From assembly GCA_014913405.1 (NCBI GenBank), contig GCA_014913405.1_3931.1: DNA of 64,000 nucleotides; one strand, written 5' to 3'. A program made the translations under genes and the position numbers. How positions within the stretch are numbered: position 1 is the first letter of the stretch; each line of letters starts with the position of its first letter. This document shows positions 1 to 64,000 of the stretch, in pieces. Source of the stretch: a phage. Under the pieces are notes generated by a model. That model made no database searches. It had not been told where the DNA came from and was given only the letters and a program-made list of their open reading frames with translations.

Positions 1-951
1 AAGGCAACTTCTACACCAGCTACGAAGACTTTGAAACAAGTTGCTAAGACTTTTAAAAAGAAAGCTGACAAACCAGTTGAAAAGGCCGTTAAAGACGCTG
101 TACAGAAAGCCCCAGTAAATAAACTGCATGAAGCTATGCAGAAAGATGACAAGATTGAGTACATGATTACTGGTGACTCTGTAATTATGACTTACGGTTC
201 AGAATCTGAAATTGTTGAGTCTACTCATCCGAACTATCAAGAGATTGTAGTTCATGTTGTGAAAGGTGAGTTCAAGAAAGCATTTGAACTGATGAACATT
301 CGTAAGTCTATCGAAAACTTCACTCAGGGTGCTATCACAATCAAAGGTGACAAGCTCTTCTACGGTGCTGTTGAGATGCGTTCTACTCTGGTTGACCGTA
401 TTCTTCACATGATGAAAACTGGTGATAAAGGTTTTGAACGACTTGTAATGTTCTTCGAAAAACTGATGGAAAACCCATCTAAAGATTCTGTAGAACAACT
501 TTGGGGATTTGTATCTCACCTTGATGTTGAAATTGATGAAGAAGGTTACATCATTGGTTGGAAGAAAGTCTCTACTCGTGAAGGCAAGCTGGTTGACTCT
601 CACACCTACAAAGTGCCTAATGATTTGGGTAACATTGTAGAGATGCCACGTTGGATGGTTGATAACAACCGTAACGTAACTTGCTCTCAAGGTCTTCATG
701 TTGGCGCTTGGGATTATGTTCGTTGCTTCTCAGGTGATACCATCCTGAAGGTACGTGTCCATCCACGAGATGTTGTATCCGTACCAACTGATTACAACGA
801 TATGAAGATGCGTTCCTCTCGTTATGAAGTTGCAGCAATCGTTGATAATCAACGTAAAGTGCTGAAAGCATGGGATGGTAAGACTGAAGCTTTGCATGTC
901 ATCGTTGGCACTGCTGGTGAACTTATCTCTCAACGTAAACGTGAAATCTAA
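1..951 (+). CDS. rIIB: rIIB-like protein, 5' end probably outside window (track start at 31 is a TTG; frame is open to position 1)
   Basis: Motifs recalled from T4 rIIB: ENPSK, TCSQGLHV, VHPRDVVSVPTDYNDMKMR; size about 310 aa. Confidence 0.7.
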   Translation, partial: KATSTPATKTLKQVAKTFKKKADKPVEKAVKDAVQKAPVNKLHEAMQKDDKIEYMITGDSVIMTYGSESEIVESTHPNYQEIVVHVVKGEFKKAFELMNIRKSIENFTQGAITIKGDKLFYGAVEMRSTLVDRILHMMKTGDKGFERLVMFFEKLMENPSKDSVEQLWGFVSHLDVEIDEEGYIIGWKKVSTREGKLVDSHTYKVPNDLGNIVEMPRWMVDNNRNVTCSQGLHVGAWDYVRCFSGDTILKVRVHPRDVVSVPTDYNDMKMRSSRYEVAAIVDNQRKVLKAWDGKTEALHVIVGTAGELISQRKREI

Positions 952-965
952 TAAGTAATTTCTTA

Positions 966-990
966 AAAGGCTGCTTCGGCGGCCTTTTTT
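966..990 (+). terminator. Rho-independent terminator after rIIB
   Basis: GGCTGC-TTCG-GCGGCC hairpin followed by T6. Confidence 0.7.
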
Positions 991-992
991 AT

Positions 993-1020
993 TTGTATTT
1001 TGTGCAGAGTGCTGTATAAT
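993..1020 (+). promoter_or_regulatory. Sigma70-like promoter with extended -10 (TGtTATAAT)
   Basis: TATAAT at 1015-1020 with TG at 1012-1013; weak -35 TTGTAT. Confidence 0.45.
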
Positions 1021-1051
1021 TGTTGTCACGATAAACTAAACAGGAGAACCA

Positions 1052-1600
1052 ATGAAGAAATTGATTCTAGGCTTGTGCTTAATGTTTACAGCACACTTAT
1101 CTTATGCAGTTGACTGCCCAGAGCTATCAATTAGCCAAAAAGTTAACATGTTAAAAGCTTACCAGTATGGTGAGAATAATATGGGGAAAGGCTGGGGTAT
1201 TACTCTAGCAGCTATAGCCTTACAAGAGTCAGAGTTAGGTCTGAAGGTAGAGAATAAAAAGACCCACGACTATGGTATTTTCCAGAATCACTTGAAGACT
1301 GTTGTAAAGCGTAACAAAATTAGTCCTAATGTGGCTAAAAAGAAACTCTTAAAAGATTTTGACTATGCAGCAAAAGAGACACATAAAGAGCTTGAGTTTT
1401 GGACTAAGGTACATGGTCACCCGAAGTCAAAGAAGACTTTACAAAAAGTTTTAGCATCATATAATGCTGGGTATTCGTACAAAATCCCTAAAGCTAAGAA
1501 ATACTCTCAAGATGTCTATAACAATATGAAAGTTATCGCTCAATGTGAATTTGCAACAAACATTTCTAAGGTAAATCATGAAAAAATTAAGAAAGTCTGA
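1052..1600 (+). CDS. Secreted lytic transglycosylase (SLT domain), candidate endolysin or virion muralytic enzyme
   Basis: N-terminal signal peptide; E-S catalytic motif (ALQESELG), YGIFQ, SYNAGY motifs. Confidence 0.55.
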   Translation: MKKLILGLCLMFTAHLSYAVDCPELSISQKVNMLKAYQYGENNMGKGWGITLAAIALQESELGLKVENKKTHDYGIFQNHLKTVVKRNKISPNVAKKKLLKDFDYAAKETHKELEFWTKVHGHPKSKKTLQKVLASYNAGYSYKIPKAKKYSQDVYNNMKVIAQCEFATNISKVNHEKIKKV

Positions 1601-2273
1601 TGAAGTCCTGTGCCATGCTTATGACTTGCATCCTCATGAGTTAGGTCTTGATTCCTGTGTATGGACTCCAGAACAGTGCAGGGATTTTGAAGACACTGCA
1701 AGAGAAGTTGTATGTTCACTTGAAGATTTTCACACATCAGAACCAATTGTGAACGTTGTGGACAAAGAGACTGGACAAGCTATAGGTGTAAGGCGTGATA
1801 GTTTAGTCATAGTCAATAAAGACCTTGTAGAAAAAGGTAACCTCATCTTAGCAGATATTGATGGTGTTCTTACAAATTTTAATCACGAAGATTGCTCAAC
1901 GGAATTGACTGATGGGTCATTCTCACAGTACACTAATCTTCTTGACTCTGTAAGAGCAAAACCAACGTATGTTTTTAGTATTATTGATGCAATTGCTAAT
2001 CATGCTGCCATTGGACTCTTGACAGCGAGAGGTGAATCTCAGAGAATACCTACTGAGATGTTTTTAAGGCATAACATAGAGCATGATTACATGCTTTTTA
2101 TGCGTGGTTTTGGAACTAACTCTATAAGTGCAGAAAGTTTAAAAGTGAGGATGATTCAGTCTTGCATTCTTCCTTATTTTAATATAGTATGCTTTATAGA
2201 AGATACAGAGAAGAATGTTCAGAAGGTAAACAGAATCCTTCCACACATTAAAACCATGTTAGTTAAACATTGA
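1578..2273 (+). CDS. Hypothetical protein with HAD-like DxDG motif (ILADIDGVLT)
   Basis: ORF with RBS; HAD motif I-like sequence, but located mid-protein. Confidence 0.35.
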   Translation: MKKLRKSDEVLCHAYDLHPHELGLDSCVWTPEQCRDFEDTAREVVCSLEDFHTSEPIVNVVDKETGQAIGVRRDSLVIVNKDLVEKGNLILADIDGVLTNFNHEDCSTELTDGSFSQYTNLLDSVRAKPTYVFSIIDAIANHAAIGLLTARGESQRIPTEMFLRHNIEHDYMLFMRGFGTNSISAESLKVRMIQSCILPYFNIVCFIEDTEKNVQKVNRILPHIKTMLVKH

Positions 2274-2749
2274 GAGAAAAACTTATGAACAATATCATTA
2301 CGGTAGCACTGGACGATACGGCAAACAAATCTGAAGTAGTTCGTAAAATGATTCAAGGTAACTTTGAAGGTAAAATTTTCCGTGCTGTTAATGTAAAAGC
2401 TGATGGCAGTATTCGTGAATACCGTGCATTGTTGAATGTTAAAAAGCACGTAAAAGGTGCTGGTTCAACGACTGCACACAAAGAAAACCTGATGACTATC
2501 TATGATATGGGTAAGGCTTCAGAGTTAGGTGCTGAAGGTATCGTTAAAGAAGGTGCTCCGTATCGCTCTTTCAATCTGGAAACTACTCTTATGCTTTCCT
2601 TTACGAGTGGTTCTAAAACAATCACTTATCTCTTTACTGATGCTGCAACGGTATCTGCTATTAAGGATAGCACTGTCAAAGCTGGCGTAGTTGCTGCTGC
2701 AAAAGCTTCTTCGATGGCTGCAAATATCCTTGCTAAAGTCCTCGGTTAA
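2270..2749 (+). CDS. Hypothetical protein
   Basis: ORF followed by strong terminator. Confidence 0.5.
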   Translation: MREKLMNNIITVALDDTANKSEVVRKMIQGNFEGKIFRAVNVKADGSIREYRALLNVKKHVKGAGSTTAHKENLMTIYDMGKASELGAEGIVKEGAPYRSFNLETTLMLSFTSGSKTITYLFTDAATVSAIKDSTVKAGVVAAAKASSMAANILAKVLG

Positions 2750-2759
2750 GGTTAAGATA

Positions 2760-2783
2760 CAGGCTCCTTCGGGAGCCTTTTTC
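2760..2783 (+). terminator. Rho-independent terminator
   Basis: GGCTCC-TTCG-GGAGCC hairpin plus T-run. Confidence 0.7.
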
Positions 2784-2801
2784 ATTTCAGGAGATTGTTA
2801 A

Positions 2802-3149
2802 ATGACATTTAAAGAGTTCTGTCAAGCTACTTTCATAATTGTTTTCTTAGTTGGGGCAGGTGTCTGGGGAGGATACTCTTACAGAGACTACCAAGTTGCT
2901 GAAGCTGAGTTAAGCAATGAGAAACTAATAAGTGTTGCTAAAGATGCTTATCAGGAAGGTTTAGCCACACTGAGCACCAATTACAAAAATGATTTGAAAG
3001 ATGTGCTTGCTAAGAATAAGCATACAAAAGAGGTACTAACATATGAAAAAACTAAGCCAGAGTTTTATAATGTTTGTGTTACTGATAATTATGTCAGGGT
3101 GTTCAACGAACAAAGTGAACAGTACATTCAAAAACTCCCAAGTAAGTGA
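2802..3149 (+). CDS. i-spanin-like protein (N-terminal TM helix, periplasmic helical region)
   Basis: TM segment FIIVFLVGAGVWGGY; overlaps downstream lipoprotein ORF in another frame. Confidence 0.4.
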   Translation: MTFKEFCQATFIIVFLVGAGVWGGYSYRDYQVAEAELSNEKLISVAKDAYQEGLATLSTNYKNDLKDVLAKNKHTKEVLTYEKTKPEFYNVCVTDNYVRVFNEQSEQYIQKLPSK

Positions 3150-3312
3150 GAGTGACAAGTACACTCAAGAAGAGTCAAGATTCACTGTCAAAGGTAATAC
3201 TGGTAGTGATGTGGCAGCAGCCCTTGAGTTTTATCGTGATGGTTTTTACCAGTGCACAATCAAAGCTAATAACCTTATTGATATGATTTTATTAGGAAAT
3301 AAACAGCAATGA
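3043..3312 (+). CDS. o-spanin-like outer-membrane lipoprotein
   Basis: Signal peptide with lipobox-like IMSGC; begins inside the 3' end of the preceding gene in +1 frame. Confidence 0.4.
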   Translation: MKKLSQSFIMFVLLIIMSGCSTNKVNSTFKNSQVSESDKYTQEESRFTVKGNTGSDVAAALEFYRDGFYQCTIKANNLIDMILLGNKQQ

Positions 3313-3578
3313 CAGAGAATGAAGATACTTTTTACGTAGAGGGTTACTTACTGTTACCACGACCAAAAGAAACTTATATGCGAATTGACTTCTTACCAAC
3401 CATTATGGATAATGTGATGTGTCATATCTTTATGCAAGGTGTCACAGCACAGCTTAAGCACGTTGGTAAAGAGTGCAAAATAAAGGTTGACACTCATCCA
3501 GAAATCAAAGAGAATCACTACACATGGTTCTTACCAGACTCTAAAGAAATCTTAGCAGTTCTCAAAACGAGGAAATGA
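3309..3578 (+). CDS. Hypothetical protein
   Basis: ORF, overlapping stop/start coupling. Confidence 0.45.
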   Translation: MTENEDTFYVEGYLLLPRPKETYMRIDFLPTIMDNVMCHIFMQGVTAQLKHVGKECKIKVDTHPEIKENHYTWFLPDSKEILAVLKTRK

Positions 3579-3889
3579 TTATGCAATTCCAGCCAACAAA
3601 TCGTGGATTTTCTTATGCAGAATTTAAAGATGCTAAAGGGGAAATTTGTACTTTACAAGAGAGTTCATCATATGAACCATGTATTTGGTTAGGTGCTAAA
3701 GAGGTCTCTGTTCAGTACCTAGATGGTGGCTGGAAAACACTTGATATCCCAGCATTAGTAGGCAAAGATTTTGTAGGTAACCAAAGAATGAAACTCAACC
3801 AAGAACAGGTGAAAGAGTTATTGCCATACCTTCAGTACTTTGCTGAAAATGGTGAATTACCAACAGAGGAACTTACAAATGCAGATTAA
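3575..3889 (+). CDS. Hypothetical protein
   Basis: ORF, translationally coupled. Confidence 0.45.
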   Translation: MIMQFQPTNRGFSYAEFKDAKGEICTLQESSSYEPCIWLGAKEVSVQYLDGGWKTLDIPALVGKDFVGNQRMKLNQEQVKELLPYLQYFAENGELPTEELTNAD

Positions 3890-4205
3890 TGGAAGAGACT
3901 TTGTAGCCGTTTACTACGAGAAAGATAAAGAAGTTGGCGTAGCACAAGTATCTTATGGTAATGGTAAGTGGTTGTATGGGACAATCGCAGTAGTCGGAAC
4001 AAGAAGTGATACAAAAACTTTTAAAGATTGTGTTGACCTTCTTGAAGAATCCATCCACAATCATTGGTGTCTGATATGGATGACTGACAACGAAGTGATA
4101 GAACGCTTCAAAAAGATTGGTATCAACATTGATAGTATTGAGCATGTTGATTTATATGAGCTAACTGAGAAGGTAAACTATGAAAGTAATACTAGCCAGA
4201 GATAA
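3840..4205 (+). CDS. Hypothetical protein
   Basis: ORF. Confidence 0.4.
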   Translation: MLKMVNYQQRNLQMQINGRDFVAVYYEKDKEVGVAQVSYGNGKWLYGTIAVVGTRSDTKTFKDCVDLLEESIHNHWCLIWMTDNEVIERFKKIGINIDSIEHVDLYELTEKVNYESNTSQR

Positions 4206-4413
4206 AAAGACACGTAAGATTGTAAGTTCAGCAGTATTCAAAGGGAGACATGAAGTCGTCCCGTTTACAGGAGAAGGTGTGTTAACTTACAAGAAGGTGA
4301 TGAAACGTGAGTGCAGTAACCATTTCCGTGACTTCTTCTCTGAACCATTAGGAGACTTTAAAAGTCGCTGTGGTAAAGGCATCATCACTCAAGAGGTAAT
4401 TATTCATGGCTGA
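4180..4413 (+). CDS. Hypothetical protein
   Basis: ORF. Confidence 0.35.
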   Translation: MKVILARDKKTRKIVSSAVFKGRHEVVPFTGEGVLTYKKVMKRECSNHFRDFFSEPLGDFKSRCGKGIITQEVIIHG

Positions 4414-4606
4414 CTTCTGCAAAGACTGTGCTATCGAAATGTTCGGACGTGATACAGGTGACTTAAAAGGTCTTATCACTGAAGATGACTTTAAAGCTGG
4501 CTATGCAATGCCAGTAATCTGTGAAGGTTGTGGATGTATCTGGGTAGACCATGAGGGGCAACGTGTAAAACCTTCAGAAGATAAAGAATCTTGGGAGAGA
4601 TGTTAA
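4406..4606 (+). CDS. Small Cys-rich (zinc-ribbon-like) protein
   Basis: CxxC...CxGC motifs. Confidence 0.4.
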   Translation: MADFCKDCAIEMFGRDTGDLKGLITEDDFKAGYAMPVICEGCGCIWVDHEGQRVKPSEDKESWERC

Positions 4607-5386
4607 ATGGGTATTGTAAAAGTTGTGAAAGGTAACTTACTAGCTGCCTTCAAAAACACAGACATTGAGTTAATTGCTCATGGTTGCAACTGCCGTAACC
4701 TCATGGGTGCTGGAATCGCTCAAAAAATTGCTAAGATTTTCCCAAAAGCTGAAGAAGCTGACCGGAAATTCCATAAAAAGTTTGGCTACAGCGCTCATGA
4801 TATCGGATACCAGATGATTGGTGAGGTGTCACATGCTCGAACGGAGTATGGTTACATTTTTAACCTATATACACAGTTGGATGTTGGGAAGTGTGCATCA
4901 TACCGATACTTAGTGGAGTCACTAGAAAAACTCCGTAAATTTTGCTGGATGCACAACATTCGTAAGATTGGTTTACCCATGATTGGTGCAGGTATCGGTG
5001 GTTTAGACGCACAAGCTGTGAAAAGCCTCATTAATAGCGTTATGTACAACGTTGATGTGTACCTATACGTCTATGATGAAGCAATGGCAACTGTAGTTAC
5101 CCCTAAGTATGCCACCTCAGCACCACAATTCTATGATGGTGTCGTGCTAAGTGACGGTAAGTCTAACCATGTTACCCTCTATCAGCTTGTTGATGGTAAG
5201 GTCGAGGCTAGTTACCCTCTGGTTAGTGAGATGGGTATGTGTAATAGTGAAATGTTCTCAATTGACCCGTTTGGTAGATACGAAGGGGTGTTCTTTGATA
5301 GCTACCCAGCAGCATACATCTACACAACAAATCAGGATGAAGTTCACTACTTGCTGTATTCTAAAAAGTTCAAATTCATAAACTAA
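4607..5386 (+). CDS. Macro-domain protein (ADP-ribose binding/hydrolase fold) with C-terminal extension
   Basis: GNLLAAF...IAHGCNCRNLMGAGIAQKI and IGLPMIGAGIGGL match macro-domain signature regions. Confidence 0.6.
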   Translation: MGIVKVVKGNLLAAFKNTDIELIAHGCNCRNLMGAGIAQKIAKIFPKAEEADRKFHKKFGYSAHDIGYQMIGEVSHARTEYGYIFNLYTQLDVGKCASYRYLVESLEKLRKFCWMHNIRKIGLPMIGAGIGGLDAQAVKSLINSVMYNVDVYLYVYDEAMATVVTPKYATSAPQFYDGVVLSDGKSNHVTLYQLVDGKVEASYPLVSEMGMCNSEMFSIDPFGRYEGVFFDSYPAAYIYTTNQDEVHYLLYSKKFKFIN

Positions 5387-5421
5387 TTAGTGCTTCACAG
5401 CACCTATAATTAATCTAAGAA

Positions 5422-5465
5422 GGCCGCCTAACCCATTGAAAAATTTAAGGTAAGGCAGCCTTTTT
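5422..5465 (+). terminator. Probable terminator after macro-domain gene
   Basis: GGCCGCC...GGCAGCC stem followed by T5. Confidence 0.4.
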
Positions 5466-5622
5466 CATTTTCAATTTGTGCAGGTAGCTGTATAGGTCTG
5501 CACAGGTGTCTCAAAAAATCTCATCGCCGGATAGAAAAATCATTTTCAAAACGTGCAGACTCCGCTCAGGTCGGGCAAGAAAAATCATTTTAGAATTGTG
5601 CAGGTAGGTTTTTATGGGGAGC

Positions 5623-5664
5623 CAGACCAACCCCTCTCCCCCTATTACTCCCCCTCTCCCCAAA
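5623..5664. repeat. C-rich direct repeat (CCCCTCTCCCC x2)
   Basis: Seen directly; unusual in AT-rich context. Confidence 0.8.
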
Positions 5665-5816
5665 AGTCAAGAGAAAAATTTGTAGCGGATTGAAAAATAA
5701 TTCTTGATTTGTGTTCTGTTTTGTGGTAGTCGTGTGCGCACGTTTCATTACAGTTTTTCCAAAAATATTTTTAAAATTTTTCTTGACTCTTTGAACGGGG
5801 TTATCTAGTATTTGCA

Positions 5817-5874
5817 TCAACGGGGAGGGAATGACCTTCCCCACTAAATAAAGTCCTAAACTGGAGATTCAAAA
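5817..5874 (+). repeat. Class A leader cassette (ACGGGGAGGGAATGACCTTCCCCACT hairpin + conserved RBS leader)
   Basis: Near-identical copies at 7376, 8239, 9463, 10940, 11267. Confidence 0.8.
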
Positions 5875-6258
5875 ATGGCATACCGTGCACCTAAATTCAT
5901 CAACAAAGACAACTTTCGCAACGCACTGGAGAAGTCACTTGATGAGAATTTTAAAGGTAACGTTATTGTTGTTCACTCATTTAATTTCAAGTATGATATC
6001 AATGGGAATAAAATCAACCATTACACGGCAACAATGCTAGATGGTACTCTTTCAAGTGAAAAAGCCATTTTACATGCACTTGCTGGACGTGGTAAAAACC
6101 TGATAAGATGCGATAAGAGACGTTATCAGGGTGGCGCATATGGTTACGATGATGCTGTTTATCATCTTGAAAATATGGGCTATCAAGTAGAAAAAGCTGG
6201 AGTGTCTCAAATAATTGGTAGTGATGGTTACGTAACTATCTTCAAAATTAACAAATAA
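5875..6258 (+). CDS. Small early-type protein, hypothetical
   Basis: Conserved leader with AGGAG-like SD before ATG. Confidence 0.6.
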   Translation: MAYRAPKFINKDNFRNALEKSLDENFKGNVIVVHSFNFKYDINGNKINHYTATMLDGTLSSEKAILHALAGRGKNLIRCDKRRYQGGAYGYDDAVYHLENMGYQVEKAGVSQIIGSDGYVTIFKINK

Positions 6259-6343
6259 AGTACTTTACAGGGGGCTTATAGTTCGATAAAGTAAGCCCCA
6301 GATAAAGAGCTTTACCACTAAATCCTAAATTGGAGATTCAAAA
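6258..6343 (+). repeat. Class B leader cassette (GGGGCTTA-loop-TAAGCCCC hairpin + conserved RBS leader)
   Basis: Copies at 6637, 7706, 8502, 9773; stems conserved, loops vary. Confidence 0.8.
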
Positions 6344-6634
6344 ATGGCTACTATCAAAAACGTTGTAATCCCTGTAAAAACTCGTGATGACGCTCGCATC
6401 ATGGCGAAAAAGTTAGGCGGGAAAGTGGTTGACAACGGAAAACAATCTGCTGTAAGATGGGGTGTGAAGGCTGATAAACAGTTGAAGTTAAAAAATTCAC
6501 CAATAAATCTTTTTACATGTGTAAACACTATCGGAAAGACAAATGTATACACGAAAAAGGCATATATTAGACGCGTAGCCTTAACATCTCCAATTCGTAC
6601 AATGAGAAGTCATGCAAAGCTGAAAATTAACTGA
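6344..6634 (+). CDS. Small early-type protein, hypothetical
   Basis: Conserved leader/RBS. Confidence 0.6.
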   Translation: MATIKNVVIPVKTRDDARIMAKKLGGKVVDNGKQSAVRWGVKADKQLKLKNSPINLFTCVNTIGKTNVYTKKAYIRRVALTSPIRTMRSHAKLKIN

Positions 6635-6636
6635 TA

Positions 6637-6722
6637 AAGTACTTTACAAGGGGCTTAAAAGTTGATACCTTAAGCCCCAGATAAAGAGCTTTACCACTAA
6701 ATCCTAAACTGGAGATTCAAAA
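6637..6722 (+). repeat. Class B leader cassette
   Basis: Hairpin GGGGCTTAAAAGTTGATACCTTAAGCCCC + conserved leader. Confidence 0.8.
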
Positions 6723-7019
6723 ATGAAATTATCAAATAAAGTTCGTGAAAATCTAAGCAAATTACTCAACAAAATTGATTTCATTGAAACATCAAGAAAT
6801 AGCCATGATGTTATGGAATGGTTACACGGCAAAATAAAAGGTCGTCGTGTAGTGATTTGCTTATGGAATAGTTGCAGGGAGTATAAAAAACCTGTATTGC
6901 AAGTCAATATCTATGATGATAATCTTAAAAGTCCTGTCAAATCTAAAAGCGATTTACTAGATTCTTATGAGATAACTGTAAATGGCAAAGTGTCACGTAA
7001 AGAGGAAGCACCATGTTAA
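6723..7019 (+). CDS. Small early-type protein, hypothetical
   Basis: Conserved leader/RBS. Confidence 0.6.
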   Translation: MKLSNKVRENLSKLLNKIDFIETSRNSHDVMEWLHGKIKGRRVVICLWNSCREYKKPVLQVNIYDDNLKSPVKSKSDLLDSYEITVNGKVSRKEEAPC

Positions 7020-7345
7020 TGACTGGTATCACTGCAATCATTGCCATTTTCGCGCTCTATAAGGCATATAAAGCCTATAATCTAGCAAATAAGGCAATCA
7101 CACAACAGGTTAGTAATAGCCTTGTAATGAGCTTTCTAGAGCGGTTGAGCGATGAACAATTAAAGCGGTTAGAAATGAGCTTCAGATTCAGGGCGAGAAC
7201 TTATCAAATCAGCGACATTTTCAAAGATGATTTTCAATTAGTCGATGATTATAATTCTCTGATAAATGCTTTAAATATTAGTGACTTAAAAGACTATCAT
7301 ACTGTAATTGTTCAAGAGTTGAGCAAACGAAAACAAAACTGTTGA
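7013..7345 (+). CDS. Small protein, hypothetical (coupled to upstream gene)
   Basis: ORF overlapping upstream stop. Confidence 0.5.
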   Translation: MLMTGITAIIAIFALYKAYKAYNLANKAITQQVSNSLVMSFLERLSDEQLKRLEMSFRFRARTYQISDIFKDDFQLVDDYNSLINALNISDLKDYHTVIVQELSKRKQNC

Positions 7346-7370
7346 CACTGATTTTTAGATAGATTAAATT
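7342..7370 (+). promoter_or_regulatory. Sigma70-like promoter (TTGACA-17-TAAATT)
   Basis: Identical element repeated at 8205-8233. Confidence 0.55.
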
Positions 7371-7375
7371 ACTCA

Positions 7376-7433
7376 TCAACGGGGAGCAATAATCTCCCCC
7401 ACTAAATAAAGTCCTTAAACTAGGAGATTCAAA
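7376..7433 (+). repeat. Class A leader cassette
   Basis: Variant hairpin GGGGAGCAATAATCTCCCCC with compensatory changes. Confidence 0.8.
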
Positions 7434-7706
7434 ATGTATACTACTAACAACGGTCGCACTTTAAATGTCACTCTACGTCACTATGTCGACGGTGTGATGC
7501 ACTTTGAGGATTTACAGGCTGAGCAACATATCTTAAATTGGCAAGTCGCAGGACTCCAAAAAACTGCTACCGGATACGGCAAAAAGATTCCAACTAGTTG
7601 GAAAGTATACTATGAAGGACGTTTGCGCAGAATTTATCAGGATGTATGTGGCAATAGCACATCAAGTTACATCATAGTAAAAGGTAAAAAACTGCATTTA
7701 GTATAA
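7434..7706 (+). CDS. Small early-type protein, hypothetical
   Basis: Conserved leader/RBS. Confidence 0.6.
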   Translation: MYTTNNGRTLNVTLRHYVDGVMHFEDLQAEQHILNWQVAGLQKTATGYGKKIPTSWKVYYEGRLRRIYQDVCGNSTSSYIIVKGKKLHLV

Positions 7707-7791
7707 AGTACTTTACAGGGGGCTTATTAGTCTGTACAGTAAGCCCCAGATAAAGAGCTTTACTACTCAATCCTAAATTGGAGATTCTAAA
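7706..7791 (+). repeat. Class B leader cassette
   Basis: Hairpin + conserved leader. Confidence 0.8.
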
Positions 7792-8196
7792 ATGGCTATT
7801 AATAATCGTGAGATGTCAATCTTAAAAGCACGTTTAACCGTTAATCGAATCAATGTTATTACATCATCAGCACCGGATGAAACATTGCACAACATTATCG
7901 GAAAGATTCAAAGCGTTATCTTAGACGTTGAAAACGTAAAAAACTCATTGGCTGACGTTGCAGCAGGTATCACGCTAGACGGTGCACAATATGAAATGGC
8001 CGACATGTTAGGCAAATCTAAGGTAATGAATAAAGAGCTTGATTTAAAAATGTTTAGATTTGCCGTGAAAGTGTGGCTATCTGTTGAGTATGATGCTAAT
8101 TTTGCAATCGCTGATTTCTTTGCCACTTGGTTACAACGTAATTTGGCAAATCATGACTTTCGTGACATCTGCGACGCAATTTATGCAGAACTCTAA
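7792..8196 (+). CDS. Small early-type protein, hypothetical
   Basis: Conserved leader/RBS. Confidence 0.6.
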   Translation: MAINNREMSILKARLTVNRINVITSSAPDETLHNIIGKIQSVILDVENVKNSLADVAAGITLDGAQYEMADMLGKSKVMNKELDLKMFRFAVKVWLSVEYDANFAIADFFATWLQRNLANHDFRDICDAIYAEL

Positions 8197-8204
8197 AAAT
8201 TTTA

Positions 8205-8233
8205 TTGACACTGATTTTTAGATAGATTAAATT
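8205..8233 (+). promoter_or_regulatory. Sigma70-like promoter (TTGACA-17-TAAATT)
   Basis: Duplicate of 7342-7370 element. Confidence 0.55.
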
Positions 8234-8238
8234 ACACA

Positions 8239-8297
8239 TCAACGGGGAGGGAATGACCTTCCCCACTAAGTAAAGTCCTTAAACTAGGAGATTCAAA
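8239..8297 (+). repeat. Class A leader cassette
   Basis: Hairpin + conserved leader. Confidence 0.8.
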
Positions 8298-8495
8298 ATG
8301 GCTATTATCAACGGTTTAACCATTGAAACCACGCACATCAAAGACATTAAAGTTGGTGATGTAGTTCTTTCCCACGGCGTAGAAAAAACAGTCACTGCAA
8401 AGGATATCAAAGATGATTCTTTCATGGGTAGAACTCTCTTCGGTGATTCTTATTGCTTAGGTTATCTTGCAGTTTTAAAAGTTGTCAAAAATTAA
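8298..8495 (+). CDS. Small early-type protein, hypothetical
   Basis: Conserved leader/RBS. Confidence 0.55.
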   Translation: MAIINGLTIETTHIKDIKVGDVVLSHGVEKTVTAKDIKDDSFMGRTLFGDSYCLGYLAVLKVVKN

Positions 8496-8501
8496 CTGAT
8501 A

Positions 8502-8588
8502 AAGTACTTTACAAGGGGCTTATAGTTCGATAAAGTAAGCCCCAGATAAAGAGCTTTACCACTAAATCCTTAAACTAGGAGATTCAAA
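8502..8588 (+). repeat. Class B leader cassette
   Basis: Hairpin + conserved leader. Confidence 0.8.
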
Positions 8589-9131
8589 ATGAAATGCTTT
8601 CACGGTACTACTCAAGAAAACTTTATCAACCTGATTAATAACGGTGATAAACCATCAGGTGTATGGAATTGTTCGGATATGGACGGCAATTTTTACGTGT
8701 ACCCAGAAAATAAACTCTATGGTGATGATGAGGAAGAGATAGCATCGGAAGGTATCCAGCAAGCTCTAGGAAATGCCACTATCACGGCAGCTTTTCAGAT
8801 GAAAACTCAAAATATTGTTATCTTAGAACTTGACATTCCAGAGGATGAGCTGAATGATGATTATTCTTGTGATAACATGTCAAATATAGCAAGCTTTACA
8901 GAGTACTTTGATGTAAATTGGATTAAAAAGGTCTATACAACAGAGTTCAACGCTATGTATTCACCTTTTTGTCTCCCTTCACTGGATAACCCAAATTTAA
9001 ATTATCTTGATGAAACATTGGAGCTACTTGCTAAAAGTATCCAACAATCCGACAGTATTCAGGTTTTTTGTGACATCATGGATACACTGACAGAAAACAT
9101 TGTAGAGAGTGATTTAAAGGTCTTTTTCTAA
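8589..9131 (+). CDS. Strongly acidic small protein (D/E-rich), hypothetical; DNA-mimic candidate
   Basis: Conserved leader; roughly 35 D/E versus about 9 K/R by eye. Confidence 0.6.
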   Translation: MKCFHGTTQENFINLINNGDKPSGVWNCSDMDGNFYVYPENKLYGDDEEEIASEGIQQALGNATITAAFQMKTQNIVILELDIPEDELNDDYSCDNMSNIASFTEYFDVNWIKKVYTTEFNAMYSPFCLPSLDNPNLNYLDETLELLAKSIQQSDSIQVFCDIMDTLTENIVESDLKVFF

Positions 9132-9197
9132 AAACCTATACATTCACCTTATAAACACTGATTAACCCCTTACAGGGGCTTTTAGAGGGCTTAAATC

Positions 9198-9431
9198 ATG
9201 CTTACAACCATTTATCTCATCCTTTCCATTTGTAACGGCCATTCATGTGACTTTAAAGGGCTTGAAGAGTTTACAGGAAGTAAAGAAAATGCTATTCAAG
9301 TTTGCCAGATAGCAAGACAAGACTACCCCGCCAGTGATGATATACAATGTTACTTTAAGACAGAAGATGACGAAGGAATCTATTTCGACAGTGTCGATGG
9401 TCAATATGAAATTATCATTGAAAAAGACTAG
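9198..9431 (+). CDS. Small acidic protein, hypothetical
   Basis: ORF with RBS; D/E-rich. Confidence 0.5.
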   Translation: MLTTIYLILSICNGHSCDFKGLEEFTGSKENAIQVCQIARQDYPASDDIQCYFKTEDDEGIYFDSVDGQYEIIIEKD

Positions 9432-9462
9432 ACAAGCCTGATAAAAGTCTGTAAATTATCAA

Positions 9463-9524
9463 TCAACGGGGAGGGAATGACCTTCCCCACTAAGTAAAGT
9501 CCTTAAACTAGGAGATTCCAAAAA
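9463..9524 (+). repeat. Class A leader cassette
   Basis: Hairpin + conserved leader. Confidence 0.8.
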
Positions 9525-9773
9525 ATGTATACTAAAACTCAACTAAAAAACATGGTTAGCAATGGCTTAATGGATGAAGTCTATAAAGAGTGTAGACGCT
9601 ACGGGGAAATTAAGGATAAGACTAGTTATGAGTATACCCACACAATAGACTTTAAAACCAATGAGAAGAGGACTGACCTTGTTACTGTAGTAGTGATTGA
9701 GTATAAACGAATTATTTGGACCTTTGAGCTAGTAAAAGGTGAGTGCACAGAGATAGAATATAAAGACGCTTAA
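9525..9773 (+). CDS. Small early-type protein, hypothetical
   Basis: Conserved leader/RBS. Confidence 0.6.
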   Translation: MYTKTQLKNMVSNGLMDEVYKECRRYGEIKDKTSYEYTHTIDFKTNEKRTDLVTVVVIEYKRIIWTFELVKGECTEIEYKDA

Positions 9774-9858
9774 AGTACTTTACATGGGGCTTATTAGTCT
9801 GTATAGTAAGCCCCAGATAAAGAGCTTTACCACTCAATCCTAAACTGGAGATTCTAAA
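9773..9858 (+). repeat. Class B leader cassette
   Basis: Hairpin + conserved leader. Confidence 0.8.
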
Positions 9859-10200
9859 ATGGCTTATGTAACCGTAATTACCGATAAAGCTGGCTCATCT
9901 TGGTCAACTCAAGTAAGTGATAAGATGTCACCTATGCAGTGCCTAAAATACTTTGAACAGTGGAACAAAGGCGAGGGTGTAAGCCCCTTTCAAGTGATGC
10001 AAATCATCCATACAGATAACGAAGGGAATAAAACGACCTTGAACAGTGAATACTACGCAAGCCGTTTTGAAACGAGAAGTAAAACAATGAAGCTTTTACG
10101 TGAATCCGGCTATTCTCATATTGCCGCGCTAATCTGGGATGACCTGCTAAAAAGTCAGCGTATCAGCTATGTAAAGCCTGAAAAAATCTTTATAAGCTAA
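9859..10200 (+). CDS. Small early-type protein, hypothetical
   Basis: Conserved leader/RBS. Confidence 0.6.
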   Translation: MAYVTVITDKAGSSWSTQVSDKMSPMQCLKYFEQWNKGEGVSPFQVMQIIHTDNEGNKTTLNSEYYASRFETRSKTMKLLRESGYSHIAALIWDDLLKSQRISYVKPEKIFIS

Positions 10201-10236
10201 TCAATGACTTATAAAAAACTTTAAAAATTATCTTGA

Positions 10237-10262
10237 CAATACCCCTTGACATTGGTAACTTT
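10237..10262 (+). promoter_or_regulatory. Promoter-like element with tandem TTGACA hexamers
   Basis: TTGACAATACCCCTTGACATTGG; same tandem-hexamer architecture as 20701 and 63200. Confidence 0.4.
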
Positions 10263-10400
10263 GTTCGAGGGGGTTTATCTAAAAGGGATTCACTTAAAAG
10301 ATTCTTTATAGATAAGCTTAAAAAATTGCTTGCAATCATCTTCCAAAAACTTTATAGTTTATCTCAAGCAATAATGCTTTCCTAAACTGGAGATTCAAAA

Positions 10401-10931
10401 ATGAACAAGTTCAAAGCTATCAACTACATTCGCTCAAATAGTGTCATGTCTAAGCCTGTTAAGGATACCTACGAATTTCGTTGCAATGGGGTGCATTTTG
10501 CAACAATTACCAAATCAGAAAACGGGGCTTATTACATTCATCGCCGTAATGTTTCAACCGTGGTAGTCTCTCACTTTATGCAAGCTGTCGCGGAACTTCT
10601 CCCGCTGTTTTTAGGTCTTTACTTGGATGAGTGTAAAAACGTTCACAGCCACGTTAAAAACATTTTAAACAGTTATAAAATGGCTTATGAACGTTCTATT
10701 CATAATTTGAACAAGTTCTATAAAGCCCCTGAAAATACTGTGTCAATAGCTTATGATGTAAGCGGTGAAATGGTCAATCTCTCCAATGTAGAACAAATTG
10801 GCCTTTATGATTTACGTCCTAGCGGTTATTCTAAGACTCTCGGTGAAGGCTTATCCTTCAATATCAAGAACTTAGAAAAAATTTTAAGAGAAATTGAAAA
10901 AGATATTGACGAGACAATCAAAAATCTGTAA
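10401..10931 (+). CDS. Small early-type protein, hypothetical
   Basis: Conserved CCTAAACTGGAGATTCAAAA leader before ATG. Confidence 0.6.
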   Translation: MNKFKAINYIRSNSVMSKPVKDTYEFRCNGVHFATITKSENGAYYIHRRNVSTVVVSHFMQAVAELLPLFLGLYLDECKNVHSHVKNILNSYKMAYERSIHNLNKFYKAPENTVSIAYDVSGEMVNLSNVEQIGLYDLRPSGYSKTLGEGLSFNIKNLEKILREIEKDIDETIKNL

Positions 10932-10939
10932 ATTGTCAA

Positions 10940-10994
10940 TCAACGGGGGGGTAACCTGCCCCACTAAACAAAATCCTAAACTGGAGTTATCAAG
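10940..10994 (+). repeat. Class A leader cassette (variant hairpin GGGGGGGTAACCTGCCCC)
   Basis: Compensatory stem changes. Confidence 0.75.
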
Positions 10995-11258
10995 ATGGAA
11001 AACGTAGAATTAACCACACTATTGCAGATTGCAACTGACAAAGAAGACGTAGCGTTGTTTCACCGTATCGAAAGTGATTTGTTCAATGGTGAAATCATTA
11101 AAGAGTCTTACGAGGTTGTCGGATTCAAAGATGGTAAAGCATTTGGCTTTTTTGACCTCGACAAAAGCAAAGCGGTTACAATGTACGATGTTCTATCTTG
11201 TGAAATTCTGACAAAATACAACGAAAAAAGGCTTGCAACCTACGCCAATATGCAGTAA
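10995..11258 (+). CDS. Small early-type protein, hypothetical
   Basis: Conserved leader/RBS. Confidence 0.6.
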   Translation: MENVELTTLLQIATDKEDVALFHRIESDLFNGEIIKESYEVVGFKDGKAFGFFDLDKSKAVTMYDVLSCEILTKYNEKRLATYANMQ

Positions 11259-11266
11259 ATTACTAA

Positions 11267-11325
11267 TCAACGGGGAGGGAATGACCTTCCCACTAAACAA
11301 AGTCCTAAACTGGAGAATCTAAATT
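11267..11325 (+). repeat. Class A leader cassette
   Basis: Hairpin + conserved leader. Confidence 0.8.
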
Positions 11326-11574
11326 ATGTCAACTATCCGCGTAACTGTTAATGCTTATGGCTGCCACCAACTTGATGCAAAATTCGATATCGGTGGAACA
11401 GATAACACCTTTGACCTTATCAAAATGCTGATTCAGCAGGTGATACCAGATTATAACCCTACTGATGACTTCTGGAAAGATGCCGTAAAAGAAGCCATAA
11501 ACGAGGAATCTCACTACCATTATTGGGGTGACTTGATTGTCTCTCTGTACTACAGCAAACAAGGTTACAACTAA
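11326..11574 (+). CDS. Small early-type protein, hypothetical
   Basis: Conserved leader/RBS. Confidence 0.6.
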   Translation: MSTIRVTVNAYGCHQLDAKFDIGGTDNTFDLIKMLIQQVIPDYNPTDDFWKDAVKEAINEESHYHYWGDLIVSLYYSKQGYN

Positions 11575-11585
11575 TCGACGCAGCG

Positions 11586-11601
11586 GGGCTAAATAGCCCC
11601 A
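11586..11601 (+). terminator. Stem-loop (GGGGCTAAATAGCCCC) at end of plus-strand gene array
   Basis: Perfect 6-bp GC-rich stem; weak T-tail. Confidence 0.35.
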
Positions 11602-12059
11602 GATACCTTAAAAGCTCCTTCTCATAGGGGCTTTTTTACGTCTATAAAGAGACTCTATACAGTCCCTTTCCTTTCCTTCCTAGAATCTACCCCACTAATT
11701 CGATAGAGACTATCTCATACCTTAAAAAGCAATAACTCTATAGTCTACTCTATAACCTCTTATCAAATTAACTTAAATAAAAGCCCATAACCCGAAAGGG
11801 AAGGGCAACCACTAAAACGCTCTATAAAGCTCTATAACAGCCTTATCAACCTAACTTAAGCAATCATATTAACCCACTCTAAAAAGCCCTTTATAGAGCT
11901 TCCCAGAGCCTTAAAAGAATCTTATAAGGGTGTGAGCTTTATCATCTCGTTAGCTATCTTGTGAACTACTAAAAAGGGCTTGTTAGTGTCTTAAAAGTAT
12001 GTTATAGGGGCTATAAAGTTACTTCAAAGTTACGTAAAAGAGGCTATAAAGTTACGTAA

Positions 12060-13135
12060 ATGCTAGCCCCCTTAACATTTTCTTAACAATTTCTTAACAA
12101 TCCCTACATAGTTATGCTTTTAAGGCACTTGTTAGAGACTTGTTAGCCCCTTGTTAAATCTCTGTTAAGACCACGTAAAAGCCTTGTAAGAGTCTTTAGC
12201 ATAGCCTTTAAAGCCTCTGTAAAGCCCTATAAAGAGGTGTCTGTATAGTTGGGGTGTAATTACTAGGAAGAGACTTAAAAGAGCTTACAAGGAGCTATAG
12301 AGAGCTTTTAAGAGGGCTATTTAGAGAATCACTAAGAGGGAAAGGGAACGATAAGAAAAGAGATAGTGACCATGTTAATAGCTTGTTAAAAAGATTAAAC
12401 ACTTGTTAGGAACTTGTTAATTATCCCTACAAAATAACTCTTTAAAATTAACTTGTTAGCTCTCGTTAGTTATCTGTTAAGATTCTGTAAAGACTATTCA
12501 GCACTTGTTAGAAAACTGTTACAGCCTTGTTAGTTCTGTTAAGAATCTGTTAAGACTTTTGAAGAGTTGTTAAGAGCTTGAGAGAGTTGTTAAGAGATTG
12601 TTAAGGATATTTTAAAATTTTGCAAAGGGGATGTTACAGGGCTGTTAAGGGCTACCAAGCAGATATACATCTTCTACAGATATTTTTCAGTCCCTTCAAA
12701 GACCCTAAAAAATGACTTGATAGTCCTATTTTATAAAAATTTTAAAATTCTGAATAATTACCTAGACAGTCTTTTAAAAATACAGGTAGAAACAGGCTTA
12801 TAAGATACCTTGTTAGTACCGTGTTAGACCTTGTGAGATAAGGTCTGTAAAGATATTCCTGTTAAGTTTGTTAAAACAGTCTATATAGAGGCTTAGTAGT
12901 GCCTAGTGAACACCTATAGAGGGTAACATAGCTAACCTAGAGATTAAGAGGTGTATAGGAGCTTCTAAGAGGGTGTAGAGAGATGGTTAAGGTGATTGTA
13001 TAGGTTGTTAAGAAGGCTTGTTAGAAGAGTGTTTAGAAGGGCTATACAGAGGGGCTATTAAGACCACTAGATAGATACTAAGATACTATATAGTACTATA
13101 TAACTATATAGAGAGTAAGATTAAGAAGGTTGTTA
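12060..13135. repeat. Iteron-like array: about two dozen copies of (C/G)TTGTTA(A/G) and CTGTTAAG in an ORF-free region
   Basis: Counted by eye; irregular 8-40 bp spacing; no ORF over 60 aa spans it coherently. Confidence 0.75.
13083..13112. repeat. AT-rich tandem repeat (ACTATATA x3), candidate DNA-unwinding element
   Basis: Seen directly next to the iteron array. Confidence 0.5.
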
Positions 13136-13204
13136 AGAAGGGTAGATATTTTATTCACATATGATGGTGACCCAGCGGTTGGGACAACCGATAAATTTTA
13201 TAAA

Positions 13205-13232
13205 AATTAAAAAGCCCCCGATTAAGGAGGCT
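13205..13232 (-). terminator. Rho-independent terminator for the minus-strand block
   Basis: Minus-strand GCCTCC...GGGGGC hairpin followed by T-run. Confidence 0.5.
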
Positions 13233-13243
13233 CTTAAGATATT

Positions 13244-13867
13244 TTAAATCAGTGTTTCCAGAACTGTTTTCAATGATGACTTGGTTGTCTGATAAAAATG
13301 AGTAAATCCATTGTTATTATCGAATACCTGCATCATGATATCATCTCCCTTGATTGGGTACACTCGGATATCATAGTGAAAACCATTAAAGACACAAGAA
13401 CCACTACAGAATGCTCTAAAGTCATCTACTGAGATATACTCTTCATGACCTGTGATTTTTATACAAACGCCTTTACTCGGTCTCTTAGGGTTGATATCTT
13501 CCATCACAGACATACTCTGTCCACCAAGAGATACCATAGTGACCACTTTACGGTTCTTCTGTTTAAAGTACATCTTAACTTTCTGCAAAGTGTCTTCATA
13601 GAATGGATAAGACCTTTCTACAAAGATTCCTTCAAGTGGCTCTTTACCATTTTCAACTTCTCGGTTATGCCGTACTGCAAAGATAATTTGTTCGAACCAG
13701 TCAAGATTTTCTTCGGAGAGTGCTTCCCGAACATCCTTCCAGTCAAGTACTAAGTAGTTACCTTCAACTTCTTTTAAGTTATCTTTTTCCATATCTATCA
13801 CACCATTATCGTAAAACTTGATATTCTGGTACTGCGAATTTATTACTATTGTTCTTGATGAGGTCAT
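13244..13867 (-). CDS. Hypothetical protein (start may be an internal Met; overlaps upstream gene)
   Basis: ORF 207 aa. Confidence 0.5.
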   Translation of the reverse strand: MTSSRTIVINSQYQNIKFYDNGVIDMEKDNLKEVEGNYLVLDWKDVREALSEENLDWFEQIIFAVRHNREVENGKEPLEGIFVERSYPFYEDTLQKVKMYFKQKNRKVVTMVSLGGQSMSVMEDINPKRPSKGVCIKITGHEEYISVDDFRAFCSGSCVFNGFHYDIRVYPIKGDDIMMQVFDNNNGFTHFYQTTKSSLKTVLETLI

Positions 13868-14270
13868 CTTCTGAAACTAAAAATGTAATCCCACATAAGT
13901 GTCTGTAACGACTATCATACTCGAATATCTTAAACAGATATTTACCATCATGATAAACCTGTTGCACTTCACCTTCTGCAACAATCTCGCCTGTAATAAA
14001 ATTTTTTAGTTTATACACATTACCAACTTTAGGTACTGTTTTCATCTCAGGCTCTTTTAGTGCTACACCTATTTTTGCATCACCGAGTAAATGAGAACTC
14101 TCAAAAGCTACGTGTTTCATATAAGCTTCTGAGCATTCCCAAATAAAACAATGTACAAGAACCTTAGCAGCATGTCTTGAGCAGTTCAACTTATCACAAA
14201 TTTCTGTGTACATCTCATCTTTAGTAGAATTGTCAAGCATTGCTCTTTGCACTACTTCTTTAATTTTCAT
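13806..14270 (-). CDS. Hypothetical protein
   Basis: ORF 154 aa. Confidence 0.5.
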   Translation of the reverse strand: MKIKEVVQRAMLDNSTKDEMYTEICDKLNCSRHAAKVLVHCFIWECSEAYMKHVAFESSHLLGDAKIGVALKEPEMKTVPKVGNVYKLKNFITGEIVAEGEVQQVYHDGKYLFKIFEYDSRYRHLCGITFLVSEDDLIKNNSNKFAVPEYQVLR

Positions 14271-14673
14271 AAGCTCTCCGAATAACCCTATTAAGCATCT
14301 CTAAAGTCAGCTTTCCAGACTCTAAATGTGGCATAACAAGCTTTAAAGCTTTTTCAACATCATGCACAACATCTATTATACCTTCTTCATAGGCTTCTAC
14401 AAGGATATCTTTTACTTTTTGTGGTATTGCTAGACGCATATCAAACTCATTTGCTTGAGGGTGGTCACTACCATGCCAGTAACCATCTTTGTTAAAGCTG
14501 ATGTAGTCACCGTGGTAAAAGTGTACACCATTAGCTTTAAACTTCTCCAGCACAAGGCATTGAATTGGGTATTCAGTATTCCACTCCCTGACTCCTATAA
14601 CCTTCACTGTTGCGATGTACTCCTGTGTTTTTGCATCTACGATGTCAAGTTCTTGACCAGCTATGATTTGCAT
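14260..14673 (-). CDS. Hypothetical protein
   Basis: ORF 137 aa. Confidence 0.5.
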   Translation of the reverse strand: MQIIAGQELDIVDAKTQEYIATVKVIGVREWNTEYPIQCLVLEKFKANGVHFYHGDYISFNKDGYWHGSDHPQANEFDMRLAIPQKVKDILVEAYEEGIIDVVHDVEKALKLVMPHLESGKLTLEMLNRVIRRAYEN

Positions 14674-14726
14674 ATTCGCTACCTTCTAAGTTCTACAAAG
14701 GGGCTATCAAGTAACCCCTCAAGCTA

Positions 14727-14951
14727 CTACTCAGACTTTTCAGTCTTCTTATCGGATTTCTTACTAGTCTTCTTCTCAGCTTTCTGTTTAGGTTCCTTCT
14801 CAGAAGTTGCCTTGATAACCATATCAAGAAGCTCTGATAAGTCACTCTTCAGCAAAGTAACAGGTTGCTCATTGTAGAAGTTTTTGTCAAGATAGACTTT
14901 GAACTCTTCAATAGATGGAAATCCAAAAATTGGTACAGGTGTCTTAATCAT
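14727..14951 (-). CDS. Small protein with lysine-rich C-terminus
   Basis: ORF 74 aa. Confidence 0.4.
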   Translation of the reverse strand: MIKTPVPIFGFPSIEEFKVYLDKNFYNEQPVTLLKSDLSELLDMVIKATSEKEPKQKAEKKTSKKSDKKTEKSE

Positions 14952-15027
14952 TACTTAGTTTCTCCATAAGCATCTTTCAAGATTGCCTTGTTAATCATTT
15001 CAGCGATTGCAAAACGAACACATACAG

Positions 15028-15531
15028 CTATAATTGTAGGTTGCATTCTTTACTTACCTCTTCAAGTTTAACCTCAGAGTCCTTAAGTCGTTTCTTATGA
15101 ACTCTGAATCTTATTAGTGAGATGATGATACCAGCTAAAGGAACAGCATACAAGTACCAGATATCATGTAGCTTTGCAGTAATCTGTGTAATTGTCAAAT
15201 CTTGAGCTATGTAGCTGATTGCTGATACTGCTAGTAATGTTGCTAAGAAAAACACTAGTATCATTGCAATATTCATACAACCTCTTGCATGGTACTCATG
15301 CTTAATACACTTATTCTTTTCGTCAACAACCCTGTTGTAGTCGTTTGTAAAGTCTCTGTAGAAAGCTTTCAAGTATTCTTTATTGTAGCCTTCAAAGCAA
15401 CCTGTACCGTACCAATAATCACCACCAAAATGTGCTATGATACCAGTATCTCCGTTTGGTTTGGTTACTCTTAGAGAGACATGATGACCAGTCTTCTGGT
15501 AATCTATCTTATATCTTTCTTCGTAAATCAT
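15028..15531 (-). CDS. Membrane protein (two C-terminal TM helices)
   Basis: Hydrophobic segments ILVFFLATLLAVSAI and YAVPLAGIIISLI. Confidence 0.5.
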   Translation of the reverse strand: MIYEERYKIDYQKTGHHVSLRVTKPNGDTGIIAHFGGDYWYGTGCFEGYNKEYLKAFYRDFTNDYNRVVDEKNKCIKHEYHARGCMNIAMILVFFLATLLAVSAISYIAQDLTITQITAKLHDIWYLYAVPLAGIIISLIRFRVHKKRLKDSEVKLEEVSKECNLQL

Positions 15532-15746
15532 TTTTCAACCCCTCTCAATCTCTTGTTCCATTCAAGGTCAACAAATCTTTGCAGAACTTTTCCTCTAGGT
15601 GTTACACCTTTTAAATCTGCATCGTAACAATGGTAAAAGTCACCTTCAGCGTGTTTACCATAGCATTTTCTGATATTCTGGCTTCTGCGATACTGTTCTA
15701 ACAAGGACAGTTTGTAGTAATCTTCAACTGTAGTTAGTTTTTTCAT
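15528..15746 (-). CDS. Hypothetical small protein
   Basis: ORF, coupled. Confidence 0.4.
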   Translation of the reverse strand: MKKLTTVEDYYKLSLLEQYRRSQNIRKCYGKHAEGDFYHCYDADLKGVTPRGKVLQRFVDLEWNKRLRGVEK

Positions 15747-15830
15747 TCTTTCACCACGTATCTTCTCAAGAAACTAAAAAAGGGAACTACCTCTCGATAG
15801 CCCCCATCATAGTTAATGTTGTGTATTCGG

Positions 15831-16412
15831 TCAAGAGTATTTTTTAGGCAGTAATGCACTGCGCTTATTGCTCTCTTCACTCAATAGTGCGATAAATTCA
15901 TCACCTTTACCCTTCCACGGGCTGAATGTCGGAATGTGCTCTCTGATAGCATCAATCACTGTTTTAAGGGCGTTGTTCTTTAACCACCAATCAGATACCG
16001 CTGAAGCTACAATGTAGTAAGCACCGTCATCTGTGAAGATTGGCTCAGAGATACATGGCGAAATCATAGTGGTAATGATAGAACCATTATTCATGTAGTA
16101 TGTTCTTTTTTCAACCTTATCAAGAAGCTTATGAAGGTCTGCAAAGAGACTCACCACCTCTTTATGGTCAATATCTTTTTCAAGATTTGCTCTATATTTC
16201 AATAGTGCAGCATCGACCTCTTTGTCATTGAATTTGAAGTATTGAACTTCTTCATTCACACATACACTGATGTTGTTGGTGTTTATCGTCAATTTGCACA
16301 GTTTGACTGGAGAGTTAATGTTGGTCTGAAAAAGTGCTACACAGCCTTCTACATTCCCGAAATGTTTGACTAATGTAACTTCTGGTTGGATGTGCTCATG
16401 TTCTTCTGACAT
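15831..16412 (-). CDS. Hypothetical protein
   Basis: ORF 193 aa. Confidence 0.5.
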   Translation of the reverse strand: MSEEHEHIQPEVTLVKHFGNVEGCVALFQTNINSPVKLCKLTINTNNISVCVNEEVQYFKFNDKEVDAALLKYRANLEKDIDHKEVVSLFADLHKLLDKVEKRTYYMNNGSIITTMISPCISEPIFTDDGAYYIVASAVSDWWLKNNALKTVIDAIREHIPTFSPWKGKGDEFIALLSEESNKRSALLPKKYS

Positions 16413-16756
16413 TATAGTTTCCTCATTAAATACTTTTTAAGTTGTGTGTTAGGTTTCTCAAAAACTTCTATAGAAGATATCTTGACAGACTCACCACGCA
16501 TACCTGTATGTTTAAATATGTAATACTCTAACATCCCTATGTACTTTGCTGGTAAGTCATGTTTGACATACACTGTTACAGAATCTTCAAATTCAACAAC
16601 CTTTGTACCATCCTTGTAGTTAAACTCTCTAGGGTGGTTGTAGTTATCAATGTCATACATTAAAAAGAGTCTTTTCCGTTGCATGTCAAGCTTATTGGTT
16701 AAAGACTCTTTAATATCTGAGAAGTTTTTGTACACTGTGACATGGAGCTTACTCAT
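16412..16756 (-). CDS. Hypothetical protein
   Basis: ORF, coupled. Confidence 0.45.
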   Translation of the reverse strand: MSKLHVTVYKNFSDIKESLTNKLDMQRKRLFLMYDIDNYNHPREFNYKDGTKVVEFEDSVTVYVKHDLPAKYIGMLEYYIFKHTGMRGESVKISSIEVFEKPNTQLKKYLMRKL

Positions 16757-17042
16757 CGTTAAACTCTCTGACGAAGAAATAGTTGACTTTATTATTACCT
16801 ACCATAAGGTCAAAGCAGGTATTCTCAAAAGGTTTGTTGTAGGCATCGTATGAAGTGTACGTATCAGCTACTTGTTTAGTATTGAGCTTTTTACTTGATG
16901 GGTTTAAGAGGCCACCATACAGTTTCTTGATAGCCTCTTCTACAACAGACCAGATGATTTCGTCAGTAATTTCTTCGTACAGGTCAAGTTCACGCTCTAG
17001 TGAGAAGTCACAAATAGGGAAGATAACCTGTACTTTGCTCAT
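16749..17042 (-). CDS. Hypothetical protein
   Basis: ORF, coupled. Confidence 0.45.
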   Translation of the reverse strand: MSKVQVIFPICDFSLERELDLYEEITDEIIWSVVEEAIKKLYGGLLNPSSKKLNTKQVADTYTSYDAYNKPFENTCFDLMVGNNKVNYFFVREFNDE

Positions 17043-17437
17043 TAACGAATAACCTGTGAAACTTGAATTGCTTCAGTTACAGACAAATCACCAACTTTCT
17101 CTTCTTTGATGAAAGTAAAGGTGAGTTCAACAGGTTCTTGCTCTTCTTGCTCAACTGGAATACCGTTAAGCTCATCAAAGATTGATTGGGTAGTCCAGTC
17201 TTCTCCACCATCTGGATAGTGGATGGCATAAAGAGGAAACTCTAAATTATACCAAGCAAAAACAGGACAACCGTCTGCATCATCTCGGCATCTGTGGAGG
17301 TACGTATTTGTACCTTCAAAATGCAAATGAAGATTGCCATTCTTCTCAAAGAGAAGAGCATCTCGCAGGTCTAGTTCCTCATTTTCGCTGTAACGACTGA
17401 CATCAACTTTAACGTGGATATGACTGTTATTATTCAT
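17042..17437 (-). CDS. Hypothetical protein
   Basis: ORF, coupled. Confidence 0.45.
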   Translation of the reverse strand: MNNNSHIHVKVDVSRYSENEELDLRDALLFEKNGNLHLHFEGTNTYLHRCRDDADGCPVFAWYNLEFPLYAIHYPDGGEDWTTQSIFDELNGIPVEQEEQEPVELTFTFIKEEKVGDLSVTEAIQVSQVIR

Positions 17438-17828
17438 AAAAACCTCTCTCTGCTTGTTCGATTTTTGCTCTTAAAGTTTCGCAATGCTGTAAATGGTAGT
17501 TAGCTTCTTGTTCATGTGTTGCTAACTGCCTTTCAAGAACAGTTTTATAGTAACCTGCAAGTTGCTCTTTTGTCAATGGGTGCTCTGAAATAATATCAAG
17601 TCCACTTTCACCAAGAGGATTGAATTGTCCATGCTCATTGACATTGTAAGTCTCAAACTTGAACATACCATTGTTCACAGACTCAATAGGTGACAGTTCA
17701 ACAAGCTCTACAGTAAACCGCGTATACACCTTGTCGCCTCTTGAAACTACATTGTTTCCAATGATGCGTACAAGCGAACCATTACGAGTGTATTTAAAAG
17801 TCCCAAAATCACTAGCCCAAAGCTTCAT
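17430..17828 (-). CDS. Hypothetical protein
   Basis: ORF. Confidence 0.45.
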   Translation of the reverse strand: MKLWASDFGTFKYTRNGSLVRIIGNNVVSRGDKVYTRFTVELVELSPIESVNNGMFKFETYNVNEHGQFNPLGESGLDIISEHPLTKEQLAGYYKTVLERQLATHEQEANYHLQHCETLRAKIEQAERGFYE

Positions 17829-17844
17829 AGTTTTCTCCTTAGAA

Positions 17845-17869
17845 AATAAAAAAGGCTCCCGAAGGAGCC
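17845..17869 (-). terminator. Rho-independent terminator after lysozyme gene
   Basis: Minus-strand GGCTCC-TTCG-GGAGCC hairpin plus T-run. Confidence 0.7.
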
Positions 17870-17879
17870 TATGAAGATA

Positions 17880-25182: not shown

Positions 25183-25257
25183 GGGAGATTGACGGTAATT
25201 GGTAAACCTACCATCCTTAGAAGTTGGTGTTTGAGGGTTCGAATCCCTTGTCTCCTA
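25183..25257 (+). tRNA. tRNA with TAG anticodon (Leu-type) but short variable loop
   Basis: Manual fold, 75 nt. Confidence 0.45.
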
Positions 25258-25267
25258 CCAAATTAAT

Positions 25268-25340
25268 GCAGGTGTAGCAAAATGGTTATGCGGCTGACTC
25301 TTAATCAGTAAGACGATGGGTTCAATTCCCTCCACCTGTA
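25268..25340 (+). tRNA. tRNA-Lys(CTT)
   Basis: Manual fold; paralogous to Lys(TTT). Confidence 0.5.
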
Positions 25341-25349
25341 CCAAACATT

Positions 25350-25422
25350 GGGGATGTAGTTTACATGGTTAAAACATAAGTTTTGCAAACTTAAGTACAG
25401 GGTTCAATTCCCTGCTTCTCCA
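25350..25422 (+). tRNA. tRNA-Ala(TGC)
   Basis: Manual fold; G3-U70 identity pair present. Confidence 0.7.
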
Positions 25423-25431
25423 CCAATTAGT

Positions 25432-25503
25432 GCATCCATAGTTTAAACGGGAAAATTACAGTCTTCCAAACTGAGGTTGAGGGTTCGATTCCCTCTGGAT
25501 GCT
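25432..25503 (+). tRNA. tRNA-Gly(TCC)
   Basis: Manual cloverleaf. Confidence 0.65.
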
Positions 25504-25512
25504 CCAAACAAT

Positions 25513-25586
25513 GCTGCTTTCGTATAATTGGCTATTACACATCCCTTGTAAGGATGGAAATGCAGGTTCGAGTCCTGTGAGCAGCA
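25513..25586 (+). tRNA. tRNA-Thr(TGT)
   Basis: Manual cloverleaf, perfect anticodon stem. Confidence 0.7.
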
Positions 25587-25591
25587 CCAAT

Positions 25592-25681
25592 TCAGAGGTC
25601 AAGTGAAAGACCGCTTTGAGTCAACTGAAGACCGTAACAAATACCACGGAGTTGAGTTAGCGGCACAACTTCAGACCTCTT
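25592..25681 (+). ncRNA. Structured inter-tRNA element E5 (related to E1-E4)
   Basis: CAGAGGTC ... GACCTCT closing stem; internal CTGAAGACCGTAACAAATAC. Confidence 0.35.
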
Positions 25682-25685
25682 TCAT

Positions 25686-25757
25686 ACTCGCTTAGTTTAT
25701 ATGGTAAAACATCACCCTTACAAGATGAAGAAAAAGGTTCAAGTCCTTTAGTGAGTA
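25686..25757 (+). tRNA. tRNA-Val(TAC)
   Basis: Manual cloverleaf. Confidence 0.6.
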
Positions 25758-25761
25758 CCAT

Positions 25762-25836
25762 GTTCCAGTATCCCAATTGGCAGAGGATGCAAGCTCAAAC
25801 CTTGTATTAGTGACGGTTCGAATCCGTCTTGGAACA
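25762..25836 (+). tRNA. tRNA with CAA anticodon (Leu-type) but short variable loop
   Basis: Manual fold, 75 nt; Leu-like D-loop AATTGGCAGAG. Confidence 0.45.
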
Positions 25837-25844
25837 CCAATTTT

Positions 25845-25917
25845 GCAGGATTAGTTCAAATGGAAAGAGCAACAGTCTACGAAGCTGTTAATAGGGGTTC
25901 GAATCCCTTATCCTGCG
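25845..25917 (+). tRNA. tRNA-Arg(ACG)
   Basis: Manual cloverleaf, perfect acceptor. Confidence 0.7.
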
Positions 25918-25937
25918 CCAGATAAAAAGGTGATACT

Positions 25938-26180
25938 ATGCAAACATTAACAGTAGTTGAACATGAAAACTGTGAGAGTATTGAGTTTGTCAGGGTCATT
26001 GGTGTTGAACACCACATTTTCTTAAAAGTGGGATACTTATGTGACCCCGCTAGAGTAGAAAGATTTATACGTGATTGTTTTGGTGGTAGACATCTGAAGA
26101 GTGTTATTTTTGAGACAGTTTTACCAGAAGGTTTAGAAACGAATAATAACATTTACCTCCTTACGAGGATTAGACAATGA
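25938..26180 (+). CDS. Hypothetical protein embedded in tRNA array
   Basis: ORF with AAGGTGA SD. Confidence 0.5.
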   Translation: MQTLTVVEHENCESIEFVRVIGVEHHIFLKVGYLCDPARVERFIRDCFGGRHLKSVIFETVLPEGLETNNNIYLLTRIRQ

Positions 26181-26734
26181 GATACTTAAAGTATGCTTCA
26201 TGGATTTTCTTAGCTTTGTTAGAGCCATTTGCAGCAATCTTAGCAGTTATCTTAGCACCTTTTGTAGTTCCATTCTACAGTGAGAAGAAAGGACACTTAC
26301 CTTTCGGGTTCAGATGGATGGAGACATATGACAACCCAATTGATGGTGATGAAGGTCACGTTAAAAGATGGGCTAATATTAGATGGATTGGTAAACTAGG
26401 TGTCTACATGCAAAGAGTCGGATGGCTCTGGAGAAACAAAGCTTATAACTTCTCTTACCATGTATTAGGAAGAGATGTAAGAGATGTTACTAAGTGGAAA
26501 GGTAATATCAACGTAAGTTCTAACCCTGAAGATAATCAGACTGGTTATCTCCTAATGTGGAACAGTAATGCTTGGGGATTATTCGCTTTTATCCCATCAA
26601 TTAAAGTCTTCGGTAAACAGTTTTACTGGAGAATTTATGTTGGATGGAAACTTAAAAGTGTTGTCCCAGAAGAAAGAGCATTCTCAAGGGAAAGAGTTAT
26701 GTTGGCATTCTTTATTCATCCACTGAGAAAGTAA
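26177..26734 (+). CDS. Membrane protein (N-terminal TM helix, Trp-rich), embedded in tRNA array
   Basis: ORF coupled by ATGA overlap. Confidence 0.5.
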   Translation: MRYLKYASWIFLALLEPFAAILAVILAPFVVPFYSEKKGHLPFGFRWMETYDNPIDGDEGHVKRWANIRWIGKLGVYMQRVGWLWRNKAYNFSYHVLGRDVRDVTKWKGNINVSSNPEDNQTGYLLMWNSNAWGLFAFIPSIKVFGKQFYWRIYVGWKLKSVVPEERAFSRERVMLAFFIHPLRK

Positions 26735-26742
26735 AGATTTAA

Positions 26743-26815
26743 AGGGGATTAGTTTACAAGGTTAAAACCTCGGTCTTTGAAATCGAAGAAGTTGGTTCAA
26801 TTCCAACATCCCCCG
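26743..26815 (+). tRNA. tRNA-Gln(TTG)
   Basis: Manual fold; 1-72 mismatch. Confidence 0.6.
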
Positions 26816-26820
26816 CCAAT

Positions 26821-26896
26821 GCTCCATTACTCCAATTGGCAGAGAGGCCAGACTTAAAATCTGTGTTATGTATCGGTTCGAATCCGATATGGAGTA
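26821..26896 (+). tRNA. tRNA with TAA anticodon (Leu-type), 7-nt variable loop
   Basis: Manual fold, 76 nt. Confidence 0.45.
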
Positions 26897-26904
26897 CCAA
26901 ATTT

Positions 26905-26977
26905 AGCGGTATAGCATAACTGGCAATGCAGCAGTCTCTGAAGCTGTCCTATTAAGGTTCAAATCCTTATGCCGCTG
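26905..26977 (+). tRNA. tRNA-Gln(CTG)
   Basis: Manual cloverleaf. Confidence 0.6.
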
Positions 26978-27011
26978 CCACTTCTAAGGATTCTTACGAG
27001 AGTCCTTAAAT

Positions 27012-27085
27012 GTGGCCTTATCATAAATGGTAATGACCCATGCTGTGAACATGGTCTATACGGGTTCAAATCCCGTAGGTCACCC
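27012..27085 (+). tRNA. tRNA-His(GTG)
   Basis: Manual cloverleaf; discriminator C. Confidence 0.65.
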
Positions 27086-27092
27086 CAATTTA

Positions 27093-27167
27093 TAGTCCAA
27101 GTAGCTTATATGGTTAAAGCGCGTGTCTGAAAAACATGAGAAGAGGGTTCAAATCCCACTGGACTAC
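27093..27167 (+). tRNA. tRNA-Phe(GAA), atypical acceptor/D junction
   Basis: Manual fold. Confidence 0.5.
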
Positions 27168-27185
27168 CAATTTCAAAGGTGCTTA

Positions 27186-27920
27186 ATGAAAGAGATGACA
27201 GAACAAGGTAAGGAGATTTTCAATCTCTTAAAAACCGGTAAAGGGTTTTCTAACCCCCTTATTACTGGTGCAGCAGTTCTCGGTGGAACCGTAGCTGCCT
27301 CTACATCACTTGTAAGCTCTATTAGCTCTGTATCAGACCCTACAGTAAAGGATAAGCTTGTTGCTGCTGGACTTACAACAGTTCTGCTTAACAGCTTTAC
27401 CACGAGTCTGACAAGCACTACATCAACTACCAAAACACTAACAGATTACGGTCAAAAGTCCATTGATGAGTTTTCATCACGTATGCAGGTAGCAAAAGGT
27501 TACTCTAATGTTATGGGTGCAGCAGGTGAACAAGTTGGCTGTACACCATTTAGTGGTATTATGGGTGTTGCTACAGAGTATGGTCAAAAAACTATTGATA
27601 CGATTAACAGTGTACTAGATAGTGTTAATGGTGTGTTAAGTGACTTACAAGATGCTATTGACAAAGGTCTTGATACTATTTCTGATTTAGCTGAGCAAGC
27701 TGTTAGTAAGATTAATGAAGGTATTTCAAAAATTACAGCTTATGCAGATGAAGTTGTGCAGATGATTGAAGAAGAAGCTGCTCTTATTGCAGAGTACCTT
27801 AAAACGAATATCAATGGGTTCTTAGCAGGTATCTTACCAGACTGGTTTGATGATGCTTGTAAAACTGGTGTAATTGACACTATTGCAACACCAGAAATGA
27901 AGAACGCATTACAGAAATAA
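27186..27920 (+). CDS. Hypothetical protein embedded in tRNA array (start moved from track 27123, which lies inside tRNA-Phe)
   Basis: In-frame ATG at 27186 with AAAGGTG SD. Confidence 0.5.
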   Translation: MKEMTEQGKEIFNLLKTGKGFSNPLITGAAVLGGTVAASTSLVSSISSVSDPTVKDKLVAAGLTTVLLNSFTTSLTSTTSTTKTLTDYGQKSIDEFSSRMQVAKGYSNVMGAAGEQVGCTPFSGIMGVATEYGQKTIDTINSVLDSVNGVLSDLQDAIDKGLDTISDLAEQAVSKINEGISKITAYADEVVQMIEEEAALIAEYLKTNINGFLAGILPDWFDDACKTGVIDTIATPEMKNALQK

Positions 27921-27922
27921 AT

Positions 27923-28012
27923 GGAAGATTAACCCTAAAAGGTAAGGGAGCAGTTTGCTAAACTGCCAGTAGCTGAGAAATCGGTGTACCAGTTCAAGTC
28001 TGGTATCTTCCT
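27923..28012 (+). tRNA. tRNA-Ser(GCT), class II
   Basis: Manual fold, 90 nt, perfect acceptor and anticodon stems. Confidence 0.7.
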
Positions 28013-28019
28013 CCAATTT

Positions 28020-28092
28020 GAATCCGTGACAGAAACGGCTATGTGCCTGTCTGCAAAACAGGTTTATAAGGGTTCGAGTCCCTTCGGATTCT
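28020..28092 (+). tRNA. tRNA-Cys(GCA)
   Basis: Manual cloverleaf, standard 73 nt. Confidence 0.7.
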
Positions 28093-28136
28093 CCAAGTTA
28101 TTTTACTCTCTCTCAATTAAAATAATAATAATGCCC

Positions 28137-28196
28137 TGCTATAAGTATTCTTCCTTTCGCTACCGAAGAGTATTTTTAGACAGGGCTTTTTTACAG
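28137..28196 (+). terminator. Terminator at end of tRNA array
   Basis: GCCCTG...CAGGGC stem followed by T6. Confidence 0.6.
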
Positions 28197-28245
28197 AGTT
28201 ATACTTTATAGGAAGACTTATACAGTATGTCTCTGACGTACATTG

Positions 28246-28276
28246 TGGTTTCTCCTTGACGGTCTCTGTGCCGTCT
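28246..28276 (+). terminator. Second terminator
   Basis: GACGG-loop-CCGTC followed by T6. Confidence 0.6.
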
Positions 28277-28317
28277 TTTTTAAGGGGAAACATGATTAAC
28301 TATTTGGAGAAAACATA

Positions 28318-28518
28318 ATGAGCGAGACCGTTTATAAAGAACTTTATGAAGCTAATAAAAAGCTAGAATTTATGCAGAATACTATCATGGCAATTGCAGA
28401 CAGATTGTCTGTAGCAACAGGTATTGATATTAAAGAAGCATCTATGGATGCACTTCTTGATGCTGTTGATGCAAAGTTCGAAGTTAAGAAAGAAGAGACT
28501 GCTACAGACTCTGAATAA
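28318..28518 (+). CDS. Small helical protein upstream of terminase
   Basis: ORF 66 aa. Confidence 0.4.
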   Translation: MSETVYKELYEANKKLEFMQNTIMAIADRLSVATGIDIKEASMDALLDAVDAKFEVKKEETATDSE

Positions 28519-28524
28519 TTCTAT

Positions 28525-30141
28525 TTGCGGAGGTGCTTAATGGACTTAAATGCTGTTAAGCAGAAGCGAGTGGAAGATGTTAGGAAAGTCCTAGCTGGAG
28601 AGTTGGGGCTTTCTGATGAAGTAAAAGAAATTATCAAATCATTCGGTAAAGACCCCTCTAAATTCCTTCCAACTCAAATTCTGACTTTATTAAGATATAC
28701 ACCAGACCAAGTTAGACTTATCTTCAAATTGATGACTGATAAGAACTATGTAGCCCCTCAGCCGGGTTCTCAAGAGGTCTTTTTAAATACTAATGCTGAC
28801 TTGGTTCTCTATGGTGGTGCTGCTGGTGCTGGTAAAACTGCTGCATTGTTAATGGACTCTTTAAGGTTTATTGAAGACCCTAACTATAATGCTGTATATT
28901 TCCGTCGAAATACAACACAGCTACAAGGTGGTTTATGGCCTGCTGCAAAGAAACTATTTGGTAAGTTTGGTGGGGTTCCTCACGAGCAGAAGATGACTAT
29001 CACATTCCCTTCTGGGGCAACTATCAAGTTTACTTATTTAGAACTTGAAAAACACGCTGAAGGTCATCAGGGTATTGAATACTCAGCTATTTACTTTGAT
29101 GAAGGTACACACTTCTCTGCTTCACAGATTTCATACCTACAAACACGTCTGCGTTCTGGTGCTGAAGGTGATTCATACATGAAGATTTCCATGAACCCAG
29201 ACAGAGACCACTTTATTTATGATTGGGTAGAACCATTCTTAGATGAAGAAGGTTATCCAGACCCTGAAAAGTGTGGTCGTATTCGTTGGTACGTAATGAA
29301 TGACGGTGTGATGGTTTCTGATTGGGAGAGAGACAAGATTCTTGAAATGTTCCCTCTTGAGATTCCTCAAACATACACCTTTATCTCTGGTACGATTGAT
29401 GATAACCCAATCCTTGACTTCTTAGAACCTAAGTACCGTGGTAAGTTGGAAAACAACACCCCTGTAAACGTTGCAAGACTTCGTTTCGGTAACTGGAAGG
29501 CTCGTGCAGAAGGTTCAAACTACTGGCAAAGACAATGGTGTGAAATTGTTGATTCACTCCCAGAAGATGTATTTGATGTTAGAGCATGGGACTTAGCAGC
29601 AACTTTACCATCTGAGATTAACCCTAATCCAGACTGGACAGCAGGTGTTAAGATGGGTAAATCTAAAAAAGACGGTTGCTATTATATCATTGATGTAGTA
29701 AGATTTAGAGATAGACCCTCTGGAGTCGAAACACAAATTAATTTGACTGCTGAAAGTGACGGTAAGCGAACTGGTATTTTTATCCCTCAAGACCCAGGCG
29801 CTGCTGGTAAATCCTACGCAACATCCCTCATCAGGAAACTTGCCGAGAAAGGTTATCGTGCAAGAGCTAAACCAACAAATAAAGATAAAGTTACCCGCTT
29901 TGCGGGATTTTCTGCTGCTTCTGAGGCTGGACTTGTAAAAGTCTTGAGAGGTAGTTGGAACGAAGCTTATTTTCAAGAGCTTGAAGGCTTTTGTGGTGAT
30001 GGCAAAACTAAAGATGACCAAGTGGATGCTACCAGTGATGCTTTCAACAGTCTTAACGAAGTTAAATTATTCAAGCCACCATCAATGGGTGCTCACACAG
30101 ACTTAGTGAGAGGAAACCCATATGAGGGGCTTAGACGTTGA
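28525..30141 (+). CDS. terL: Terminase large subunit
   Basis: Walker A GGAAGAGKT; size and position before portal. Confidence 0.85.
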   Translation: MRRCLMDLNAVKQKRVEDVRKVLAGELGLSDEVKEIIKSFGKDPSKFLPTQILTLLRYTPDQVRLIFKLMTDKNYVAPQPGSQEVFLNTNADLVLYGGAAGAGKTAALLMDSLRFIEDPNYNAVYFRRNTTQLQGGLWPAAKKLFGKFGGVPHEQKMTITFPSGATIKFTYLELEKHAEGHQGIEYSAIYFDEGTHFSASQISYLQTRLRSGAEGDSYMKISMNPDRDHFIYDWVEPFLDEEGYPDPEKCGRIRWYVMNDGVMVSDWERDKILEMFPLEIPQTYTFISGTIDDNPILDFLEPKYRGKLENNTPVNVARLRFGNWKARAEGSNYWQRQWCEIVDSLPEDVFDVRAWDLAATLPSEINPNPDWTAGVKMGKSKKDGCYYIIDVVRFRDRPSGVETQINLTAESDGKRTGIFIPQDPGAAGKSYATSLIRKLAEKGYRARAKPTNKDKVTRFAGFSAASEAGLVKVLRGSWNEAYFQELEGFCGDGKTKDDQVDATSDAFNSLNEVKLFKPPSMGAHTDLVRGNPYEGLRR

Positions 30142-30148
30142 TAGCTAG

Positions 30149-31624
30149 GTGAGAAGAATGGCAGATATTACAGAAACACAAGAAAGCTTACCACCATTTA
30201 GAATGGGTGAAGTAGGTTCTTTGGGTCTGAAGGTTAAGAATGGAAGAATCTATGAAGAACCTCGTCAGGCACTAAGGTTCCCTGAAAGTATTAAAACTTT
30301 CCAATTAATGATGCGTGACCCTGCTGTAGCAGCATCTGTAAATATTATTAAGATGTTTGTCAGAAAGGTCAACTGGAGATTCGTACCTCCAAAGGGGAAA
30401 GAGCAAGACCCTAAAATGCTTGAAAGAGCAGACTTCTTTAATTCTTTAATGGATGACATGGAGCATGATTGGGCAGATTTTATTAACTCTGTAATGTCAT
30501 TCTGCACTTATGGGTTCTGTGTTAACGAAAAGGTTTATAAGAAACGTCAGGGTAAAAAAGGAAAGTACCAGTCAAAATTTGATGACGGTCTAATTGGGTG
30601 GGCTAAATTACCAATCAGAAACCAGTCAACACTTGATAAGTGGTATTTTGACGAAGACTTTAGAAAAGTTACTGGTGTTAGACAGAATCTGAGAAATGTT
30701 TCACATATTGCTGGAGCAATCAATCTCGGAGAAAGACCACTAACAAGAAAACTTCCACGAGCTAAATTCATGCTGTTTAAGTATGACGATGAATATGGAA
30801 ATCCAGAAGGTCGTTCACCATTACTTAACGCTTATGTACCGTGGAAATATAAAGTACAGATTGAAGAGTATGAAGCTGTTGGTGTTTCAAGAGACTTAGT
30901 AGGTATGCCAAAGATTGGTTTACCACCAGACTATCTGGATGAAAATGCAGAGCCTGAAAAGAAAGCTTTCGTACAATACTGCAAAACTGTTGTTAACGAT
31001 ATGATTGCTAATGACAGAGCAGGTTTAATCTGGCCTAGATATATCGACCCAGAAACTAAAGAGGATATCTTTGAGTTCTCATTAGTTTCTAGACAGGGTG
31101 CTAAAGCATATGATACAGGTTCTATCATTGACAGATATTCCAAGCAAATTATGATGGCATTTATGTCAGATGTTCTTGCTATGGGTCAGTCAAAATATGG
31201 TTCATTCTCTCTTGCAGATTCTAAGACAAGCCTATTAGCAATGTCAGTAGATATTCTGCTGAAGCAAATTAAGAACGTAATTAACCGTGACTTAGTTGCA
31301 CAGACTTATGCTCTTAATATGTGGGATGATGAAGAACATGTACAAATCACATACGATGATATCGAAACTCCAGACCTTGAAGCAATTGGTTCTTATATTC
31401 AGAAGACTGTTGCAGTAGGTGCTTTGGAAGTTGACAAAGAGCTATCTAACAAACTTAGAGAGCATATTGGTCTTCCTCCTGCTGATGAGTCTCAGCCAGT
31501 ATCTGAAAAGCTTTCTCCAAATAGCCAAAGCCGTTCAGGAGATGGTTATAAGACCGCTGGAGAAGGTACTGCAAAGACACCTTCAGCGAAAGACCCAAGC
31601 ACAGCAAATAAGGCAAATAAATAA
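30149..31624 (+). CDS. Portal protein
   Basis: 491 aa directly downstream of terL; family not verified. Confidence 0.6.
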   Translation: MRRMADITETQESLPPFRMGEVGSLGLKVKNGRIYEEPRQALRFPESIKTFQLMMRDPAVAASVNIIKMFVRKVNWRFVPPKGKEQDPKMLERADFFNSLMDDMEHDWADFINSVMSFCTYGFCVNEKVYKKRQGKKGKYQSKFDDGLIGWAKLPIRNQSTLDKWYFDEDFRKVTGVRQNLRNVSHIAGAINLGERPLTRKLPRAKFMLFKYDDEYGNPEGRSPLLNAYVPWKYKVQIEEYEAVGVSRDLVGMPKIGLPPDYLDENAEPEKKAFVQYCKTVVNDMIANDRAGLIWPRYIDPETKEDIFEFSLVSRQGAKAYDTGSIIDRYSKQIMMAFMSDVLAMGQSKYGSFSLADSKTSLLAMSVDILLKQIKNVINRDLVAQTYALNMWDDEEHVQITYDDIETPDLEAIGSYIQKTVAVGALEVDKELSNKLREHIGLPPADESQPVSEKLSPNSQSRSGDGYKTAGEGTAKTPSAKDPSTANKANK

Positions 31625-32124
31625 TGGCTGAAGTTATCTCTATTTCAAATGCTACACGAGTGCATTCGTATAGGGGTGTCCTTATCATCACTGATAAGTT
31701 ATCTGTAGAGGCTGGCTCAAGGGTCAGCCTTTCAGGTTATGTTAGTGATGGTGGAGTCTCTAACGTTTTCACTATTTGCAGGTTACTTGATGCACCAATG
31801 AGTGGAAAACCGTTTATTTCAGGAAATTGTAGTGAAATTGTTAAAATTCCATTTGACAGTTCATGCCTTTTGGGTGTAAAGTTATATAACTGCGAGAATA
31901 AACGTGTCAATGTTAATAGCATTGAAGCCGCTTTCATTACCCTCGATACTGCATTTCAATCCCCAATGACAGTTAACAAAGAAACAAACAGACTTGAATA
32001 CATTTTTTCACAAAATGATTACAAAGTACTTGTCAAAGGTAAAGTATATGATATGATTGTAAATGTGGTAGATGAATCTGGTAACCATTCAACAGTCCTT
32101 AAACAAAAAGTAAGGTTTAATTAA
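31624..32124 (+). CDS. Hypothetical head-module protein
   Basis: ORF coupled. Confidence 0.45.
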   Translation: MAEVISISNATRVHSYRGVLIITDKLSVEAGSRVSLSGYVSDGGVSNVFTICRLLDAPMSGKPFISGNCSEIVKIPFDSSCLLGVKLYNCENKRVNVNSIEAAFITLDTAFQSPMTVNKETNRLEYIFSQNDYKVLVKGKVYDMIVNVVDESGNHSTVLKQKVRFN

Positions 32125-32456
32125 TGGGAACATTAACTATTGATGGTAAGAATAAAATCCTCGCCACGCTAACCCCAACGACTATTATTTTACACAATGT
32201 AGACCCAACGGCAGACCCTACAGCAAATAAGGTTACTCAGCCAGTGGCTATTTATTTTTCTGAACCGGATAATGGCTTAATTGCCTCAGAAGACACAGTT
32301 AATATTACTGTTCCAGCTTCTGCAACGGTCTCACACTATAGCTTGTGGGATGCTAACGATAAATGCGTGGCAACTGGTGCTCTTAGCAAACCTCAATTCT
32401 TTGCTGAAGAAGGTATCTATGTTATCTCTTCAGTCTCTGTAGATTTAAACAAATAG
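32124..32456 (+). CDS. Hypothetical head-module protein
   Basis: ORF coupled. Confidence 0.45.
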   Translation: MGTLTIDGKNKILATLTPTTIILHNVDPTADPTANKVTQPVAIYFSEPDNGLIASEDTVNITVPASATVSHYSLWDANDKCVATGALSKPQFFAEEGIYVISSVSVDLNK

Positions 32457-32467
32457 GGTGAGTAAAA

Positions 32468-33814
32468 ATGAGTTCGAATATCTTCAGACTTGCTGATAGA
32501 TTATTCAACCAACCTTTACTAGCCACTGAATCATTAGCTCACTCAGCAGCAACTTATGTGAATAACAGATTGCTGGGTGATGTCCAAGCAGCAGTAAACT
32601 TTGATAAACCCAAAGGTGACGCAAGAAGTCTTTTAAAAGTAAAAGATGACATTGCTATTATCCCTATTATGGGTGGTTTAACTCATCGTATGACGTTCAT
32701 TGATGCAATGTGTACAGGTGGATTAAGCTCTTATGAGGGTTTACGTAGAGGCTTTGACGAAGCTTTAGCAGATGAGTCAATCAAGACTATTGTTCTGCAT
32801 ATTGATTCTGGTGGTGGTGAAGCTTCAGGTTGCTTTGAATTAGCACGTCACATCATGGCTTCAAGAGGCCAAAAGAAAATTATTGCTTATGTAGATGAGT
32901 TCGCTTGTTCCGCTGCATATGCTCTTGCATCTTCTGCTGAAGAAATTATTGCATCACCAGATGCAGATGTTGGTTCTATTGGTGTAATCATGGTTCATCA
33001 GGAATTAACTAAGGCATTTGAAAAGAATGGCGTAACAATTAACGTCATCAAAGCTGGTGAGTTTAAAGGTATGGGTTCACCATTCCAAGCACTTTCAGAA
33101 GAAAGCAAAGAAAGACTTCAAAAGAGAATTAATGATACCTACGCAACCTTTACAGGTTTTGTAGCTGAAGCTCGTAATATCTCTGAAGAAGCTGTAAAGA
33201 ATACTGAGGCGAATGTTTATTCTGCTCAGGAAGCTCTTGAACTTGGTTTAATTAACTCAATCATGTCTCAAGATGATTTCTTAAATTACTTACAAGGTTC
33301 TGAAGAGGCTCCTGTAAGTTTAAACGTTAACAATTCAGGTGAAGAAATGACTGAACAAGAAAAGCAAGAACTAGAAGCTTTGCGTCTTCAGGTTGCTCAA
33401 ATGAAAGCTAAAGAACAGGAAGCTGCTTTGTCAGATTTGACTAATAAGATTTCTGCTTCTGCTGAAGCTTTTGGATTTGATGCAAAAGAAGCTGCAACGA
33501 CTATTTTAGGTGCTGGTCTTGATAACCCTCTGAGTGTTCTGTTTATGAATGCTATGGAAGGTGCTAACCAGAAACTTAATGAAACTATCGCGTCCCATGC
33601 TTCTGCAATGGAAGAAAAAGAATCAGAAATTACCAAGCTGAAAGAAACTGCTGGTGCTGTTCTTGAACATTCCAACGCTATGGAAGAAGTGGGTAATGAC
33701 GGCGAAGCTGATTTAGTTGAAGAAGAAAAAGAACCAGCTAAGAATGCTTCCGAAGACACCGCTGAACAACGCAAACTGGCTCTCCAGAATGCTCTAAAAT
33801 CTCTTATCAAATAA
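32468..33814 (+). CDS. Prohead protease (S49/ClpP-like) fused to coiled-coil scaffold-like C-terminus
   Basis: S49-like region IVLHIDSGGGEASG...FACSAAYALASSA; acidic helical C-terminus. Confidence 0.7.
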   Translation: MSSNIFRLADRLFNQPLLATESLAHSAATYVNNRLLGDVQAAVNFDKPKGDARSLLKVKDDIAIIPIMGGLTHRMTFIDAMCTGGLSSYEGLRRGFDEALADESIKTIVLHIDSGGGEASGCFELARHIMASRGQKKIIAYVDEFACSAAYALASSAEEIIASPDADVGSIGVIMVHQELTKAFEKNGVTINVIKAGEFKGMGSPFQALSEESKERLQKRINDTYATFTGFVAEARNISEEAVKNTEANVYSAQEALELGLINSIMSQDDFLNYLQGSEEAPVSLNVNNSGEEMTEQEKQELEALRLQVAQMKAKEQEAALSDLTNKISASAEAFGFDAKEAATTILGAGLDNPLSVLFMNAMEGANQKLNETIASHASAMEEKESEITKLKETAGAVLEHSNAMEEVGNDGEADLVEEEKEPAKNASEDTAEQRKLALQNALKSLIK

Positions 33815-33825
33815 GGAACACAATA

Positions 33826-34203
33826 ATGGCATATCAAGGTTTTACTAAGTTAGGTAAAAGAGAACCTCTGAATGATATCATTCTTTGGGAACAGGTTACC
33901 CCAACAGGCCACTCTCGTAAAGAGTACACCCCACAGGCATCTACAGAATATCGTGTAGGTGAAGTTCTGAAAGCAGATGGTACTAAAGTTGCAGCAGGGG
34001 AAGAAGCTCAGGCTGATTCTGTATGTATCGTTAACTTTTATGCAGACCTGCAACTGTCTTACCACGGTCAGTTGAAAGTTGTTGGTATTTACCGTGACGC
34101 AGAACTGAAAGACATGCTGACTCTTGAGTCTGGTGTTAATGCCGAGAGCGTCAAGACAGCTCTGGCTGCTAAAGGTGTTGATTTCGTACCAACTGGCCTG
34201 TAA
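33826..34203 (+). CDS. Head decoration protein candidate
   Basis: 125 aa between protease and capsid genes. Confidence 0.4.
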   Translation: MAYQGFTKLGKREPLNDIILWEQVTPTGHSRKEYTPQASTEYRVGEVLKADGTKVAAGEEAQADSVCIVNFYADLQLSYHGQLKVVGIYRDAELKDMLTLESGVNAESVKTALAAKGVDFVPTGL

Positions 34204-34236
34204 TAACAATAATAAGACATTCTGGAGAATTTTACA

Positions 34237-35343
34237 ATGTTGACTAATTCTGAAAAAAGCAGATTTTTCCTTGCTGACCTGACTGGTGAAGTCCAGTCTA
34301 TCCCAAATACTTATGGGTATATTTCCAACTTAGGTCTGTTCCGTTCAGCACCAATCACCCAAACTACTTTCCTTATGGACTTGACTGATTGGGATGTTAG
34401 CTTGCTTGATGCGGTAGACCGTGATAGCCGTAAAGCAGAGACTAGCGCACCTGAGCGTGTTCGTCAAATCAGCTTCCCAATGATGTACTTCAAAGAAGTT
34501 GAAAGCATTACTCCTGATGAAATTCAGGGTGTACGTCAGCCAGGCACTGCAAACGAACTGACTACTGAAGCTGTAGTACGTGCTAAGAAGCTGATGAAGA
34601 TTCGTACCAAGTTCGATATTACTCGTGAGTTCCTGTTTATGCAAGCTCTGAAGGGTAAAGTTGTTGATGCTCGTGGTACTCTGTATGCTGACCTGTACAA
34701 ACAGTTCGACGTTGAGAAGAAGACTGTTTACTTCGACCTTGACAACCCTAATGCTGACATCGACGCTTCTATTGAAGAACTGCGTATGCACATGGAAGAC
34801 GAAGCTAAGACTGGCACTGTAATCAACGGTGAAGAAATTCACGTAGTTGTTGACCGTGTATTCTTCAGCAAGCTGACTAAACACCCTAAGATTCGTGATG
34901 CCTATCTTGCACAGCAGACCCCACTGGCTTGGCAACAGATTACTGGTTCTCTGAGAACTGGTGGTACTGACGGCGTTCAGGCTCACATGAACACTTTCTA
35001 CTACGGTGGTGTTAAGTTTGTCCAGTACAACGGTAAGTTCAAAGACAAGCGTGGTAAGGTTCATACTCTGGTGAGCATTGATGGTGCTGGTGCAGAGGTT
35101 GGTGTAGGACACGCTTTCCCTAACGTTTCTATGCTGGGTGAAGCAAACAACATCTTCGAAGTGGCTTATGGCCCATGCCCTAAGATGGGTTACGCAAATA
35201 CACTTGGTCAGGAACTGTATGTATTCGAATACGAAAAAGACCGTGATGAAGGTATTGACTTCGAAGCTCACTCTTACATGCTGCCATACTGTACTCGTCC
35301 TCAGTTGCTGGTAGACGTTCGTTCTGACGCTAAAGACGAATAA
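34237..35343 (+). CDS. Major capsid protein (lambda gpE-like family)
   Basis: 368 aa; position after protease and decoration genes. Confidence 0.65.
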   Translation: MLTNSEKSRFFLADLTGEVQSIPNTYGYISNLGLFRSAPITQTTFLMDLTDWDVSLLDAVDRDSRKAETSAPERVRQISFPMMYFKEVESITPDEIQGVRQPGTANELTTEAVVRAKKLMKIRTKFDITREFLFMQALKGKVVDARGTLYADLYKQFDVEKKTVYFDLDNPNADIDASIEELRMHMEDEAKTGTVINGEEIHVVVDRVFFSKLTKHPKIRDAYLAQQTPLAWQQITGSLRTGGTDGVQAHMNTFYYGGVKFVQYNGKFKDKRGKVHTLVSIDGAGAEVGVGHAFPNVSMLGEANNIFEVAYGPCPKMGYANTLGQELYVFEYEKDRDEGIDFEAHSYMLPYCTRPQLLVDVRSDAKDE

Positions 35344-35364
35344 TATTCTTAAGGAGGGTTATGA

Positions 35365-35814
35365 ATGTGTTATACAGGCGACCCAGCCAATAACCCTCTT
35401 GATAGAGTAAGAATCCTCTGCACAGACACCAATAATGATGAAATTCTTATTGAACAGTCTGTGCTAGAGTGGTTCTATCTAGAATCTGGAAAGGATGAAA
35501 AGAAAGCAGCCATCAAAGCTCTTAAATATTTACTCTTTCAAGTAGCCAAGATGGGAGATGAGAAGGTTGGTGGTGTTTATTTACGTAACTCTTCCAGATT
35601 CAAATCTCTGAAAGCTGTTTATGATGACCTTGTTAAAAGCTCTGTTTCAGGACTACCCTATGCAGGTGGTATTAACCAGTGCGATATTGATATGCGTCGT
35701 CAGAATCCTTGCTCTGTCAAGAAATACACAGAATATGGTGATGCTGCCAGATACGAAGGCAGAGATTACTGCAACCGTGTTAATGGCGTATTTATTATCG
35801 AGCGAGATGAATAA
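35365..35814 (+). CDS. Head completion/hypothetical
   Basis: ORF in morphogenesis module. Confidence 0.45.
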   Translation: MCYTGDPANNPLDRVRILCTDTNNDEILIEQSVLEWFYLESGKDEKKAAIKALKYLLFQVAKMGDEKVGGVYLRNSSRFKSLKAVYDDLVKSSVSGLPYAGGINQCDIDMRRQNPCSVKKYTEYGDAARYEGRDYCNRVNGVFIIERDE

Positions 35815-36296
35815 TGGTTAAAAGGGTTATTCACCCCGCTAGAGCAAAATTAGTCGGGGCTATGAAGAACTTGCAAACGGCTAATGCTCAAGTTGGGTAT
35901 TTTCAAGAACAAGGTCAACATAGCTCTGGTTTTTCTTATCCTGCTTTAATGTATTTACAAGAAGTTATTGGGGTTCCTTCAGCTTCTGGTAAAGTATATC
36001 GTAGGTTGTTTGAAATCACTATGATGCTAAACAGACAGACCTTGTTAGAGCAGACTAAGAAGAATCTATATAAGCAACTTAGCAGTCTCAACACAGACCC
36101 TTCAAATACCCTAGAAGCATTTGCAAAGAATGCTCAAAAGGCAATTAAAAGAGGTTTTGGTAATTCTGCTATCCTCCCTCCTAACGCACCTTCCACAGTC
36201 AAGAAAAAAGGCTTTAATGCACCTCTTGTTGAGACAGGTGACTTAAGGGATAACCTTGCTTATAAAATTTCTACTAAGAAGGGTATTAAGAAATGA
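35814..36296 (+). CDS. Head-tail connector/hypothetical
   Basis: ORF coupled. Confidence 0.45.
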   Translation: MVKRVIHPARAKLVGAMKNLQTANAQVGYFQEQGQHSSGFSYPALMYLQEVIGVPSASGKVYRRLFEITMMLNRQTLLEQTKKNLYKQLSSLNTDPSNTLEAFAKNAQKAIKRGFGNSAILPPNAPSTVKKKGFNAPLVETGDLRDNLAYKISTKKGIKK

Positions 36297-36694
36297 GACT
36301 CTTAAACAGACACAGCTTTGTAGTAAAGCGTAAAGTCTCTGAAGACGGTTATTACAATGATGATGGTGATTGGGTAGCTTCACAAGATATTGTAGAGGTT
36401 AACTGCAAAGGTAATATCCAGCCATATATCAAAGGTTCTGTAAAGAACGGTACACAGATTGCTTTACCGGAAGGTATCAGGCTTACCGATACAAGAATCC
36501 TGTATACTACATATAAACTTAGAACTTCAGATGATGTAGAGTGGAATGAGTCTGACATTGTTATGATTGATGGTCATGAGTATGAAGTATTTATGACTAT
36601 GGATTGGTCACAGCAATTAGCCCATACGTCCCATTATGAATATATCATTATTAGAAGGGATAAAATGAATGCAGTTAGAAACAGCAGAACTTGA
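36293..36694 (+). CDS. Head-tail joining/hypothetical
   Basis: ORF coupled. Confidence 0.45.
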   Translation: MRLLNRHSFVVKRKVSEDGYYNDDGDWVASQDIVEVNCKGNIQPYIKGSVKNGTQIALPEGIRLTDTRILYTTYKLRTSDDVEWNESDIVMIDGHEYEVFMTMDWSQQLAHTSHYEYIIIRRDKMNAVRNSRT

Positions 36695-37268
36695 AAAAGG
36701 TCTAGTTAGAACCTTAGTGGATGTTATTGGTCACAGACTAGCTCGTGATAAAAATAATAGACCAAATGTAATTAGAGCTTACCCTTCTGATAACTCAAAT
36801 GACAAAGGTTTAAAACCTGACCAGCCATTTATTACCGTATATTGTCAAGATGCTGCAACACCTTATGGTTGGGTTCTTGATAAGTTTGTTGAGGATGATG
36901 TAGTTTGCTACAGAATTGCTTTTCAGATTCCAGTATTAATTACGGTAAATGGTAAAGGTGCTCACAGTATTATGCTTGAGCTTAAACAACGATTAGAGAT
37001 GAGTTCAGTCAGAGATTTAATTCTTGAAGAGACAGGAGCTACAGTTTTAGACACTGGAGCTATCCCGAATGACTATACCTATCTCAATACAGATTTCGAA
37101 AATTCTGCGCCTCTTGTTGTAACTCTTGTAAAAAATTCAGTCCTGAAAGATGAACGTGGGGGAATTATTGAACGTGTCATTGTTGATGGTGAATTAGTTT
37201 ACGAAGAAGGACAAGAGCCACCAGAATATACTATCCATCTAGATGTAGACTCCAAAGGGGTAAAATAA
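36669..37268 (+). CDS. Tail completion/hypothetical
   Basis: ORF coupled. Confidence 0.45.
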   Translation: MQLETAELEKGLVRTLVDVIGHRLARDKNNRPNVIRAYPSDNSNDKGLKPDQPFITVYCQDAATPYGWVLDKFVEDDVVCYRIAFQIPVLITVNGKGAHSIMLELKQRLEMSSVRDLILEETGATVLDTGAIPNDYTYLNTDFENSAPLVVTLVKNSVLKDERGGIIERVIVDGELVYEEGQEPPEYTIHLDVDSKGVK

Positions 37269-38621
37269 ATGTGGAATCCAATTGTTAATGTAGATATTAC
37301 ATTGAACACCGCAGGAACTACAAGAGAAGGTTTTGGGCTACCACTATTTTTAGCTTCAACAGATAACTTTGAAGAAAGAGTCCGTGGTTACACTTCCTTA
37401 ACTGAAGTTGCTGAAGATTTCGATGAAAACTCTGCTGCATATAAGGCTGCTAAACAACTTTGGAGTCAGACTCCTAAAGTAACTCAGCTTTATATTGGTA
37501 GACGTGCTATGCAGTACACTGTATCAATTCCTGATGAGGTTACTGAGAGCACCGACTATTCTTTAACTGTAGCTGTGAGCGGTGGAGTTTCTCAGCCATT
37601 CCAGTACACTTCACAGTCAGAAGATACTGCTGAGAAGGTGCTACAGCAGCTTAAAACTCAGATTGAAGCAGAGCCTTCTGTAAAAGACCTTGTTACCGTC
37701 AATGTAACTGGTGCTGGTGGTTCAGCAACAATGGTAATCACCAAAGCGGGTGACAATGACTTCGTGAAGGTTACCACTACAGCACAAACAGTGTCAATTG
37801 CAAGTACAACTGCTGACACAGCATCGACTGCTCTGGCAGCTATTGAGGCTTATTCAACTGACTGGTATTTCATTGCAGCAGAAGACAGAACTCAACAGTT
37901 TGTCTTAGCAATGGCTTCTGAGATTCAAGCTCGTAAGAAGATTTTCTTTACAGCTAACTCTGATGTAACAGCCCTACAAGGTACAGAATTATCCAGTGCA
38001 AATGATGTTCCAGCACAACTTGCTAAGAATAAGTACACTCGTACAGTTTGCTTGTGGCATCACACAGCAGCAGAAGATTATCCAGAAATGGCATACATTG
38101 CTTATGGTGCTCCTTATGATGCAGGTTCAATTGCTTGGGGTAACGCACAGTTAACTGGTGTAGCTGCTTCTCTACAGCCATCTAATCAGAGACCTCTGAC
38201 AAGTATTCAGAAGTCAGCTTTAGATGCACGTCACTGTAACTTTATTGACCTTGATGGTGGTGTTCCAGTGGTTCGTAGAGGGATTACTTCTGGTGGGGAA
38301 TGGATTGATATCATCCGTGGTGTTGACTGGTTAGAATCAGACCTGAAAACTTCTCTGAGAGACTTGCTAATTAACCAGAAGGGTGGTAAGATTACTTATG
38401 ATGATACTGGTATTACCCGTATTCGTCAAGTCATTGAAACCTCTCTGCAAAGAGCAGTCAACAGAAACTTCCTGTCATCTTACACAGTTAATGTTCCTAA
38501 AGCCTCTCAAGTTGCTTTGGCAGACAAGAAAGCTCGTATCCTGAAAGACGTTACCTTCTCAGGTATCTTAGCAGGGGCTATCTTGGATGTTGACTTGAAA
38601 GGTACAGTGGCTTACGAATAA
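37269..38621 (+). CDS. Tail sheath-like major tail protein
   Basis: 450 aa followed by 148-aa tube candidate and strong terminator. Confidence 0.5.
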   Translation: MWNPIVNVDITLNTAGTTREGFGLPLFLASTDNFEERVRGYTSLTEVAEDFDENSAAYKAAKQLWSQTPKVTQLYIGRRAMQYTVSIPDEVTESTDYSLTVAVSGGVSQPFQYTSQSEDTAEKVLQQLKTQIEAEPSVKDLVTVNVTGAGGSATMVITKAGDNDFVKVTTTAQTVSIASTTADTASTALAAIEAYSTDWYFIAAEDRTQQFVLAMASEIQARKKIFFTANSDVTALQGTELSSANDVPAQLAKNKYTRTVCLWHHTAAEDYPEMAYIAYGAPYDAGSIAWGNAQLTGVAASLQPSNQRPLTSIQKSALDARHCNFIDLDGGVPVVRRGITSGGEWIDIIRGVDWLESDLKTSLRDLLINQKGGKITYDDTGITRIRQVIETSLQRAVNRNFLSSYTVNVPKASQVALADKKARILKDVTFSGILAGAILDVDLKGTVAYE

Positions 38622-38636
38622 TAGAGGTAAATTGGA

Positions 38637-39083
38637 ATGGCTATGTATCAGCAATATTCCCCTAAAGACGTTGTGTGTAGCTGGAATGGTATTGCCATTG
38701 AAGGCTTTGCCCCAGACTCATTCTTACGTCTACAGAGAACATCACCACTTGTGACACCAGTTGTAGGTGCAGGTGGTCAAGTTGCTCTGACAAGAAATGC
38801 AGACAAGACAGGTACTATTGAGATTGAGTTAATGCAGACTTCTCTCTCTAACCAGATGCTTTCTGCAATTCAAGCTAAACAAGACAATATGGAACTTGAA
38901 GAAGATATCTCTTCTAACTTCGTAATCTACGACCCATCAGGCTCTGTTCTGGCAACTGGTATTAATGCTTGGTTGCAGGAATTACCACAGATTGAACTTG
39001 GTCGTGACCAGAACTCTAAGACTTGGATTTTTGGTTGTGAGAAGCTAGACTACACTTCTACAATTCCAGCGTCAAGTGTTTAA
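38637..39083 (+). CDS. Tail tube protein candidate
   Basis: 148 aa, position. Confidence 0.5.
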   Translation: MAMYQQYSPKDVVCSWNGIAIEGFAPDSFLRLQRTSPLVTPVVGAGGQVALTRNADKTGTIEIELMQTSLSNQMLSAIQAKQDNMELEEDISSNFVIYDPSGSVLATGINAWLQELPQIELGRDQNSKTWIFGCEKLDYTSTIPASSV

Positions 39084-39087
39084 TAAA

Positions 39088-39128
39088 TCCTATAAGGGGG
39101 AGACTTTAAAAGGTCTTCCCCTTTTTTG
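39088..39128 (+). terminator. Rho-independent terminator after tube gene
   Basis: GGGGAGAC...GTCTTCCCC hairpin followed by T6. Confidence 0.6.
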
Positions 39129-39156
39129 TTTCTTTTAAAAATATTAAGGAATCACA

Positions 39157-39555
39157 ATGAAAACAGAATCTAGAGTAATTAATGGTAAGAAAGTAAATAT
39201 CGTTCTGCTTGGGGCAAGAGATGGTATTAAGATGTCTATGAAGTTGGGTAAAATTGTTGTTCCAACCTTTGCACAGATGCTGTCAAGTCTGACTGATAAA
39301 GACAAGAAAGAAGCTCCAATGGTTCCATTTAAAGAACTTGTTGAAGCTTGTTTTGACAGAATTGAAGAAATTAACCTTGAAGAAATGGCTACCTTACTAT
39401 TTCAAGGGGCGACTGTTGATGACTTCCCACTAAATATTGATACCTACTTCCAAGCAAACTACGGTGAATTTATTGATTACTTAGCATTTGCGCTGGAGGC
39501 AAACTTCGGAAGTTTTTTCGAAGCAAGCATTTTCAAAAGCCTAACTTCTCAGTAA
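39157..39555 (+). CDS. Tail assembly chaperone (gpG-like)
   Basis: Position before tape measure; slippery site near 3' end. Confidence 0.6.
   Translation: MKTESRVINGKKVNIVLLGARDGIKMSMKLGKIVVPTFAQMLSSLTDKDKKEAPMVPFKELVEACFDRIEEINLEEMATLLFQGATVDDFPLNIDTYFQANYGEFIDYLAFALEANFGSFFEASIFKSLTSQ
39512..39518 (+). other. Programmed -1 ribosomal frameshift heptamer T-TTT-TTC
   Basis: XXXYYYZ in zero frame; -1 frame open into 39558-39797 ORF. Confidence 0.6.
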
Positions 39556-39557
39556 AC

Positions 39558-39796
39558 ATGGGTAACACTCTACAGACACCACTGACTGATGCTGCTGTAG
39601 AGGCAACCTATGAAGAAGCAGACGAGATGAAATTTGTGCTTGCTATTTATGGTATGGAAGGGTGTAAAGAAACACTTGACCAACTCTTTGCTATGACATT
39701 CTCTGATTTATTATCATTGAGACAATTTCTTGAGATTCAGAGGTCGTATAAAGAGGAAATTGCTTACAACGAACTTAGAAGAGCAGGAAAAATGTA

Positions 39797-39797
<1 letters not shown>
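39558..39797 (+). CDS. Tail assembly chaperone extension (gpT-like, expressed as G-T fusion)
   Basis: ORF in -1 frame relative to upstream chaperone. Confidence 0.55.
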
Positions 39798-45181
<5,384 letters not shown>

Positions 45182-45182
<1 letters not shown>

Positions 45183-46651
45183 TGGCAGGATTAACTACAA
45201 CAGGATTACAAACTCTAAGATATCAGGAAATTTTTGATAATATCAAATCAAGACTTCTTAGAGATATTTCACCAAACCTTGACGTCTCTGAAGATAGCCA
45301 ATTAGGTCTCTTCCTAGCTTCAATTGCAAGGTCTTTAGCAGATACACATGAGATTCTATCAGAAATCTATGACGGCGGCACAATTGACAAGGCTGAAGGA
45401 TTTAACCTTGATGATATTACAGCTTTGAATGCTGTATACAGATATGTTGCTCAGGCAACAAGGGGTCAGGTTGAGTTTACTGGAACAACTGGTGCTACCA
45501 TCTCTTCAACAACAAGATTGAGAAGTACTGCTGGAAATATCTTTTATCCAGTTAACAATATTACCCTTACCCCATCATATTGTGTTGAAGCTGTTCTTGA
45601 AGTTAACTCTTTACGAACTGATGCAGATTATGTTATTATTATTGATAACGTTATTTTCTCGTATAAACCAACCTCATCAGACACAATTACCACACTCCTA
45701 ACTAGATTAGCAGAGTCTATTAATGGTGGTATTGTAGCAAAAGCAGAAGTTATCAATGATGGAGCCGCATTAAGAGTCTATAAAGATGAGGGTGATATCA
45801 TTGCAAGAACAAATCCTATGGTTGTCACTGCGACAACGTTTCTGACCTTTACAAAGATTACAACTATCTCAGATGTAGTAGCTGAAGAGGTTGGTGCTAT
45901 TCCTGCTTTAGCTGGAACTCTTATTGAGATTGAGACAACTGTTGATGGTCTTGACAGCATCTATAACAGGTATGACTTAACGACTGGTAGAAACGAAGAA
46001 ACTGACACAGAACTTAGACAGAGATATTTAGAATCCTTAGCAGTTACTGGTGTAGGGACTTTGGATGCAATTGTAGCTGCTGTTAAAAGAGTTCAAGGGG
46101 TCTCAGATGCTTCAGGTGTTGAAAATGATACTGAAGAGACGAACTCAGAAGGTCTTCCACCAAAATCTTTTAAGATTGTCGTAGTTGGTGGTCAAAATGA
46201 TAATGTTGCTCAAGCAATCTGGGATACAAAACCTGCTGGTATTAGGGCTTATGGCTCGATTTTTGGCACAGCCTATGATTTAGGTGGTTTAGCACATAAT
46301 ATTTATTTTAGCAGACCAACACCAAAATACGCATTTGTTAAAGTCTCTTACTCTTTATATGACGAAGAAAGCTTGACAATCCCTGAAGAGGATATCAGAG
46401 ACAGTATTGTACAAGGTATTAATGCCTACGGAAGAACTCTTAAGGTTGGTAATGACGTTATCCCTAACAGAATTTATGGGTACATCTATGACGTAATCAA
46501 AGGTATTGAGATTAATGAGGTGAAAGTAGCATTATCAAACAGCCAATCAGTTCCACCTAGTGACGGACAATATACTACAGCAAGAATTACTGTTGACGGT
46601 GACCAATATACTGTTTGGGAAAGTAGCCAGTATACCATCACTAAGGAGTAA
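45182..46651 (+). CDS. Baseplate J-like protein
   Basis: 489 aa, position. Confidence 0.45.
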
Positions 46652-46653
46652 TA

Positions 46654-47508
46654 ATGTTTGAAAAGATTGATAGTGTTTATTATAAAACACTTGATGAAAG
46701 GACTGTAACACAGTTTAAAGATAAATTTATCTATACAAGTATCTTGAAAGCAATCACTGATGAGCTACAAACACTAGAGGATGTTTGCTGGCAGATGCAC
46801 ACAGAGAGAAATATCAGGACGTCAGTAGGTCAACAACTTGATAATATTGGCTCACTGATTAAAGTTCCTAGACCTTTAGGTGCTGATGATGAAACATACA
46901 GAGCTATGCTTTATATCCAAATCTTCCTAAGACGCTCTGACACCACCCCAACATTCTTGCAAAAAGCAATTATGACGCTATACGGTGCAACTTTCTCTCA
47001 GATTTTTGAGCATATTACTCCTAAGACTGGTGGTATCGTTATCCGTATCAACACTAGAAAAAGCGTTCTAGATGCTGCATATACACTATCAAAGATTTCT
47101 GCAACAACTACTGGCTCCGCTGTTATCTTAAGAGATGTTACTTTAAATGGGACTGCTTGGACACCTGTAGAGGTTGCTGATTCATCACTTGCTATTGTTG
47201 ATGATAAAGAGAACTGGTTTGTAACTGATGCTAACAGGGGTCTGGTAACAAATAACACTGGTGGCTCTCTGGAGTCCAACCTAGTAGGGAGTCTTGCAGA
47301 TGCTGGTGTTATTGATGGTTACTTTAAGGTTGACAGAACAGCAAACCCACAGAGCGATGATTATATGACTGTAGATAGGTCCAATAATAGTGGCTATTTC
47401 ATTGCTGGTAAAGAAGCTATTGCAGGTGGTGCATATGGAATCATGGCTGAGGTTGCACAAATTGTCAAAGGCAGAAAAGATAAATCACAACAAGAAGGAA
47501 ATTCTTAA
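46654..47508 (+). CDS. Baseplate/tail-fibre attachment protein (gpI-like) candidate
   Basis: 284 aa, position. Confidence 0.35.
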
Positions 47509-47810
47509 TGGCAGTTCTAAATTGGTCTACAAACGAAGTAGATACTGATGGTAATCAGTTAAAAGTTTTACCACCACCGGAAGTTCAAGAGACAGGTCTT
47601 TTAAAGGGTGAGCCTATGGGTAGACAGTGGTTCAACTATATTATCAACTACCTGCTGAATAAAGTAAATGGCACTGTTGGTGAAGTTCGTTCATATGCAA
47701 CTGAGCAACCAGATTTAGTGGCTAATGGCTGGAATCTCATTAAGTCTGAGACAGGGACTGCATCAACAAGTACAAGAAACCTTTACACATATGAATATGT
47801 AGGAGCTTAA
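47508..47810 (+). CDS. Hypothetical tail protein
   Basis: ORF coupled. Confidence 0.4.
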
Positions 47811-47812
47811 TA

Positions 47813-48988
47813 ATGGCAGTAGGTGAAATTCAAATTAGTGCCTTGCCACAAGCGGCCTTACCAGTTGATTTGAGTGATATCTTCCACCTTAAGCAAGGTG
47901 TTGAGGATAAAAGATGTACGCTTGAGCAGTTGTTAGCACCTCACGCATCTTTGAGGAATAACCCTCATGGTGTAACTAAATCACAAGTAGGTCTTGATAA
48001 TGTTATTAACTCTCTTCAATTAGTTGCAGCTAATAACTTGTCAGATATTGTAAGTGTTGCTGAGGCAAGAGCAAATCTACAAATTATGTCGTCAGAGGAA
48101 GTGAATAACTTAATTCAGCAACATATTGACGACAAAAGTAACCCACACAATACAACGAAAGCACAGGTTGGTTTAAGTAATGTTCAGAACTGGACAACAT
48201 CTAATCTGTACAATGAAGATGCTGATAAGTATGCTACCGCGAAAGCAGTTAATAATTTATACAAAGCTATCCAAGCGTCATATCCAGTAGGGACTATTCA
48301 TCTATCTGTTAACTCTGCTAACCCATCCACTTACTTGCTTTGTGGAGGTACTTGGGAGTTAGTTTCTAAAGGTAGAGCACTAGTTGGTTATGATACAGAT
48401 TCTAGACCTGTTGGTTCAACGTTTGGTTCTCAGACTGTAGCATTAACAAATAATAATTTACCAGCACATACTCACTCTATCTATCTAACAGGTGGTGGTC
48501 ATACACACTCTGCAAGTGTATCTATCTCTAGTTTTGATTATGGTTCAAAAAGTACATCAACTTTTGATTACGGTACAAAAACGACTAATAGTGCTGGTGC
48601 TCACACTCACACGTTTAGTGGCACAACAAGTAATGCTGGTAACCACAACCATAGAGTCCCTATGAGGGGTAATGATAGGGGTGGCACAAACGCTATTACT
48701 GCATCTGCTGATGCTGGTGTTGGTAATGCTATGTATACTGATTTAGCTGGTGCTCACACCCATAGCTTCTCAGGTACAACTGCATCATCTGGTGCTCATA
48801 GCCATACTGTCGCAATTGGTGCTCACAGCCACACTGTTAATATTGGTTCGCACAGTCATACAGGCACTGTTACTGTTTCTAGCTCTGAGCATACACACTC
48901 AGGGACATCTGGTTCTGTTGGTGGTGGTCAAGCTTTCAGTGTTGAGCAGCCATCTTTTGTAGTGTATGTGTGGCAGAGAACAGCTTAA
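47813..48988 (+). CDS. Tail fibre with His-rich repeats and collar-type C-terminus
   Basis: Repeated (A/S)H(T/S)H(S/T) motifs; C-terminal GGGQAFSVEQPSFVVYVWQRTA. Confidence 0.7.
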   Translation: MAVGEIQISALPQAALPVDLSDIFHLKQGVEDKRCTLEQLLAPHASLRNNPHGVTKSQVGLDNVINSLQLVAANNLSDIVSVAEARANLQIMSSEEVNNLIQQHIDDKSNPHNTTKAQVGLSNVQNWTTSNLYNEDADKYATAKAVNNLYKAIQASYPVGTIHLSVNSANPSTYLLCGGTWELVSKGRALVGYDTDSRPVGSTFGSQTVALTNNNLPAHTHSIYLTGGGHTHSASVSISSFDYGSKSTSTFDYGTKTTNSAGAHTHTFSGTTSNAGNHNHRVPMRGNDRGGTNAITASADAGVGNAMYTDLAGAHTHSFSGTTASSGAHSHTVAIGAHSHTVNIGSHSHTGTVTVSSSEHTHSGTSGSVGGGQAFSVEQPSFVVYVWQRTA

Positions 48989-48997
48989 TTTCTTTAC

Positions 48998-49018
48998 AGG
49001 GGCTATAAAGCCCCTTTT
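48998..49018 (+). terminator. Hairpin plus T-run between the two fibre genes
   Basis: GGGGCTATAAAGCCCC followed by TTTT. Confidence 0.5.
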
Positions 49019-49034
49019 AAGAGGAAAATTCATA

Positions 49035-51581
49035 ATGGCAGATTACAAATTGAGTCAATTAAACTCAATCGACACAATTCGTTCAGAAGACCTATTGCAC
49101 ATCAGAGTTAAGAAAAGACCTGAAATGTTGGGTGACGAAGACCGTAGAATGACCTATCAAGACTTCTTAGCTTCCTTCAAACTAGAAAGGTTTGTTCAGA
49201 TTGCTGGGAGTACTATGGTTGGGGATTTAGGTATTGTCAAGTTACTTTACGGTGGTAAGGCAGTATTTGACCCAACAGGCTCTTCTGAGATTACTATTGG
49301 GGATATTTTAAAGACTTTTAAAATTAACTCAAATGGGCTTAAACTCACTATTGCAGATGCCACAAGGTCGGCAACTGTTTATCATACTTTGAATAAACCA
49401 AGCCCTAATGAACTTGGTATGAGAACTAATGAAGAGAATGATGCAAGATATGCAAGGCTTGCTGTTACAAACACATTCTCTGGAACTCAGAACATTCAAG
49501 GTGATGCTAACTTACTTCGTCTTAGAAACCAGAATGCAAATAATGCGCAATATATTGAGGGTGTGAACTTAGATGGTTCAGCTAGATGGTGGGTTGGTAT
49601 TGGTAGTAATGGCTCTGATGAAGTAAAACTGTACAATAACAAATACAACTCAGCTTTGACTATTGCAAGCAATATCTCTGTTAATAAGTCTTTAGCAATC
49701 ACTGGACAAGTTCAACCTTCAGACTTCTCTAACTTAGATGCTAGATACTTCACTCAGACAGTTGCTAATCAGAGATTTGCACAGTTAGCTGGCAATAATA
49801 CTTTTACAGGTGCTAACACTTTCACTAACCTTGTTGCTAAGAAGAATGCTAATGCCATTACTTTGCAGAATACTGATGCAAATACAGCACTTTACATTCT
49901 CGGTAAGAAGTCTGATGGAACAAATAAATGGTATGTTGGTACAGATTCTGACGAGACACGTCTAAACATTTATAACTACCTTACAGGTTCACAGGTTTCA
50001 CTAGGTACTACTATTGGTATCAATAAAACTGTGCAAATCACTGGACAAGTCCAACCTTCAGATTGGGCTAACATTGACTCTAGATATATTCCGGTAGCAA
50101 CATTAAGTACGATTGCAAGAACTAATGCAAGGAATACTTTTAATGGTGTACAGACAGTTGTTACGGATAATGAAGGTCTGATTGTTAAAAACTCTACTCA
50201 GAATAGACCATTATATATTCGTGGTGTGGACACTACTAATGTATCAAGATGGTGGATTGGTGTTGGTGGTGTTGATACGAGTGATGTTACCCTAAATAAC
50301 AGTTATTCTGGAACCCAATTGGTTCTCGGGAATACAACATCATACATTAACAAAACATTGACTATTGCTGGACAAGTTCAACCTTCAGATTTCTCTAACT
50401 TAGATGCTAGATACTTTACGCAAAGTGCTAGTGATAGTAGATACCTAAGAATCAGAAGCACTAGCTTCAATGTGGGAAACACTGATAAGTGGGCTAAAAT
50501 TGCCACTGTTGTGATGCCACAATCAGCATCCACTGCTGTTATTGAGGTATTTGGTGGGTCAGGTTTTAATATTAATACACCAAACCAAGCAGGTAAATGT
50601 GAAATTGTTCTGCGAACTTCAAATAACAATCCAAAGGGCTTAAATGTTGTTGCTTGGAGAACATCAGAGAACACCATTATCAGGGATATTGGTTATGTGA
50701 ATACTTCTGGAGACACCTATGATATTTACTATCTTGCTGGTACGTATCAAAACAGCACAACGACAAGGGTTCAGTCTTCTAGTAATGCAAGTGTACAGTT
50801 GTTTGAAGTCCCACAGACATTTGATGATGCTCCACAAGGTATTGTGAAGGGTACAATTGCAAAATACTACACAAGTTTGCAAAAACCAACCCCTTCAGAT
50901 ATTGGTGCATACACTAAAGCAGAAACTGACCAGAAGATTGCAGAAGCAATTAGTGACTCTACAGACCTGAATAAAATCTATCCAGTAGGTATTGTGACGT
51001 GGTTTAACAGTAATGTCAACCCAAACACAGCACTTCCTGGGTTAACTTGGACGTACCTGAACAATGGTGTTGGTAGAACTATTAGAATTGCAGCAGCAAA
51101 CGGTTCAGATGTTGCTACAACTGGTGGTTCAGACTCTGTAACGTTATCTGTTGGTAACTTACCTTCACATACACACGGTTTCTCTGCTACCACTTCATCA
51201 TTTGATTATGGTACTAAGACTTCTAGCACAACTGGTAACCATAACCACAACAGAGGTACTATGGAGATTACTGGTTCATTTGGTTACTTCAGGAGTGACA
51301 CTAGTAGCTTCTACACAGCAAGTGGTGCATTCCACCTCGGTAGTCAGGCAGGTTCTAAAGGGTATACTGGTAATAACTTTACTAATGGTATCCCTGTCAA
51401 CTTCAACGCATCAAGAAACTGGTCTGGTGTAACGAATACAACAGGTAACCACAGCCACACTGTTGGTATTGGTGCTCACAGCCACACAGTTAGTGGTAAC
51501 ACTGGTGGTACTGGTTCTGGTTCAGCATTCAGTGTTACTAACCAGTTCTATAAGTTAATGGCTTGGGTAAGAACTGCTTAA
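49035..51581 (+). CDS. Large tail fibre with three internal repeats and the same His-rich C-terminal domain (start moved from track 48966)
   Basis: ATG at 49035 with GAGG SD; repeats ITGQVQPSDFSNLDARYFTQ; C-terminal ...FYKLMAWVRTA. Confidence 0.7.
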   Translation: MADYKLSQLNSIDTIRSEDLLHIRVKKRPEMLGDEDRRMTYQDFLASFKLERFVQIAGSTMVGDLGIVKLLYGGKAVFDPTGSSEITIGDILKTFKINSNGLKLTIADATRSATVYHTLNKPSPNELGMRTNEENDARYARLAVTNTFSGTQNIQGDANLLRLRNQNANNAQYIEGVNLDGSARWWVGIGSNGSDEVKLYNNKYNSALTIASNISVNKSLAITGQVQPSDFSNLDARYFTQTVANQRFAQLAGNNTFTGANTFTNLVAKKNANAITLQNTDANTALYILGKKSDGTNKWYVGTDSDETRLNIYNYLTGSQVSLGTTIGINKTVQITGQVQPSDWANIDSRYIPVATLSTIARTNARNTFNGVQTVVTDNEGLIVKNSTQNRPLYIRGVDTTNVSRWWIGVGGVDTSDVTLNNSYSGTQLVLGNTTSYINKTLTIAGQVQPSDFSNLDARYFTQSASDSRYLRIRSTSFNVGNTDKWAKIATVVMPQSASTAVIEVFGGSGFNINTPNQAGKCEIVLRTSNNNPKGLNVVAWRTSENTIIRDIGYVNTSGDTYDIYYLAGTYQNSTTTRVQSSSNASVQLFEVPQTFDDAPQGIVKGTIAKYYTSLQKPTPSDIGAYTKAETDQKIAEAISDSTDLNKIYPVGIVTWFNSNVNPNTALPGLTWTYLNNGVGRTIRIAAANGSDVATTGGSDSVTLSVGNLPSHTHGFSATTSSFDYGTKTSSTTGNHNHNRGTMEITGSFGYFRSDTSSFYTASGAFHLGSQAGSKGYTGNNFTNGIPVNFNASRNWSGVTNTTGNHSHTVGIGAHSHTVSGNTGGTGSGSAFSVTNQFYKLMAWVRTA

Positions 51582-51660
51582 TCCCTTGTTGACTGATTGT
51601 TAAGATGGTGTTAATATTCTTTATGGGTATTCTCACCATCTTGGCTGATGAGGTGATTAA

Positions 51661-51855
51661 ATGCCTACAATCCTAGCAATTCTTCTAAAAAATCTAGGTA
51701 GCTTCTTCTGGAAACTCATTTTATCCCTTCTAAGTGAATACATGATTGAGAAAGTGTTCTTTAAGCTTGCGAGATACCTTGCGAGTAAAACAGATACACC
51801 TATTGATGATGAGTTCGTAGATAACTTAGAAAAAGCTTTTAAGGGGGAGAAATAA
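51661..51855 (+). CDS. Small membrane protein (holin-like?)
   Basis: 64 aa, hydrophobic N-terminus. Confidence 0.35.
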   Translation: MPTILAILLKNLGSFFWKLILSLLSEYMIEKVFFKLARYLASKTDTPIDDEFVDNLEKAFKGEK

Positions 51856-52227
51856 ATGAAGTGGCTAGAGGAAGCTTTTAAAAATAATATTGGTGCAATT
51901 GTAGTTGGTATTTTTAGTGTTATTGGGATGTATACCACTATGCAAGTCTCAAGTGGTAAGCAGGAAGTGTCTGTCACAACAAAGTTACAGCAGCTAGATA
52001 ATTATTCCAAAAGTAACTATTCAGCTATTCGTGATTTACAGTCTGACATGAGATTGATTCAGCTAGGGATGGAGAACCAGAAAGTTCAGTTAGAGAATGT
52101 TAAGGGTGAAAACGCAAAACTTACCAAAACCCTTGATAAATTCTCTGACAGTGTGAACAATCTGGCTCAATCAGTATCAGCCTTGCAAGCTATTACTGAA
52201 AAGAACACAAAGAATACTGAAAAATAA
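51856..52227 (+). CDS. Membrane-anchored coiled-coil protein
   Basis: N-terminal TM helix IGAIVVGIFSVIGMY. Confidence 0.45.
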   Translation: MKWLEEAFKNNIGAIVVGIFSVIGMYTTMQVSSGKQEVSVTTKLQQLDNYSKSNYSAIRDLQSDMRLIQLGMENQKVQLENVKGENAKLTKTLDKFSDSVNNLAQSVSALQAITEKNTKNTEK

Positions 52228-52231
52228 AATT

Positions 52232-52262
52232 TAAGGCTCCCGTAAAAAGGAGCCTTTTTTGT
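52232..52262. terminator. Bidirectional terminator between convergent blocks
   Basis: GGCTCC-loop-GGAGCC hairpin flanked by A-run and T-run. Confidence 0.7.
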
Positions 52263-52264
52263 TT

Positions 52265-53164
52265 TTACTTACCTACTGACAGAGGTGCTTCAATCTTTCC
52301 TGCATGTTGGTAGTTGTAAATGCCACCAATAAAATCACTTGCAGTAAGGTGTTTTAGGTCACTTAGTGTGTTAAGTGGTACACCAATCTCAAAAGTAGGT
52401 GCATGGAACTCTTCATTGTTCATCAGTTCATAAACCTGCTTCATATGGTTCTGATAAATCTGGGTATCCCCAAAGACACCTATCAAGTACCGTGGAGTGT
52501 ATCCAGTCATCTTACAAAGAACTTCTAAGATGAAACCATAAGACGCAATATTAAACGGAAGTCCTAAAAAGGTGTCTACTGAACGTTGATACCACTGTAA
52601 GTCAACTTCACCCTCATTAGTGATATAAATCTGAAACAGAACATGACAAGGTGCTAAAGCCATTGAGTTTGCTGCAATATCTGCTGCATTCCAAGCATTA
52701 ACAAGCATGTAACGGTCTGTGATATCACCCTTCATCTTCGTTACTAAGGTCTCTAGCTGGTCTACAACACAACCATTATGACCTTCAAAGTTTCTCCACT
52801 GAACCCCATAGATTCTCCCACCTGCATCTTCTAACCAATCTTGTTCAGAAGAATAATTAGAACTTAACCAGCGTTTAAAATCATCTGACCAGATAGTCCA
52901 GCGTTCTCCGTCATTTTCATCCCAAGTACGGTAACGAAGTTCACCCAGCTTATTCTCACCATTCAGGAACCATAAAGCCTCCCCAATAACTTGCCGTGTA
53001 AACACCTGTTTAGATGTTAAGAGCGGGAAACCAGTCCTCATATCAAAACGAAACTGAGGTGGAGCAAAAGCAGAGATAACATCTCCAGTTCGTGTAGTAC
53101 GCAGTTCACCAACGGATAAAACATGGTTCAGGATATTTTTGTAACTTGTATCTGCTTGTGACAT
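52265..53164 (-). CDS. thyA: Thymidylate synthase
   Basis: Motifs RTG..F, LAPCH, DTFLGLPFNIASY. Confidence 0.9.
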   Translation of the reverse strand: MSQADTSYKNILNHVLSVGELRTTRTGDVISAFAPPQFRFDMRTGFPLLTSKQVFTRQVIGEALWFLNGENKLGELRYRTWDENDGERWTIWSDDFKRWLSSNYSSEQDWLEDAGGRIYGVQWRNFEGHNGCVVDQLETLVTKMKGDITDRYMLVNAWNAADIAANSMALAPCHVLFQIYITNEGEVDLQWYQRSVDTFLGLPFNIASYGFILEVLCKMTGYTPRYLIGVFGDTQIYQNHMKQVYELMNNEEFHAPTFEIGVPLNTLSDLKHLTASDFIGGIYNYQHAGKIEAPLSVGK

Positions 53165-53165
53165 A

Positions 53166-53711
53166 TCAAAAGTGTCCTTTTACTTGTGGAACATAAATTT
53201 CAAAGGTTGCTTTACCATCTACTGATGGTTTTGACTGAATCTTAGCGAAAATTTGACGGTCATGCAACTTATCAAAGAAATTCTCAAAAGGTAGATGCAC
53301 AGTTGCCTCTTCAGTCACTTCATGAAAAATTGTATGGAACACTACATCAGCATACGGTAAAGCACTGACAAGAATACCTACACCACCAATTATGAAGACG
53401 TCTTCTTCAATATTACTATCAAGATACTTTAAAAATGCTCCAAAAGAATCTTGATGAGCCTTAGCAAACATAACATCATCTTTGGTGAAGTCCATACCAT
53501 AATAAGGCACAGAATTTGTTAAGATGAGGTTTGTACGTTCTGGTAAAGGTTTACTACCCAGAGTCTTAAAAGTCTCGTTACCCATAACTACTAAGTTGTC
53601 TTTAGTAAGTCTCTTAAACTCTTGCATATCCTGTTTATGTCGAGGCCACGGCATACCAGTTGGAGTACCAAACTCCCCATTTTCACCACTTGCAAAGATT
53701 AATTTAATCAT
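53166..53711 (-). CDS. frd: Dihydrofolate reductase
   Basis: MIKLIFA...GMPWP...VVMGNETFKTL motifs; adjacent to thyA. Confidence 0.8.
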   Translation of the reverse strand: MIKLIFASGENGEFGTPTGMPWPRHKQDMQEFKRLTKDNLVVMGNETFKTLGSKPLPERTNLILTNSVPYYGMDFTKDDVMFAKAHQDSFGAFLKYLDSNIEEDVFIIGGVGILVSALPYADVVFHTIFHEVTEEATVHLPFENFFDKLHDRQIFAKIQSKPSVDGKATFEIYVPQVKGHF

Positions 53712-53968
53712 TTTGTAAATCCTTTCTTAATGAACCAGTTGATAACATTCTTCACAGCTTTATTGCTATGGTATATTAGGTGTGGTGTAGGTTGGTATGA
53801 ACCATAAGCCCAGAATGATAGCTGCTCACCACAATCAACACATGTCGTACTCTCTTCAGCTATATGACCATTAACAATCACATGAACTTCACCTTGTAAA
53901 TCTGTACACCCACAATGTGGACATCGGATAGGTGTTCCATCAGACTCATAGCAGTGTTCAATTTTCAT
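53708..53968 (-). CDS. Small zinc-ribbon protein
   Basis: CPHCGC...CVDCG. Confidence 0.5.
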   Translation of the reverse strand: MKIEHCYESDGTPIRCPHCGCTDLQGEVHVIVNGHIAEESTTCVDCGEQLSFWAYGSYQPTPHLIYHSNKAVKNVINWFIKKGFTK

Positions 53969-54484
53969 CTATTTAACCTCAAAAACTGGCTCAAGAACCA
54001 ATATAAAATCTACACAGTCATCTTCTTCATCCAGAATACCATCAAAGTTCTTAGGAACGAAGTCGAAGAGGCTCATAACAAAACAGTCAGAAGTGACCCT
54101 GATAGTTCCTCCCATGTTCTCTACAGTTAACACTGTGCGACTTTCTTTTACCTCCCTCAGAAGATTACTCACAAAGTCATCTAAGAAGTACTTCATCAAT
54201 GACTTAAAACCTTTAGGATAATCTGTACCAGAGTATGTTTCAATCTGAGGTACAAGCTTAACATTTATACTAGTCTTTGTTAAGAACGTGCTAGAGAACA
54301 TACTATCAGGTAGCTTACAAACAGTCTTTCCAGTACCTTCATGTTCAATCTCAACAAAACCAGCTTCATCGCCACATGTAACTATTTTAAAAGATGCTTC
54401 ATTCTCATGCTGCGAAGCCATAAACTTTTTAAGCATCTCTTTAAGGAAGTCTGCATGAGCATCTTGTAAGTAGATACCAATCAT
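53969..54484 (-). CDS. Hypothetical protein
   Basis: ORF 171 aa. Confidence 0.5.
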   Translation of the reverse strand: MIGIYLQDAHADFLKEMLKKFMASQHENEASFKIVTCGDEAGFVEIEHEGTGKTVCKLPDSMFSSTFLTKTSINVKLVPQIETYSGTDYPKGFKSLMKYFLDDFVSNLLREVKESRTVLTVENMGGTIRVTSDCFVMSLFDFVPKNFDGILDEEDDCVDFILVLEPVFEVK

Positions 54485-54497
54485 AGTTAATCACCTA

Positions 54498-54857
54498 TTA
54501 AGGGAACAAACACTTAATGTCATCGTTTTTGAAAACGAAACTTGTGTAGTTGTGACCGTCAACATCCAGCCAAACAGCCTGAACATCTACACCATCAAGA
54601 TTGTGGTAAAGTTCTTTGATGAAGTGGTCTTTCACAATCTGGCTGCTAGTTGTTTCCAGCTTAATATTTGAGATTGCTGAACCTACAGCCATATAACCCA
54701 TGACACGTTTCTTCTCAGTATGCTTAATCTTACCATCTTTGTAAGCCATAATGAGATTGGAAAGAATCTTCACACCATAATACTTTTCAAGGTGAGTAGG
54801 TACACCGTAAAAGCCTAATGCGAAGTTTTCAGAGTGGATAATGTTTTCACGTTTCAT
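54498..54857 (-). CDS. Hypothetical protein
   Basis: ORF 119 aa. Confidence 0.5.
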   Translation of the reverse strand: MKRENIIHSENFALGFYGVPTHLEKYYGVKILSNLIMAYKDGKIKHTEKKRVMGYMAVGSAISNIKLETTSSQIVKDHFIKELYHNLDGVDVQAVWLDVDGHNYTSFVFKNDDIKCLFP

Positions 54858-54858
54858 A

Positions 54859-55188
54859 TTAATCTGCCAACCTTAAATTAAAATTAACACCAAATTTTTC
54901 ACATACTTCCAACATATACTCAAGGGAAACATTCCCAGTGAGGTGGATTATGTTGGATACACGAGCCTGAGAGATACCACAAATTTTAGCAACTTGCTCT
55001 TGAGAAAGACCTCTGGATTTAATCTCTCTCTTAAAACGATGTGCAACGAAGTCTCTCATTTCGTCTACATCCATTGGACAAATATAACTCTCCATTTCAG
55101 CCTCTCTATCAGCCTCCCAATCATCTTGTGGGGCATAAGGGTCAAAAACCTCATTCATCTTTCTTCTTCCGTTTGCGTGAAGTGTCAA
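54859..55188 (-). CDS. HTH (XRE-like) DNA-binding protein
   Basis: LSQEQVAKICGISQARVSNI helix-turn-helix. Confidence 0.55.
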   Translation of the reverse strand: MTLHANGRRKMNEVFDPYAPQDDWEADREAEMESYICPMDVDEMRDFVAHRFKREIKSRGLSQEQVAKICGISQARVSNIIHLTGNVSLEYMLEVCEKFGVNFNLRLAD

Positions 55189-55363
55189 TCAATGTATCTA
55201 TGTTTGTAGCTCTAACCTTTTCACGTTCATCGTTAAGATAATCATCAAGAATCTTTTCAATCTGTGAATCATCTTGACAGATAACTGTAAAGACTGTAAA
55301 GCCATCTGTATCATCAATTATCTTACCATAACCGCTTCTGGGGTGTAACTTTTTAAGAGCCAT
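55151..55363 (-). CDS. Hypothetical small protein
   Basis: ORF 70 aa. Confidence 0.35.
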   Translation of the reverse strand: MALKKLHPRSGYGKIIDDTDGFTVFTVICQDDSQIEKILDDYLNDEREKVRATNIDTLIDTSRKRKKKDE

Positions 55364-55364
55364 A

Positions 55365-55748
55365 TCAAATACCTGTGCAGCTTCTGTTTTCTAAGAAATA
55401 CTCAACACCATACATAGCTTTTTGCATCAAGTCTTCTTTAAACTGGATGCGATGATTGAGCATAACCTGTACATCAATATCATCATGGTTTTTCTCTTTA
55501 ATATTTGCAGATTGCAAGAAATACTCTGCAAGAACACGATACTGATAGTCAGTTACCTTATCAGTCATCTCTGTTAAAGACTCTTCAGAGATTGGTTTAA
55601 GTAGCTCACCATTAGCCAGAGCAACACCTTTAACAATCTGGCAAGTGTCTTTTGGAACACCTGATAAGTCCACATTTGGAAGTTCTGTTGCATTGACTGG
55701 TAAGTTCATTGCCATAACCATTGCAGCAGCTAATAAAATCTTTTTCAT
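55365..55748 (-). CDS. Secreted protein with signal peptide
   Basis: MKKILLAAAMVMAMNLPVNA signal. Confidence 0.5.
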   Translation of the reverse strand: MKKILLAAAMVMAMNLPVNATELPNVDLSGVPKDTCQIVKGVALANGELLKPISEESLTEMTDKVTDYQYRVLAEYFLQSANIKEKNHDDIDVQVMLNHRIQFKEDLMQKAMYGVEYFLENRSCTGI

Positions 55749-55859
55749 AATGACCTCAAAGTTATATTAAATTTTGTATTACATTGAGTATAAAAATAAG
55801 CTATAACACCTGACTTGTCAACAGATTTTATAGCTTATTTGGCAGATTTTTTATAAGGC

Positions 55860-56235
55860 TACTGCCATCCTTCCATACCTTACCTAACCAAGCCGAACAT
55901 CACACAACCAGACCGAGCCGTACCCCGCCTTATTAAAAGACCCTGTTTAAAGACCTTTTAAAAAGGTGAGTCTCATTTTAATGTAGCTGAGACTAACTAC
56001 CCTCACCTTACCTCACCTTACCTGACCTGACCCTACCTAACATTACCGTGCCACACCTCACTTAAAAACCCTCTTAAAAGACTCTTAAGTGATGTAATCG
56101 AATTTTAATGTAGCTCCGATTAACTACCCATACCATACCGCACCTAACCGCACCTAACCTGACCTGACCCCACCTAGCTAAACCTTATTAAAAGACCCTG
56201 TTTAAAGACCTTTTAGAAAGGAGCCTCCGAAGAGG
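55860..56235. repeat. Three tandem diverged units of about 120 bp (ACC-rich tract + TTTTAATGTAGCTnnGAnTAACTACCC + palindromic CACTTAAAA...TTAAGTG)
   Basis: Seen directly; related copy at 57340-57480. Confidence 0.7.
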
Positions 56236-56248
56236 CTACCTAGTCAAC

Positions 56249-56689
56249 TTAGAAAGGTTTTCTACGTTGCTTGTTAATGTTAGCTTTCATAGCAGCTAAA
56301 TGGTTTTGCTGTTCAATTAGTCGTGAACGTTCTTGATGGCTAAGTGCCATAGTGTTCACATTCTCAATTGCTTGAGTGGCTTGCTTTAAAGCTCGACCAA
56401 TCTTACCAGACATTTTACGTTTTGCAATAGTTGCTTGATGTTTAGGTTCAACCACACGATAACCAACACCCATTGAAGCAACCAGATAAATCTTCTCTTC
56501 TTTAAGAAGCTTCTCAATAAACTTCTCAAGTCGGTTTAGACGTGTAAGCGCATAAGCCTTCATTTCATCTTCGTACTTAACAATGTCACCTTGATAAGTT
56601 GGCTTCACAATACCTAAGAAGGTATCCATCTCAGAGTGTGATACAGTGTCGCCGTAACTAAACTTTGCTGCTAATGCTTTTGTATTCAT
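56249..56689 (-). CDS. Hypothetical protein
   Basis: ORF 146 aa. Confidence 0.5.
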   Translation of the reverse strand: MNTKALAAKFSYGDTVSHSEMDTFLGIVKPTYQGDIVKYEDEMKAYALTRLNRLEKFIEKLLKEEKIYLVASMGVGYRVVEPKHQATIAKRKMSGKIGRALKQATQAIENVNTMALSHQERSRLIEQQNHLAAMKANINKQRRKPF

Positions 56690-56691
56690 AA

Positions 56692-57297
<606 letters not shown>

Positions 57298-57339
57298 TTA
57301 GTTGATTGTTAAGTTGTTTGTAAAGAACCCTCAACAGAA

Positions 57340-57480
57340 GACTCTTTAGAAACTTGGTAGATTTTTAACGTGGCTACTACCATCCACCCATACCATACCT
57401 TACATTACCCGACCTCACAGAACACTACCGTACCAAACCGTACCGGGCTACACATCACTTAAAAACCCTCTTAGAAGACT
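57340..57480. repeat. Fourth copy of the ACC-rich/palindrome repeat unit
   Basis: CACTTAAAAACCCTCTTAGAAGACTCTTAAGTGATG shared with 56070-56105. Confidence 0.65.
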
Positions 57481-57706
57481 CTTAAGTGATGCTGGTGAGT
57501 ACCCGTTGGTTTATGCTGCTCAGTATACTCACCAAATTTTCTATGTCAACAACTTTTTATATAAAAGTCCTGATAGCTATATGTGTTACAAAACAGAAGA
57601 TTGTGAACAAAACACCCATTGCAAAAGATGTGTCCAAAAGCTTACTTGCAATGTATGACAATACAAAGACAACCAGTATAAACAGAATGACTGTACTTAA
57701 CATAGT

Positions 57707-58843
57707 TTACTCATAATCCCTAATAACTAGCCCGACAGGGAACTGTAAAGAACCCTTACGAGTCATCTTCTGGAACTGTACCGTTAAAGGCTTCCCGATA
57801 AACTCTTCAGGATGTTCAGCAAGATACTGTTTCTTCTCGTGTGTAGTTTTCCATGAGACATCTACAAAGACGTTAGGAAGAGTCTCTACAACGAACTTGC
57901 CATGACCACGTTTATCGGTCTTTACACCAGTCACTTTAAACTCTTCAGTGTGCATCTTCTTGTGTTTAATCAAGAAGTATGAACGGTGACCACACTCGTA
58001 GAAAGATTCTTCAGAGATTGAACGGTACATTGCACCTTCAAACTTAGCTTCAACCCACTTATCATGAGCTTCATCAAACTCTTCCCAAGAGTTTACACGA
58101 CGGGATTTAACAGGAACAACTTTACAGCCGTCTCTAAAGTCATTCAATGGTGAAGTCTCAATAATATCTCTACGCTCAGGCCACGTCTTAGTACTGTCAC
58201 AGATATCATACCAGTAAAACTTGAGTAGATGTCGGTCAGGATTGTCTTCATTTTTAATCATGGAGACAATATCTTCTAAGTCCAACCCATGAGCATAAAC
58301 CTCCCCGTCAAACTCATCAACGTCTGCATGGAGTCTTAACATAGTCATAATGTCAGGTGTTAGCTCAGTAGGTATTTTATAAACAGTATTCTCACGAGAA
58401 TAAGCCGTGAAACTAACTGAATCATCACCTCTTGAAATTCTACAACGGACACCATCAAGTTTTGGTTGAGCATCAGCAGGGAACTTCAGATACTTTGCAT
58501 GGCTAACCTTTGCAGCATCATGAGCAAGCTGTACACCTACCTTCTCAGTATTCTGTGCAGACTCTTTTGTGTAAGCGTAACCTTTACGGTCTACTTGTTT
58601 CTTATACTTAGCAGAAACTTCAAAGAGAGCTTGCTGTTCAGCGTTACGCTCATTCTTTTTACCGATGTTTTTAGGTTCTGCTGTATACTCTTCAAACATC
58701 ATCTTGCCATTTTCTTTACCGTAGGTTGTAATAACTTTGTCACCTACAGCAACACATGACCAGATGTTAAAAGAGCCATCTTTATTTTGTTTGTACAGTA
58801 TTGTCATTTTATTCCTCTGAGTGATACCAAGTATTGCAAGCAT
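57707..58843 (-). CDS. ATP-dependent DNA ligase
   Basis: Motif I KLDGVR, motif III FDGEVY, motif IV EGAMYR, motif V LIKHKK. Confidence 0.8.
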   Translation of the reverse strand: MLAILGITQRNKMTILYKQNKDGSFNIWSCVAVGDKVITTYGKENGKMMFEEYTAEPKNIGKKNERNAEQQALFEVSAKYKKQVDRKGYAYTKESAQNTEKVGVQLAHDAAKVSHAKYLKFPADAQPKLDGVRCRISRGDDSVSFTAYSRENTVYKIPTELTPDIMTMLRLHADVDEFDGEVYAHGLDLEDIVSMIKNEDNPDRHLLKFYWYDICDSTKTWPERRDIIETSPLNDFRDGCKVVPVKSRRVNSWEEFDEAHDKWVEAKFEGAMYRSISEESFYECGHRSYFLIKHKKMHTEEFKVTGVKTDKRGHGKFVVETLPNVFVDVSWKTTHEKKQYLAEHPEEFIGKPLTVQFQKMTRKGSLQFPVGLVIRDYE

Positions 58844-59000
58844 TACATGCGTAAAGCTCTAAGTCGTTTTTATCTGGTTTATGAAAACAGTTCGCTCCGC
58901 AGTGGCAACGAAACGGCTTTCCACCAACTGTCAGGATGAAGGATTGAACCTTTCCATCAGGAGTTCGTACAGCATTTTTATGTTTATCTTCTTTGTTCAT
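58809..59000 (-). CDS. Small Cys4 zinc-ribbon protein (paralog A)
   Basis: FRCHCGANCFHKPD...CNAC; paralog of 59325-59528. Confidence 0.55.
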   Translation of the reverse strand: MNKEDKHKNAVRTPDGKVQSFILTVGGKPFRCHCGANCFHKPDKNDLELYACNACNTWYHSEE

Positions 59001-59073
59001 TTTATCTCTTGTCTCACAAGCTATGCAACCTTTTGAGTAGAAGTAGTGCCAAGCACAACCATCAAAGCTCTCT

Positions 59074-59328
59074 TTAGTGATTAATTGAATTTACTAATTC
59101 CATGTGTTTTTCGTAGAAACATAAACATTTTTTATCTTGCTCATTTATGTAGCTCTCATAAAATTCTGGTGATTCTGGTCTTTCACCAAATGAAATAACC
59201 TTTAGGTAGTACTTCCCATATGTGGAGCTATCTAACCAAGAGTCAAATAGTAATTTCTTAGTATTAGTCTTTGGAGGTATTACCAAACTTTTCTCATACA
59301 ATTCCTTCATTTCTTGAGTTATCTTCAT
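59074..59328 (-). CDS. Hypothetical protein
   Basis: ORF 84 aa. Confidence 0.45.
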   Translation of the reverse strand: MKITQEMKELYEKSLVIPPKTNTKKLLFDSWLDSSTYGKYYLKVISFGERPESPEFYESYINEQDKKCLCFYEKHMELVNSINH

Positions 59329-59528
59329 TGCATATCCTTAATCTTACCTAAGAACCTTACCCCGCAGTTATTACACTCGTATATGTCTAACTTTGTGTTA
59401 TCAGGTTTGTGAAAACAGTTTGACCCACAACGACACCGGAATAGTTTACCATCAACACGAAGAATGAACGTCTCAAGCTCACCCTCTTCTGTAAGAACTG
59501 CGTTCTTCAATTTATCTCCTACAGTCAT
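59325..59528 (-). CDS. Small Cys4 zinc-ribbon protein (paralog B)
   Basis: FRCRCGSNCFHKPD...CNNC. Confidence 0.55.
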   Translation of the reverse strand: MTVGDKLKNAVLTEEGELETFILRVDGKLFRCRCGSNCFHKPDNTKLDIYECNNCGVRFLGKIKDMQ

Positions 59529-59830
59529 TTTCTTTTACCACCAATCTCTACGTCGATAACTTGAACATCACCAGCAACATCAAACTTATGAATGATACTT
59601 TCCACAGTGTAAGTCCAACCCTCAATGCGAACCAATTCACCTTCTCGTGGGACGATTGGGTTACGTTGAGCTACGGTTGTAGTGGAGTGAACAACATCAT
59701 AACAATAGGTATAGTTGACTAGGACTTCCATCGTAAAAACCTCACTCAATAACCGTAGTGTGTGATTGACTATTTTTACCATATCTATAAGATGTTGTTG
59801 TTTGAGAGTTTGGACATCTGACAACAACAA
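59525..59830 (-). CDS. Hypothetical protein (start uncertain; overlaps next ORF)
   Basis: ORF 101 aa. Confidence 0.35.
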   Translation of the reverse strand: MLLSDVQTLKQQHLIDMVKIVNHTLRLLSEVFTMEVLVNYTYCYDVVHSTTTVAQRNPIVPREGELVRIEGWTYTVESIIHKFDVAGDVQVIDVEIGGKRK

Positions 59831-60002
59831 TATCTGTGCTTATTGCATCCCCATTTAACTTATAGACTTTGCAATCTTGCATCTCTGGTGGGAGGCTATA
59901 AGAAGCGTTTTTGTCCTCGTAAGATGGATTACAGCCAGATATAAAGATAACACCAAGCACAATTACTGCTTTCCACATAATACTTCTCCTATTACTGTTC
60001 AC
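59742..60002 (-). CDS. Putative lipoprotein
   Basis: Signal peptide with ISGC lipobox-like motif. Confidence 0.4.
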   Translation of the reverse strand: MNSNRRSIMWKAVIVLGVIFISGCNPSYEDKNASYSLPPEMQDCKVYKLNGDAISTDIVVVRCPNSQTTTSYRYGKNSQSHTTVIE

Positions 60003-60164
60003 GATGTTCTACTTCTCTGTACGTTCGTCGATAGTCTATAATAAGTTGTGCTAATTCGTTGCTTTTAACATTCGAACGTAGCAGTTGCCAATCAAAACCT
60101 TTACCGACTCTTCCATATAAACTAAATAATTTTACTTTGCGTTTCATTTTGGTATCCCCAATAC

Positions 60165-60377
60165 TCAGAGGTCAATGCTAATACGTTCACCCTTAAGGAC
60201 TCCTGTACGGTCCCTTGCAATCTTACCGTCAACAATAAGGATGTGTGCAGACCTTAAAGATTCACTATTAAAACCTTTTACGAACTTACTAGGCATCACC
60301 ACAATAAGCATCTCCTGAATCAACTCTGGAGTATAGCAGTTGTCGTGAAGTTGCTGAATAACGTCTGAAAGTGTCAT
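60165..60377 (-). CDS. Hypothetical small protein
   Basis: ORF 70 aa. Confidence 0.4.
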   Translation of the reverse strand: MTLSDVIQQLHDNCYTPELIQEMLIVVMPSKFVKGFNSESLRSAHILIVDGKIARDRTGVLKGERISIDL

Positions 60378-60438
60378 GAGACCTCCTATACAAGATACAG
60401 TATAAGGTACTCTTCCATGAGCACCTTGTCAATACTAA

Positions 60439-63168
60439 TTAGTGTACTTCAAGCCAGCTTTTACCAACCTTACCAGTACCAGTTACCAGTGTTTCACTCT
60501 TTAGTCCTAAGTTCTTAGAGGCTTGCCCGTAATACCAATCAGTGACAGCCTTCACCTCTGCCGTCATACTTTCTGGACATTCCCAACTCGTCTCATCGTG
60601 ATAGGAGCACAATAAACGAGCACCTATAGCTGGTTTGCGACCGTTCAACTTCATCAAACCTTCGTCAATCATACGACGGCAAGCAAGGTTAATTGCCTCG
60701 TTCTGAATCTGACTTTCCGAACCCATGAGCAAATAATTCAATAGCTTATGCGGAGATTTACACCACAACCAAGCTCCAGCAACCTTTACAAAACCTCCTT
60801 TAGAGATTGCAGCAGTCTTACCAAACACCTCTTCAAGTGCCTTTTTAGTTGCTTTGTAGTCAGCTTCCAAGTCATCTAGCAGCTTCTTAATTTTAGGCAA
60901 ACGAATAAAGTAAGTCTGTTTAGTCAGCGCACCTTCCTGAGTAGTTGCAGCTTTAATCGTCTTAGCAAACTTTTCATCACCTGCACCGAACAGTAGTGCA
61001 TAGATACCATTCTTAGCTTTCTTACGACCTTTGCTAATCTCATGAAGAAGATTCTCATCCTGAGTAGCTCGACAAGTCAAGATATCCTGCTCATCATTCA
61101 AGCTAAAGTAAATACTGTTCAGTGTATGTGCATCAGTCCCTGAATAGACAACGTACAGGTCATTCTCAGAGTCATAGCGAAGGTACTTATCAATCTCTGG
61201 GTTTAGGTACTCATCAAAATGTTTGCAGTAATAGCGTCCATCTTCTTGACGAATAAACTCAATCTCTTCTTTACCTTGCGTTACCGCTTTGGTGAAGTCT
61301 TTGTCACCCATAAAGTTACAAAGGAGAACTAGCTGGGCTGAGTTCATGTCTACAGAGACAACATTAGTACCTTCTTCACAAATCCACACTGCCCTCATTG
61401 GTTCCCCATAGACAGCAGCACCAGACGGTACGTTTACAATACCATATTGTGTCATACGTCCAGTTGAAGTACCAAATACCATTGCACCAGCACTAAGGCG
61501 ACCATCTGGACGAATCTGGTTCAGCCAACCTTTCTCGTCATCCTTTGAGTTCTCAATAGTTCTGCGTCTGTGCATCAAAGTGTAGTACTTAGCAATCTTC
61601 TGTCCAAGCTCACCTTCAATCGTATCATAAGATGATTCAGTAAGTTTTGGTGAAGTACGGATTAAGCAAGGTTCAAGCAAATCTGTGTATTTCTTCACGG
61701 ACCAGTTATGCTCAATGTACTGAACACCTTCATGTTCAACATAACTCAAACCACACCGCTCAACCATTTCCTGCCACTTAGGATGTTTTGTAATCATCTT
61801 TTTATTGTCTTTGAAACGACAAACTTTGACAGGGCGACCATCTGAGTCTTTCTTGTAGTTCCAGTCATCTGGAATCCAACCAACTGATTTCAAGTAGTCT
61901 TTAACAACTGCTACCTGAGTCATGCGAGAAACTTCGAACTCAATTGGTGTATATGGTGCATCAATCAAACCTGTGTAGCGACTTGACTCAAGTTCAAAGT
62001 GGTTAACAACGTGACTGTTATAGTACTTCACAGTTTTGACTGTTTTCACTGGCTTCCAGTCTTTGCATTTCTTACCAATCTTTGCATTCAACTCATTGCA
62101 AATTGCACGAGCATCCTTCATTGCTACAAAGCCTTCCTTGTACTCTTCACCAGTTACAGAGTTGGTTGGGGTGTAGCAATTTCTCTTTTCAATGTTAAAA
62201 ATCTTTGTAGTTGGCTTACCAAATGGCTTGATTTCGTATGTCTGCATCTCACCGTTACGTACCTGCTGACGGTACTTTGTCTTAGGGTACTTGGTAATTC
62301 TCTTCAGTCCATCTGCATGACCGAATGCTTCAACATACTCATTCCAAGCTTTTACAAACTCTTCTCCAGTGACTTTACCTTTGGTCTTAATAGTTGGAGG
62401 TAGATGTGGTTCAACCTCTGAAGCAAGCTCATTAGTCAACTTGTCAAGCTCCTTTACATGGAACTCCATAAGCTCCTTATCAGCTTTCCAACCATTGATA
62501 GCTTGTTGACTCATCCAGAAAGATGTTTCTTTAGCTCGCATATAGGTTTCATAAGTATCTATGCCACACTTCTTAAGCTTGAGATACTCATTATCAAGTG
62601 CCCGTTTAGTTTTGGCGTTAATACGGATATCTTCTACAACACGAGTGAAGATTTCTGCATTCCACACACCCCAATGTTCAATCTCTGGTTTACGAACACC
62701 AACACGAGCACCCCATGCAGCCAAGCCATGAGCACCTTTATAGCCTTTTGGAGTTGGCCTATCCATCCACTGAACACGAGACTGAATAAGAGAATCCTGA
62801 AAGAAATTACTCCACGGCTTACATTTTGGATTATCAAAGTTCCATAAATCCGGTGCAATGTGATTGAAAACCCACCAGTCATAACCGAGGCCATTATGGA
62901 TACAAAGTCGTTTTGCCTTTAACGCAAACTCAACACCTTCACGTAAGCCACCCTTAATGTACTTAGTGTACTTGTGACCGAGGATAGGCTCATCTGTAAA
63001 GACCCATACAGGTGGCTCTTCATCGTCAGATTTATAGTCTGCAAAGGCCATTACGTGAACTTTAGTGAACTCAAGGAGTAAACCATCAGTTTCTGTATCA
63101 CCAACTAAATGTAAGTTTTTAAAATCTACGTTTTCCATTTTTACTCCCTCTAAAATCATTAACCTCAT
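60439..63168 (-). CDS. Family A DNA polymerase with 3'-5' exonuclease domain
   Basis: Exo I DTETDG; Pol motif A DMNSAQLVLL; motif B KNGIYALLFG; motif C YHDE. Confidence 0.85.
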   Translation of the reverse strand: MRLMILEGVKMENVDFKNLHLVGDTETDGLLLEFTKVHVMAFADYKSDDEEPPVWVFTDEPILGHKYTKYIKGGLREGVEFALKAKRLCIHNGLGYDWWVFNHIAPDLWNFDNPKCKPWSNFFQDSLIQSRVQWMDRPTPKGYKGAHGLAAWGARVGVRKPEIEHWGVWNAEIFTRVVEDIRINAKTKRALDNEYLKLKKCGIDTYETYMRAKETSFWMSQQAINGWKADKELMEFHVKELDKLTNELASEVEPHLPPTIKTKGKVTGEEFVKAWNEYVEAFGHADGLKRITKYPKTKYRQQVRNGEMQTYEIKPFGKPTTKIFNIEKRNCYTPTNSVTGEEYKEGFVAMKDARAICNELNAKIGKKCKDWKPVKTVKTVKYYNSHVVNHFELESSRYTGLIDAPYTPIEFEVSRMTQVAVVKDYLKSVGWIPDDWNYKKDSDGRPVKVCRFKDNKKMITKHPKWQEMVERCGLSYVEHEGVQYIEHNWSVKKYTDLLEPCLIRTSPKLTESSYDTIEGELGQKIAKYYTLMHRRRTIENSKDDEKGWLNQIRPDGRLSAGAMVFGTSTGRMTQYGIVNVPSGAAVYGEPMRAVWICEEGTNVVSVDMNSAQLVLLCNFMGDKDFTKAVTQGKEEIEFIRQEDGRYYCKHFDEYLNPEIDKYLRYDSENDLYVVYSGTDAHTLNSIYFSLNDEQDILTCRATQDENLLHEISKGRKKAKNGIYALLFGAGDEKFAKTIKAATTQEGALTKQTYFIRLPKIKKLLDDLEADYKATKKALEEVFGKTAAISKGGFVKVAGAWLWCKSPHKLLNYLLMGSESQIQNEAINLACRRMIDEGLMKLNGRKPAIGARLLCSYHDETSWECPESMTAEVKAVTDWYYGQASKNLGLKSETLVTGTGKVGKSWLEVH

Positions 63169-63197
63169 ACATTACTGCAAAAAATTATAAAAAGCAA

Positions 63198-63223
63198 GTT
63201 GACAATGTACTTGACAAGGTGTT
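63198..63223. promoter_or_regulatory. Conserved divergent-junction element GTTGACAATGTACTTGACAAGGTG
   Basis: Near-identical to 20698-20722. Confidence 0.6.
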
Positions 63224-63395
63224 AATCTTTGCGAAGTGGGTTTTTACTTAAAAGGTTACTTAACAGTTTAACTATACAGATACTTTAAAGCTCTTAAAAG
63301 ATTATTTAATAGCTTTTAAAAAGCTTTAAAGTATAACGTATAGAATACGTTAAGATAAAAGATTAAAACTTAATAGTTACTTAAAAGAGGCTTAC

Positions 63396-63818
63396 ATGCA
63401 GAAAATGTTTGTTCACCCAGACATAGCTGACTTTGTTAGAGCTTTGCAGAAGTTGGAAGAACTTGACATTGCTGCTCAACGGGAATATGCTCACCATCAC
63501 AGGAGAATGGTTGATATACAACATGAAATAGAGTTATCAGAAGACTATGAAGATGACTTAAAATGCTCTGTGTTCGAGCACATGAAAGATGTTGCTATAG
63601 CTAGACGTAAAGCTAAAGATACAGTTGCTTTACTAGATTCTCTTAAAAAGAGGTTGCAAAGTGGTACAGACCTGTGTAATCTAGCATCACTGATTAACGA
63701 TGTTGAAACTTCTTGGGACAGGCATTACTATCCACGTTCTGAAAAGACACTTGACTTTTCTTCATCTGAAAACTTAAAATGCTCTAGAAAGAAACTTAAC
63801 CAACTGAGAGAGAAATAA
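63396..63818 (+). CDS. Hypothetical protein
   Basis: ORF 140 aa. Confidence 0.5.
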   Translation: MQKMFVHPDIADFVRALQKLEELDIAAQREYAHHHRRMVDIQHEIELSEDYEDDLKCSVFEHMKDVAIARRKAKDTVALLDSLKKRLQSGTDLCNLASLINDVETSWDRHYYPRSEKTLDFSSSENLKCSRKKLNQLREK

Positions 63819-63819
63819 T

Positions 63820-64000
63820 ATGAATACTACTGTAGACCGAATGCTTAAAGAAAAAGGTATTGATGAAGCATTTTTAATCAATGCTGTAGAAAGCATGGCT
63901 ATGATTCTTCGTGGAAATAACTATACAGAACAGTTTATGCCAAAAAGCTATAACTTGCCTGAAGATAAAACTGATAACGGTGCTTTTGCAGAGCAGGTTA
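63820..64000 (+). CDS. Hypothetical protein, 3' end outside window
   Basis: ATG at 63820; open to window end. Confidence 0.4.
   Translation, partial: MNTTVDRMLKEKGIDEAFLINAVESMAMILRGNNYTEQFMPKSYNLPEDKTDNGAFAEQV

What the first reader, a model, noticed from the sequence alone, without database searches (positions are those of the whole stretch)
39505..39560. Conserved -1 programmed frameshift site joining the two tail assembly chaperone ORFs
The heptamer T-TTT-TTC at 39512-39518 lies in the zero frame near the end of the gpG-like ORF. The -1 frame from there is open and runs straight into the 39558-39797 ORF, which would give a G-T fusion. This is the well-known conserved frameshift of tail assembly chaperones upstream of the tape measure gene, and supports the structural annotation.
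Basis: partly seen in the sequence, partly recalled or inferred. Interest (0 to 1): 0.4.

Follow-up and report, generated by a model that had tools for sequence, protein, structure and literature searches.

The report
Known tail-chaperone −1 frameshift site
This is the ordinary programmed −1 ribosomal frameshift that tailed phages use to make a second, longer tail assembly chaperone. It sits in a Felix O1-like phage genome, is conserved across that phage subfamily, and is already annotated in related GenBank records.

Summary
The heptamer T_TTT_TTC is at 39513-39519, not 39512-39518. It lies in the zero frame (AGT TTT TTC) 12 codons before the stop of the 132-aa chaperone ORF (39157-39555; Pfam Phage_TAC_15). 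The −1 frame is open from 39477 to 39797. A slip would give a 213-aa G-T fusion ending one base into the tape measure gene.

The window is a Felixounavirus, 98% identical to phage wV8. The heptamer is invariant and in register in all 32 IMG/VR-derived loci, in phiEa21-4 and in Arno162, down to about 40% protein identity. Third-codon-position identity peaks at 0.94 at the site, against 0.35-0.55 elsewhere. In several relatives the downstream frame has no start codon for 37-56 codons. Here its ATG has no Shine-Dalgarno sequence.

I found no conserved downstream RNA structure. An upstream GGAGG is present in some genera only.

The frameshift is already annotated as a joined CDS in phages Mushroom and Moogle and is mentioned in their genome announcements. 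It is already known and of low interest. No experiment on this phage group was found.

The parts
39157..39555 (+). Tail assembly chaperone ORF (gpG analogue), 132 aa, zero frame
   Evidence: Pfam PF21822 Phage_TAC_15, E 1.2e-19, 71.5 bits against a cutoff of 22. phrog_1613 and phrog_3840, tail assembly chaperone. Annotated as such in wV8. Shine-Dalgarno AAGGA upstream, duplex energy −6.1 kcal/mol.
39513..39519 (+). Slippery heptamer T_TTT_TTC (P-site UUU, A-site UUC, both tRNA-Phe)
   Evidence: In zero-frame register. Invariant in 32 loci plus phiEa21-4 and Arno162. U_UU.U_UU.C falls in the efficient H_HH.U_UU.Y class in E. coli (PMC4066793).
39519..39797 (+). −1 frame extension read after the slip (92 codons plus stop). 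With G codons 1-121 it gives a 213-aa G-T fusion.
   Evidence: Open frame. The fusion matches phrog_4963 over residues 135-213 and phrog_3840 over 1-151. The linker RSKHFQKP, upstream of the ATG, is conserved in relatives.
39558..39797 (+). 'T' ORF as a mechanical ATG-to-stop ORF (79 aa)
   Evidence: No Shine-Dalgarno sequence (duplex energy +0.7). The ATG is ATA in L011 and absent in L030 and L035/L032.
39495..39499 (+). GGAGG, a possible Shine-Dalgarno-like upstream stimulator, 13 nt before the heptamer
   Evidence: Seen directly in the sequence. Present in the Felixounavirus, SUSP1/2, Moogle-group and Arno162 sequences but not in phiEa21-4-type sequences or L030. It lies within the 6-17 nt search window used by Sharma et al.. 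Its function is inferred only.
39531..39534 (+). In-frame U_UUC tetramer, a possible minor second −1 slip site leading into the same frame
   Evidence: Zero-frame codons ATT TTC. U_UU.C is the second most shift-prone tetramer in E. coli. Conserved in all relatives except Arno162.
39797..42025 (+). Tape measure protein gene; its ATG overlaps the T-frame stop (TAATG)
   Evidence: Pfam TMP_3 E 7.8e-17. phrog_4036 E 0.
38637..39083 (+). Tail tube-like structural protein gene upstream
   Evidence: Pfam KPP10_Orf10. phrog_280.
37269..38621 (+). Tail sheath gene
   Evidence: Pfam DUF3383. phrog_205, tail sheath, E 1.5e-125.
39094..39133 (+). Intrinsic terminator-like hairpin plus T-run between the tube gene and the chaperone gene
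   Evidence: 13-bp stem. Annotated as a Rho-independent terminator at the same place in wV8.

Best explanation
A minority of ribosomes translating the chaperone gene (39157-39555) slip back one base on U_UUU_UUC (39513-39519). The two tRNA-Phe re-pair from UUU-UUC to UUU-UUU. Decoding then continues with CGA at 39519 in the −1 frame, down to the TAA at 39795-39797. The result is a 213-aa G-T fusion (…ANFGSFF|RSKHFQKPNFSVNMGNT…) alongside the abundant 132-aa G protein. By analogy with lambda gpG/gpGT, both would bind the tape measure protein encoded immediately downstream. The T part would recruit the tube protein and so set a fixed G:GT ratio for tail assembly. The signal appears to be the heptamer alone, without a conserved downstream structure. 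An upstream GGAGG may assist in this genus. Shown here: the sequence anatomy, the conservation and the family assignment. Inferred: the slip itself, its efficiency and the roles of the proteins.
For: The heptamer is in frame and the −1 frame is open to the tape measure gene start. It is the only one of 58 in-frame heptamers in the window with a long −1 ORF. G belongs to Phage_TAC_15, and the gene order is sheath, tube, G, T, tape measure. The heptamer is invariant in 32 IMG/VR-derived loci, phiEa21-4 and Arno162, at 39-47% G identity in the most distant. blastn finds only a 41-nt island around the site in Erwinia phages, at 92.7% identity. Third-position identity is 0.94 at the site against 0.35-0.55 elsewhere, and the −1 linker peptide upstream of the T ATG is conserved. 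The T frame has no start codon for 37-56 codons in L011, L030, L035 and L032. The window's own T ATG has no Shine-Dalgarno sequence. Joined CDS of matching length are annotated in Mushroom and Moogle, and the frameshift is stated in the genome announcements PMC4319497 and PMC5543628. The U_UU.U_UU.C motif is in an efficient class in E. coli.
Against: I found no protein-level or reporter evidence for this phage group. No conserved stimulatory structure follows the heptamer, so the efficiency cannot be predicted. In this window an ATG lies 2 nt after the G stop, so some free T protein made by termination-reinitiation cannot be excluded. Most database records, wV8 RefSeq included, annotate two separate genes.
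Confidence: 0.9

Rival explanations
1. The downstream ORF is translated on its own from ATG 39558, by termination-reinitiation after the G stop at 39553-39555. This would give a free 79-aa T protein, either instead of or in addition to the fusion.
For: The ATG lies 2 nt after the TAA. Most GenBank records annotate two separate genes. In the Moogle group an ATG with a good Shine-Dalgarno sequence (−7.2 kcal/mol) lies 11 nt after the G stop.
Against: There is no Shine-Dalgarno sequence before 39558 (+0.7 kcal/mol against −6.1 and −5.1 for the neighbouring genes). The ATG is ATA in L011, and there is no start codon for 38-56 codons in L030, L035 and L032, although the T sequence is conserved from its first residues. 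The −1 peptide upstream of the ATG is conserved. The heptamer would have no reason to be invariant at synonymous positions.
Confidence: 0.06
2. The shift occurs during transcription. RNA polymerase stutters on the T6 run and adds one U to a fraction of mRNAs, which are then translated normally into the fusion.
For: A homopolymer run sits at the site. A weak hairpin-plus-T-run (terminator-like) pattern ends exactly at the run, 39493-39509. The one-base insertion product (T7) seen in phage CL1 encodes exactly the fusion.
Against: From general knowledge, six T is shorter than the runs of about 8-9 or more that give appreciable slippage by bacterial RNA polymerase. The run length is fixed at exactly 6, in heptamer register, in all lineages and never longer. 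The motif is a measured ribosomal frameshift heptamer.
Confidence: 0.03
3. The slip takes place mainly at the second in-frame site, the U_UUC tetramer at 39531-39534. The fusion would then read …FFEASIF|QKPNF….
For: The tetramer is in frame, enters the same −1 ORF, and is conserved in all relatives except Arno162. U_UU.C is the second best tetramer in E. coli.
Against: Tetramers peak about 10-fold lower than the best heptamers. Arno162 lacks this tetramer but keeps the heptamer. The −1 residues R-S directly after the heptamer are conserved in Arno162.
Confidence: 0.03

Closest known systems
Phage lambda gpG/gpGT −1 frameshift and the conserved tail assembly chaperone frameshift of dsDNA tailed phages (Levin et al. 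1993; Xu, Hendrix & Duda 2004, as cited in PMC5009743)
   Same: Two overlapping ORFs lie between the major tail (tube) gene and the tape measure gene. An in-frame X_XXY_YYZ heptamer sits close to the 3' end of the first ORF. The second ORF is in the −1 frame. No conserved downstream structure is found.
   Different: The heptamer is U_UUU_UUC rather than lambda's G_GGA_AAG (the lambda sequence is from my own knowledge). The phage has a contractile tail (sheath plus tube). The G family is Phage_TAC_15. The T part has no Pfam family.
Joined 'tape measure chaperone' CDS of the Felix O1-like phages Mushroom (KP143762.1) and Moogle (NC_027293.1)
   Same: This is the same locus in sister genomes (97% and 81% DNA identity). 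The joined CDS spans match a one-base re-read: 641 nt and 638 nt, giving 213 and 212 aa.
   Different: Nothing material. The window's closest relatives, such as wV8, simply annotate two separate genes.
Phage P2 E/E+E' tail chaperone frameshift (Christie et al. 2002; recalled from memory, not checked here)
   Same: A contractile-tailed phage with a U-rich slippery run (recalled as TTTTTTG) near the end of the first chaperone gene, upstream of the tape measure gene.
   Different: The protein families are unrelated as far as was tested here. The last base of the heptamer differs.
E. coli dnaX and IS3-type stimulated −1 frameshift signals
   Same: The heptamer class, and a possible Shine-Dalgarno-like element at a suitable distance upstream (GGAGG, 13 nt).
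   Different: There is no downstream hairpin or pseudoknot at 5-9 nt, and none is conserved. The GGAGG is not conserved across the subfamily.

Membership tests
Tail assembly chaperone G/GT programmed −1 frameshift (Xu-Hendrix-Duda type) | Two ORFs located between the major tail/tube gene and the tape measure gene | tested here: met
   Sheath 37269-38621, tube 38637-39083, G 39157-39555, T 39558-39797, tape measure 39797-42025.
Tail assembly chaperone G/GT programmed −1 frameshift (Xu-Hendrix-Duda type) | The upstream ORF belongs to a tail assembly chaperone family | tested here: met
   PF21822 Phage_TAC_15, 71.5 bits against a cutoff of 22. phrog_1613, E 7.9e-49.
Tail assembly chaperone G/GT programmed −1 frameshift (Xu-Hendrix-Duda type) | The downstream ORF is in the −1 frame and overlaps the 3' end of the upstream ORF with no intervening stop | tested here: met
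   The −1 frame is open over 39477-39797 and the overlap with G is 79 nt.
Tail assembly chaperone G/GT programmed −1 frameshift (Xu-Hendrix-Duda type) | A slippery X_XXY_YYZ sequence in zero-frame register inside the overlap | tested here: met
   T_TTT_TTC at 39513-39519, the only such heptamer in the overlap.
Tail assembly chaperone G/GT programmed −1 frameshift (Xu-Hendrix-Duda type) | The slippery site and frame arrangement are conserved among diverged relatives | tested here: met
   Invariant in 32 loci, phiEa21-4 and Arno162, with 39-47% identity in the most distant. There is a peak of synonymous-site conservation at the site.
Tail assembly chaperone G/GT programmed −1 frameshift (Xu-Hendrix-Duda type) | The downstream ORF lacks its own translation start signals | tested here: inconclusive
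   In the window an ATG exists but has no Shine-Dalgarno sequence. L011, L030, L035 and L032 have no start codon. The Moogle group has an ATG with a Shine-Dalgarno sequence.
Tail assembly chaperone G/GT programmed −1 frameshift (Xu-Hendrix-Duda type) | The fusion protein is actually made at a low fixed ratio; both products are needed for tail assembly and are absent from virions | not testable with these tools
   This needs a reporter assay, mass spectrometry or genetics. I found no such data for Felix O1-like phages.
Structure-stimulated −1 frameshift signals (IS3/dnaX type) | A stable hairpin or pseudoknot starting about 5-9 nt after the heptamer | tested here: not met
   The 61-nt downstream fold is −3.4 kcal/mol, z +1.2. 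RNAalifold finds no consensus pairs within 100 nt across nine representatives. There is no Rfam match.
Structure-stimulated −1 frameshift signals (IS3/dnaX type) | A Shine-Dalgarno-like sequence 6-17 nt upstream of the heptamer | tested here: inconclusive
   GGAGG at 39495-39499, 13 nt upstream. It is kept in four lineages but lost in phiEa21-4-type sequences and L030. Its GAG codon is the minority Glu codon, 41 against 95 GAA.

The most novel reading that the evidence does not exclude
The roughly 30-nt block around and after the heptamer (AAGTTTTTTCGAAGCAAGCATTTTCAAAA) is identical in nearly all relatives examined, including those at about 40% protein identity. Arno162 keeps only its first half. 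The block might be more than dual coding. It could be an unstructured cis element, for example tandem slip sites (heptamer plus U_UUC tetramer) or an mRNA or nascent-peptide signal, that tunes the G:GT ratio without any RNA structure.
Probability: 0.1. Interest if true: 0.4.

Novelty: already known. Interest (0 to 1): 0.1.

Why it matters
It confirms that genes 39157-39797 should be annotated as a chaperone plus a frameshifted fusion, not as two independent genes as in wV8 and most Felixounavirus records. It also anchors the tail module annotation. Beyond correcting annotation it adds nothing new to what is known about recoding or tail assembly.

Tried and rejected
1. Downstream stimulatory structure. 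Single-sequence folds of 61, 101 and 141 nt were run. The 141-nt fold has a long-range stem, 39522-39535 with 39627-39645, at z −2.85. Its 3' arm is absent from the phiEa21-4-type sequences, L030 and Arno162, although the 5' arm is identical in the phiEa21-4-type sequences and L030. RNAalifold gave no consensus structure within 100 nt. Rejected as a conserved element.

2. A palindrome, CTTCGGAA-GTTT-TTTCGAAG (39504-39523), places the heptamer in a hairpin arm. Three one-sided transitions keep wobble pairs, but the phiEa21-4-type sequences and L030 break two pairs. The 5' arm would lie inside the ribosome at the time of the slip. Not supported.

3. Rfam scan of 39050-39900. Only sub-threshold chance hits appeared, and they lie on the upstream terminator.

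4. A search of IMG/VR for the conserved 28-mer, to find further lineages, returned the same 31 contigs.

5. A search for T7 variants found none in IMG/VR and only phage CL1 among 255 GenBank records.

6. A literature search for experimental proof in Felix O1-like phages found only annotation-level statements.

7. The in-frame A_AAA_AAG heptamer in the tape measure gene (40084) has a −1 ORF of only 5 codons and is not conserved. Judged to be chance.

I did not run the large protein-database searches or structure prediction, because the answer did not depend on them.

Full report
**What the window is.** The 4.9 kb around the finding is 96-98.6% identical to many Felix O1-like phages: wV8, the E. 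coli O157 typing phages, FelixO1 itself and others. In all, 298 phage records match. The window is therefore a Felixounavirus genome (subfamily Ounavirinae; taxonomy from the wV8 record).

**The observation.** Reading the sequence and indexing it shows that GTTTTTT occupies 39512-39518 and TTTTTTC occupies 39513-39519.
- The upstream ORF (39157-39555, 132 aa) is read as …GGA AGT TTT TTC GAA…. The heptamer is therefore in exact X_XXY_YYZ register, T_TTT_TTC, 12 codons before the TAA at 39553-39555.
- In the −1 frame the last upstream stop is TGA at 39474. The frame stays open to the TAA at 39795-39797 and passes through the ATG at 39558.
- A −1 slip gives a 213-aa product: 121 codons of G, then RSKHFQKPNFSVN-MGNTLQ….

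**Is it more than chance?** ORFs of at least 100 aa in the window contain 58 in-frame XXXYYYZ heptamers in about 16,400 codons. About 0.09 would be expected in the 26-codon overlap. This is the only heptamer followed by a long −1 ORF, at 92 codons; the next longest are 27, 26 and 22.

**Gene context.**
- 37269-38621 is a tail sheath (DUF3383; phrog_205).
- 38637-39083 is a tube-like structural protein.
- 39157-39555 matches Pfam Phage_TAC_15 at 71.5 bits, against a cutoff of 22.
- 39558-39797 matches phrog_4963, 'tail assembly chaperone'.
- 39797-42025 is the tape measure protein.
- The slip site falls at the very end of the chaperone domain, which covers residues 9-124.
- A strong terminator hairpin (39094-39123) separates the tube gene from this operon.
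- The T-frame stop overlaps the tape measure gene start (TAATG).

**Comparative evidence.** I collected 31 IMG/VR loci encoding relatives of G, plus wV8, phiEa21-4 (Kolesnikvirus) and Pectobacterium phage Arno162.
- In every one, TTTTTTC is present in the same register, and the −1 frame is open for 92-94 codons to just before the tape measure gene start. This holds even where G is only 39-47% identical.
- With blastn, the only part of the G-T region still detectable in the Erwinia phages is a 41-nt island, window 39502-39542, at 92.7% identity.
- In a codon alignment of eight representatives, third-position identity reaches 0.94 in the nine codons around the site. Elsewhere it is 0.35-0.55.
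- The −1 peptide between the heptamer and the 'T' ATG (RSKHFQKP…) is conserved, and partly so in Arno162 (RSSYPVKP), where the DNA differs. That stretch can only be translated after a frameshift.
- The T frame has no ATG, GTG or TTG for 37 codons in L011, where the ATG is ATA. It has none for 38 codons in L030 and none for 56 codons in the phiEa21-4 type.
- In the window, the ATG at 39558 has no Shine-Dalgarno pairing: +0.7 kcal/mol, against −6.1 for G and −5.1 for the tape measure gene.

**Mechanism.** The best reading is a simple tandem slip of two tRNA-Phe on U_UUU_UUC.
- Sharma et al. measured all heptamers in E. coli. They place H_HH.U_UU.Y among the most efficient classes and list U_UU.U_UU.C among motifs above 0.1% without any stimulator (PMC4066793).
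- I found no stimulatory structure. The 61 nt after the site fold no better than shuffles (z +1.2). A hairpin at 39557-39612 starts 37 nt away.
- A long-range stem in the 141-nt fold (z −2.85) has no counterpart in the phiEa21-4-type sequences, L030 or Arno162. RNAalifold finds nothing conserved within 100 nt. Rfam has no match.
- A GGAGG lies 13 nt upstream (39495-39499), within the range where Shine-Dalgarno-like sequences are searched for as stimulators. It is kept in four lineages but not in phiEa21-4-type sequences or L030. It is at most a genus-level modulator.
- A second in-frame shift-prone tetramer, U_UUC at 39531-39534, leads into the same frame and could contribute a little.
- The conserved 30-nt block is adequately explained by both reading frames being under protein-level selection.

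**Rival explanations.**
- Independent translation of T by reinitiation is possible in this window. It cannot be the conserved mode, given the relatives that lack start codons.
- Transcriptional slippage on only six T is unlikely. The run is never longer in any relative.

**Prior knowledge.** The GenBank records of Salmonella phage Mushroom and Citrobacter phage Moogle already carry a two-piece joined 'tape measure chaperone' CDS at this locus. Their spans fit a one-base re-read. The Moogle and Mijalis genome announcements state the frameshift and cite Xu, Hendrix & Duda 2004. The general phenomenon is textbook (PMC5009743). Most other Felixounavirus records, including RefSeq wV8, annotate two separate genes. 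I found no experimental demonstration for this phage group.

**Verdict.** This is an already known, ordinary feature, and its practical value is correct annotation. Interest is low.

Noticed in passing
L033 357-998 (Escherichia phage CL1, OK040806.1 84151-84792); corresponds to window 39513-39518: The CL1 record has seven T instead of six at the slip site. G and T therefore form one in-frame 213-aa ORF with exactly the predicted fusion junction (…GSFFRSKHFQ…). It is the only such record among 255 phage records, and no IMG/VR contig has it. It is probably a homopolymer sequencing error or a rare mutant.
   Followed up: yes
window 22884-28095: A cluster of 26 phage-encoded tRNA genes. It includes tRNA-Phe(GAA) at 27094-27169, which reads both slip codons. 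It also includes tRNA-Arg(ACG) at 25845-25920, which would read CGA, the first −1 codon, and tRNA-Glu(UUC) at 22968-23045, which reads GAA, the competing zero-frame codon. Whether these tune the frameshift is unknown.
   Followed up: no
window 40084-40090: An in-frame A_AAA_AAG, the most slippery E. coli heptamer, lies inside the tape measure gene. The −1 frame stops after 5 codons. Among the seven relatives checked the heptamer appears only in wV8. Probably chance.
   Followed up: partly
window 39504-39523: A near-perfect palindrome, CTTCGGAA-GTTT-TTTCGAAG, puts the 3' half of the heptamer in the arm of an 8-bp hairpin. A second weak hairpin (39493-39509) followed by the T-run scores as terminator-like. 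Two pairs of the palindrome are broken in the phiEa21-4-type sequences and L030, and there is no covariation support.
   Followed up: partly
window 39522-39535 with 39627-39645: Predicted long-range pairing, AGCAAGCAUUUUCA with UGAAA…GUGCUUGCU, of 14 bp with a bulge. The 141-nt fold has z −2.85. The 3' arm is present only in the Felixounavirus, SUSP1/2 and Moogle-group sequences.
   Followed up: partly
L011 (IMGVR_UViG_3300045988_004167), position equivalent to window 39558-39560: A Felixounavirus contig otherwise about 99% identical has ATA in place of the 'T' ATG. This is a natural test showing that the ATG is dispensable.
   Followed up: partly
window 39094-39133: A strong intrinsic terminator (13-bp stem plus T-run) lies between the tube gene and the chaperone-tape measure operon. 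It would lower expression of the chaperones and tape measure protein relative to sheath and tube.
   Followed up: partly
L035 1570-1805 (phiEa21-4, EU710883.1 37654-37889): The T-equivalent region of phiEa21-4 is left unannotated in the GenBank record, as a gap between genes 59 and 60. It has no start codon of its own, so the frameshifted product is missing from that annotation.
   Followed up: partly

Follow-up and report, generated by a model that had tools for sequence, protein, structure and literature searches.

The fibre locus

The window analyzed here, a stretch of 64,000 nucleotides of phage DNA, belongs to a Felixounavirus. Over 4.2 kb it is 98.3-98.4% identical in nucleotide sequence to phage wV8 and to E. 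coli O157 typing phage 1, with both of which it shares gene order, protein lengths (391 and 848 aa), an intergenic hairpin and head types. The region (Table 1) encodes both lateral fibres--a short tail fibre (STF) and a long tail fibre (LTF)--of a Felix O1-like E. coli O157 phage; the original prediction of two tail fibres is borne out by matches to PHROGs 2097 and 4277 and by the annotation of wV8. Equivalents of the STF are wV8 gp82, Bas63 gp26 and Sf14 gp52, and those of the LTF are wV8 gp83, Bas63 gp27 and Sf14 gp53; a public database holds a protein 100% identical to the LTF. An ORF map, compared with wV8 and 20 other loci, gives the order baseplate J-like gene, 284-aa baseplate protein, 100-aa ORF, STF, hairpin, LTF, two small ORFs and then, on the opposite strand, td and frd, which is the order in which the STF/LTF pair of Felixounavirus occurs. 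Differences from wV8 amount to a few substitutions: LTF residues 61-260 are only 90-95% identical at the nucleotide level while the remainder is ~100% identical, and within the tip the window has G715, T756 and H767 where wV8 has S, A and Y, respectively.

Table 1. Features of the two fibre genes, with positions in the window and the basis of each assignment.
Feature	Coordinates	Strand	Basis
STF gene, 391 aa	47813..48988	+	ORF; nt sequence 98% identical to wV8 gene 82, annotated 'tail fiber protein'; match to tail fiber PHROG 2097, E=1e-138
STF N-terminal part, aa 1-135	47813..48217	+	strongly conserved in 18 relatives
STF collar domain, aa 136-216, His-free	48218..48460	+	Pfam Gp10_C (PF21939), 67.6-73.2 bits, cut-off 27
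STF needle and head, aa 217-362	48461..48898	+	HxH positions; 2XGF alignment, E=1.8e-26
STF variable head, ~aa 281-313	48653-48751	+	variability among 18 relatives
STF conserved C-terminal tail, ...GGGQAFSVEQPSFVVYVWQRTA	48899..48985	+	nearly invariant in 18 relatives; resembles LTF tail, z=12.7
Hairpin GGGGCT-ATAA-AGCCCC then TTTT, between STF and LTF	48999..49014	+	sequence
LTF Shine-Dalgarno AAGAGG	49019-49024	+	10 nt upstream of ATG at 49035
LTF gene, 848 aa	49035..51581	+	ORF, RBS; wV8 annotation; PHROG 4277, 1357 bits over full length
LTF N-terminal conserved region, aa 1-145	49035..49469	+	88% mean pairwise identity among 18 relatives
LTF module 1, aa 146-255, variable cassette and conserved linker ITGQVQPSDFSNLDARYFTQTVANQRFAQLAGNNTF	49470..49799	+	HMM E=2e-45; PF20744 aa 159-247, 117.4 bits
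LTF module 2, aa 261-367	49815..50135	+	HMM E=1.5e-41; PF20744 aa 273-360, 61.6 bits
LTF module 3, aa 367-476	50133..50462	+	HMM E=6e-44; PF20744 aa 380-465, 99.8 bits
LTF middle domain, aa 477-615, all-beta	50463..50879	+	alignment of relatives
LTF collar domain, aa 616-708	50880..51158	+	88% mean identity among relatives; STF-collar similarity z=9.2
LTF needle and head, aa 709-819	51159..51491	+	HxH positions; 2XGF match, E=7e-7
LTF variable head, 65 aa, aa 739-803	51249-51443	+	segment between HxH groups
LTF conserved C-terminal tail, ...GSGSAFSVTNQFYKLMAWVRTA	51492..51578	+	90% mean identity, nearly invariant

The fibre architecture described below is already known: it has been published for wV8, Felix O1 and VpaE1, and cryo-EM of Bas63 (PMC12609058) and Sf14 (PMC11821841) reveals homologous fibres with exactly this architecture. 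For the window itself the analysis consequently has little significance, its genes being 98% identical to long-annotated genes of wV8 and the architecture of its relatives having been solved by cryo-EM in 2025.

Domain architecture

The N-terminal part of the STF, within which the pattern NPHxxTKxQVGLxNV occurs twice (at residues 50 and 110), probably attaches the fibre to the baseplate, by analogy with the cryo-EM structure of Bas63 (PMC12609058). The LTF N-terminus bears no significant sequence similarity to it (z=1.6). In the STF this part leads directly into the collar, which aligns both with the collar of the T4 gp37 tip (2XGF) and with T4 gp10 (2FKK, 5HX2), and then into a needle with nine HxH motifs between residues 219 and 360, four on the outgoing strand and five on the returning strand.

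In the LTF, by contrast with the STF's direct succession, a shaft of repeated modules comes first. With an HMM derived from 53 modules (18 phages), the LTF yields precisely three copies and no fourth, and each of the three also clears the curated cut-off (21.7 bits) of PF20744 (gp37_trimer); compared pairwise, the repeats are 38-42% identical, with E values from 3e-21 to 2e-30. Their GQVQPSD anchors lie at residues 224, 337 and 446, that is, with periods of 113 and 109 aa. The three repeats of about 110 aa that had been proposed are therefore confirmed by the HMM, by PF20744 and by their pairwise similarity; the repeat motif ITGQVQPSDFSNLDARYFTQ, however, which had been placed at the module centre, falls in the linker, at the C-terminal edge of every module. 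The distinction between cassette and linker is evident in the first module, where mean identity among 18 relatives is 44% for the cassette versus 80% for the linker.

The middle domain that follows is one of at least three to four non-homologous alternatives found at that position among relatives. With a shaft segment of T-even gp37 it shares 30-49% identity, and AF2 models it with a pLDDT of 67-93. A Foldseek search with an AF2 monomer model of the third cassette plus the middle domain has as its top neighbours the N-terminal domains of WceF (6TGF; E=1.8e-7, TM 0.44) and the C-terminal domain of T7 gp17 (4A0U; E=8.7e-4, probability 1.0), with TM-scores that are low and that come from a monomer model. 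The gp17-like domain was remarked upon by the authors of the Sf14 structure (PMC11821841), and the annotation of Mordin likewise mentions it; in the window's LTF it is a shaft element and not, as in T7, the distal tip. The likeness to the T4 gp34 rod (4UXG, 5NXH) proposed for the Bas63 LTF appears solely in a low-confidence full monomer model (4UXG; E=0.018, probability 0.44); 4UXG is absent from the top matches of the better sub-model, no PDB sequence match was obtained, and the Bas63 claim was not reproduced with monomer models.

The LTF collar matches Pfam Gp10_C only at the borderline (26.5 bits for the whole protein and 27.2 bits for the fragment, against a cut-off of 27). Beyond it are four HxH motifs, two on the outgoing strand (residues 712 and 736) and two on the returning strand (806 and 815), on either side of the head. 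Among the 18 relatives the LTF head averages 31% identity versus 84-90% for its flanks; the STF follows the same pattern.

Bas63 and Sf14 (PMC12609058, PMC11821841) have two fibres at each baseplate position, both ending in a gp37-like tip consisting of collar, HxH needle and head; their long fibre has repeated beta domains with conserved helix-turn linkers in between, and tips and repeats are the variable parts. The window's fibres differ from these in detail: Bas63 has seven HxH motifs in the STF and six in the LTF, whereas the window phage has nine and four along with a larger, 65-aa LTF head, and the two papers describe five beta-helix domains where the window's LTF has three sequence repeats.

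A common tip on both fibres

That the C-termini of the two fibres share a domain, as the original prediction held, is observed directly. BLASTP aligns STF and LTF with 31% identity over 221 aa (E=3e-16), and a Smith-Waterman comparison of STF residues 136-391 with LTF residues 622-848, evaluated against 1000 shuffles, yields z=17.8. The sequence features on which the claim was based can all be found: GAHSHTV, GNHNHN and both termini, ...EQPSFVVYVWQRTA and ...TNQFYKLMAWVRTA. H, G, S and T are abundant in both C-termini, where the short Pfam repeat 'Phage_fiber' also occurs near its threshold, so that their resemblance could in principle reflect common composition rather than homology. Yet the similarity survives shuffling when the tip is divided into its parts--the His-free collar alone (z=9.2), the His-rich part (11.4) and the last 32 aa (12.7)--with none of the 1000 shuffles reaching the observed score in any segment tested; therefore it is not a composition artefact, nor does it fall below significance, the outcome that would have overturned the original prediction. 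The BLASTP value, moreover, was obtained with composition adjustment, and each fibre independently matches a solved structure: phmmer aligns STF residues 145-362 with residues 17-227 of 2XGF (E=1.8e-26) and LTF residues 709-827 with residues 104-218 (E=7.3e-7). A purely compositional origin, which has next to no probability, is refuted by the shuffle test. The term 'His-rich collar-type', which had been applied to the shared domain, fits only in part: a shared C-terminus of the receptor-binding type is upheld by 2XGF and by Pfam Gp10_C, but 'collar' properly denotes the domain without histidines that comes before the His-rich needle.

The closest well-studied counterpart is the tip of T4 gp37 (2XGF, residues 785-1026), with which collar, needle and flanks are homologous and FDYGTK and GIGAHxHTV boxes are held in common. 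It differs in having seven HxH motifs and another head and, while the window's tips are fused to single-protein fibres, T4 gp37 makes up the distal quarter of a fibre built from four proteins and requires gp38 and gp57A. No chaperone of the gp38 or gp57A type was recognized among the immediate neighbours of the fibre genes, whose ORFs match only a baseplate PHROG or PHROGs of unknown function. The STF collar likewise matches the C-terminal domain of T4 gp10 (PF21939; 2FKK, 5HX2) at 67.6-73.2 bits (E=5e-20), the LTF collar being borderline; gp10, however, is a baseplate wedge protein lacking a His needle. The Pfam tail collar of the T4 gp12 type (PF07484) has no match, either with whole proteins at E<=0.01 or with fragments at E<=1. 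An AF2 monomer model of the tip has a pLDDT below 50; by analogy with 2XGF and the Bas63 cryo-EM structure, the tip would be an intertwined homotrimer with metal bound by six histidines per site.

Mosaicism among relatives

The original prediction had proposed comparing related phages of different host ranges. Such a comparison brings to light abrupt switches in identity, losses of single units, a relocated cassette and head types that track host genus, where hosts are those of isolation. The mosaic pattern is plain: at module borders, DNA identity to the window falls from 97-100% to ~43% within a single 20-codon window and recovers just as abruptly. Phage HY02, for example, matches the window at 97-100% in its N-terminus, collar and head, but at ~43% in each of the three cassettes. 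Near-identical cassette alleles (95-100% at the amino acid level) occur in differing combinations across phages, having reassorted independently, and middle-domain form and head type occur in every one of their four possible pairings. One cassette, 76% identical over 74 aa, comes third in PHB11 but first in Henu12; the best matches at the same position are 49% identical. The long fibres of S19cd and P0056 lack exactly one unit (module 3), with the junction inside a conserved linker; by comparison, the species exemplars considered in the Bas63 paper are reported there to have a constant number of repeats.

Heads cross wider boundaries. The window's LTF head occurs in gp37 of the T-even phage ZQ3 (Mosigvirus), 88.7% identical over 284 nt that are bounded by FDYGTK and GIGAHSH. 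Its head type is found in 60 records, mostly from phages of Escherichia O157 and Shigella, and the STF head type is likewise found in 60 phage records, mostly of Escherichia and Shigella (labels in both cases denote isolation hosts, not host ranges). The Felix O1 head, in turn, is present in 86 records, of which 80 are from Salmonella (again by isolation host), and occurs also in T4-like and P2-like phages of Salmonella.

Cassettes and heads might instead have diversified merely through the accumulation of point mutations in tolerant regions, in which case no recombination would be needed and the conserved joints would be irrelevant. This is the first option considered by the Bas63 authors for the variable beta-helix repeats (PMC12609058), and surface-exposed all-beta cassettes may indeed tolerate change. 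It is nevertheless very improbable given the abrupt switches and returns in nucleotide identity, the near-identical alleles in differing combinations, the out-of-position cassette of PHB11 and Henu12, and the head held in common with a T-even phage. The principle that explains the mosaic is that of T-even adhesin shuffling (Tetart 1996, 1998; Trojet et al. 2011, PMC3157838), in which variable specificity segments are flanked by short crossover motifs: recombination at conserved motifs in T-even phages swaps adhesin specificity, according to the work of Tetart (1996, 1998) as it is cited in PMC3157838. The T-even work demonstrated recombinants experimentally, whereas the evidence for Felixounavirus is comparative and extends to shaft cassettes and to two paralogous fibres.

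Evidence on exchange within and between genomes

The shared domain and the internal repeats had been put forward as substrates for recombination that switches host range. Across the phage group the idea of recombination is supported; within the window's own genome it is not. A switch of the latter kind would require either the STF and LTF tips or the three repeats to recombine with each other often enough to change host range. Paralogues have in fact exchanged sequence elsewhere: in Felix O1-type phages of Salmonella the two fibre genes are 77-82% identical over ~270 nt and have exact words in common that are 40 nt or longer; both fibres carry the same head core, and synonymous sites co-vary within a genome. 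Across the 105-nt head core of FO1a, STF and LTF differ from each other at 5 positions and from the same fibre in other genomes at 13 and 21-22, so that, together with the co-variation, exchange between paralogues must have happened. The one-repeat losses noted above, with their junction in a linker, also speak for recombination between repeats.

In the window, however, the longest exact word shared by the STF and LTF tips is 20 nt (~43 nt align at 86%), the three linkers have no common exact word longer than 26 nt, needle plus head are 30% identical, and the heads themselves are unrelated; hence the two genes are poor substrates for each other. Nor does the locus have the apparatus of a dedicated switch: both genes lie on one strand, and neither an invertible segment of the Mu G/P1 C type nor a diversity-generating retroelement was met with, there being no long inverted repeats (only two inverted pairs, of 16-17 nt) and no invertase or reverse transcriptase among the neighbouring ORFs, which are baseplate genes, td and frd. 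By regular expression, all three linker motifs are present in 107 of 118 full-length matches and, among the other 11, only P0056 (740 aa) is one unit shorter, the remaining ten (842-844 aa) being assumed, uninspected, to have a linker variant that escapes the expression. An in-genome switch is accordingly unlikely. For the window, sequence comparison points to exchange between phages at the conserved flanks as the likely route.

A proposed model of fibre architecture and evolution

The explanation favoured here, to which a probability of roughly 0.9 may be assigned, is that of two fibres with gp37-type tips whose conserved joints serve as points of exchange between co-infecting phages. The STF would consist of a baseplate-attachment N-terminus followed directly by the T4 gp37-type tip, that is, by a collar of the gp10/gp12/gp37 kind and a needle in which the chain would run out and back. 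The HxH motifs of three chains would be expected to bind metal, with nine such sites on the STF and four on the LTF, and the small head at the turn would contact the receptor, presumably lipopolysaccharide for this phage group. The LTF would have an attachment part of its own, which is followed by its three PF20744 shaft modules, in each of which an all-beta cassette of variable sequence adjoins a linker that hardly changes; after these come the middle domain, akin to the T-even gp37 shaft segment, and finally a collar-needle-head tip with a different, larger head. Linkers, collar, His-box flanks and the last ~45 aa would be kept for folding and trimerization; as a by-product, these conserved pieces would allow co-infecting phages to exchange cassettes, middle domains and heads by homologous recombination, and thereby would reassort receptor specificity over evolutionary time. 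The conservation of the joints is fully accounted for by structural constraint, from which any role 'for' recombination is inseparable.

A further reading, given an even chance here, takes these joints to be general recombination joints. Cassettes would reassort at them and also move out of register, as suggested by the viable two-module fibre of S19cd and a metagenomic wV8-type fibre and by Henu12 and PHB11; in the Felix O1 clade a head core of ~100 nt would have been homogenized between STF and LTF by gene conversion, leaving both with the same Salmonella-specific head; and the wV8 clade, the window included, would keep two different heads inherited as a pair. No description of such a general role for conserved fibre joints was found in the literature searched, and the published picture for the Ounavirinae puts cassette variability down to mutation or unknown selection; two-module long fibres and STF/LTF head gene conversion, if confirmed, would refine that account of fibre evolution. 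In practical terms, the analysis provides a parts list whose natural crossover points are the ITGQVQPSD... linkers, FDYGTK and GIGAHSHTV, which suggest themselves as places to splice when Felix O1-type phages are to be engineered against E. coli O157, Shigella or Salmonella.

The intergenic hairpin and the LTF start

The LTF had been predicted to be 871 aa long; its actual length is 848 aa, the longer form being a mechanical extension of the ORF through the intergenic hairpin, an extension that stop codons interrupt in most relatives. In wV8 and AYO145A the hairpin is annotated as a rho-independent terminator; a simple terminator scan does not call it because only four T follow the stem. That stem is kept in all 18 relatives, with changes on both sides.

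Genomic setting and limits of the two fibre genes

The genes for the short tail fibre (STF) and the long tail fibre (LTF) are listed in the table, and the gene order around 47813-51581 is of the Felix O1-like myovirus type: upstream, the baseplate hub, spike and wedge genes are followed by a Baseplate_J-like gene, a gene for a 284-aa baseplate protein and a 100-aa ORF that precedes STF; downstream, LTF is followed by two small ORFs and then by thymidylate synthase and dihydrofolate reductase genes on the opposite strand. A megablast search with 47500-51700 matches 241 phage records, the best of which are the Felixounavirus wV8 and E. coli O157 typing phage 1, both full-length matches of 98.3-98.4% identity, where the two genes carry the annotation of tail fibre proteins 82 and 83. 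An 87,740-bp contig of an 'Escherichia coli' genome assembly encodes a protein that is 100% identical to LTF, and the window is probably a complete phage genome present as one contig of a bacterial assembly. For comparison, fibre loci were taken from one metagenomic contig and from 21 further phages, of which 20 are Ounavirinae and one is the T-even phage ZQ3. Several records look mislabelled, namely vB_EcoM_I14.1, which has a Felixounavirus fibre locus yet is filed under Tequintavirus, and 'Staphylococcus phage SA1', two 'Campylobacter' records and an 'Enterococcus phage' fragment, which match the enterobacterial fibre region.

The original prediction gave the larger fibre 871 aa, corresponding to a start at 48966. 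This start lacks a ribosome-binding site, its extension crosses an intergenic hairpin, and the frame upstream of LTF stops in most relatives (in 12 of 17 a stop comes after 0-9 codons); hence, and because AAGAGG precedes the downstream ATG, the length is corrected to 848 aa. Fusion of STF to LTF by frameshifting or read-through is likewise unsupported, since an open frame upstream of LTF is not a constant feature of the 17 relatives. The hairpin itself is present in 18 of 18 phages, with its stem altered on both sides (e.g., AGAGGG/CCCTCT in BPS15Q2). Annotations of wV8 and AYO145A call it a terminator; its T tract consists of four T, and a simple terminator scan does not call it. The ratio of STF to LTF expression could depend on it.

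Positions of the two fibre genes and of features within and between them
Feature	Nucleotides	Strand	Residues	Remarks
STF gene	47813-48988	+	391 aa	
STF motif NPHxxTKxQVGLxNV, copy 1	47960-48004		50-64	two-copy motif
STF motif, copy 2	48140-48184		110-124	spacing 60 aa
Intergenic hairpin	48999-49018			GGGGCTATAAAGCCCC+TTTT (GGGGCT-loop-AGCCCC); between STF and LTF, just before the LTF ribosome-binding site
LTF gene	49035-51581	+	848 aa	AAGAGG ahead of its ATG
LTF segment of lowered identity to wV8	49215-49815		61-260	
LTF module 1			146-255	GQVQPSD anchor at 224
LTF module 2			261-367	GQVQPSD anchor at 337
LTF module 3			367-476	GQVQPSD anchor at 446
LTF middle domain	50463-50879		477-615	
LTF G715	51177-51179		715	
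LTF T756	51300-51302		756	
LTF H767	51333-51335		767	

A homologous C-terminal tip on both fibres

STF residues 136-342 align with LTF residues 622-819 at 31% identity (BLASTP, E=3e-16), and Smith-Waterman comparison of the C-termini against 1000 shuffles gives z=17.8 overall. The similarity is homology and not an artefact of composition, because the shuffle scores remain high for each part of the tip: the collar, which is free of histidine, scores 9.2, the His-rich part 11.4 and the terminal 32 residues 12.7. The proposed common C-terminal domain therefore stands; for the N-termini, similarity is not significant in the shuffle test (z=1.6). HxH motifs number nine in STF and four in LTF. In both fibres the C-terminus matches the T4 gp37 receptor-binding tip as solved by crystallography (2XGF; E=1.8e-26 for STF and 7e-7 for LTF) and Pfam Gp10_C (strongly in STF, borderline in LTF); the STF collar has a further match in T4 gp10.

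This two-fibre architecture is already known, since it is described in the papers on Felix O1, VpaE1, Bas63 and Sf14. The Felix O1 genome paper reports gp37-like C-termini for both fibre proteins (PMC3185647), as does the VpaE1 paper (PMC4690856). In the cryo-EM study of Bas63, STF and LTF measure 430 Å and 630 Å, and each has a collar, an HxH needle and a head as in T4 gp37; helix-turn motifs lie between the repeated beta domains of LTF, and the tips and repeat domains hold most of the variability, recombination not being considered by the authors (PMC12609058). Sf14 has two fibres of the same kind as Bas63 (PMC11821841).

Within the needle and head of the window's LTF, G715, T756 and H767 replace the S, A and Y of wV8, HY02 and the O157 typing phages, and may be adaptive changes. 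Serine occupies position 715 in 35 of 37 homologues; no substitution is strictly unique to the window's LTF among these 37.

Repeated modules and the middle domain of LTF

The three modules of about 110 aa predicted in the larger fibre are recovered by an HMM trained on 53 modules from 18 phages, which hits LTF exactly three times, and by the Pfam family PF20744 ('gp37_trimer'), which also matches three times. Pairwise, the repeats are 38-42% identical (E 3e-21 to 2e-30). The motif on which the modules were said to be centred lies instead in the linker at the module's end, each module consisting of a variable cassette followed by a conserved linker. The module HMM finds neither a fourth, degenerate LTF module nor a copy in STF, the best extra matches having E=0.2-0.7.

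The middle domain matches no Pfam family. Many T-even gp37 proteins contain a shaft segment to which it shows 30-49% identity. Relatives carry at least three unrelated domains in its place; one of these has the annotation T7 gp17 C-terminal-like (Mordin, VpaE1), and another is also present in a Proteus T4-like gp37. By sequence, neither the cassettes nor the middle domain have homologues of solved structure at E<0.2. An AF2 monomer model of the whole LTF is poor (mean pLDDT 51.7; the tip, below 50, is unusable), with the three cassettes and the middle domain all-beta at pLDDT 67-88. A sub-model of residues 372-615 (pLDDT 76.4) has as its best Foldseek neighbours the WceF N-terminal domains and the C-terminal domain of T7 gp17, though their TM-scores are low. 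T4 gp34, whose likeness to the shaft modules was claimed for Bas63, comes up only weakly and with the full-length model; that likeness is not reproduced by the monomers, and any fold given to the shaft modules would be tentative.

Mosaic structure of LTF among relatives

In an alignment of LTF proteins, conserved blocks (mean pairwise identity 88% in the N-terminus, 80% in linker 1, 88% in the collar, 84% in the outgoing needle and 90% in the last 45 aa) alternate with variable ones (44%, 37% and 32% in cassettes 1, 2 and 3, 27% in the middle domain and 31% in the head). DNA identity between the window's LTF and its relatives jumps from block to block: in HY02 it is 97-100% for the N-terminus, the collar and the head and about 43% for each of the three cassettes; BPS15Q2 has cassette 2 in common with the window (95-97%), but not cassette 1 or the head; and FO1a has cassette 1 in common and differs in cassette 2, in the middle domain and in the head. 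Cassette alleles, and likewise middle-domain forms and head types, occur in all arrangements. Because of these abrupt switches and free combinations, the mosaic points to recombination as its source; drift is at odds with both. Even between the window and wV8, the two closest phages, what looks like a small recombination patch occurs in LTF, where identity falls to 90-95% (see the table) as against 97-100% in almost all of the remaining gene, the exception being one 20-codon window (aa 701-720) at 90%.

Changes out of register are also seen. Cassette 1 of Henu12 is 76% identical to cassette 3 of PHB11 over 74 aa, the best same-position matches being 49%. The LTF of S19cd (locus L008, 5536-7623; 695 aa) is short by exactly one unit and has two modules, its cassette 2 being joined via ITGQVQPSDFSNLDARFLKVSG to a middle domain that in JK55, EcSzw-2 and SapYZU01 follows three cassettes. 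P0056, a wV8-type metagenomic LTF of 740 aa (ENA ERZ1505402 NODE_674; locus L022, 4001-6223), likewise has two cassettes, which the linker connects to a middle domain and head of the window's type. In both fibres the junction lies within the conserved linker. As assembled, they would contradict the statement that repeat number is invariant in the genus; this would need confirmation, since each comes from a single short-read assembly and may be an artefact.

The conserved joints would be required for folding and trimerisation and, as a by-product, would provide crossover points at which modules could be exchanged between co-infecting phages. For T-even adhesins the same crossover principle has been shown experimentally (Tetart 1996 and 1998, as cited in PMC3157838).

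Possible exchange between the two fibres

The proposal that the shared tip and the repeats are substrates for recombinational host-range switching is partly supported: it agrees with the mosaic LTF of relatives, in which the switches fall at conserved joints, and is not supported for a switch within the window's own genome, whose two tips share no exact DNA word longer than 20 nt. (The observation behind it is confirmed, with three corrections.) Across needle and head together, the two tips of the window show 30% identity, and their heads are unrelated. A programmed or frequent switch between the fibres of this phage is unlikely, because DNA identity is too low between the tips and among the linkers, both genes lie on one strand, and long inverted repeats were not found at the locus.

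In FO1a, BPS15Q2, SP116 and SapYZU01, by contrast with the window, STF and LTF have the same head, GGRYGGDSIGGK(H/Q)RVQVSG..., at 71-84% aa identity over 80 residues. In FO1a, STF nt 748-1017 and LTF nt 1981-2250 are 81.6% identical over 271 nt and share exact words that are 40 nt or longer; within a 105-nt head core the two differ at 5 positions, as against 13 from other STFs and 21-22 from other LTFs. This low divergence within a genome, together with synonymous sites of the head core that co-vary within genomes of Felix O1-type Salmonella phages, points to gene conversion between the STF and LTF genes of those phages, which would need confirmation. The conversion would concern a sister clade and not the window; it and the two-module fibres are modest side results.

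Exchange beyond the subfamily and association with hosts

The window's LTF head resembles gp37 of the Mosigvirus vB_EcoM-ZQ3 (locus L021, 729-3869) at 88.7% nt identity over 284 nt and 73% aa identity over 129 aa, with breakpoints at FDYGTK and GIGAHSH; the comparison argues for horizontal transfer of the head between Ounavirinae and Tevenvirinae. The Felix O1 head is found in T4-like and P2-like Salmonella phages as well. With hosts taken as those of isolation, 60 records carry the window's LTF head and 60 its STF head; the two sets are largely the same and come from Escherichia (mostly O157) and Shigella. For the Felix O1 head there are 86 records, of which 80 are Salmonella; it stands at 145 places and in most cases on both fibres.

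Follow-up and report, generated by a model that had tools for sequence, protein, structure and literature searches.

The window that we analyzed, a 64-kb stretch of phage DNA, contains two homologous genes for zinc-ribbon mini-proteins of 63 and 67 amino acids (aa). They flank an 84-aa gene in an interval that, as comparison with related phages indicates, is a mosaic, recombination-prone accessory slot, bordered on one side by a gene of the phrog_4427 family and on the other by a DNA ligase gene. The zinc-ribbon pair is real but is ordinary phage accessory content. We estimate a probability of about 0.45 that its role belongs to the dispensable accessory or host-interaction class, rather than being that of a core replication factor or a DNA-binding regulator.

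Megablast searches with positions 57000-61000 of the window gave matches of 80-99% identity in 260 phage records, and almost all of these come from Felix O1-like myophages (Ounavirinae, Felixounavirus) that infect Escherichia, Salmonella and Shigella. The source of the window is a Felix O1-like phage (Felixounavirus), and in Salmonella phage vB_SenM-pSJ21 the 67-aa zinc-ribbon protein and the 84-aa protein are both identical to those of the window and the gene order is the same. On the minus strand this order begins with a family A DNA polymerase gene (909 aa; positions 60439..63168), which is followed by small genes matching phrog_4230, phrog_2381 and phrog_902, and then by the gene whose profile match is to phrog_4427 (59525..59731; 68 aa if it starts at the ATG used in the annotation of relatives). 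One of the small genes between the polymerase and the phrog_4427 gene has a lipobox-like N-terminus. Next come the 67-aa zinc-ribbon gene (59325..59528), which we call copy B, the 84-aa gene (59074..59328), the 63-aa zinc-ribbon gene (58809..59000), which we call copy A, and finally the gene for an ATP-dependent DNA ligase (57707..58807). The ligase is 366 aa long from the ATG at 58807 that is annotated in phage wV8; its ORF also extends to 58843 with an alternative start (378 aa), and it matches the Pfam domains DNA_ligase_A_M (2e-09) and DNA_ligase_OB_2. A scan of positions 57000-61000 for promoters and terminators gave only chance-level signal. The ORF list agrees with the original prediction as regards the three minus-strand ORFs, with the 63-aa and 67-aa products flanking the 84-aa gene. 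The same prediction assigned them to a 'replication block', which is correct for the flanking ligase and polymerase but not for the genes between, which are small accessory genes; the block consists of two replication genes with a run of such genes between them.

The proposed homology of the two small proteins is genuine. In a BLASTP alignment, copies A and B are identical at 32 of 59 positions (54% identity, 69% positives) with no gaps and an E-value of 6e-25, and this alignment reproduces the consensus string that had been put forward for the two products. At the DNA level they are ~60% identical. The two genes are 325 nt apart on the same strand, and a tblastn search of the 64-kb window found no third copy. 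Broken down by segment, protein identity is highest in the core (10/12), intermediate in the N-terminal part (17/31) and lowest in the C-terminal part (5/18). The likeness between the copies therefore goes beyond the cysteine spacing, to which the original prediction had allowed that it might be confined.

Profile comparison with PHROGs v4 places both copies in the family phrog_5768, with E = 1.6e-40 for copy A (residues 1-63 of the 66-position profile) and E = 1.2e-33 for copy B (residues 1-65), and 148 of the 148 homologues that we tested match the same family. PHROGs v4 holds no functional annotation for phrog_5768, and the family has no counterpart in Pfam, NCBIfam or the PDB. When 1.84 billion cluster representatives were searched with the family profile, 526 clusters (50% identity) had E ≤ 1e-3, and 112 had E ≤ 1e-10. 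We read conservation from alignments of 157, 58 and 98 sequences. Each of the window's copies has five cysteines (positions 32, 34, 38, 52 and 55), so the description of them as Cys4 proteins was inexact as a count, but four of the five (C32, C34, C52 and C55) show little or no variation in all three family alignments. Residues G27, N37, F39, H40, P42 and N53 are also nearly invariant in the family. The family consensus is PV...DG....F.....GK.FRC.CGCNVFHKPD....L.LY.CN.C...Y., with a conserved core G-K-x-F-R-C-x-C-G-x-N-x-F-H-K-P-D, and copies A and B keep every family-invariant residue. Most family members have Cys at position 36 and Val at position 38, whereas the window's copies show a minority pattern (Ala or Ser at 36, Cys at 38), which implies that the fifth cysteine is not required.

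Members of phrog_5768 share one domain of about 55 residues. Its charge is near-neutral to acidic–the median pI is 6.45, with only 11% of sequences above 8.5, and copies A and B have values of 7.67 and 7.61, respectively. In 76 of the 157 representatives the domain forms the C-terminus of a longer protein, but clustering of the 76 N-terminal extensions gives 72 unrelated groups, and they therefore offer no common functional clue. Among full-length homologues there are single cases of Pfam matches to MazG-like dATP/dGTP pyrophosphohydrolase, NUDIX, Lar, Tad2-like and DUF2934 families; in one such homologue (P0015), the Lar-like motif sits in the N-terminal extension. The core domain itself has no match in Pfam (copies A and B and 146 homologues), NCBIfam or PADLOC. 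On this basis we rejected membership of the Lar and TraR/DksA families, and also of defence-system proteins. Membership of the zf-PARP family was rejected too, because copies A and B and the 146 homologues have no match to PF00645 and the ligand pattern differs. Literature searches using the PHROG identifier, Felixounavirus together with zinc, or zinc-ribbon anti-defence proteins found no paper on the family. Both the Felix O1 genome paper (PMC3185647) and a comparative study of Felixounavirus (PMC8300805) cover the ligase and polymerase, and leave the small zinc-ribbon genes unmentioned.

The layout of start and stop codons indicates that translation of copies A and B is coupled to that of their neighbors. 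The ATG of copy B overlaps the stop codon of the phrog_4427 gene (ATGA, 59525-59528), and its own stop codon overlaps the ATG of the 84-aa gene (ATGA, 59325-59328). The TAA stop codon of copy A (58811-58809) ends 1 nt before the ligase ATG (58807), and the ligase's Shine-Dalgarno sequence, GAGGA, lies within the last codons of copy A. The copy A protein is 100% identical in phages wV8, DE17, pSJ21, EC6 and BPS15S6 despite 1-5 synonymous differences among their genes; for this copy, pN = 0 and pS is 0.03-0.14 among five or six phages. For copy B, among five phages, pN is 0.012-0.031 and pS is 0.07-0.22 (pN/pS about 0.07-0.19). As judged by these values, both copies are intact and under purifying selection. 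Given this selection, the coupling, and the retention of all the family-invariant residues, neither copy is a pseudogene, an outcome for which the original prediction had left room.

Between its two conserved borders, the phrog_4427 gene upstream (found in 257 phage records) and the ligase gene downstream, the slot varies in content. The arrangement seen in the window, with copy B, the 84-aa gene and copy A in that order, is confirmed in pSJ21, DE17, EC6 and BPS15S6. It is also indicated in phage KEP2, where the 84-aa gene is present at 100% identity and the whole query region is covered. This two-copy state is a rare configuration. Phage wV8 has a 52-aa gene together with copy A, and this 52-aa gene is present in 35 records. 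In vB_EcoM_E9, the coordinates show copy A directly next to the phrog_4427 gene. The 5.2-kb ligase locus that we fetched from phage L27 lacks a zinc ribbon and has only a homologue of the 84-aa gene, with 49% identity. The 84-aa gene, an ORFan with a profile match to phrog_32421, is itself scarce: we found it in only 12 phage records (nine at 91-100% identity, among them the five phages named above for the two-copy state, and three at about 48%), its protein falls into only 2 clusters in a collection of 5.8 billion proteins, and it has no match in Pfam, NCBIfam or PADLOC. It is separated from copy A by a 73-nt spacer (59001..59073, minus strand) in which there is no promoter-like or terminator-like site, and whose predicted RNA fold is not unusual (z-score 0.52).

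Several relatives have hybrid zinc-ribbon genes. Phage mio has a single gene that combines a B-type N-terminal part (28/31 identities) and a B-type core (12/12) with an A-type C-terminal part (18/18). In a DNA alignment of A, B and the mio gene (mio_68), the crossover falls inside AACTGTTTTCA, an 11-mer common to A and B that lies in codons N37-C38-F39-H40 of copy A (58882..58892, minus strand) and recurs, identical, in copy B (59410..59420, minus strand). MBP4696116 contains the same type of hybrid, and mio-type hybrids lie in the 60-80% identity band, which comprises 83 records. In P0005, which occupies the same position in a Felixounavirus contig, a third type of N-terminal part is joined to the A-type C-terminal half, and in EC106 this third type is joined to a B-like C-terminal half. 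Across these genomes, at least three allele types exchange their N-terminal and C-terminal parts at the conserved core (CG.NCFHKPD). If B and A recombined at their common 11-mer, the intervening 84-aa gene would be lost and the frequent B/A hybrid would result. The two-copy state may have been assembled from diverged alleles, or it may stem from an old duplication.

Many relatives have no zinc-ribbon gene at all. The zinc ribbon occurs in 226 records, compared to the 257 that have the phrog_4427 flank, and at least 46 of the 226 are not Felixounavirus by organism name (they are from phages of Erwinia, Klebsiella and Aeromonas, or come under two further organism names). There are therefore at most about 180 Felixounavirus-like records with a zinc ribbon, which leaves roughly 30% of the relatives without the gene, a figure that compares totals of records and is not a per-genome count. 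Since these relatives keep the ligase and polymerase, the zinc ribbon is dispensable and is not a subunit of the ligase.

Structure prediction had been suggested as a way of checking the zinc-ribbon assignment, and it gives a beta-rich, zinc-ribbon-like model, but one that has no significant neighbor in a structural search. AlphaFold2 reached a pLDDT of 72 with an alignment of 8 sequences, and a pLDDT of 87.6 (pTM 0.71) for copy A with an alignment of 98 sequences. The model is a mini-domain in which C52 and C55 lie in a beta-hairpin turn and C32 and C34 come directly after a strand. These two pairs most likely coordinate a single zinc ion within a fold of the zinc-ribbon type. A profile search of the PDB by sequence found only spurious matches to C2H2 knuckles (E > 0.1). 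'Zinc ribbon' is the best structural description that the ligand pattern and the predicted model allow, and phrog_5768 probably adds a new family to the zinc-ribbon class of folds.

The genomic context of phrog_5768 genes differs from one phage group to another. In Kolesnikvirus, the gene comes after rIIA/rIIB, overlaps the gene for a DUF4326 protein, and is two genes upstream of polynucleotide kinase. In Chaseviridae, the family member has no annotation; its ORF lies in a group of small early genes, with an SSB gene about 1 kb away. In Klebsiella phages it lies amid genes for a methyltransferase-like protein, a 219-aa protein and a SIR2 protein, and in large metagenomic phages it is found inside long arrays of small uncharacterised genes. 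Prophages of Pseudomonas and Cupriavidus, and several IMG/VR contigs, have it in an early-left operon, where it lies between a CI-type repressor gene and genes for Erf or RecT, YqaJ exonuclease and SSB. The immediate neighbors in four other phage groups are unrelated to one another. When we clustered all the ORFs within 5 kb of the gene at 35 non-redundant loci, the only recurrent neighbors were SSB (9/35) and lambdoid immunity and recombination genes, and among these loci there was no partner gene conserved across phage families.

We weakly favor an accessory or host-interaction role for several reasons: the gene's patchy presence, allelic mosaicism and variation in copy number; its location, which is within arrays of small early genes or, in lambdoid phages, within the early-left operon; and the acidic-to-neutral charge of its product, together with the occurrence of the domain as a C-terminal module on unrelated N-terminal parts. 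We found no catalytic signature in the phrog_5768 protein. With low certainty, we suggest that it may act stoichiometrically as a small, zinc-stabilized binding module, made early in infection, that would dock on a conserved macromolecular partner. The predicted contact surface is the conserved N-x-F-H-K-P-D loop plus N53, and the tolerance of unrelated N-terminal extensions suggests that the domain can also be used as a C-terminal docking module.

The suggestion in the original prediction that the pair are nucleic-acid-binding regulators found no support: there is no match to a nucleic-acid-binding family, no significant structural neighbor, a near-neutral to acidic pI, and the gene is missing from roughly 30% of relatives. 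The idea can be made more concrete by supposing that the protein is a cofactor in DNA transactions that would work with the co-translated ligase, functionally like the zinc finger of ligase III. It would bind to nicks, to DNA ends or to single-stranded DNA, or else directly to the ligase or to recombination proteins. The tight coupling of copy A to the ligase gene and the presence of kinase, recombination and SSB genes nearby in other phages are in keeping with such a cofactor, but the gene is dispensable, its linkage to ligase does not extend beyond one genus, and its product has neither the charge nor the family match expected of a DNA-binding protein, so we regard this explanation, the main alternative, as possible but doubtful. 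A more specific proposal is that phrog_5768 is a widespread docking module for one conserved component of bacterial or phage DNA-end metabolism, such as a nick or DNA end, SSB, or a RecBCD-type nuclease, in which case its placement beside ligase, polynucleotide kinase and Erf/RecT-exonuclease-SSB genes, and its N-terminal fusions, would serve to protect or process ends. We think this improbable. If true, it would define a new class of phage DNA-end accessory or anti-nuclease factors, and the window's two alleles would differ in specificity.

Two other explanations concern the origin of the genes, and both are less credible still. The description of the pair as 'duplicated' is apt in that there are two homologous copies, 325 nt apart and in the same orientation, and one copy or none suffices in most relatives, as would be expected if a recent tandem duplication had left one copy redundant, decaying or non-expressed. 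However, A and B share just 54% identity as proteins and about 60% as DNA, and either copy is at least as close to homologues in other phage families as to its partner, which argues against a recent duplication in place. Copy A is 55-65% identical to homologues from Klebsiella phages (Stephanstirmvirinae), Erwinia phages (Kolesnikvirus, Chaseviridae) and Pseudomonas prophages, and the C-terminal half of copy B has more identities to P0195 (11/18), which comes from a 145-kb contig resembling Klebsiella phage KP13-26, than to copy A (5/18). Decay of either copy is also at odds with the kept invariant residues, the large excess of synonymous over non-synonymous change and the coupled starts in both, as well as with the recurrence of the arrangement in four isolates and probably in KEP2. 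A recent duplication is thus very unlikely, and A and B are best interpreted as alleles that diverged, or as old paralogues, which were brought, or kept, together. Even harder to credit is the view that the zinc ribbon is an N-terminal piece or subunit of the DNA ligase, split off or fused by a frameshift. It would account for several GenBank records that label a 67-72 aa gene 'DNA ligase', and for phages mio and Barry, whose variants of A lack the stop codon and run 26 nt into the ligase gene to make a product of 72 aa. But neither A nor B has a Pfam ligase match at E ≤ 1 or a K-x-D-G motif, the neighboring ligase is complete without them (adenylation and OB domains), the zinc ribbon and ligase are in different frames, family members elsewhere are not next to ligases, and L27 carries a ligase without a zinc ribbon. 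The mio record states that the name 'DNA ligase' was taken by BLAST from another phage's entry and, because there is no ligase domain, we conclude that this label on orthologues of copy B is a propagated error.

The zinc-ribbon pair opens no long-standing question. Its importance is modest and lies in defining a large and strongly conserved phage domain that has no Pfam entry or solved structure, and in correcting an annotation under which zinc-ribbon genes of 67-72 aa have been mislabelled as DNA ligase. It also provides a clean, small example of how tandem homologues and allelic halves recombine at a motif, with the formation of hybrids and the gain or loss of an ORFan. Felix O1-like phages serve in the typing and biocontrol of Salmonella and E. 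coli, which makes the domain a reasonable target for a family description.

Among known zinc proteins, the ribbons of TFIIS, Rpb9 and TFS (RpoM) differ from phrog_5768 in several respects. Their similarity scores to the phrog_5768 model are below significance. The first ligand pair in phrog_5768 is an atypical C-x-C, whereas theirs is C-x-x-C; they have no counterpart of its N-x-F-H-K-P-D loop; it has an extra N-terminal beta-hairpin relative to them; and the acidic catalytic hairpin of TFIIS is absent from it. In eukaryotic DNA ligase III, a PARP-type zinc finger (zf-PARP, PF00645) with C-x2-C...H-x2-C ligands is fused to the ligase in cis. The likeness to phrog_5768, a zinc-type module associated with an ATP-dependent DNA ligase, is a functional analogy only: here the ligands are C-x-C...C-x2-C, the module is a separate polypeptide, and its association with ligase is limited to one phage genus. 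In lambda and P22, the early-left position holds dispensable host-modulating genes, such as lambda Ral, Kil, CIII and Gam. Members of phrog_5768 in Pseudomonas and Cupriavidus prophages resemble these in genomic position, but have no sequence or structural relationship to them, and the shared position is no more than a hint.

In the GenBank entries of several Felixounaviruses, DE17, pSJ21 and mio among them, a zinc-ribbon gene of 67-72 codons goes by the name 'DNA ligase', but the protein it encodes has no ligase domain. The mislabelled genes, found at L002:3225-3428, L003:3001-3204 and L004:3001-3219 in the loci that we compared, are orthologs of copy B, the 67-residue zinc-ribbon gene at 59325-59528 of the window. 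According to the mio record, the name was taken over via BLAST from phage BPS17W1. In mio and in phage Barry (L004:3001-3219 and L057:701-916), the zinc-ribbon gene has lost its TAA stop codon, which in mio has become AAA, and the resulting 72-residue reading frame shares 26 nt with the ligase ORF, which is in a different frame.

In single members of the family the zinc ribbon lies C-terminal to another domain–Lar-like, MazG-like (dATP/dGTP pyrophosphohydrolase) or NUDIX–and Tad2-like and DUF2934 matches occur once each in other homologs; P0015, P0060 and P0069 are among the homologs concerned. Each fusion was seen once in our sample of 148 sequences.

The genes bordering the zinc-ribbon slot were called mechanically from start codons upstream of those annotated in related phages. 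For the ligase, the ORF begins at 58843 (378 residues) and the relatives' start is at 58807 (366 residues); for the phrog_4427 gene the corresponding positions are 59830 (101 residues) and 59731 (68 residues). If the shorter ligase start is used, the overlap between the ligase and copy A, the 63-residue zinc-ribbon gene beside it, disappears, and the shorter phrog_4427 start similarly removes the overlap between the phrog_4427 and phrog_902 ORFs. The phrog_902 gene, which codes for a small protein and is located between polymerase and ligase on the minus strand (59742-59978; ORF listed as 59742-60002), has an N-terminus, MWKAVIVLGVIFISGC, that resembles a lipobox-containing lipoprotein signal peptide, and it could be an accessory gene of the membrane or superinfection-exclusion type.

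The DNA polymerase gene of the window is a single intact ORF of 909 codons (60439-63168, minus strand). In pSJ21, L27 (a phage whose fetched ligase locus has no zinc ribbon) and a Logan contig, the polymerase is annotated or called as two separate pieces, and a gene for an HNH endonuclease comes after them. The stretch fetched from BPS15S6 contains just the 3' piece of the polymerase, along with the HNH gene (loci compared: L003:1-1921, L016:1-1421, L009:1-627 and L053:1-1892). For the ligase (57707-58807), the closest homologs after those of related phages are reported in the Felix O1 genome paper (PMC3185647) to be kinetoplastid ligases, from Trypanosoma, Leishmania and Crithidia.

Direct repeats, each about 115 nt long, form a family with three tandem copies at a period of about 128 nt (55847-56216) and a fourth 1.27 kb away (57372-57486), so that repeats flank the genes at 56249-57294 on both sides. 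Their positions match repeat regions that the annotation of phage wV8 calls 'DR_4', and in phage KhF3 a 'direct repeat sequence4', in the region matching 57000-61000 of the window, is annotated as a possible StbAB binding site.

Follow-up and report, generated by a model that had tools for sequence, protein, structure and literature searches.

Several well-described phage promoters and operators resemble, each in some respects, the element analyzed here, in which two exact TTGACA hexamers (box 1 and box 2) stand close together ahead of transcription units of a Felix O1-like phage. The early promoters PN25 of phage T5 and A1 of phage T7 have an A-tract, a consensus -35 hexamer, a spacer of 17-18 nt, and the -10 bases T-12, A-11, and T-7. 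All these features recur here, as does the position at the head of a transcription unit, and TGn is present at one of the two junctions studied (junction 2). The present sites differ from PN25 and A1 in having a second exact TTGACA within the spacer and a weak -10 core (3/6). No characterized coliphage promoter with a TTGACA in its spacer was found in the literature searched.

Elements within the spacer are known from other systems. The lambda promoters PR and PL with operators OR1 and OL1, as well as the synthetic promoters tac and PLtetO, have a protein-sized spacer element beside the -35 hexamer, and here too such an element occurs in several copies per genome. In contrast to the lambda PR and PL operators, however, the element is the -35 consensus itself and does not stand at a constant distance from box 1 (+/-1 nt). 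The lambda promoter PR' is similar in its two tandem -35-type hexamers, in the factor site between -35 and -10, and in heading long operons that contain terminators, but its second hexamer lies ~27 nt from the first, with a pause element 1 bp away, compared with 11-13 nt here. Direct TTG repeats straddling -35 in front of a poor -10 are shared with the sites of lambda CII and P22 C1 (TTGC-N6-TTGC) and with the pho boxes of PhoB (CTGTCAT, 11-bp); for P22 C1, the motif has been given as TTGN6TTGC (PMC4837284). The period observed here is 12 nt (11-13), not 10 or 11, and neither the orientation nor the spacing to the -10 matches the geometry of pho boxes. Moreover, each repeat is a complete -35 consensus, and recognition of the -35 would therefore need no activator, unlike at the CII, C1, and PhoB sites.

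The middle promoters of T4 carry a MotA box at about -30, 11-13 nt from the -10 hexamer, and are served by sigma appropriation through AsiA/MotA. They are comparable in their use of the host polymerase, in the second upstream element, and in the middle-class timing of the genes downstream. No polymerase-modifying proteins were reported in the Felix O1 genome paper. In distinction to the T4 middle promoters, the present sites have no (a/t)(a/t)TGCTT(t/c)A MotA box, their sequence from the -35 up to the -10 at the junctions being TTGACA-N6-TTGACAA-N2-4, and box 2 is centered at about -21, not -30. Finally, the PeSL mobile cassettes of T4-type phages, attributed to Arbiol et al. in 2010, reportedly consist of an early promoter and a stem-loop repeated between genes. 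A short promoter cassette is likewise repeated within the genome described here, and almost the same cassette occurs in unrelated phages; in contrast to PeSL, there are only three copies, they stand at the heads of major units and not at genes of hyperplastic regions, and they contain a spacer TTGACA, not a stem-loop.

Genomic Context of the Element

Classic as typing phages of Salmonella, Felix O1-like phages also find wide use as candidates for biocontrol and therapy. The window analyzed here is a stretch of 64,000 nt of phage DNA (contig GCA_014913405.1_3931.1). Its two divergent junction regions matched ~260 phage records with 95-99% identity in megablast searches, the closest being Escherichia phage wV8 and the O157 typing phages, and from these matches of both junctions the window was assigned to Felixounavirus (Felix O1-like myoviruses, subfamily Ounavirinae). 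Phage wV8 (88.5 kb, ~98% identical to the window) was used as the complete relative.

In the ORF map of the window, gene orientation alternates in five blocks. The element at 63198 lies at junction 2, between the DNA polymerase gene on the minus strand and a plus-strand gene whose ATG is at 63396. A sequence-only reading of the window had placed the polymerase gene on the minus strand, correctly, with its start at 63168. That codon is the first in-frame ATG, and the more likely start is an ATG at 63138, preceded by the Shine-Dalgarno sequence GAGGGAG and also given as the start in the annotations of relatives.

The same reading had described the element as a 24-mer present in two copies. The 24-mer, GTTGACAATGTACTTGACAAGGTG, is indeed found exactly at 63198-63221 on the plus strand; the end proposed for it, 63223, lies 2 nt past it. 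The other copy differs from it at one position, as had been noticed (base 9, A instead of T), but its location is 20700-20723 on the plus strand rather than 20698. It is the sole other match within the window at up to three mismatches, where shuffled sequences gave an expectation of 0.00. A genome-wide motif search, which had been suggested as a check, was run on complete wV8 and returned exactly two copies, with no third within three mismatches. Both copies have the same orientation and stand right before two long plus-strand transcription units. The unit downstream of copy 1 holds tRNA and structural genes, and the junction of copy 2 is that between the polymerase and gp104.

When the pattern is relaxed to exact TTGACA-N5-7-TTGACA, three instances are found in the window, compared with 0.08 expected. 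The features of the three sites, and others that bear on them, are given in Table 1. Near-miss double boxes at 27658 and 17897 were rejected as chance occurrences, as both lie inside coding sequence and have no -10.

Table 1. Features of the double-box sites and associated elements in the window
Feature	Position	Strand	Remarks
Junction 1, divergent	~20.6-20.85 kb		From the ORF map
Junction 2, divergent	63.14-63.40 kb		From the ORF map
Third double-box promoter (predicted), TTGACA-ATACCCC-TTGACA-TTGG-TAACTT	10233..10261	+	Box offset 13 nt; -10 at 17 nt
Copy 1 promoter (predicted)	20687..20729	+	A-tract; box 1, 20701-20706; box 2, 20713-20719; -10 TAGGCT, 20724-20729; 17-nt spacer
HTH protein, 99 aa, Cro/C1-type, candidate reader	54859..55158	-	In the leftward unit of junction 2
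A-rich tract ttataaaaagcaag, UP-element-like	63185..63198	+	Directly upstream of box 1
Box 1, TTGACA, putative -35 hexamer of the rightward promoter	63199..63204	+	Exact in 24/24 gene-anchored loci
Inter-box spacer, ATGTAC	63205..63210	+	Unconstrained save the last base, usually C
Box 2, TTGACAA, second -35-like hexamer in the spacer, ~-24 to -18	63211..63217	+	Exact in 24/24 and 30/30 loci
TGt-TAATCT, extended -10 (TGn) and weak -10 hexamer	63220..63228	+	3/6; T-12, A-11, and T-7 present
Predicted transcription start	63234..63237	+	From standard -10 to +1 geometry, ~7 nt past -10
Conserved leader, ~160 nt	63235..63395	+	CTWWANAG array and small hairpin at ~63336-63351
Block ACTTAAAAGGTT in the initial transcribed region	63246..63257	+	Common to junction 1 (20749-20760)

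Structure of the Predicted Promoters

Judging from sequence and comparison, the element very probably forms the core of a sigma-70 promoter of the host type, from which a Felix O1-like phage would be transcribed rightward at one of its divergent junctions. Box 1 would act as the -35 hexamer, with an A-rich, UP-like tract before it and, after it, an 18-nt spacer and an extended -10, and transcription would start near 63235; the near-twin at 20700 would likewise start the unit of tRNA and structural genes. The starts predicted for copy 1 and for the third site are at 20736 and ~10268. We infer that the RNA polymerase of E. coli or Salmonella initiates at the predicted promoter with sigma-70.

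The individual parts of the junction 2 promoter are well conserved. The sequence AAAAAGCAAG is invariant there across Felixouna-, Susp-, and Mooglevirus. All genera retain TGn together with TAATCT or TAGTCT, Moogle in the form GGTGgTAGTCT, and every genus has a TAnnnT, complete at its three key positions, 18 nt past box 1. The TGt-TAATCT of junction 2 is homologous to the TGtTATAAT of contigs L132 and L068, which are outside the subfamily (see below). At junction 1, a TAnnnT with the three key positions is found 17 nt past box 1, again in every genus. This hexamer reads TAGGCT, TAGCCT, TAAGTT, or TAGTGT among the relatives, with T-12, A-11, and T-7 fixed; fixed T, A, and T together with a free interior are the constraint expected of a sigma-70 -10. 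The TG of junction 1 abuts the -10 hexamer, which is not the canonical TGn position, and Felix O1 has TA in its place. A T4-late-like sequence at 20730-20737, TATAAATA, was considered as a candidate and rejected: it is not conserved, and Susp- and Mooglevirus show AATAAAAC.

All three double-box sites are intergenic, lie on the sense strand 110-160 nt before the next start codon, and have a box 1 that matches TTGACA at 6/6 positions (63199, 20701, and 10233). The promoter predicted at 10233 is conserved in wV8 and in one other Felixounavirus contig, and its initial transcribed sequence resembles that of junction 2. Approximately ten sites of the form A-tract-TTGACA-N17/18-TAnnnT precede genes in the phage, and the double-box promoters belong to the same class; predicted promoters with a single box include those at 7342, 8205, 24293, and 57549. 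The -10 hexamers of the double-box promoters are the weakest (3/6), compared with 4-5/6 at the other promoter-like sites of the phage. Neither junction copy was called by a consensus scanner; this silence is explained by the weak -10 hexamers and hence is not counted against a promoter.

Earlier work on these phages bears on the assignment in several ways. In the Felix O1 genome paper (2010), a promoter "P41" was predicted as TTGACA-N15-TATAGG at 21515-21541, which the Felix O1 sequence identifies as copy 1, its -35 hexamer being box 1. No promoter was found at the polymerase junction in that paper, which describes temporal control as unknown; copy 2 is intact in Felix O1. Both copies are annotated as promoters, by pattern matching, in the GenBank records of ASO1A and AYO145A. 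Thus one or both copies had already been predicted as a promoter by others, and no description of the recurrence of a conserved second TTGACA was found. According to the end-point RT-PCR of the Felix O1 paper, ORFs 41/42 and 96-99 are maximal at 25 min, not at 5 min. A maximum at 25 min fits an unaided strong early promoter poorly and leaves room for an activator. In the literature searched, no transcription start site, in vitro transcription, or footprint was found for Felix O1-like phages or other Ounavirinae. Neither a Felixounavirus transcriptome nor a description of the double box was found in the literature, and the promoter tables of pf16 and phiPMW are single-box.

Conservation within the Ounavirinae

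Junction 2 was located by homology in Suspvirus (EcSzw_1), Mooglevirus (Sf19 and Moogle), and Kolesnikvirus (FIfi106, SeKF_13, and SPARTY), and junction 1 in SUSP1, Silverhawkium, Michonne, FIfi106, and SE5. In addition, a motif-blind survey was made, in which loci were picked only by the downstream protein, gp104 for junction 2 or the DUF5681 protein for junction 1. In this survey, both hexamers were exact in 24 of 24 junction 2 loci and in 30 of 30 orthologous junction 1 loci; three exceptions, outside the latter set, were one incomplete contig and two non-orthologous weak matches. Box 1 was exact in all 54 of the gene-anchored orthologous loci. The six bases between the boxes occurred in eight variants at junction 2 and eight at junction 1, with 15 distinct variants overall. 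Susp- and Mooglevirus keep both TTGACA hexamers and differ in the bases between them.

Kolesnikvirus departs from this pattern. At the place homologous to junction 2 it has a single TTGACA-N17-TACATT, followed by related sequence. One Kolesnikvirus has a well-formed double box elsewhere in its genome (TTGACA-TTCTAC-TTGACA-GGGGC-TAAAGT).

The conserved unit is therefore the two TTGACA boxes and not the 24-mer, as the sequence-only reading had assumed: the 6 nt between the hexamers are the most variable bases of either intergenic region. The tie to divergent junctions that had been drawn from the two copies did not hold either, since the third double box, at 10233, lies inside an early gene block and the Kolesnikvirus one elsewhere again. 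The regulatory function proposed to be shared by both copies fares better, as the comparison of their orientation, their sigma-70 promoter anatomy, and the strong purifying selection on them all point to it. The boxes apparently serve the plus-strand side only, and no consistent leftward promoter using them was found.

Recurrence outside the Subfamily

IMG/VR was scanned for TTGACA-N5-CTTGACAA-N2-TG. Among the 120 matches listed, 74 had a promoter-like context, namely 22 Ounavirinae loci and 52 unrelated contigs. The unrelated contigs have a TAnnnT at promoter distance, mostly near the consensus (TATAGT, TATCAT, or TATAAT). Both T4-like and Bacillota-associated contigs show the layout of box 1 followed by box 2, with a near-consensus -10 at a distance of 17-18 nt to box 1. 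Over 33-34 nt, the T4-like core and Felixounavirus junction 1 share 91-97% identity; TGn is not conserved in the T4-like set.

In many of the unrelated contigs, the neighboring gene on the divergent side encodes the T4-type late sigma factor gp55 (in tblastn, ~52% to g55 as annotated in a cyanophage); a Pfam search of this gp55-like neighbor found nothing. A second motif-blind survey, anchored on g55, revealed TTGACA-N17-TAnnnT in 76 of 78 loci. The spacer of these 76 promoters contains an exact second TTGACA in 67 cases and one with a single mismatch in four. The boxes are offset by 11 nt at 38 loci and by 12 nt at 33; beyond that, the flanking sequence varies. Among the sigma-70-like sites in those T4-like contigs, box 2 is present in 30 of 63 and thus marks a promoter subset. 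The T4-like promoter is antisense to all neighboring genes, and no ORF, tRNA, or Rfam family was found downstream of it.

When bacterial and archaeal genomes were searched with the same pattern, a TAnnnT followed in five of the 120 matches listed, which is about chance. Two of these five bacterial cases (L280 and L364) share sequence of the L068/L132 type, and L280 is the same contig as the IMG/VR locus L068, labeled as a Bacillota metagenome-assembled genome. The proportions of five of 120 bacterial and 74 of 120 viral matches listed indicate that the design is phage-enriched. Cultured relatives of the T4-like or L132-type contigs were searched for and none was found. Pseudomonas, Yersinia, and Proteus were rejected as relatives, the matches being short; the first two lie inside genes, and the Proteus match is in unannotated DNA with E=0.08. 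Taken at the level of DNA sequence, these comparisons establish the anatomy, orientation, and constraint pattern of the element and its recurrence in unrelated phages.

Leaders and the CTWWANAG Motif

The leaders of both junctions are strongly conserved across genera, in a table whose sequences were chosen by a regular expression requiring both boxes. The block ACTTAAAAGGTT has only two exact copies in the window, starting 25 nt past the 24-mer at junction 1 and 24 nt past it at junction 2, and the other genera show (A/T)CTTAA(A/T)AG. It is a member of the CTWWANAG family, which is three-fold over-represented (180 versus 61 +/- 9) and forms arrays in leaders and a dense cluster at 11.6-13.1 kb. 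In the hairpin of the junction 2 leader, both-sided (compensatory) changes are seen at two of seven pairs. The junction 1 leader has a predicted fold of -28.4 kcal/mol (z = -3.45), in which the Shine-Dalgarno region is paired. Save for the 24 tRNAs, no tRNA or Rfam family was matched in the leaders of the window.

Discussion

The main question raised by the double box is the role of the second TTGACA. No -10-like hexamer is found 15-19 nt past box 2 at junction 2 of any genus or at junction 1 of Susp- and Mooglevirus. Without a usable -10 of its own, box 2 falls within the spacer of the promoter led by box 1, where it covers about -24 to -18 and leaves 4-6 nt before the -10. The reading that we prefer, tentatively and at somewhat less than an even chance, is that box 2 is read by sigma-70 region 4. 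Region 4 would dock on box 2 as on box 1, which would provide a second capture or holding register, and on promoters with a weak -10 such a register would tune strength or timing. Four observations favor this reading: box 2 repeats the hexamer of box 1 exactly, usually with the same C before it; the offset from box to box is flexible (11, 12, or 13 nt), whereas the spacing from -35 to -10 is fixed; a double box is present in a Kolesnikvirus that has no HTH protein of the kind considered below; and the design is present in phages of evidently different hosts. On the other hand, we are aware of no established mechanism in which a -35 hexamer works at a distance of just 4-6 nt to the -10. In addition, the design is nearly absent from bacterial chromosomes in a promoter-like context, which argues for something phage-specific and against sigma region 4.

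A phage-specific reader could be a regulator for which both boxes form the operator, so that the three double-box promoters would be switched together; the 99-aa HTH protein is the candidate, and we consider this explanation possible, if doubtful. Operators in the -35 and spacer region are the classical phage arrangement, as in lambda OR1 and OL1, and a regulator binding direct or pseudo-inverted TTGnCAA repeats would cover the -35 and the spacer, which is compatible with a promoter. The candidate matches Pfam HTH_3 (4.9e-10) and, below the threshold, Sigma70_r4 (1.2e-4), and it falls in phrog_1373 ("transcriptional regulator"); the solved structures related to it are only generic XRE-family regulators, with nothing on operator specificity. 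Each TTGACAA is near-palindromic, and the pair reads as an inverted repeat at 6/7, but the dyad symmetry is only pseudo (TTGaCAA versus TTGtCAA), half-sites at the fixed spacing of an HTH_3 dimer are not found, and a rigid dimer would not tolerate spacings of 11, 12, and 13 nt between the boxes. The phylogenetic distribution is equally two-sided. By tblastn, the HTH protein is found in 261 phage records, whose breakdown by organism is nearly that of the double-box junctions, and in no Erwinia or Hafnia Kolesnikvirus, whose junction 2 promoter has a single box. This is, however, a single contrast, in which 61 of 132 wV8 ORFs (46%) are equally absent from the Kolesnikvirus genome; against that background the distribution, though it agrees with a link, is uninformative, and a Kolesnikvirus genome without the HTH protein still carries a well-formed double-box promoter. 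A regulator would also suit the -10 hexamers of the double-box promoters, the weakest in the genome (3/6 versus 4-5/6), the enrichment of the design in phages and, as weak support, the peak of the downstream genes at 25 min in RT-PCR, as expected of regulated promoters. Yet each unrelated phage would need a regulator recognizing exactly the -35 consensus of sigma-70, and no homologue of the HTH protein was found on the T4-like contigs, which are themselves fragments. A simpler arrangement would be two overlapping promoters, with box 2 as the -35 of the second and a start ~12 nt beyond that of the first. It is common for promoters to overlap or stand in tandem, and junction 1 of the window has an AATACT 15 nt past box 2; nevertheless, TAnnnT at 15-19 nt past box 2 is absent not only from junction 2 in all genera but also from 10233 and the T4-like contigs, and we regard this arrangement as most unlikely.

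Three further explanations look beyond initiation of the rightward transcript. In lambda, the antiterminator Q has its binding site inside the PR' spacer, and sigma region 4 of the paused complex engages a second -35-like hexamer, TTGACT. By analogy, box 2 could be a loading site at which a Q-like factor joins the polymerase during a sigma-dependent, promoter-proximal pause, enabling it to read through intrinsic terminators. There is a place for such a factor, as the wV8 annotation has several terminators inside both long rightward units and a conserved block, from about +11 to +24, is common to the two leaders; how transcription passes the numerous terminators was stated to be unknown in the Felix O1 paper. 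But the geometry is unlike that of PR', where the second TTGACT follows the -10 and is not in the spacer. Further, no consistent -10-like pause element follows box 2 or the predicted start at both junctions, no Q-like gene is among the wV8 annotations, and a short block of early genes follows the double box at 10233, so that antitermination is very improbable here. It is also improbable, slightly less so, that the element serves the leftward DNA polymerase gene, or both directions, as an activator site or as the -35 of a divergent promoter. Each box reads TTGTCA (5/6) on the bottom strand, where a TATAAT is present at 63189-63184, a TTGTCA-N18-AATAGT with TG was called by the scanner at junction 1, and the genes flanking junction 2, left and right, share an RT-PCR class. 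However, this TATAAT is at an unworkable spacing from either box (9-10 nt for box 1, 21 nt for box 2), and it is not conserved, being replaced by TGAAAC in Suspvirus and by TGCAGA or TGAAGA in Mooglevirus. The bottom-strand arrangement of junction 1 is not repeated at junction 2, which has 5 extra nt, and no divergent junction of this type accompanies the copies at 10233, in Kolesnikvirus, or in the T4-like contigs. Finally, strong promoters at divergent junctions might prime or open replication origins, in the way that oriF and oriG of T4 use a promoter and an unwinding element. Both copies are located where gene orientation and cumulative GC skew switch, and the T4-like copy, which is antisense to its neighbors, has no ORF, tRNA, or Rfam family found downstream. 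As GC skew follows gene orientation here, it cannot separate an origin from the gene-orientation reading, and all three copies in the window have a gene downstream with a conserved leader and a ribosome-binding site; an association with origins is extremely unlikely.

By this analysis, a probable start is placed for two of the four transcription units, and the same design is found at a third site. The conserved TTGACA in the spacer is a small, testable puzzle of how polymerase or a phage factor reads promoter DNA, and the double-box design could serve as a part for synthetic promoters. More speculatively, and we think it rather doubtful, the double -35 box may be the mark of a promoter class specific to phages, in which sigma region 4 or a phage mimic of it reads the second TTGACA. 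Such a class may span the Ounavirinae, uncultured T4-like myoviruses, and Bacillota-associated phages, conserved independently in each. If this is true, the second box would have a function new to bacterial promoters, for example as a second register for capturing or holding RNA polymerase or as a common switch that times a few transcription units of the phage.

Additional predicted double-box promoters

A third double-box promoter, that is, a predicted sigma-70-type promoter with two TTGACA hexamers, of which box 1 is the inferred -35 element and box 2 lies in the spacer, was found within the early gene block of this Felixounavirus, upstream of the ORF at 10401 (see the table). The initially transcribed region here, GTTCGAGGGGGTTTATCTAAAAGG, is similar to its counterpart at the divergent junction at 63.14-63.40 kb (junction 2), TTGCGAAGTGGGTTTTTACTTAAAAGG, and this likeness suggests that the two sites are copies of a duplicated promoter cassette. 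Erwinia phage FIfi106 (Kolesnikvirus) has single-box promoters at both divergent junctions, and its one double-box promoter found is directed into the phage's own ORF-poor, repeat-rich region of ~1.45 kb.

In uncultured T4-like contigs (loci L192-L271 and many of L017-L136), a near-consensus double-box promoter adjoins the late sigma gene g55. It is antisense to all its neighbours, namely a g47-like ORF, an ORF of 124-145 aa and then g55; its start region is conserved as cGGTGTyCCC or TATGTCC, and no ORF, tRNA or Rfam family was found downstream of it in these contigs. It could be a promoter for an antisense or non-coding RNA, or an origin promoter.

Coordinates of the features discussed (window positions unless stated otherwise)
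Feature	Position	Strand	Details
Third double-box promoter	10233-10261	+	TTGACA-ATACCCC-TTGACA-TTGG-TAACTT; box offset 13 nt
FIfi106 double-box promoter	~71470 (FIfi106 record)	-	TAAAGT at 17 nt
CTWWANAG array	20738-20828		junction 1 leader; spacing ~10-13 nt
CTWWANAG array	63247-63387		junction 2 leader; spacing ~10-13 nt
CTWWANAG densest cluster	11600-13100		ORF-poor stretch, roughly 1.5 kb
tRNA array	22884-28092	+	24 genes; downstream of junction 1
99-aa HTH protein	54859-55158	-	acidic N-terminus; Cro/C1-type HTH (HTH_3 at 5e-10)

Genes and database records

For the DNA polymerase, on the minus strand, the longest ORF begins at 63168. A second ATG on that strand, at 63138, is preceded by a GAGGGAG ribosome-binding site, and Susp- and Mooglevirus annotations place the start there; the annotation of the close relative wV8 gives a third in-frame ATG, equivalent to 63159. 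The polymerase-junction region matches records named Staphylococcus phage SA1 (147 kb; GU169904.1) and Campylobacter phage A132 (MG065664.1) with ~96-97% identity over the whole query, and Listeria phage LPML1 (OK283618.1) with 67% identity over 37% only. At least the SA1 and A132 entries are probably mislabelled or chimeric.

The 99-aa HTH protein, encoded within the leftward replication gene unit, also has a sub-threshold match to Sigma70_r4 (1e-4). It is found in Felixouna-, Susp- and Mooglevirus and was not detected in Kolesnikvirus by tblastn.

Leader motifs and RNA structure

Palindrome-like 8-mers of the CTWWANAG family, including CTTAAAAG, CTTTAAAG, CTATAAAG, CTTAACAG and others, occur 180 times across the window versus 61 +/- 9 expected; CTTAAAAG alone accounts for 28 occurrences versus 5.5 expected. 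Kolesnikvirus leaders carry the same family.

The junction 2 leader contains a small hairpin, AACGTAT-AGA-ATACGTT (~63336-63351), whose Mooglevirus counterpart is ATGTAT-AAC-ATACAT, with both-sided changes at two of the seven pairs. At the divergent junction at ~20.6-20.85 kb (junction 1), the transcription unit includes the DUF5681 protein, the tRNA array and a protein of 471 aa, which annotations of relatives label vWA or RNA-binding (DUF2828). The predicted 5' leader of this unit (20736-20853; -28.4 kcal/mol) folds far better than shuffled sequences (z = -3.45). A long stem in this model joins CCUCU (~20761) to the DUF5681 gene's Shine-Dalgarno region, AGAGG, and this predicted pairing suggests that the gene is translationally controlled.
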